NCBI GenBank assembly: GCA_029258835.1
Contig: JAPDJY010000055.1
Span: forward strand, 1 to 24,452
DNA: 24,452 nucleotides
Origin: Thermoproteota archaeon
Lineage (GTDB): Archaea; Asgardarchaeota; Jordiarchaeia; Jordiarchaeales; Freyrarchaeaceae
Direction of reading: 5' to 3'
The notes beneath the pieces are model-generated. The model ran no database searches. It worked only from the letters and a program-made list of their open reading frames with translations, and was not told the origin of the DNA. The translations under genes and the position numbers were made by a program. This document shows, piece after piece, positions 1 through 24,452 of this stretch (position 1 is its first letter; each line of letters opens with the position of its first letter).

Positions 1-2
1 CC

Positions 3-140
3 CTCGAACTAGCTAAAAGCCTCGAGAGGGCGGCGAAAGTGTACGTTATAGCGTCAATCCTAGGAGAACCCCACATGCTACCAGAGAAAACGCTAAAGGA
101 CGGAGCAGCAGTCTACGAACTACTCAGGAAAGCAACATGA
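3..140 (+). CDS. 3' end of a probable class II aldolase/adducin family protein (partial, runs off the left edge)
   Basis: Frame 3 reads LELAKSLERAAKVYVIASILGEPHMLPEKTLKDGAAVYELLRKAT* (TGA at 138-140). This resembles the C-terminal helix of fuculose-phosphate-aldolase-like proteins (A..LE..A++Y..A...G.P..L). The metal-binding His residues lie outside the window. Confidence 0.5.
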   Translation, partial: LELAKSLERAAKVYVIASILGEPHMLPEKTLKDGAAVYELLRKAT

Positions 141-835
141 TAAATAAAAATTAAAACCTTGACCAGCATCGCCTACATGGGATGATCCTTTAGGGTGGAA
201 CTCGCAGCCCGCTCATAAACCATACGGCCACCAAAAAGGTTGAAATGTTAAAGCCGGAAGCTCCTCCACCATTTAGAACCCACCTCCTCCCCGTCGCCGC
301 CACCCTACCCCCATTTCCGCAACGCCTTCGTCACGCGTAAGAGAGAAACTTAACCATTTAATCATCCAGCCCTAGGAGAGAAGGGTCAAGGACGGCTCCG
401 ACAAAGTAAGGTGCCATAAGCAGAGTTAGTGGAACACTTCAGCAAGAACCAATGGAAGTTAAGCTTAGTTCGATGCCAAAAGCCACCATCCATATGAAGT
501 AAGAAAAGAGAGGAAGGAAGATGCGAAGCCCATGATGCCACCGGGGCAAATCAGCCATATTACCGCCACACAGAATTGCGTGGAATAACGGAAAGGTTCA
601 GGCTTCTCCGCCAAGCAGGCGAGTAGTGGTGTCGAGTTCGCATTGGAAGGAAATTTTCTCCTTTTTAAGTTCTCTCTGCTAAGAGAAGTCACTTGAATGG
701 AGGATATGGGGGGCTCCTAGAACCCTTTTAAGAATAATTGAGTAATTCTGACTTAGATCATTGTAACTATTAAAGAAAGTAGCCTAGAAAAATTTTTTAA
801 GATTTAAAAGGATACTTAAATCATTTAGATATGAC

Positions 836-1219
836 ATGGTGTTGTTGCAGATGTCTGAAGAGTTGATTGCTTCGGTTGCTAAGGCTTTTTCTTACACCTT
901 TAGGTTTCTAAGGGAGAACTCTCCAGGGATGAGGATTCTGCTTAAAATAGTGGGGAATGAGCTTAACGCTTACGAGGACGAGGAGCTCGCTTGGATCATT
1001 GTAAGGGACCCCGAAAGGTTTTACATGGCTCTCCTCAACGTTCTAGGTTCACGGATCGTCACGAACGCTTACGCTTACATTATCATGAACACGTTCTTCA
1101 GGAGAGTTAACGTTAAGGCGTCGATGTTTAAGGTTTCAACGGCTATCCACAGGGGGAGCATGGAAATGTGGCGTAGGCTCATGAGGGAGGTCATGGATAA
1201 GATTTCAGGGGAAGGCTAG
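836..1219 (+). CDS. Hypothetical protein (weak resemblance to small helical archaeal DUF3227-like proteins)
   Basis: 127-aa ORF after an AT-rich promoter-like tract (~790-825), convergent with and overlapping the stop of the ATPase. It contains a [12 protein letters not shown] motif. The start may be ATG 851. Confidence 0.65.
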
Positions 1220-3438
1220 CCGGGGTAGTGTGCACCCGCCCTTACAGGTACTGTCAGCGCGTTAGCCACCACCGCCAAGCTTAACCCTAGGTTCCCTACA
1301 CCTATGGCTATCCAGAGTGTTGTTAGCCCTATGATGGTTAACGCTACGAGAGCCAGCTTTATAATAATCGACGCGGCGACGTTCTCCTTCACCACCCTCA
1401 TTGTCTTCCTGCTTAAATCTAACAGGTAAACTATCTTTGAGAGCTTATCTTCCATCAGCGCTATGCTGGCTGTCTCGAGTGCCACGTCGCTCCCCATCGC
1501 CCCCATCGCTATCCCGACGGCCGCCCTTGCGAGGCTTGGAGCATCGTTGACCCCATCGCCAACCATCACAACACCATATTTCCCATCTAACCCCTCTACT
1601 ACCTTAACCTTCTCGTGGGGTAGCAAGTCGGGGTTCACGCTTGATAGGGTTTTTATGGGTAAACGGTTTTGGTCTATCAAGCGTTTCCCCGTCATCGAGG
1701 CGGGCGCCTCTGTTAGGGCTTTCGGGGTAACCCCGGAGCCCCACATCCGAAGACTCCACCCACAGGCCACCCTGTGGCCAGACCAGCACCCACAAACACC
1801 TACCAAACATTTAACTGTTTCGCAAGGCGTAGTACTCGTCGACTCCGAGCTCTTTAGCCACGGTTCTGACAGCTTTCTCGTTGTCACCACTCACTATAAC
1901 GGCCTTCATCCTCCTTCTCTTAAGCTCCGTAACACGGTAGTATGCGTCATCCTTAATGGTATCCTCGAGAACTATTACGCCCATTAGGGTGCTGTCTGAC
2001 CCGACGAACACCATGGTTCCGCCGTCAATGCTTGGGATGGTCGCTCCATCGAAGAGCTTCCTGTTGCCTACAAGGTAACGTACACCGTCAACTTTCCCCG
2101 CGACACCCTTACCCGGGATGACCGTGAATTCCTCGACCTTTCCGAGGGTGACCCCGAGCCGGGAAGCCTCCTCCACCACCGCTTTGGCTATCGGGTGCTC
2201 CGAGAAGAACTCGAGGGAGGCTGCAACCCTTAAAACATCTTCTAGGTTGCCGTCGGAGTTTAACGGGATGACCCTGGACACCTTCAGCCTTCCCTCCGTT
2301 AACGTTCCAGTTTTGTCGAAGGCGAAAGCCTTAATCCGGGATAAGGTCTCAACGTAGGCTCTGCCTTTAACCAGTACGCCTTCCCTTGCAGCCCCGGTGA
2401 TGGATGAAACCATCGTTACGGGGGTTGATATGGCTAGGGCGCACGGGCAAGATACGACTAGGAGGATGAGCGCCCTGTAAATCCACGGCGTTAACGGATG
2501 GCCAAACACCAGCGGGGGACCGCTGCCACTAGGAAGGCTGTGAGGATTACGAGTGGGGTGTAGTAGCGGGAAAACCTGTTAATGAACTTTTCAGTCGGAG
2601 CCCTCCTCTTCTCTGCTTCCCCGATGATCTTCACTATTTTCGAGTATAGGGTTTCGCTGGCAGGTTTCGTCACCTTAACCTTAATGTAGCCCTCATTGTT
2701 CATTGTCCCGACGTAGATCTCGTCGCCAACAGCCTTCCTGACCGGGACGGACTCGCCGGTTATCGATGACTGGTCGACGCTTGTCTCGCCTTCAACAACC
2801 ATCCCATCCAGAGGAATCTTCTCTCCAGGCTTAACCAGGACCACCTCCCCAACGCCTACACTGTGAGCGTGCACGAGCACCTGCTCACCGTCCCTTAGCA
2901 CCGTTGCAACGTCGGGGGCGGCCCCCATAAGCTTCTTAACAGAGCCTTTAACGCGCCCCTCAGCGTACTCCTCCAGCAGTTCAACCAGCATGAAGAGTAT
3001 TGCTACGGATGCACCCTCCTCAAGGTGTCCTATGGCGAAAGCCCCAACTATGGCGACGGTGACGAGAAGGTTAATCGTGACACGCCTCCCCTTAACCAGA
3101 TCCCTGACACCCGCCACGACGATCTGGCAGCCTGAAGTGGCTGCTGCCGCCGCGAAGGGCAACTTCACCATTAAAGGCTCCCAGGGGGCAAGCGCCGGAA
3201 GGGAAAGGGTTGACGATAAGTACTCTAGCAGTTGAAGGTAGACTCGCTGGGGAAGGAGAATGTACGAGTTGGCATAATAGTGTTCAAGCAGGAACCCTGC
3301 CCCCATCAGGACGGCGGAGACAGCTATGACAGCTACCTGCCTACCTAAATGCTTCTCCTCTCCTGCTTCCTCCAATTCAACCCTGCAAACGGGGCACTCG
3401 GCTTCAAGCAGGTGCAAGCGGCACACCCACGTAAGCAT
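1216..3438 (-). pseudogene. Heavy-metal-translocating P1B-type ATPase (CadA/ZntA-like, P1B-2), disrupted
   Basis: Three ORF pieces carry, in order, TGES, SCPCAL, DKTGTLT, EHP, SGDN and GDGVNDAP. Break 1 is a 1-bp shortfall in the G5 run at 2514-2518 (restores AAVPPLVFGHP). Break 2 is a 196-bp insertion at 1630-1825 (removal restores DEYYA-D-LLPHEK). The P1B-2 Lys is present (IIKL), but the last-helix Asp appears replaced by Asn (GNLG). Confidence 0.92.
1630..1825 (-). mobile_element. 196-bp non-autonomous mini-element (MITE-like), probably derived from an IS200/IS605- or IS607-family tnpB element
   Basis: Precise insertion between codons GCC and GAC of the ATPase, with a 2-bp GG ambiguity at the junctions (1630-1631 / 1826-1827) and no terminal inverted repeats. 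It has at least four hairpins (1637-1647/1674-1684 perfect 11 bp; 1697-1710; 1716-1741; 1760-1777). The minus-strand reading HRVAC...[13 protein letters not shown] resembles archaeal TnpB C-termini. The insertion itself is certain; the family is inferred. Confidence 0.8.
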
Positions 3439-3440
3439 GA

Positions 3441-3502
3441 GGGGGAAATGTTATTAATTTAATGCTAAGCAATGGGGGGAAATTATTAAATGTTAATAAA
3501 TT
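3441..3502. promoter_or_regulatory. Divergent promoter region between the ATPase and nikR, with a candidate operator
   Basis: Perfect palindrome TTATTAA-atg-TTAATAA (3483-3499) and an imperfect direct repeat GGGGAAAT(gt)TATTAA (~3441-3457 and ~3476-3490) in a 94-bp AT-rich divergent gap. Confidence 0.5.
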
Positions 3503-3532
3503 CTTTTATCAAACATGTGGATGGTGATCTGG

Positions 3533-3931
3533 TTGACCGTGATAAGCGTCTCCCTAGACCCGATCCTTCTCAAAAGACTCGACCAGTTCATAGCGGAAAG
3601 GGGCTACTCTAGCAGGTCCGAGGCTATAAGGGACGCCGTCAGAAACTTCCTCTCCGAGTATGAGATAAGAAGAGCTGAGAGAGGAAAGGTGATCTCAGCG
3701 ATAATAATAATGTGGGAGTATGAGAGAAGGGAGGTCGACGAGCAGCTTGCAAGGCTACGCCACGAGTACGACGAGATAGTAACAGGAAACATGCACATGC
3801 ACCTGGCAAGAACGTATTGCCTCGAAATACTGGTTGCTGAGGGAGAGCTCGAAGAAATATACAAGCTAATAGGCAGGGTGAGGGCGATAAAGGGAGTGCA
3901 GCAGGTCAAGTACACTTCAGTCCAAATATGA
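3533..3931 (+). CDS. nikR: NikR-family nickel-responsive regulator (RHH + ACT-like domain)
   Basis: N-terminal RHH (VISVSL...LD.FI..RGYSSRSEAIRDAVR). The four square-planar Ni ligands are spaced as in NikR (RHEY...MHMHL....CLEI, equivalent to H76/H87/H89/C95). Likely start is TTG 3533 after GGTGAT; the ORF track starts at 3515. Confidence 0.9.
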   Translation: MTVISVSLDPILLKRLDQFIAERGYSSRSEAIRDAVRNFLSEYEIRRAERGKVISAIIIMWEYERREVDEQLARLRHEYDEIVTGNMHMHLARTYCLEILVAEGELEEIYKLIGRVRAIKGVQQVKYTSVQI

Positions 3932-4281
3932 AAGATGGTTCAGGCAGGCTTCCTCAGCGCCTCCAACGTCTTCTCCATGGAGAGAAGCACCAGCCCATCT
4001 AGCGCCCCTCTTTAACAAGCACGACAGTATCGGAGGATCAGCCCCACAACTATCATTCCCCCTTCTTTCCCTCAATGACAACTTCATGACCAGTGGTCTT
4101 CTTTATGCTAGAAGATGAAAAGGGCATTACTGCTAGACAGAATGATGACGGAAAAGTAGCTTTCGCCCTCCACCATCCGAGCGTAATCGAACGACATCAT
4201 AAAAGAAGCAAACTTAAGAAGTTAATATCTGGCAAATATTACTGAAAACACTTTAAATACTTTCCAAGTAAAAATATTATC

Positions 4282-5097
4282 ATGGTGGCCGCGTTGACCC
4301 TTAAGGACGAGTTCCTGGATCTGCTGGAGAAGGATAGGGAGTTCAGGTACGCAGTCCTGGGCTACCTGGGACTAGACGAAATAATAAAGAGAATGGACAC
4401 ACACCAGCAAACAATCCAGAAAATACTGGAAAGACTGGAAAAAGCAGAAGAAGAAAGAACACAAATAAGAAGAGAACAAACAAAAACATGGAAAGAAATC
4501 AAAGCCCTCAGAGAGGAGCAGACGAGGATCTGGGAGGAGGTCAGGGGGCTCAGAGAGGAGCAGGTCAGGCTCAGAGAGGAGCAGACGAGGATCTGGGAGG
4601 AGGTCAGGGGGCTCAGAGAGGAGCAGGTCAGGCTCAGAGAGGATTTTAATAGGATGCTTGGAAGGATTGAGGGATTGGAGGTTTTGTATGGCCGTTTGGA
4701 TAATCGTCTTGGAAGGGTTGAGGCGACCTTGGAGAAGCTTACGTTGGATATTGAGGAGGAGGCTAGGTCTGTTGTGAGGTGGAGGCTTCGCGAGATGGGG
4801 TATGAGGTTGACTTGGATGTGTTGAGTGTTCCCGAGGTTGAGGTGAACCTGTATGGTGTTACGGATGACCTGTGTGTTATAGGGGAGGCTAGTGTCAGAG
4901 CGGGGGTTAGGTTGATAGATGAGGTGGTTAAGAAAGCCAGTTTTCTCAGCAGGAAGTATCCTGAGAAGGTTAGGCCGAAGAAGATACTTGTTGTATACAC
5001 GTCTTGGATTACGCCTGAAGCCGTGGAAAGGGCGAAAAAGGAAGAAGTATGGGTGGTAAAAGCAACAGGAGACGTAACACCAGCAAAAATACAATAA
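4282..5097 (+). CDS. Coiled-coil (heptad-repeat) protein with a C-terminal degenerate PD-(D/E)XK-like domain
   Basis: N-terminal LKDEFLDLLEKDREFRYAVLGYLGL cap typical of archaeal repeat-family coiled-coil proteins, then a long heptad region, then EVNLYG...CVIGEASVR and a W+T.EA.E.AK...VW+V tail. TTTAAATA TATA box at ~4252-4259. Confidence 0.85.
   Translation: MVAALTLKDEFLDLLEKDREFRYAVLGYLGLDEIIKRMDTHQQTIQKILERLEKAEEERTQIRREQTKTWKEIKALREEQTRIWEEVRGLREEQVRLREEQTRIWEEVRGLREEQVRLREDFNRMLGRIEGLEVLYGRLDNRLGRVEATLEKLTLDIEEEARSVVRWRLREMGYEVDLDVLSVPEVEVNLYGVTDDLCVIGEASVRAGVRLIDEVVKKASFLSRKYPEKVRPKKILVVYTSWITPEAVERAKKEEVWVVKATGDVTPAKIQ
4507..4643 (+). repeat. Perfect 63-bp in-frame tandem repeat (2.2 copies; 21 aa = 3 heptads)
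   Basis: 4507-4569 is identical to 4570-4632, followed by a partial copy CTCAGAGAGGA at 4633-4643. It encodes LREEQTRIWEEVRGLREEQVR twice. Confidence 0.95.
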
Positions 5098-6089
5098 AGC
5101 GATCTAAACGACCTCCAGTTCCCTTTAACCCGTTTACAAGATAAGAACTCATTAAGTTTGCTGTTCAATTGTAATTTTTTCAATTGTAACTTTTTATAGG
5201 TTCATAGGGCAGAATTTGGAGCATTTGCTGCTTTGATTCGTTAATGAATTCATGATTCAATGATGGTCTTTCTTATGCTGTCGCTAGGTAAGGCTTAAAG
5301 TGTCTTTAAAATTCTCTGGCTTTTATGTGTTAATATTCCTGAGCGGGCTTGAAACGTCACTCTTAGTATTCATATTCATTGTTCTTTTCCTAGCTCTCTT
5401 ATCTTGGAGGAGAGGGGTAGGTTTCTAAAGAAAAACATCTTTCCTTAAGCTCTATCGAAAAGGGTTTCTATTGTATTTCGGCTTCTACTGGTGCCGGCTG
5501 CCCTTCTAATGATGCCTAATGATGCTAAAGAAAACTCGTGTTCATGTCTTTTTCGATTCTTCTTTTCAAGGAAAGATATATTTTTCCTTCAAAGATTTGC
5601 AGATTTAAGTTGGTAGTTGCTTTTTTGATTAACTGAAGTTTTAGGTGATTCCGAGCTGTCTTTCCAGTTCTTTATAGTCTTTTTCAAGCGTATACAGTTT
5701 ATTTACGTCTTTGATCCTAGGACATTTGGACAAGAGGAGGTGATGACACATACGACCTGTGGAATAGCGTGCTTAAGCTTCGGCAAGGCTTGATGGATGT
5801 TTCCACTAGGAATGAACAGTACTGATGAGATGGCAAGGAGCATCCGCCATGGAAAGAGCTATTCGATACGTTCACTAGGGGAAAAGGTTGATGGATTACG
5901 GCAAAATCAGTGGAAGCAGAATTTCATCAGAAGCCCCGAAACCACCGATTTCATCAGGAAAACTCTTATTGCTTCCCTTCGCCAGATCAGGTGTAATAAG
6001 GTTCGGTTGTCCCTTCGACCCCGAACAACTTGTTCAGAAAGAATTCTCAAAGAAATGCCTTCCACCTTCCCCTCTATTTTTCAGCTCTC

Positions 6090-6768
6090 TCATATCTTAA
6101 TTTTTTCTCCCCTCAGAATCCGCTCAGGCAGTTCCTTTCTCAACCGGTCGAGTAGAGGCTTTACTTGACTCAGCTCCTTCTCCACCTGCTTCCTGGAAAG
6201 CTGCCTTACTCCGGACTTGTCCACGGTCACGATGTTTATGGGGCCACCGCAGTCGATGCATATCTCGCTCACGGCCTGAATCACGTATATGAGCAGGGGT
6301 ATGGCTTGCTGAACTGTTATTTCAGGAAAGTAGAAGTCTTTCATTAGCGTCTCGGCTGCGTCCGTACCGGAACCAGCACTCCCAGGTCCGCATCTCATGG
6401 ACGTATATCTCCCCATGGTCCACGGCCCAAAGGCAGACGTCGCCATCCACAACCCCTGCGATCAATATCTGCCTTTCCCTCACAGCATCCTCCCCGGCCT
6501 CCTTAGCCAGGTCAAGCAGCGTTTGCTCGATAAGCTGACACGCTTTAACCTTATCCAGCTTGACCCTCCCTCCACGTTCTGAATTGCCACCTCCAATCTC
6601 CTTGAGAAGGCCTCGCCAAGCGTCGGGTTGCCAGCATACATCCCCACAAACCGGTTCGCCACAATGTTCGCCTTAGGCCAAAACCGGAAGTAGTTAACCC
6701 CCGTCTCTTGGCTGTCGCATGCGAGAACAGCCCCCGTCAGTGCACCTAAGACCAACCAACACTGTCAC
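6090..6768 (-). pseudogene. Proteasome-beta/HslV-like Ntn-hydrolase without propeptide, three frameshifts
   Basis: Reconstructed from GTG 6768: MTVLVGLRCTDG/AVLACDSQET...WPKAN...GMYAG.../...RQILIAGVVDG...TWEC/GSGTDAAETLM...QAIPLLIYVIQAVSEICIDCGGPINIVTV. Equivalents of Thr1, Asp17, Lys33 and GSG are present. Shifts fall at C5 6731-6735, ~6563-6572 and ~6375. Confidence 0.8.
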
Positions 6769-6919
6769 GTTACCCTACCCTCCCACTCTTCTAGGGTTCT
6801 CCTCCTAAACTTTAATTTTAATGTACCGATAAACTTTTCACCGATAGACAGGCTTTAACCATCCTACTGGCACGTCGGCTGTGCCGTTAATGAAGTCTAC
6901 ACACAACGAGGTAAGCTCT

Positions 6920-7130
6920 CCTCGGGTTAAGTGGAAGTTGCATTTATCTGGTTCTCATGTGAGAGGTGGTGCTGGAGTGGGATCTAACATCGACGTTCTC
7001 GTAGCGGTGGACGAGAATGTTGACGTCAGGATAGGGGGGTCGTTCATGACGTCGCCTATGAAATTAGTCTTGAGTACGCTTGACGAGGAAATTCACACGC
7101 TCGTTCGACCACCTCCATTCATTAAATTGC
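6920..7130 (+). pseudogene. Degenerate minimal nucleotidyltransferase (MNT) relic
   Basis: LHLSGSHVRGGAGVGSNIDVLVAVDE is a decayed GS-x10-DxD motif (D to N). After a shift near G6 7034-7039 it continues VHDVAYEISLEY, typical of archaeal MNTs. Confidence 0.7.
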
Positions 7131-7831
7131 CCGTAAAGTTGCTTTGTCCTTGTGTGATTTCCTCCTGCCGTACTTAGAGATGTGAAGGGTGACACTTGGG
7201 TTGTCTGTAGCGTTAGGGCGGGATTTTGCCGGTTGGGCCGGGAGCCTCGACCGAGGGTTCGATAGCTTCGTGAGGGTTTAGAGTCCCGTTTTTCCATAAA
7301 CGTTTACCCTCTTAATGACGTTTTGTAGATCTCTTAAGGAAGCTGGATGGGTCTTCTAGTGCTGGTGAGAAGTTGGAATTTGATTTGGTTGGGTCTCTAA
7401 TTTTTGTTAGATTTGTATGGGGAGTTGACTGTTGTTTTGTTAATTTTATTGTTATGTTTTGGAGGCAAAGTGAGCCTTGCTTGTAAATGGACTTTATTAG
7501 GCTATTCAGCGACGATTCCTTGAGTGTTTCCTGTACGCTGACCTAGTGGTTCTTATCCTTTCGGAGTATGTGGATGGCTGCCGCTATGGGTGCTGCCGTA
7601 CCTAGGAGAAGTGTGGTGCTGCGGATCCCGGGTGTGCAGAGGGGGTTGTTGCCGGTTAGGTGGGAAAATCCGTTCACTTTTGTCCATGGAAGTTCATGCC
7701 TATGACTATGAGGGGGCACAGGGTATCTGTACTCATTGCAGAGCCCGAGCTCCGCGTATCGTGAAGTCTATTTTCCTCTCTGGCTGCTTCTCCCCTGTGC
7801 TTATGTGCTGACAACGCCTAGAGGTGGGAAA

Positions 7832-8815
7832 TTATGTTTTGAACCGTCTTTTCCATAATCCTCGTCCAACTGTTTCCACGAACCACCTGATAAATTCTTC
7901 TTCAGCATGCAAGAGAATCTGGGAAAGTGAAAGTTCCCCGTAAGTTTCAGGTTCGTAAGCTCTCCACGCGAACCATTCGACGAAGTCCACGAATGTATCT
8001 TTGTTTATAAGGTCGTCAATGTCGATTAGAAGTAGGCGGCCGTGACGTGAGAAGTATATCCCAACCCTTTCAATCTCGCATTCTATTCTCGTTTCCGCTC
8101 CTGTGACGTATATTCCGTCCAGCAGGTATAGAATGTAGTAGCCTACCAGTTGGTGGAGGTAGTCTTCTTTTAGCTTAGGGTACTTCGTAGTTTTCACTTC
8201 TATGATTGCGTTGTCTATGACTAGGTCACAGTCTGCTCCTCCAACAAGCATGGACGCATACCCGAAGGTCGGGTTTAACACGCATGTTTTTTCCGCCTTG
8301 AACATTGACGGGTTAACTATTGAGATGAGATTTCTTAGGTCTTCAACATCCCCCTCATCTATAACGTCCAGCTCTATGTCGGTTCTCCCTGACCTATACA
8401 CCGAGTCGAGCTTAGCTAACCGTATCGCAGATTTAATCAGTTCATCAGTGATCTCTCCGTCTTTCATAAAGTAGCCTTGCAGTCGCCTAGCGTTTTCAAC
8501 GGCTTCCCTCGCTTTCTCGTAAAGATCTGGATCCTCGAAGGCGTCATACGGAATAACAAGAGCGCCGTTTATTCTCTTTGGAGCTAATAGTCTAGTCGCG
8601 ATCTCAGCGACCCATACCCCCTCGTGGGCATCAGGATTTAAACGTTTAACATAGAATCTGAGAAGATAGTCGAATGCTGTTCCGACGAGAGCGTAATGGC
8701 TCGTTATGGGTGGAGCCAATAGTTTCCATTGAAGCTTCATTTTCGGCTTCTCAATTTCACGTCTAAAACGCTTCTTTACATCGTTTTTCTTTATGAAGGA
8801 TGTTAAACTCAACAT
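7832..8815 (-). CDS. PD-(D/E)XK (RecB-type) nuclease family protein
   Basis: 327-aa ORF with GTAFDY (motif I-like), GADCDL (II), IIEVKT (III) and HQLVGY (QxxxY). It lacks the Cas4 cysteine cluster. Confidence 0.8.
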   Translation of the reverse strand: MLSLTSFIKKNDVKKRFRREIEKPKMKLQWKLLAPPITSHYALVGTAFDYLLRFYVKRLNPDAHEGVWVAEIATRLLAPKRINGALVIPYDAFEDPDLYEKAREAVENARRLQGYFMKDGEITDELIKSAIRLAKLDSVYRSGRTDIELDVIDEGDVEDLRNLISIVNPSMFKAEKTCVLNPTFGYASMLVGGADCDLVIDNAIIEVKTTKYPKLKEDYLHQLVGYYILYLLDGIYVTGAETRIECEIERVGIYFSRHGRLLLIDIDDLINKDTFVDFVEWFAWRAYEPETYGELSLSQILLHAEEEFIRWFVETVGRGLWKRRFKT

Positions 8816-9818
8816 TCTTCCCCCCCATCAACTCCATCCTCAATCAACAAAAATTCCAACTTAATATCTCCTCGCTTCAACCTCCCTCTAATCCCACGCA
8901 TTAAGCCTTCAGAAACAGGAACGTACATTTATTATTACGACGAGCATCACCCAACCATACACACCTTACCACACCGTATTTTCTTCTCCCTCTATGTAAA
9001 AAACTCTCATCTTACCTTTCATCTTCATTTTTATTAAATTTTTTAGTGCCAGAGTTTTTGGATGTTAGAAAACTCTCTGTAGAACTCTTTGCAGTATTTG
9101 GTTTAGTGACGTTGGTAGGTGTTTTTTGTCTATGATAAAGCTAGGTCTGGATACGGCTGGCTATCCGCATCATGAGCAGGTTTAACTTTCTAGCGGAAGT
9201 TGAATCCTATCGGGATAAGTCGAGGTTTGCCGGTATCTGACTAGTGATTTTACAAGGCTTCTTATTACGTGTTCCATCGGCTCGGCTCCGTGACGGCTTG
9301 GCTGTACACCCCTTTATGAGGCTTTCGAGAGGTCTGTACTCGTTAAGTATTCCTTTGAAGATTAGGAGGCTGGTTGCCTCATGAATTTTTAGGATCCTGT
9401 GCGTTGAATCCCTGCTTGACTTCTTAGGACAACTTAAGTCATGGAGGACTTTGCACGTGGGGGTTTGTGCCGTGTACGAGTCGATGAATTTCAGGCTGCT
9501 TCCATGTGTTTTATTACTGGTGAGCATCGGATTCAGGTTTTTCGAACAATATTTGGAAGTTTATTAGTGCGTAGAATAGTGTCCAGAGCCCTCCTCGTCC
9601 ACATTGTCTTTGTTGGTGCATGGTCTGACGGAGACTAGGACAGACGAAGCGAGGAAAACATCTTCACTGCTTGCAGGCTTCATCCAACATGTAGGCGGCG
9701 TGCAGGTTTGTTTCGTCCAGTAAAATTCTCTAGACCCTTTAATGCAGTGGCCTGCTCATCGGTATCCGTGTCCTCTATGGGATACGCTGCCTTCCGAACT
9801 TTGAAGGTGGAATCCCAA

Positions 9819-10121
9819 TTATTCGTATAACTGTATGTATCCGCATTTCTTGCATTTAACAGCTTTGGCTGGTCTGAACGAGGGTAAAGTGATTTTTACC
9901 CAGCGGCCGTAAAGGCTCCTCTCAGGTTTGAAGCCTACGTGTGACAGGTAGCCCCGCTCCATTTCCCCGCCGCAACGCGGGCAAGTGAGGGTCACCCAGC
10001 ATGGCTGCACGGTGCCGCCAGCCGGTTGGGGGCTGCCACAGTAAGGACAGTACCTCGCCCCCTCAGGAGTTTCGCAACCACATACTTTACAGAAAGGCAA
10101 CTTACCCCCTCTGGTAACCAT
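9819..10121 (-). CDS. Small double zinc-ribbon protein
   Basis: Four CxxC pairs: FCKVCG...YCPYCG (zinc_ribbon_2-like) and CPRCGGEMERGYL...KCKKCGYIQLY. The start may be TTG 10100. Confidence 0.8.
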   Translation of the reverse strand: MVTRGGKLPFCKVCGCETPEGARYCPYCGSPQPAGGTVQPCWVTLTCPRCGGEMERGYLSHVGFKPERSLYGRWVKITLPSFRPAKAVKCKKCGYIQLYE

Positions 10122-10332
10122 TCCCTAAGCTAGGAACCGTTAAACCTGCACCTCCTCTCATAGTTATTTGGTTATTTAGAGCATATGAGAGTTTCTAAGG
10201 TTTTAAGGGAATCAGCCATAACCAGAAAACAGGAAATACTCGGAGGCTGTAGGGTGGCCGCACACTCCGCCTTTAAAGTTTACGTGAACGAGATTTCCCG
10301 TATGCGCTGCAGATAAGTGCTAAGAAGGTAGT

Positions 10333-10438
10333 TGCCGGGTGCCTAAGGCCTAAAGCCACCCGGCATCCGACACTCACACCATCCTGCCGTGAATGCTATG
10401 TATCCTTCGGCGCGGGAGACATCCATATACGCACGGCA
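10333..10438. ncRNA. Candidate structured RNA or DNA element with two long hairpins
   Basis: TGCCGGGTG/CACCCGGCA (10333-10341/10357-10365) and TGCCGTG/CACGGCA (10385-10391/10432-10438), both extendable inward. No credible ORF overlaps them. Confidence 0.35.
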
Positions 10439-11021
10439 TTTAATCATGTACTCTAAGTGGAGGAGCATTAAAAGAGCATTAAAACTTGCTAAAAGAGTGG
10501 AGATAGGCTGCAAGTTAGAGTTGAAGGCACCCCTAAAGGTGGAAAACCCACCTCAAACCTCGTAAACGGAGAAAACACCAGCTCTTCATAACGAAAAAAG
10601 GGACTACAAAGTTCACCAAGGCAGGCCGAGAAAAGCAAACGTTCACAAGGAGGAATAGCAAGTGCATAACCAGAAAAAACAGAGAACAAGTAAAATGCAA
10701 AAAACACCACTAGAGACGTAAATCCCCGCCTCCCTCCCAACCAGTCGCCCCTCTTGGAAGAGAGGAGGAAGACGTGGCCGCCGCTAACTTTGATGTGCAG
10801 CCGCTCTTGGAGCCCCTTTCACCTCATCCGATTCCCTGCGGAATACACAGCGACCCTCACATCCTCAATTTTTCTCTACTTTCCCCCATAATTTGTGGTG
10901 GAAGCACCTAGGGCTTCTAAAACATTGGTACTATGTGGAAGTTGCCAGCCGGCAAGGGAGCCTTCACCTAAACGGAGAACTTTACTGCCGGGTTGAAGCG
11001 GGGAAAAATGGAGGGGGTGGG

Positions 11022-14000
11022 TTACTTCTTCTTCCGCCAGTAAATTAGAGTTGCTGCTCCAGCTCCCGCCACTATTGCTACCGCCGCCACCACGCCGGTG
11101 TTTCCCTGGTTGGACGACGTTAGCACGAGTAGGAATAGCAGTGGAAGCAGGTTCTGAGGCTTAGACTCGTAAATCCCTGTCGAAATGTACGATATGTATG
11201 AGGGGTCATTGTCCACGTCCTCCCCGCCCCACACCGGGAAGCACGAGGCCATGAAGTAGGTTTCACCTGTGATCGTTATGTTCGCTATACTCTCCTCGGT
11301 CTCCGCCACGTACATCGCCTTGAACGCTGAAACCGGGGTCGTGGAGGAGTACGCCGTGTAATTCTGCGTACCGTTCAGCGTGTACGTTGACCCACCCATC
11401 TGGAAGTCTCCTATCGACGCGTTGCTAACCTTGAAGCTGAACTTGTTTGCCATCATGGAGTCGCTGTCAGGGTCAACCGCTCCTACGCCCTCAGCCATGA
11501 ACGTGGCGGTGTAGTTCCCCTCGACGAACCTTCCATAGTAGGCTATCGCCATGCTCCTATTCGTGAGGTCGACTTGGGCGCCGCTCCCGCCGGTCGTCAC
11601 GTTCCAGTCTCCCACCGCCTGGTCAACCTTGAGGACCCCCCTGTAGTTGTCCTGCCCAGCCTCCAGGTAGAAGTGGCCCACCAGTGACAACTCCGTCACG
11701 TCGGCGTGAGAGGGCGACTCGTCGAAGTCGTCAGGGTCGATGTAGAGGGGGATCTCCCTCATGAAGTGCCAGACACTGTGCACCCTCCTAGCATTCCCGA
11801 CCTTGAGAGGGAACAATGTTCCGTTAACACCGGTAAGCCCGACTCCAAAGTCAACTTGGGTTCCGCCGGGAACCGTGACGCTGCCATTAACCCCGTACTC
11901 ACCATTGAAGGGAAGCGTCAGGTCGACGCTGTCCGCGTTGCTTATTAAGAAGACGTGAGTTGCCTCCTCCGGGTCAGCTGCTCCCAAGAGCGGGCTAACC
12001 CCCATGTCCAAGGCTCCGTCCGCGTCCTGATCCACGTAGAGCAGTATGCCGGCGAACGCGGCCTCAACGGTGCTCCAGGACAGGCCGCCTCCCGGCAGGC
12101 TGGTCGCGTATACCTCGCGCACGTCGAAGACCAGCCACGCCCAATCAAGAACATTACTGGTAATCCACCAGTACTTCGGGTTCTTTACCAGGTCGTCTAT
12201 GGAGGCGTTAATGGTCAGGTGGCCGAGGCCGATGTATCCCAGCTTCTCAACGTTATCGTCAAGCCATATTGTGCTGTTAATCTGCTGCATTTCGGCGTCG
12301 CTGACCGGCGTCCCGTCAGTGTGCGTCCAGGTGTAGCTCCTGTTCCACTTCAAGGTAGCGGTGCAGTGGATGTATCCGACCCTAGCCACCACGGTCATCC
12401 CTGGAGGGGACGTGATAACCGTCCTGAGCAAGTTGTAAGTGATTTCGAGCTCGACGGTTCCGTTGCTGTGCATCCTAACGTAGTAGTTTGGCGTCTGCGG
12501 GTTATCGTCCAGGTCGAGTGAGCCGTCCTCGCCCACCGAGTAGCTGAACCAGTTGAACGTAGGCGTGTTGAAGGCGATCAGCCTCATAATATCGGCGTGA
12601 TCCCGAAGCTTCACGTTCCATACTGGTTGGCCGGACGCGTTCTTGAAGAACCCTGGGACAACGACGTATGGGCCGTAGAAGTCGGAGTTAGACGTGTTAA
12701 ACTTCAGCGTGAAATTCAAATGCAAGTGGTCTCCAGGGGTGGCGGAGGCGACGCTAAGCAGCTCAACCGGCAGCTCGTCCATCGGCGTGCTGCTGCCTGG
12801 CCCCGTAACCCAGAACCCTTCAGCGGCGTAGCTTCCACTGCTGATGTTGTATAATAGGTTGATGAAGAATTCTGGAGGTTCTCCTTCTACCAGCTCAAGG
12901 GAGAATGGCACCAGCATCATGCATACCCTGTCCACCTCTCCTATTTTCTCTCCGTAGATGTCCACTAGAATGCTGAACACGTCGCCAGTCCCAACCGGGA
13001 GCTCCGGGAGCTCGTACGGCTCCAACCACTCAGCCGCCGAAGGCCAGTAGGACTCCACGCGTATGTAGGGTTCACCGACTATGATCTTTGGATCCGGCGG
13101 CATGTTCAGCCACGTCAGGACGTTTCCGTACTCGTCCAGGACGTTGACCACGGTGAACCTGTACTTGCCCTCTGCCAGGTTGAGGCTGCCCACGAACGTG
13201 ACGTTGGTGTTCGAACTGGAGCACGCGTCCTCGTTCAGTGTGAAGTTGTCAGATCCCTCACGCGTCACCATGTACTCGAACTCCGAGAGCCTGACGCCCT
13301 CCTCGACGGTGAAGTTCCCCTGGTCGAACTTCAGCACTATCCATGTCCCGTTACCCTTGTCTATGCCTACCACTGCGTAGTTTATGGGCGAGGTCGTGTT
13401 CAGCACGATCTGGAACTCCTCCCCACTCGTAACGTACTTGAGCAGCTGCCCGTTACTGTCCAGGAGATGAACCGTGAAGCCGCTGACCCCCTCAAGCGTC
13501 AGCACCCTGAACGTCCTAAACATGCTATGGGGAAGCCACCCCACGGCGCCCGGCTTGACCTCTTTCCCATCGCTGTCAAAGATCTTGACGGTGCAGTAGT
13601 AGCTACCCCTCGGGGCGACGTCCGTGAAGTGGCCGGTCACATTGACCGTGTAGAAGCCGCCGCTCCTATCCTCGCTTGTCCCCGTGAAGGAGAATGGGAT
13701 TTCAGCCTCCGTCCCGTTAAAGTAGATCATGACAGCCTTCTTCTCCCATGTGCCAGTAGTGTAATTGTAGCCCGCTTTCACGCGCACCCTCGTTCCCCCA
13801 ATGCCGCCGAAGACCTCCACCCCTATGTAGCCGGCATCCAGCCCTAGCTCGCTGAACAGCTCCTCCGGGACCACGACGGAGAGGGTGTAGTCCACACCTC
13901 TCTCGACTGCGACTTCGTAGCCTCCTGCCCCAGCTCCAACCTCGCCCCCCGAGGCATCGTACACCTTGAGCACTGGGGCGGGGCCGAACTCCCAGGCGTT

Positions 14001-14192
14001 AACCTCCCAGCTTCTGCTCTCAACGGTGCTCCCGTTCAGCGTCGTCCACGTGACGTTCATCATGGGCAGGTCTTGAACGGCGTACACGGGGGCTTGAAGC
14101 TGCTGGCTGGCCGCTGCCGTGCCAGCACCAGCGGCGACCACGCTCACCACCAAGGCTGCCAGAAGAACCGCCAGCAAAGCTCTCCCGTGCAA
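11022..14192 (-). CDS. Large secreted, C-terminally membrane-anchored surface glycoprotein (S-layer-like)
   Basis: Hydrophobic signal peptide, beta-rich body, about 27 N-x-S/T sequons (manual count), a DQDADG Ca-binding-type loop, and C-terminal hydrophobic segment(s) ending WRKKK. Likely start is TTG 14192 after GGAGG (14201-14205); the ORF track starts at 14231. Confidence 0.88.
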   Translation of the reverse strand: MHGRALLAVLLAALVVSVVAAGAGTAAASQQLQAPVYAVQDLPMMNVTWTTLNGSTVESRSWEVNAWEFGPAPVLKVYDASGGEVGAGAGGYEVAVERGVDYTLSVVVPEELFSELGLDAGYIGVEVFGGIGGTRVRVKAGYNYTTGTWEKKAVMIYFNGTEAEIPFSFTGTSEDRSGGFYTVNVTGHFTDVAPRGSYYCTVKIFDSDGKEVKPGAVGWLPHSMFRTFRVLTLEGVSGFTVHLLDSNGQLLKYVTSGEEFQIVLNTTSPINYAVVGIDKGNGTWIVLKFDQGNFTVEEGVRLSEFEYMVTREGSDNFTLNEDACSSSNTNVTFVGSLNLAEGKYRFTVVNVLDEYGNVLTWLNMPPDPKIIVGEPYIRVESYWPSAAEWLEPYELPELPVGTGDVFSILVDIYGEKIGEVDRVCMMLVPFSLELVEGEPPEFFINLLYNISSGSYAAEGFWVTGPGSSTPMDELPVELLSVASATPGDHLHLNFTLKFNTSNSDFYGPYVVVPGFFKNASGQPVWNVKLRDHADIMRLIAFNTPTFNWFSYSVGEDGSLDLDDNPQTPNYYVRMHSNGTVELEITYNLLRTVITSPPGMTVVARVGYIHCTATLKWNRSYTWTHTDGTPVSDAEMQQINSTIWLDDNVEKLGYIGLGHLTINASIDDLVKNPKYWWITSNVLDWAWLVFDVREVYATSLPGGGLSWSTVEAAFAGILLYVDQDADGALDMGVSPLLGAADPEEATHVFLISNADSVDLTLPFNGEYGVNGSVTVPGGTQVDFGVGLTGVNGTLFPLKVGNARRVHSVWHFMREIPLYIDPDDFDESPSHADVTELSLVGHFYLEAGQDNYRGVLKVDQAVGDWNVTTGGSGAQVDLTNRSMAIAYYGRFVEGNYTATFMAEGVGAVDPDSDSMMANKFSFKVSNASIGDFQMGGSTYTLNGTQNYTAYSSTTPVSAFKAMYVAETEESIANITITGETYFMASCFPVWGGEDVDNDPSYISYISTGIYESKPQNLLPLLFLLVLTSSNQGNTGVVAAVAIVAGAGAATLIYWRKKK

Positions 14193-14218
14193 AAGCAGTC
14201 CCTCCACACACGAACCTA

Positions 14219-14226
14219 TTTTTAAA
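14219..14226 (-). promoter_or_regulatory. TATA box of the surface-protein gene
   Basis: TTTAAAAA on the minus strand, ~27 nt upstream of TTG 14192. Confidence 0.55.
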
Positions 14227-14429
14227 GTCACTTATGAAAGTCAAGGGATAAATATATTCTGAAATGGGCAAACTGTTAAGGGCGCCCCCTGAGAAAATTC
14301 GCCGAGGCCTCGAGGCAGCATGCAGGTGAATCTTCACATCCAAGGAAAAGCTATTATTAAAAGCTATTATTAATGGTTTACTTGCTTGATCCTGAGGAAA
14401 AAGAAATTAATGATACACACAATAAAATA

Positions 14430-15057
14430 TCACTTAAGTAGAAAGAACATGCATGATAAAATAAGATAACATAAATGGCATAAATAGTAAAGTAGTAGTG
14501 TAGTGAAAATTAGAGGCCATAGTGTCCTTCTCAGTTTGTAATACCATTCCTTTTTTATTTTCTCCTTAAGCATATGATGTCCACCTATTATTGATAATTG
14601 TTCTTCGAGTTCATGTATTCGTTCAAAAAAAAGATGTCGTCGAGTTTTCTTGTAGTGTATTCCATGAAACAAGCGATTAGTACTAGTGAGGACGCTACAA
14701 GTACGCTGATGCAAGACGAGAGGATACTGGACTTAATGCAATATAACATTGAAATTATTAGTGATGGGGGAAGCGGGTTTGCCAAAACCACATTAATAAT
14801 TTGGGTTGAATGATTAAGAGTGGTTGTGAAAATTAGAATTGAGCTAGTAATTAAAAATAGACTGAACAAGGGCGAATGTTTGGCCACGGTTTCGAACAGC
14901 TTCATTAAGTTGCCGATATTCCTCAAGGAGAGTATGTGTTTTTGCTTCACGGTCACTAATTGTTTTTTTGATAGACTAATTTCGTAAGAATTAGAGGCCA
15001 CAGCGTTCTTAAGGTGTTTCTACGGATAATGCGATTCTGATGAGATGTACGCTTCAT
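14430..15057 (-). pseudogene. Small ~3-TM membrane protein (~208 aa) broken by three homopolymer frameshifts; effector-like architecture
   Basis: From ATG 15057 (TTTAATAA box and GGGAG upstream): MKRT...LRTLWPLILTKLVYQK/TISDREAKTHTLLEEYRQLNEAVRNRGQTFALVQSI/LITSSILIF...LVLIACFMEYTTRKLDDIFF/ERIHELEEQL...RRTLWPLIFTTLLLYYL...LLK*. Shifts fall at T7 14963-14969, A5 14853-14857 and A8 14625-14632. Confidence 0.65.
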
Positions 15058-15282
15058 TTTAACACTCCCTTACTCTTTATTAAAGATTTTTAACTTAGAC
15101 ACTCATACCATTCATTAATTATTTTTTTCTCTGTTTCTAAACCTAGACTTAGCAAGACTTACATTACTGAAATTTAAGATCAGCACAATCATTTAAAACT
15201 ATTAATTGAAAACCGCTAAATTGCATAAATTTTACCCAAACTTCTAAAGATAAATACTATTAAATACCCTCACCATGATTAA

Positions 15283-15580
15283 GCTATTTTTCAGCGTCTA
15301 TTAAATAAAAACGGTTAATCTATTATTTCATCGAAAAATAGCCATCAAAGTTCTAATTCACCACCTAAGAATTAAAGATAATTCTGCTGAATGGTGGTTT
15401 TAAGCCACCTAGAAATAACAAACTTTCACCTGTCAACCCAAGTTTTCTTCAGTCCAAACAAAGATAAACAATAGGTGAAAGTATTTTTTAGATTTCTTTT
15501 TCGTGGGCATTAAACCTTGGACTGCATAGACAGCAGGTAGCCCTTGAACTCACCACTCAGGAGGATATTACCTACTTGTC
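15283..15580. ncRNA. Candidate structured ncRNA or 3' trailer downstream of the SNF2 gene
   Basis: Successive stems: GCTATTTTTC/GAAAAATAGC (15283-92/15333-42), AGAATTA/TAATTCT (15368-74/15379-85), GGTGG/CCACC (15393-15409), ACTTTCACCT/AGGTGAAAGT (15422-31/15473-82), and an imperfect GACAGCAGGTA/TACCTACTTGTC (15529-15580). Confidence 0.4.
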
Positions 15581-15582
15581 CT

Positions 15583-18500
15583 TTAATGCTTGGCTGTTAA
15601 ATTCTTTTTGATGGTTCTCCAGTCTTTTCTTTTAACTACCACTCTAAAATCTCTTACTTCCTTAATTTTAGTTAGCTTTTTAAGATTTTCATAAGGGTTT
15701 TGTATAGTAATTATATCCCGTTTTTTCTCGTTTATGACGTTCTCCACTACGTAAAGCCAATAATTATTCTTTAGCCTTCTCGCTGCAAGCCACTCATTAC
15801 TTGTCAGTTCTATATCACCGCTTTCAGCAAACGACTTGACTTCTATAAATCTTACTTCACCGTCTCCCTCGCTTAAGATATCGTAACCTCTAAACTCCTT
15901 AGACACATCGGTGGGGGTTCTACCCTGTGAAACCTCATACCTCATAACTTCCTCTATGCCTAACTGCTCTATCTTCCTTACATCAGTAGCATGCGAGGAT
16001 GAAGGAATTTCAGGCAGTACTATGGCTCCTGCTATTAATTCTGGATCCTTTCCCTCTATCAGAGTATATTTATTTTTCAGCTCCTCTCTTTTATTTTCAT
16101 ACTCTTCTTTGTACTTCTTAATGTTGGCTTTTTCTCTTCTTATCGCTATCCTCATATCCTCATGAAGGAATTTCATCCTATACTCATATTCTTTGATACG
16201 TGTACGGCTTTCCTCAATCTTGATCTTGTAAAAATTGGTGATATCCTCTCGCTTTATCTTTAATTCCCTTTTTAATTCTTTTTTCAGGTTTTTTTCAAAA
16301 TCGATCTTTAAACTTTCTACTTTTCTTTTTACTGTCTCCAAGCACTTATCTAAATGCTCTAAGAGCTCCGCTGGAATCTCTAAATTACTAATCTTAGGAT
16401 TCTTCAGGTCCCATACGATCTTTGGGTTAACTTCATATACTTCATTAGTGTTTAGGTCGTAAAATAATGTGAACAAAGCTCTCCACACAAGATCTCCTTT
16501 AATATTCCTTACAAAAGAACTAAATACAAATAGGAAACCCTTTCTTCCCCTTGGATCTATTTTAACTGTAGCCCATCCCCCGAAGGAAGGATCAGTGCAT
16601 ATGCTAAGTATCTTACTCATAACTGGAGAGTCTATCGTTACCAGTTTGGCTCCCGTCTCATCAGCCACTTTCCTGTAGAACGTTATATAATCCCCGTCCC
16701 TTAATAAGGACCGTTGTATCATATTACTTAACCTGTCTGTCAATTTAACTTTATATACATCATCTCGAACTTCCTTTAAGGTTCCTTTATGAAAAGATAT
16801 ATATTTCTTCATGAATCTTTCAACATCCAGCTCTCCGATAGCGTTTTCTTGCGATTTTTTTCTTATCTTTGAGATGAAGGCATTATCTAAGTAGTTTCTT
16901 ATTAGACATTCTTCTTCTAATTTCTCTATCAACTCTTTATTCTTATCGATTTTACTTAAAACATCCTCTATTTTTGTTTCAAACTCTTCCATCCCGGCAG
17001 ATATAACATCCATTATTAACTCATCTATTTTTATTCCAGAGAGAAGCTTGCCTATGACATCAAATACTCTTTCACCCATCTGACGCTTGATTTGCTCTAT
17101 TTTTTCAAAAAGTCTTTGAAGAACTCTGGCCTCTATGGTGTCTTCGAAAAAGTTGTAAATTACAACTTTCTTCTTTTGTCCGTACCTGTGAAGTCTACCT
17201 ATCCTTTGTTCTATTTTGTTAGGATTCCACGGCAGCTCATAGTTCACCATTATGTGGCAGTTATACTGTAAGTCTATGCCTTCTGCTGCCGCGTCTGTAG
17301 CTACCATTATTTTCACATTCTCATTTTCCCTGAAAAGTTTCATCTGCTTCTCTCGCTCCTCTACATCCATGGAACCATGAATGTAGGCAATTCGCTCGGT
17401 ACAACCACTTTCTTTAAACAGTTTTTCATCAAGTAACTGCTTAAGGTACTCCATTGTATCTCTATACTCTGTAAAGACAAGTATCTTCTCGTGAGGAGCC
17501 TCTTTATGCAATTCTTTAATAAATTCTATTAGCCTTTGCGCTTTTGTATCCGCTTTAATCTCATTAAGTAGTTCTAGTAGTTTTTCAATCTGCTTAATTT
17601 CGGAGTTTAATTCATCTTTATTAGAAGCCATAGTTATTGTCTCAATTTTTTTTATGACTTCATCCAACTTCTTCTCCTCTACATCCTCAGGATTTTCCTC
17701 ATATTCCTTTATGATGGCCCAATCATCCTCAGTAAGTTTTGGAAGTTCTTTTCCATCAAGAAGCTCTTTAAGTTTACTTAACCTGTTCTCAAGAGATTTT
17801 TTTAAGGCATATATGCTCGACCCCATCCTTTTCTGAAGGACTACCATAGCAAAACCAACGCCTCTATTTTTAGTCGCCTTAGCACGGTTAAAGTAATAGC
17901 TAACATATTTCCTTAACTCTTCGTAAATCTCTTCCTCAATCTCAGAAAGTTTTATAGATACTGTTTTAGTTTCTCTTGGTGGAAATAGCCCCTTTACATC
18001 CTCCTTTAACCGCCTTACCATAATCCGTTCCAGCTTCTTTCTATCTATATCATTCTCGGACGGGAATGAATATGGATCTACTAGCGATATGAGCTTATAG
18101 AACGCGAAGCTTTCTCCACTATGGGGAGTAGCCGTTAGCAATAGAAAAGACTTAGCTTTTCTATGCAATAATTCACCTAACCTGAAGCGCTCAGTATAGG
18201 ATACATTATTACCGTATTTATGTGCTGAGAGCTTATGTGCTTCATCTATAATTACGAGATCCCATTCTACATCTTCAAGCTGATCTCTATGATGCTGCAT
18301 CTTCGCTAAGTCGATAGATGTTATTATCTGGTCAAATTTTAACCAAGGATTATCGCCTTGAACTGAAAATCCACGCAACATTCCACTAGTATATACCTGG
18401 AATTTTTCGTTAAAGCGCTCTTCTAATTCCTTCTTCCATTTAAACTGAAGTGCCGGCGGAACCACTATGAGTATTCTTTTTACCCGTTCTCTCAGTTTAA

Positions 18501-19041
18501 GCTCCTTTAAAAGCATACCAGCTGTTATAGTCTTGCCGAGGCCTACGTCGTCTGCAAGCAAAAATCTAGGTTCAGGTATACGTAACATCTTTTTATATAC
18601 AGCCTCAATTTGATGAGGTAATGGATCTATTTTACTTATAGATAGAACAGATGCCTGGTCGTATAAGTACATGTAACGTAGCCTTAACGCATCAACATAT
18701 ATGTCAAACTTTTCTGGCGGGTCAAACACGCTCTTCATTAATCTTTCTAAAGGACTGAGAACCTTCCGGATTTTGAGATGTTGAGGTATCATCTTTAATT
18801 GTCCATCCTTTAAAGACTCGATACTTCTCCAACCATTTACAGTACCAACGAGTTTATACACTCCTGGCATACCATCAACTTGAATCCAATCACCTACATT
18901 CACGCCTTTCTCGTCTACAGGATGAATAATCTTACACTTATGTTTCGTTATGTGGTTCCCACAGAAAAAATTTCCGCAAGAAACACACTGGTAAATGTTT
19001 CCTATATTTAAGAATTTACCACATTCCTTACAGAAGTTCAT
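15583..19041 (-). CDS. SNF2-family (RapA/DrmD-like) helicase with C-terminal DUF3883 (NOV_C) nuclease domain and N-terminal AN1-like zinc finger
   Basis: PLPHQ, LADDVGLGKT, DEAH, TATP, ATDAAAEGIDLQ and PWNPNKIEQRIGRLHRYGQ, then a coiled coil, then GYDILS...FIEVKS...LTSNEW..A.RL..NYWLYVV. The N-terminus is CKEC-x11-CVSC-x4-CGNH-x3-HKC. Likely start is ATG 19041 after GGAGG; the ORF track starts at 19068. Confidence 0.93.
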   Translation of the reverse strand: MNFCKECGKFLNIGNIYQCVSCGNFFCGNHITKHKCKIIHPVDEKGVNVGDWIQVDGMPGVYKLVGTVNGWRSIESLKDGQLKMIPQHLKIRKVLSPLERLMKSVFDPPEKFDIYVDALRLRYMYLYDQASVLSISKIDPLPHQIEAVYKKMLRIPEPRFLLADDVGLGKTITAGMLLKELKLRERVKRILIVVPPALQFKWKKELEERFNEKFQVYTSGMLRGFSVQGDNPWLKFDQIITSIDLAKMQHHRDQLEDVEWDLVIIDEAHKLSAHKYGNNVSYTERFRLGELLHRKAKSFLLLTATPHSGESFAFYKLISLVDPYSFPSENDIDRKKLERIMVRRLKEDVKGLFPPRETKTVSIKLSEIEEEIYEELRKYVSYYFNRAKATKNRGVGFAMVVLQKRMGSSIYALKKSLENRLSKLKELLDGKELPKLTEDDWAIIKEYEENPEDVEEKKLDEVIKKIETITMASNKDELNSEIKQIEKLLELLNEIKADTKAQRLIEFIKELHKEAPHEKILVFTEYRDTMEYLKQLLDEKLFKESGCTERIAYIHGSMDVEEREKQMKLFRENENVKIMVATDAAAEGIDLQYNCHIMVNYELPWNPNKIEQRIGRLHRYGQKKKVVIYNFFEDTIEARVLQRLFEKIEQIKRQMGERVFDVIGKLLSGIKIDELIMDVISAGMEEFETKIEDVLSKIDKNKELIEKLEEECLIRNYLDNAFISKIRKKSQENAIGELDVERFMKKYISFHKGTLKEVRDDVYKVKLTDRLSNMIQRSLLRDGDYITFYRKVADETGAKLVTIDSPVMSKILSICTDPSFGGWATVKIDPRGRKGFLFVFSSFVRNIKGDLVWRALFTLFYDLNTNEVYEVNPKIVWDLKNPKISNLEIPAELLEHLDKCLETVKRKVESLKIDFEKNLKKELKRELKIKREDITNFYKIKIEESRTRIKEYEYRMKFLHEDMRIAIRREKANIKKYKEEYENKREELKNKYTLIEGKDPELIAGAIVLPEIPSSSHATDVRKIEQLGIEEVMRYEVSQGRTPTDVSKEFRGYDILSEGDGEVRFIEVKSFAESGDIELTSNEWLAARRLKNNYWLYVVENVINEKKRDIITIQNPYENLKKLTKIKEVRDFRVVVKRKDWRTIKKNLTAKH

Positions 19042-19882
19042 TAAGAAGCCCTCCTTCAGAAACCGCATATTTCAAACTCTTGCAATAAACACTTCTTCAT
19101 TACTAAACGAGCAGACAATACATTCAATGTAAGAAATGGAAACTTTTATGGAAAACATATTGTTCACCTAGATTGTTATGAAGCAGAATAATTAGTTATT
19201 TTTATTTAACCTCATATTTTTTGTATGATTAATTTTATGGTTTATATATTTTTTGCGCTGTTCCATTATGGAAAGTCTGAGTGAGGAAGGTTGCTCGAAA
19301 ATAAGGGAAATTATTCCTTAAGTTCTATCGATTGATTTTGAAGGAGAACTAAAGTAATTAAAGTAAGTTGAACTAAGATGTTAAGAATGCTGGAGTACTG
19401 TTTCATGTTGTCAACTCTTTTGGTGAAACATTTATGTTAACAATGTATATCGGTGTATATGTTAATAATATGTACGAAGGATAAAAGTGCTTGCGTCTCT
19501 TAAGAAGGATGTTTTGCTATGCATTCGTCTGTCTTAACAGTTTCTGATTTTCTTTCATTGGATTAGAAAATGGAGGACGGTCTCTTATTCAACCTTCTAA
19601 AGACTAGGAATTACAAATTACAAAGGCTGATTTCAAGCTATTGTTAACTATTTTGTTAAAAATTGTGGTGTTTTTCCCCTTTTACCCGGAAATAAATCGC
19701 TGATAATGATGGAGGGGCTTGATGGAGGGGGTCGACGTTGAGTTTATGATATAGCGTAGAGGCCGGCTCTCCTCGCCACCCTAAAGCCTATGATCTTTTT
19801 AGTTTCGATATTTACTATGATATGAAGCCTTAACGAATTCAATTTAATGGAGGTCAGATCTGGGTTGGAGATTTGTGCGCCG

Positions 19883-20566
19883 TTAGATTTTCACGGTTTC
19901 AAGGTACTCTACTAGGTTTTTAAATGCTTTTTGAACGTTTTCGGGTTTTGCGTTTAGGATTAGCTCTTTGACCTCAACTCCTCTTGACCTTGTAAACTCG
20001 TTGACACATTCTTTAGCGGTGCTGTGCTTCCTAACATCCTTCTCCCCGATTTGGTTTTCGAGGAGTAGGAGGCGGACGATGTGGTCGTCGATTGTGTGCT
20101 TATTGTAGGGTAAATCTGGGTCGCTGACGACTTTAACGAAGACCTCAACTCTAATGTTTTCCGACTGAAACCTGAAGGCTCCTTCACCAGCTTCGGTCAC
20201 GCCTACCTCGATTCCGAACGACCTGAGGGAGTCGACGATCGTTCTCACCCTTTTTACTGGACTGTACTCGTCTGCGTCGATTACGATGGCCACGGCTCTG
20301 AGGGTTCTGGAGACGGAGGATAAGGCTACGATGTACCTTGCTACCTCGGTAACAGCATCTCTCCCCTCGCAGTCCGTTACCGCGAGCCCCCTCCCTGCCC
20401 CCTTAAAACACTTGTATATGATACCCTTTAGAACTTCTGAATCTCTCTTTCCTTCACATATGAAGATTACGTCAAGTTTGGTTACGTTCCTGCTCATCTT
20501 GAAAAAGGAATTCTCTTTCGGCTTTAACTGTAGCACTTCATCCAAGGTAGCCACCTTTCTCCTCAA
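19883..20566 (-). CDS. TOPRIM-fold protein (DUF3226-like), partner of the upstream ATPase
   Basis: FICEGKRD (TOPRIM Glu motif) and VIDADE (DxD). It overlaps the ATPase stop by 4 nt. Confidence 0.78.
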   Translation of the reverse strand: MRRKVATLDEVLQLKPKENSFFKMSRNVTKLDVIFICEGKRDSEVLKGIIYKCFKGAGRGLAVTDCEGRDAVTEVARYIVALSSVSRTLRAVAIVIDADEYSPVKRVRTIVDSLRSFGIEVGVTEAGEGAFRFQSENIRVEVFVKVVSDPDLPYNKHTIDDHIVRLLLLENQIGEKDVRKHSTAKECVNEFTRSRGVEVKELILNAKPENVQKAFKNLVEYLETVKI

Positions 20567-21633
20567 ATCAGGTAGAGGAAGCGTGGGTCAAACCCCATCT
20601 CCTCTAGGACCTTCATGTTCTCCGCGGCCAGCTCCCGCACGTCCACAACCCCCTCCTCACTTCTCTCCAAGAAGAAGATTCTAACGTCAATTTTTTTCTC
20701 TTCTGAGATGCCTTTGAGAAGCCTTAGAAGTTCGAGGCTGTGGGTCGTGATAAACACCTGTATGTTGTTTTCCTTCACAAGGGTTAGGAACATGTCAAGT
20801 GTCTTCGCGAGGCCGGAGGGGTGCTGATGGCTCTCCGGCTCCTCAATCAGCAAGACGGTATTCTTAGAGAGGGCGGAGACCATCACGAGGAGAACCGCAT
20901 ACCTCGCCCCATCACCAAGATCATCAACCCTTATGCTCGTCCGCGGAAGCTTGACAGCAAGCTGATACGTCCTCCCCTCATCGTAGGTCGTATAGGTCAG
21001 ATCCTCAACCTCCACCCCGTAGCCTTCTCTAAGAACTTCAACTACAAGCTTATCATACCTCTTCTTCAGCAGGTCATTCCACAACTTCTTTTCCACAACA
21101 TCCATCTCCTGGACTAAAACACTATCAATAAACCTAAAACCAGAGAAGAAGCTAATCCACTCGCCGAACACCTTCCTAACGTCACTGGGAGGAAACCTTC
21201 CATAGCCACTTTTAGTCTTCGAAGAGTAATAAGAAGACTCGATCAAGCATACATGGTCAGCGCCTCTATCTTGTTGGTACTTCACGAGGGGGTGGGGGTG
21301 CCAGTCGAAAACGTCAACTACCACTTCTCCAGCACCCGTGGTTAACCTTATGGAAATCGGGTTTTTAGTGTCGTACTCGTACCATAAAACCTCCCTAGCA
21401 CTCCCCCAGCTGTACCCCCTCCAACACCTCCTATTCAACAAGTACTCTACCTTACTTGAAATCTTCTTTAGTGGCTCTTCAAAGTGGAAGGCAGCCGACG
21501 CTAAATACAGGCTCTCAAGAAGCGAGGATTTACCGCTATTGTTCTTGCCTATAAACACGTTTACCCTTTTCAACCCTTCTACTCTACAGCTCTTAATCCC
21601 ACGGTAGTTCCTCACGGAAAACGAGCTTATCAC
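20563..21633 (-). CDS. ABC/AAA_15-AAA_21 family ATPase (OLD/AbiEii/AriA-like)
   Basis: RNYRGI, Walker A GKNNSGKS, signature LGDG, Walker B/D-loop LLIEEPESHQHP and H-switch ITTHS. Likely start is GTG 21633 after GGAGG. Confidence 0.9.
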   Translation of the reverse strand: MISSFSVRNYRGIKSCRVEGLKRVNVFIGKNNSGKSSLLESLYLASAAFHFEEPLKKISSKVEYLLNRRCWRGYSWGSAREVLWYEYDTKNPISIRLTTGAGEVVVDVFDWHPHPLVKYQQDRGADHVCLIESSYYSSKTKSGYGRFPPSDVRKVFGEWISFFSGFRFIDSVLVQEMDVVEKKLWNDLLKKRYDKLVVEVLREGYGVEVEDLTYTTYDEGRTYQLAVKLPRTSIRVDDLGDGARYAVLLVMVSALSKNTVLLIEEPESHQHPSGLAKTLDMFLTLVKENNIQVFITTHSLELLRLLKGISEEKKIDVRIFFLERSEEGVVDVRELAAENMKVLEEMGFDPRFLYLI

Positions 21634-21994
21634 CCTCCACCACCTCCACACAAGTTCACTACGTATTTCCCCCTTAAGAACCTGTTCCCATTAACGTCGG
21701 AAATTCGTCGCTACCGTCGAGCCAAAGTCTCAAAGCAGCTCCAGAATAAGCTCACACTATGAGGCTCAAGGAGGGATACCGCAAGAAGCATTCTATTCCT
21801 TCCCAACATTCACCTTCCAGTTGCCACATTCTTCGAGAGCCTTAAACTCCTTTAAACCCAGCACTTGGCGACAAAACCCGAAAGCCTAGGCCGGCTTTAA
21901 GGAACAGTTTAGGGTGAGACTTGCCGGCGTGTTAAACTCTTATGTGAAGGAAGAAGGTTAAACAACCTTCAAGCTCTGTCAACAGGGAAAATGG

Positions 21995-22250
21995 GTAAAA
22001 GTAGGTCGACACTCACCAGAAACACGCTAAAAATTGAGGCTGCCAAGAAGCTCTTTAAGAAGGCCGGCAACCCCGACACATTCCTGAAAGGTTGCCTTTC
22101 CTCCTCTCTCAAACTCGACAATGTCGATGACGCCATCCTCCCCTCCCTCACCCTCACAACCGAGCCAAAACCCAATCCTCTTTTATACTAAAACTCCACT
22201 TCCTCCCTAGCTCTCCCTCAGCTCACCCACCACCCTTCCTCCCTCACCTC
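21995..22250 (-). pseudogene. Heavily decayed MNT (COG1669-type) relic
   Basis: Across shifting frames it reads KRIG.FGSVVR/GEGGEDGVIDIVEFE...ATFRNVSGL..FLKELLG...VDLL. Boundaries are approximate. Confidence 0.6.
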
Positions 22251-22409
22251 CCACCCATAAGCCTTATGATAGTAGGTTAAAATCCCCCTTTAGAACATGT
22301 TTTCCTCCCTTGATCAACCTCCATCTTCATATTAACAACACTCAAGATGTAAGCGATTCGTTTTTGCTCGTCAATTGGAGGGCTTTGAAAAGTTTAAGGA
22401 CTATAACGT

Positions 22410-22614
22410 TTAATCTTTCTCTAACTTTCCGTCTTTGCCCGCTTCCAACCATCCTTCTCTCATATCTGCTATTCCCAAGAACTTAACCCCTACATCCTCT
22501 TCTCGAGCAATTCCGTATATCCATTATTCGAAGCCTACCGATATCTCCCAGCCTATCACCATAATCCTCAGGGATCAAGCCGATTTCGGCTTGTTTGAAT
22601 TTGTTTTCTTTCAT
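22410..22614 (-). pseudogene. hsdS: Type I R-M specificity subunit, 5' fragment
   Basis: ATGA-coupled to the HEPN stop. It reads MKENKFKQAEIGLIPEDY..RLGDI, then shifted GYT..AREEDVGVKFLGIADMREG, matching the HsdS N-terminal conserved block and the start of a TRD. Confidence 0.75.
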
Positions 22615-22949
22615 TTCAACTCTTCCAGAATTTTGCTTATATCCTCTTTAAGCTTTGGAACGTCCTCCTTAGCAATTTTCCACACATTTCTGTAGTCAAC
22701 GCCAAAATACCTGTGAATCAGCACATCTCTCAAACCCGCAAGCTGCTTCCAGGGTATATGCCTGTATCTTCTTCTGAAATCATCAGGCACATTTTTAACC
22801 GCCTCCCCTATCACCTCAAGACTTCTCAAAATTGCTCTTTTAAGTATTTCATCGCTAACAAATCCCTCAAACTCTTTGCCTTCTGTTGCTTCCAAAATTA
22901 TTGCACACTCCTCAAGTATATGCTTCAAAAAGGGCTTTACATCCCTCAT
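22611..22949 (-). CDS. hepT: HEPN/DUF86 RNase toxin (HepT-like)
   Basis: RSLEVIGEAVKN and IPWKQLAGLRDVLIHRYFGVD, with an intact R-x4-H-x-Y motif. ATGA-coupled to the upstream MNT. Confidence 0.9.
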   Translation of the reverse strand: MRDVKPFLKHILEECAIILEATEGKEFEGFVSDEILKRAILRSLEVIGEAVKNVPDDFRRRYRHIPWKQLAGLRDVLIHRYFGVDYRNVWKIAKEDVPKLKEDISKILEELK

Positions 22950-23257
22950 ATGTAAATAACCTCCCTTTTTACATACGGCTTTATGTAAGGACTTATAGCA
23001 TCTTCCGAAACAAGGTCTATCTTTCTTCCAAGCTTTTCCTCGAGAAACTCAATAAGGTCAATAAATTTCAACCCGATAGGCTCTGAAAACTCAACAAGTA
23101 TATCAATATCGCTATTTTTAGTTTGCTCATTTCTCACAAAAGAGCCAAACACCCCTATTTTTGAAACTTTAAACTCTTTTTCAAGCACAGGCTTTAATCT
23201 TTTAAGCATTTTTACATATTTTGCAACTTCCCAATCATCAGGTATCAAGCCAATCAC
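22946..23257 (-). CDS. mntA: MNT antitoxin (MntA-like) with an HsdS-derived N-terminal decapeptide
   Basis: Intact GS-x10-DxD (FGSFVRNEQTKNSDIDIL) and FLEEKLGRKIDLV. It begins IGLIPDDWEV, the HsdS conserved motif. Confidence 0.85.
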   Translation of the reverse strand: MIGLIPDDWEVAKYVKMLKRLKPVLEKEFKVSKIGVFGSFVRNEQTKNSDIDILVEFSEPIGLKFIDLIEFLEEKLGRKIDLVSEDAISPYIKPYVKREVIYI

Positions 23258-23379
23258 ACCCCAAACCCCATTTATAATACTTTTTTCAGATCCTTATCAA
23301 CCTCTTTCCTCTCTTCCTCAACTTTTGCAGGTTCAACGAGTACATCCTCAACTGGATGTATTTCTTCTTTTTCATCAAC
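23254..23379 (-). pseudogene. hsdM: Probable type I R-M M subunit, extreme 3' fragment
   Basis: VDEKEEIHPVEDVLVEPAKVEEERKEVDKDLKKVL*MGFGV* resembles the HsdM C-terminal coiled-coil tail ending ..LGF.. It is GTGA-coupled to the following HsdS-like start. Confidence 0.55.
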
Positions 23380-23557
23380 TCATTTGAAATGTTCCTACTT
23401 GCTTCTCCTATAATTTCAAAGCATCCGATGACCGCATACACGGTTTTTTTTACATCTTTCTGAGTTCGTCATATGATAAGCCCTCAATAAACTTCTCTAT
23501 TCTTTCGAGTTCTTCGGCTATATCGGTGATGTAGTCAATGTACGTTCTTTTGGACAT
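23380..23557 (-). pseudogene. HEPN/DUF86 toxin, 5' half only, frameshifted
   Basis: MSKRTYIDYITDIAEELERIEKFIEGLSYDEL../KTVYAVIGCFEIIGEASRNISNE. The catalytic R-x4-H half is missing. Confidence 0.8.
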
Positions 23558-23843
23558 AAACAACCTCCTTGAGAACAATTTTTGCTATTCCTAGCTTTAA
23601 AGCTCTTTTCAGCACAAGGTCAACCTTAACATTCAAAAGATTTTCAAGGTATTCTTCAAGTTCAAGAAACTCAAAGAAGTCTACTGGCTTCTCAAATTCG
23701 ACAAGTACGTCGAGATCACTTTGCTTTTTTTGTTCTCCTCTAACGTAAGAGTTAAAAATTCCGACAGTCTTAACTCCGTATTTCTCTTTCAGTTCTTTTT
23801 CATGCTCTTTGAGAACCCTTTTTATTCTTTCAAGTTCACTCAT
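23535..23843 (-). CDS. MNT antitoxin (COG1669-type), GS motif altered
   Basis: GIFNSYVRGEQKKQSDLDVLVEF (Gly to Asn in the GS motif) and LEEYLENLLNVKVDLV. ATGA-coupled to the hsdS stop. Confidence 0.85.
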   Translation of the reverse strand: MSELERIKRVLKEHEKELKEKYGVKTVGIFNSYVRGEQKKQSDLDVLVEFEKPVDFFEFLELEEYLENLLNVKVDLVLKRALKLGIAKIVLKEVVYVQKNVH

Positions 23844-24300
23844 TTTACACGCACCTTTCCAGTAAGTAGCAATTCCATAACTTTCTCTTTCATTCTTTCG
23901 AGTTTATCTTTTTAGCCTTCTTCATCCCTGTGACTTCATCCCATTTTGATAGGATTTCGGCGATTTTTTGCTGTTCTTCAAGAGGTGGGAGTGGGATTAG
24001 TAGCTTTTTAATGTAATCTTGCGATGCTCTTTATTGTTGTTCTTTTGAGAATGATTCAAGTAAGCTAACGATTTTGGGGGAACTGAGATACCATACAAGA
24101 AAGGTTTAACTTTCGATTTGTTGAGCATAATTTCTGTTAAATCTTAAGTGATTGCTACATCTATTAAGTTAACAGCGGATTTTCCAATCTCCACTCTTGT
24201 TGCGATTATTAGGTTATTTTTAGCAACAATTATTTTTGCTGCACTGTTTTCTAAGCCCTCTTTTGTTAGATATTGCCCAATAGAGTGTTCATCAATACTT
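23840..24300 (-). pseudogene. hsdS: Type I R-M specificity subunit, 3' portion (second TRD + conserved tail), multiply disrupted
   Basis: YLTKEGLENSAAKI...NLIIATRVEIGKSAVNLIDVAI, then IPLPPLEEQQKIAEILSKWDE and KLERMKEKVMELLLTGKVRVK*, with several stops and shifts in between. Confidence 0.88.
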
Positions 24301-24319
24301 ATGAATTCATATGCAACGT

Positions 24320-24452
24320 CTTCAAATAAAGCTTGAGCAAAACTTTTGGCTCTTTCTAAATCTAAATCTGCAACTGCTGTAACTTTTATATTTTCTTCGT
24401 TTTGCAAAGCTTGATATATTTTTAGATGTCTTTGTGCTGCTTTCCCACAACC
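24320..24452 (-). pseudogene. Gfo/Idh/MocA oxidoreductase N-terminal Rossmann fragment, fused in frame to the hsdS relic (runs off the right edge)
   Basis: GCGKAAQRHLKIYQALQNEENIKVTAVADLDLERAKSFAQ matches the family's GxG..a..H....VVAVaD.d.erA pattern. The similarity stops after ~45 aa. Confidence 0.7.

Follow-up and report, generated by a model that had tools for sequence, protein, structure and literature searches.

A short, protein-free element of very probable IS607 type with an omegaRNA-like scaffold splits a P-type ATPase gene in an archaeal genome

The window, meaning the whole stretch of 24,452 nucleotides that was analysed, contains a heavy-metal P-type ATPase gene that is interrupted by an insert of 196 bp (Table 1). 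When positions 1630-1825 are deleted, the minus-strand translation becomes one continuous ATPase frame that aligns without gaps to eight orthologues, for example as VDEYYAELLPHEKV. None of the eight aligned orthologues carries the insert, and the Ala at the insertion codon is kept among them. The gene was split by insertion at the CC within 5'-CGCC-3', which belongs to this Ala codon. No target-site duplication accompanies the insert; the junction is ambiguous by two nucleotides, reading CC on the tnpB-sense strand and GG on the plus strand of the window. Terminal inverted repeats of the classical type are likewise absent from the 196 bp, and a classical MITE is rejected on the lack of both repeats and duplication. 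The original prediction, made from the letters of the window, is upheld on these points by the junction and orthologue comparisons: excision of exactly this segment fuses the two ATPase reading frames, the ends share no more than a 2-bp overlap, and the intact orthologues are free of the sequence. The ATPase has a second lesion, a frameshift near 2491-2509. A tRNA scan gave no match.

Table 1. Features of the interrupted ATPase locus, in window positions.
Feature	Position	Strand	Description
ATPase C-terminal piece (heavy-metal P-type)	1216..1629	-	Pfam Hydrolase profile positions 156-190 and orthologue alignment
Flank abutting the right end, predicted guide	1608..1629	-	GACTTGCTACCCCACGAGAAGG; read from sequence, function by TnpB analogy
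Mini-element	1630..1825	-	196 bp, non-autonomous, very probably IS607 family, without its own ORF, co-oriented with the ATPase gene
Right-end-derived part	1630..1752	-	123 bp matching the terminal 123 nt of tnpB elements; 93% identity to the intact C9 copy
omegaRNA-like scaffold	1630..1746	-	About 117 nt, from ATGTGGGG to ...GAACCCC
Pseudoknot 3' strand AACCCC	1630..1635	-	Last six nt of the element, including the CC recombination core
Terminal long hairpin	1637..1684	-	11-bp stem and 26-nt loop, followed by GAACCCC
Hairpin 2 (GAGGC/GCCUC)	1697..1710	-	Helix 3, 100% paired; 3 of 5 pairs changed on both sides
Hairpin 1 (GGGGCU.../...AGCCCU)	1715..1742	-	Loop holds the pseudoknot 5' strand; helix 1, 94% paired
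Pseudoknot 5' strand GGGGUU	1729..1734	-	About 100 nt upstream of the terminus
Left-end-derived part	1753..1825	-	73 bp, starts TTGCGAAACAGTTAAAT; homologous to left ends of full-length HTH+tnpB parents and of the C56 copy
Hairpin GGCCAC-AGG-GTGGCC	1765..1779	-	Directly upstream of the tnpB-derived tail
BRE/TATA-like box	1808..1822	-	CGAAACAGTTAAATG; candidate archaeal promoter toward the right end, in 23 of 23 copies
Host target, candidate TAM 5'-CGCC-3'	1826..1829	-	From the flank logo; GCC is the ATPase Ala codon
ATPase middle piece (phosphorylation/HAD domain)	1826..2509	-	Pfam Hydrolase positions 1-141 and E1-E2_ATPase positions 141-180

The unit is repeated in the genome. It occurs in 23 copies with 82-90% identity to the window copy, the matches ending at query positions 1 and 196, with sharp ends and unrelated flanks. 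Mean pairwise identity among the copies is 89%, rising to 97% for the closest pairs, and conservation is flat along the element; this flatness and the mean difference of about 11% are the pattern expected under neutral decay. Most of the copies (15 of 22) are intergenic, and no conserved neighbour gene or orientation was seen around them. The repeat is absent from four sister-genus genomes, and more distant genomes gave tnpB-tail matches only, which limits the comparison of filled and empty orthologous sites to the protein level. The check for an empty-site allele that had been advised was run on contigs from three DNA runs and one RNA-library run over positions 1000-2700, and no joint skipping 1630-1825 was seen. 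Contigs of these public runs break at the repeat: the right-end junction is spanned by none, and the left-end junction is bridged by one X2 contig (1774-2431).

The unit is composed of two parts of different origin. The final 123 nt also form the 3' end of seven tnpB genes of this genome, and query positions 124-196, which make up the remainder, are absent from tnpB 3' ends and match the left ends of longer elements. The start of this left-end part is present at 35 places in the genome. The BRE/TATA-like box may also form part of the recombinase site, and this overlap means that conservation of the box is no proof of a promoter. At least three further mini-element families have the same left-end start joined to a tnpB tail whose first position is again the ATGTGGGG point. 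Other mini-element families also have a hairpin at the place of GGCCAC-AGG-GTGGCC, with arms that are changed yet complementary (GGCAGC/GCTGCC, GCCGC/GCGGC). The copies and their composition agree with what had been proposed, namely a unit with constant ends in different flanks that arose by internal deletion and retained a left end, a TATA-like box and a right end.

Full-length tnpB parents, whose existence had been postulated, are present in the seven tnpB genes that share the tail, and the minus-strand reading of the insert, taken beforehand for a TnpB C-terminus, is indeed that of TnpB genes in this genome. In the parents, the tnpB stop codon TGA is at a distance of 5 nt from the end of the element. 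Only the gene on contig C9 is intact. There the parent element (C9:45666-47085) consists of a 58-aa HTH ORF followed by a TnpB of 394 aa with the Pfam domains Cas12f1-like_TNB and OrfB_IS605. The RuvC residues D181, E268 and D350 are present in this TnpB, the aspartates aligned with D191 and D361 of ISDra2 and the glutamate within an EDL motif. The small ORF matches Pfam HTH_17 (4e-16), of the MerR type, and the HTH ORF of the parents has no catalytic domain. Judged by its sequence, this 58-aa HTH corresponds to the N-terminal part of the TnpA serine recombinase of IS607. A relative on C56 that has a Resolvase domain shares the left-end start and the right-end terminus, starting with GCTTCGCGAAACTGTAAAT and ending in ...CTGAACCCC; the resolvase-bearing copies on C56 are broken, being frameshifted or 5'-truncated. 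No intact cognate TnpA was found in the genome assembly, which is 94.7% complete, so TnpA could be missing from it. The MerR/HTH_17 domain of the parents and the two ends held in common with the resolvase-bearing copy support the family assignment that had been suggested, and the insert is very probably an IS607-type mini-element.

Canonical IS607 elements have a GG core on the tnpB-sense strand and terminate in GG. Here the two junctions also have one dinucleotide in common, which however reads CC in the tnpB sense, and the right end is ...GAACCCC. A GG core and an end in ...GAACGG are found in other IS607 copies of this genome. A common end design, consisting of a stem, NGAAC and the core dinucleotide, unites the CC-core family with GG-core IS607 copies whose resolvase genes are intact. 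The CC core is read here as a variant of the IS607 dinucleotide rule and not as exclusion from the family. The original prediction had noted that GG lies on the strand opposite the tnpB reading and could not reconcile this with IS607. The observation stands; the conflict is explained by a CC core on the tnpB-sense strand in this lineage, with the RNA pseudoknot partner changed to match. Tabulation of upstream flanks for a TAM, also suggested at that stage, was carried out on 28 copies and gave YGCC, with CC in all 28, G at -3 in 27 and a pyrimidine at -4 in 26. This target differs from the right end, CCCC, at position -3. By the flank logo, the candidate TAM 5' of the left end equals the target and differs from the right-end terminus.

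The tail of the insert is folded in a manner that resembles an omegaRNA, the guide RNA of TnpB. It represents the closing 123 nt of tnpB elements and is predicted to be read toward the flank. The scaffold architecture is kept in 26 homologous tails, which span several archaeal phyla; in the close-relative alignment, 90% of helix cells are paired, whereas slid controls give 32-48%. Folding recovers both the perfect 11-bp stem of the window copy (1637-1647/1674-1684) and the three further hairpins described earlier. The perfection of this stem is peculiar to the window copy, as most copies have two C.A mismatches there. A terminal stem of 8-16 bp, differing in sequence, is found in 25 of the 26 homologous tails, the exception being the degenerate C29 copy, and four of its pairs are changed on both sides within the close group.

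The end of the element is tied to the scaffold by a pseudoknot. Among the 29 tails that have the anchor ATG(T/C)GGGG, the pseudoknot 5' strand pairs at six of six positions with the last six nt in 22. Three covarying sets occupy the same anchored position (GGGGUU:AACCCC, GGGUUC:GAACCC and CCGUUC:GAACGG), and one or two pairs are lost in several copies. The terminal stem had been thought to be closed by GGGG/CCCC. Pairing of the proximal GGGG, 5' of the stem, with the terminal CCCC is possible in the subgroup of the window, but the proximal GGGG is absent from the third tail subgroup while the distal GGGGUU is kept there, and the pseudoknot is therefore preferred. An automatic consensus fold of the broad MAFFT alignment recovered the pseudoknot only, owing to the poor alignment of three tail subgroups; for this reason hairpins were counted on the close-relative alignment and on single-sequence folds. 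The sense strand of the insert folds at -80.3 kcal/mol (z = -3.2 relative to shuffles). By folding energy, the sense strand is the better one in 13 of 26 tails, and the antisense strand is slightly better in the copies of this genome; overall, these energies favour neither strand as the structured one. The comparison with covariance models that had been recommended yielded no omegaRNA or RAGATH-18 match in Rfam (whole window at the gathering threshold; parent and locus at E <= 5), the hits being two snoRNA matches at chance level. Taken with the conserved architecture, the fold makes it probable that the insert keeps a complete omegaRNA scaffold.

The best explanation of the locus is that the insert is a protein-free, non-autonomous derivative of an archaeal IS607 element, in which about 73 bp of left end, comprising the recombination site and a TATA-like box, are joined to the final 123 bp with a complete scaffold, and this reading is considered likely to be correct. 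As had been anticipated, the sequence next to the right end is the one that would act as guide, and its letters are those of the empty ATPase site. The scheme that follows presumes transcription from a promoter in the left end, use by the one intact TnpB in trans and present mobility. A serine-recombinase TnpA acting in trans would move the mini-element through a circular double-stranded intermediate with crossover at CC. Transcription from the left-end box would pass through the scaffold into the flank, and the resulting RNA would load on the single intact TnpB, that of C9. Once the element has been excised, the empty site, with YGCC ahead of GACTTGCTACC..., would be cut by the RNA-TnpB complex, and repair from a sister copy would restore the element. 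RNA-library contigs that touch the repeat run on into tnpB coding sequence and not into the ATPase locus, and they are therefore uninformative on the window copy. The chance that the mini-element works as a guide in trans today is put at a little under even.

The structure could also be a relic. An IS607 mini-element that spread in the past would have inherited its fold from the tnpB 3' end and could now be inert, with no current transcription, mobilisation or use by TnpB, in an ATPase that is itself a decaying pseudogene. The mean identity of 89% with even decay along the element fits this account, as do the weakening of the pseudoknot and terminal stem in many copies, the lack of an intact cognate TnpA, the single intact TnpB among seven, the empty-site allele unseen in four metagenome/metatranscriptome runs, and the second ATPase lesion, which suggests an old insertion. 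However, one TnpB of the family is fully intact, catalytic residues included, the most similar copies are still 97% identical, and the recurrence of the left-end-plus-tail design in at least three further families is unlikely from chance deletion alone. The absence of TnpA may also reflect the incomplete assembly. Complete inertness is therefore judged rather unlikely.

The features of the ends invite comparison with IS200/IS605 PATEs, in which a Y1 HUH transposase moves single-stranded DNA and for which YGCC and CCCC would be the left and right cleavage sites. Compatible with such an origin are the lack of inverted repeats and duplication, a conserved tetranucleotide 5' of the insertion, hairpins near the ends and two Y1 transposase genes in the genome. 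A PATE origin is highly improbable given that the parents bear the MerR-type HTH of an IS607 serine recombinase and no Y1 gene, that their nearest TnpA-bearing relatives carry resolvase domains, and that the end design is shared with GG-core IS607 copies. Neither Y1 gene belongs to an element that shares the ends; both are parts of IS605 elements that are AT-rich and unrelated. On C31, the Y1 transposase gene considered as a partner lies outside the nearby left-end copy and was rejected as part of a separate IS605 element. Recruitment by the host, either as a small structured RNA or as a regulatory module such as an antisense RNA or an outward promoter, with a present role unrelated to TnpB, would agree with the intergenic position of most copies, with a TATA-like box that points outward through the element and with the slightly better folding of the antisense strand in the copies of this genome. 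Such recruitment is very unlikely: neither a conserved neighbour gene nor a conserved orientation was seen, tnpB genes across phyla have the structure and terminus in common, and the covariation of the pseudoknot with the recombination core connects this pairing with the transposon and not with the host.

The preferred reading, a protein-free IS607 derivative, has several known counterparts. PATEs, the minimal IS200-IS605 elements of Geobacillus stearothermophilus described by Meers and colleagues, are protein-free and encode omegaRNAs used in trans (10.1101/2023.03.14.532601). They likewise have both ends and a scaffold, TnpA and TnpB supplied in trans, and a guide taken from the right flank, the supply in trans and the guide use being predicted here. 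They differ in belonging to the Y1 (HUH) single-strand family, in contrast to the IS607 serine-recombinase type and hydrothermal archaeon of the present case, where the scaffold lies almost wholly inside tnpB coding sequence. CboIStron has the TAM TGGG, a scaffold ending in UCGG and a GG core, with TGGG versus TCGG providing the same kind of self/non-self logic as seen here, and experimental mini-elements that lack both genes are still excised (10.1101/2023.11.20.567912). Both systems are without inverted repeats or duplication; in both, one dinucleotide is found at the two junctions, and the TAM, a candidate one here, is identical to the target motif and departs from the right-end terminus at -3 alone. 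In place of the GG of CboIStron, the present core reads CC on the tnpB-sense strand, the target being YGCC and the end CCCC; a group I intron is lacking, and the mini-elements here are natural and multi-copy.

Two known guide RNAs serve for comparison. The ISDra2 omegaRNA has a 116-nt scaffold in which positions -5..-3 pair with -103..-105 (PMC10097598). The scaffold here is similar in length (about 116-117 nt), in a pseudoknot that joins guide-proximal nucleotides to a segment about 100-105 nt upstream, and in its overlap with the tnpB 3' end; it comes from another IS family, has no sequence similarity, and its structure is deduced from covariation only. The RAGATH-18-derived reRNA of ISFba1 also serves an IS607-type TnpB, and its pseudoknots are essential for cleavage (PMC11061315). 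It differs in its scaffold of 187 nt downstream of tnpB, in its TAM (AGGAG or GAGGG) and in its RAGATH-18 origin, for which there is no Rfam match here. Staphylothermus marinus has repeats of about 260 nt that are akin to the upstream region of the single-ORF IS607 elements in its genome (PMC2678158). This archaeon of related lifestyle also has IS607 reduced to one ORF and a short multi-copy derivative that interrupts genes; its repeats, compared by their published description only, differ in having inverted repeats and no link to guide RNA (PMC2678158).

Non-autonomous elements that bear an omegaRNA are already known, and here one is found in a less usual family, IS607, and host. Elements reduced to ends and a guide-RNA scaffold have mostly been discussed for IS605; the present case would be a natural transposon of the serine-recombinase family, in archaea, reduced to its two ends and such a scaffold. 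The mini-element explains the split annotation of the ATPase, and about 35 similar short repeats in the genome are likely to be misread by gene callers. The scaffold of about 117 nt and the C-rich candidate TAM YGCC are a pointer to a compact system of a thermophilic TnpB. A more speculative and improbable proposal envisages a guild of selfish, guide-RNA-only elements in the genome, with at least four protein-free families and about 35 copies that share a left-end and 5'-hairpin "expression module", have lineage-specific omegaRNA scaffolds and persist without a cognate transposase. If so, the protein-free families would outnumber the single intact TnpB that they share, the mobile and evolving unit would be the guide-RNA cassette rather than the tnpB gene, and the CC-core lineage would document that recombination core, TAM and RNA pseudoknot have all three changed in concert. 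With CC-core and GG-core copies in one genome, the terminal nucleotides are at once recombination core, mirror of the TAM and pseudoknot strand. Where one of these has changed, the others have changed with it, which provides a testable prediction of how TnpA, TnpB and the omegaRNA co-evolve.

Removal of the mini-element from the heavy-metal P-type ATPase gene yields a translation that aligns without gaps to eight orthologues from related genomes (e.g., VDEYYAELLPHEKV). The insert is therefore 196 bp long and lacks a target duplication; the GCC (Ala) codon adjoining it is the host's own. Its boundary is ambiguous by 2 nt only, read as CC on the minus strand and GG on the plus strand. The 2-bp overlap without a long duplication that the original prediction described is confirmed.

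The mini-element belongs to a repeat family. Within the genome that contains the window (2.72 Mb in 91 contigs, 94.7% complete), 23 full-unit copies were found at 82–90% identity to the window copy, all with ends that coincide with the first and last query base and with unrelated flanks. Pairwise identity among copies averages 89% (range 81–97%), and conservation is even across the element. The window copy is among the few within a gene, with 15 of 22 copies lying outside long open frames. Seven more loci, all of them tnpB 3′ ends, match the first 123 query bases only; the other 73 bp of the insert are the left end. Both the same-ended copies in other flanks and the tnpB parents for which the original prediction called are thus found in the genome, and both the structure and the family that it proposed for the mini-element are supported. 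The perfect 11-bp terminal stem it noted is real in the window copy, but most copies carry two C·A mismatches there.

Only one tnpB is intact, on contig C9. Its 394-aa product contains the Pfam domains Cas12f1-like_TNB and OrfB_IS605; in alignment, D181 and D350 occupy the positions of the catalytic D191 and D361 in ISDra2 TnpB, and the middle glutamate lies in an EDL motif. The tnpB stop codon is 5 nt from the element end. Directly after GCC, full-length copies start with TTGTGTAGC and the mini-element with TTGCGAAACAGTTAAAT.

In the full-length copies, the region from the left end to tnpB codes for a 58-aa MerR/HTH_17 protein. This protein is missing the catalytic domain, and its relationship to the N-termini of ~10 serine-recombinase (Resolvase) TnpA genes in the genome is clear. 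At the L loci listed in the table, tnpB is immediately preceded and overlapped by a 55–65-aa MerR-type HTH gene that has no recombinase domain. The arrangement is found in the window's genome and among homologous elements of five or more other archaeal lineages, so that “HTH + TnpB” looks more like a stable architecture than an isolated deletion; the HTH protein may be a regulator or an end-binding factor. A copy on contig C56 keeps Resolvase-coding sequence, frameshifted; its start, GCTTCGCGAAACTGTAAATATTTGGTAG, is nearly identical to the mini-element left end, and it finishes with a hairpin and then CTGAACCCC, like the mini-element right end. Both Y1 (HUH) transposase genes that the genome has sit in unrelated IS605 elements. 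Together, the HTH-bearing parents, the C56 copy sharing both ends, and the unrelated Y1 genes place the family very probably in IS607, which the original prediction had guessed. An intact TnpA with matching ends was not found in the window's own genome, at 94.7% completeness.

The target site was derived from 28 left flanks, those of 23 mini-elements and five full-length copies. CC directly precedes the element in all 28, G precedes the CC in 27, and a pyrimidine comes before that in 26; the same junction, GCC followed by TTG, is seen in homologous elements of other genomes. The right end terminates in GAACCCC, and no conserved base was seen in the right flank. In published IS607 work (among it 10.1101/2023.11.20.567912), the tnpB-sense strand carries a GG core, TAMs are G-rich, and elements “terminate in GG”. 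IS607 copies of the same genome on contigs C64, C36, C11, and C12/C20 keep this rule, ending in a stem plus (N)GAACGG or AAACGG and with left ends preceded by or starting with G runs. Given these GG-core copies with an otherwise shared end design, the mini-element is not inverted; CC replaces GG in its lineage. A CC core on the tnpB-sense strand explains why GG had appeared on the strand opposite the tnpB reading, which was earlier left unreconciled. Position −3 is the sole difference between the YGCC target and the right-end CCCC. This is the same arrangement as in CboIStron, where the TAM is TGGG, the scaffold end is UCGG, and the arrangement serves to avoid self-cutting (10.1101/2023.11.20.567912).

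The tail, comprising the tnpB 3′ end and right end, was compared among this genome's tails and 19 related tnpB loci from Desulfurococcaceae, Baldrarchaeota, Archaeoglobaceae, Nitrososphaeria, Brockarchaeota, Jordarchaeia, Bathyarchaeia, and Sulfolobales MAGs (58–74% protein identity over matched segments; 42% for the Sulfolobales locus). From an ATG(T/C)GGGG anchor to the element end, tails span 94–126 nt, with 117 nt in the window copy. A terminal stem of 8–16 bp, varying in sequence by subgroup and followed by (N)GAACCC(C), is absent only in the degenerate tail on C29. Consensus folding of the broad alignment gives a long-range helix between positions 13–18 past the anchor and the last six bases; one subgroup forms it as GGGGUU:AACCCC, another as GGGUUC:GAACCC. 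At the same positions, ~94–127 nt upstream of the terminus, GG-core copies carry CCGUUC (C64, C11), CCGUU (C12, C20), and CCGCUC (C36), which are complementary to their own GAACGG/AACGG termini, with one mismatch for CCGCUC; the pseudoknot is therefore general to these archaeal IS607 tnpB tails. Among 29 anchor-sharing tails, all six positions pair in 22 and five pair in four. The pair total is 165/186 and falls to 119 or 106 when the partner is slid by one base as a control. In a close-relative alignment of 31 tails, four helices are 90% paired vs 32–48% in slid controls, with seven both-side pair changes vs 0–3.

In the solved structure of the ISDra2 omegaRNA, the scaffold measures 116 nt, and its nucleotides −5 to −3 are base-paired to −103 to −105 (PMC10097598). 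Similarly, the scaffold predicted here is 117 nt, with pairing between −6 to −1 and roughly −105 to −100. From the anchor and pseudoknot geometry, the 123-nt tail of the mini-element starts six bases upstream of the conserved scaffold, and the tail appears to hold a complete omegaRNA scaffold. Folding energies do not separate the sense and antisense strands. A putative guide-RNA function of the mini-element in trans is plausible.

The genome contains 35 occurrences of the left-end start TTGCGAA(A/G)C(A/T)GT, nearly always after GCC. At least three further protein-free families each join this shared left end to a tnpB-type tail of their own; these tails begin at, or a few bases before, a ATGTGGGG-like point, and most end in GCTGAACCCC. 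On C27, a further-family copy lies 145 bp from a main-family copy. Just upstream of the tail, three mini-element families (the window copy and the C6/C33 and C4/C27 equivalents) carry a short hairpin with arms that differ yet stay complementary (GGCCAC/GTGGCC, GGCAGC/GCTGCC, GCCGC/GCGGC); it was not found in full-length copies.

Features of the window, of contigs of its genome (C), and of tnpB element loci (L)
Feature	Sequence	Position	Strand
ATPase gene, three pieces	Window	2491-3438; 1811-2509; 1216 to ~1629	minus
ATPase frameshift (between the first two pieces)	Window	2491-2509	minus
Mini-element	Window	1630-1825	minus
Part matching tnpB 3′ ends	Window	1630-1752	
Left end	Window	1753-1825	
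Hairpin upstream of tail	Window	1765-1779	
224-aa open frame	Window	1216-1890	minus
NikR-type regulator	Window	3515-3931	plus
Rfam snoR09 match	Window	747-829	minus
Intact tnpB	C9	45896-47077	
HTH gene upstream of tnpB	L024 (C9)	291-464	
HTH gene upstream of tnpB	L065, L066, L073, L075, L076, L080		
~250-bp family	C6, C33, C81, C82, C9	3186, 16750, 1762, 241, 55567	
~330-bp family	C20, C66, C31	22204, 5201, 28683	
Further pair	C4, C27	53494, 30202	

The ATPase gene carries a second lesion, a frameshift that breaks the Pfam E1-E2_ATPase domain at profile positions 136/141. Both an RNA-library run (2452-2607) and a DNA run (2507-2687) have contigs that cross it gaplessly, which means that the lesion is present in the population and is not an assembly error. 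Insert and frameshift make the gene a pseudogene on two counts. The window is present, in whole or in part, in 19 public runs from 17 studies, recorded mostly as hydrothermal-vent and marine-sediment samples. In contigs of four runs, one contig bridges the left junction; the empty-site allele proposed earlier as a check was not seen there, as no joint skips the insert, and these contigs gave no usable sign of an RNA made from the window copy.

In the window copy, a 1-nt insertion abolishes the tnpB-tail stop codon. The result is a 224-aa open frame that leads from the end of the middle ATPase piece across the entire mini-element and on into the C-terminal piece. This chimeric frame is probably due to chance; the left-end box of the mini-element could drive its product. 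A divergent NikR-type regulator (RHH_1 + NikR_C) adjoins the broken ATPase and suggests that the pump was once a nickel- or metal-responsive transporter. In an AT-rich spacer, a weak C/D-box-like match to snoR09 (25 bits, E = 2.5, far under the gathering score) is most likely a chance one.

Elements of this kind are already known. PATEs are protein-free IS605 relatives that “often encode omegaRNAs” and need TnpB in trans (10.1101/2023.03.14.532601); engineered IS607 mini-elements without both genes are excised by TnpA, for which 40 bp at the left end plus 60 bp at the right suffice (10.1101/2023.11.20.567912); and S. marinus has single-ORF IS607 elements with a related ~260-nt repeat (PMC2678158). 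The present mini-element adds a member to these. Less expected are its CC core with a matching RNA change, a scaffold almost wholly inside coding sequence, and, in the window's genome, several parallel mini-element families.
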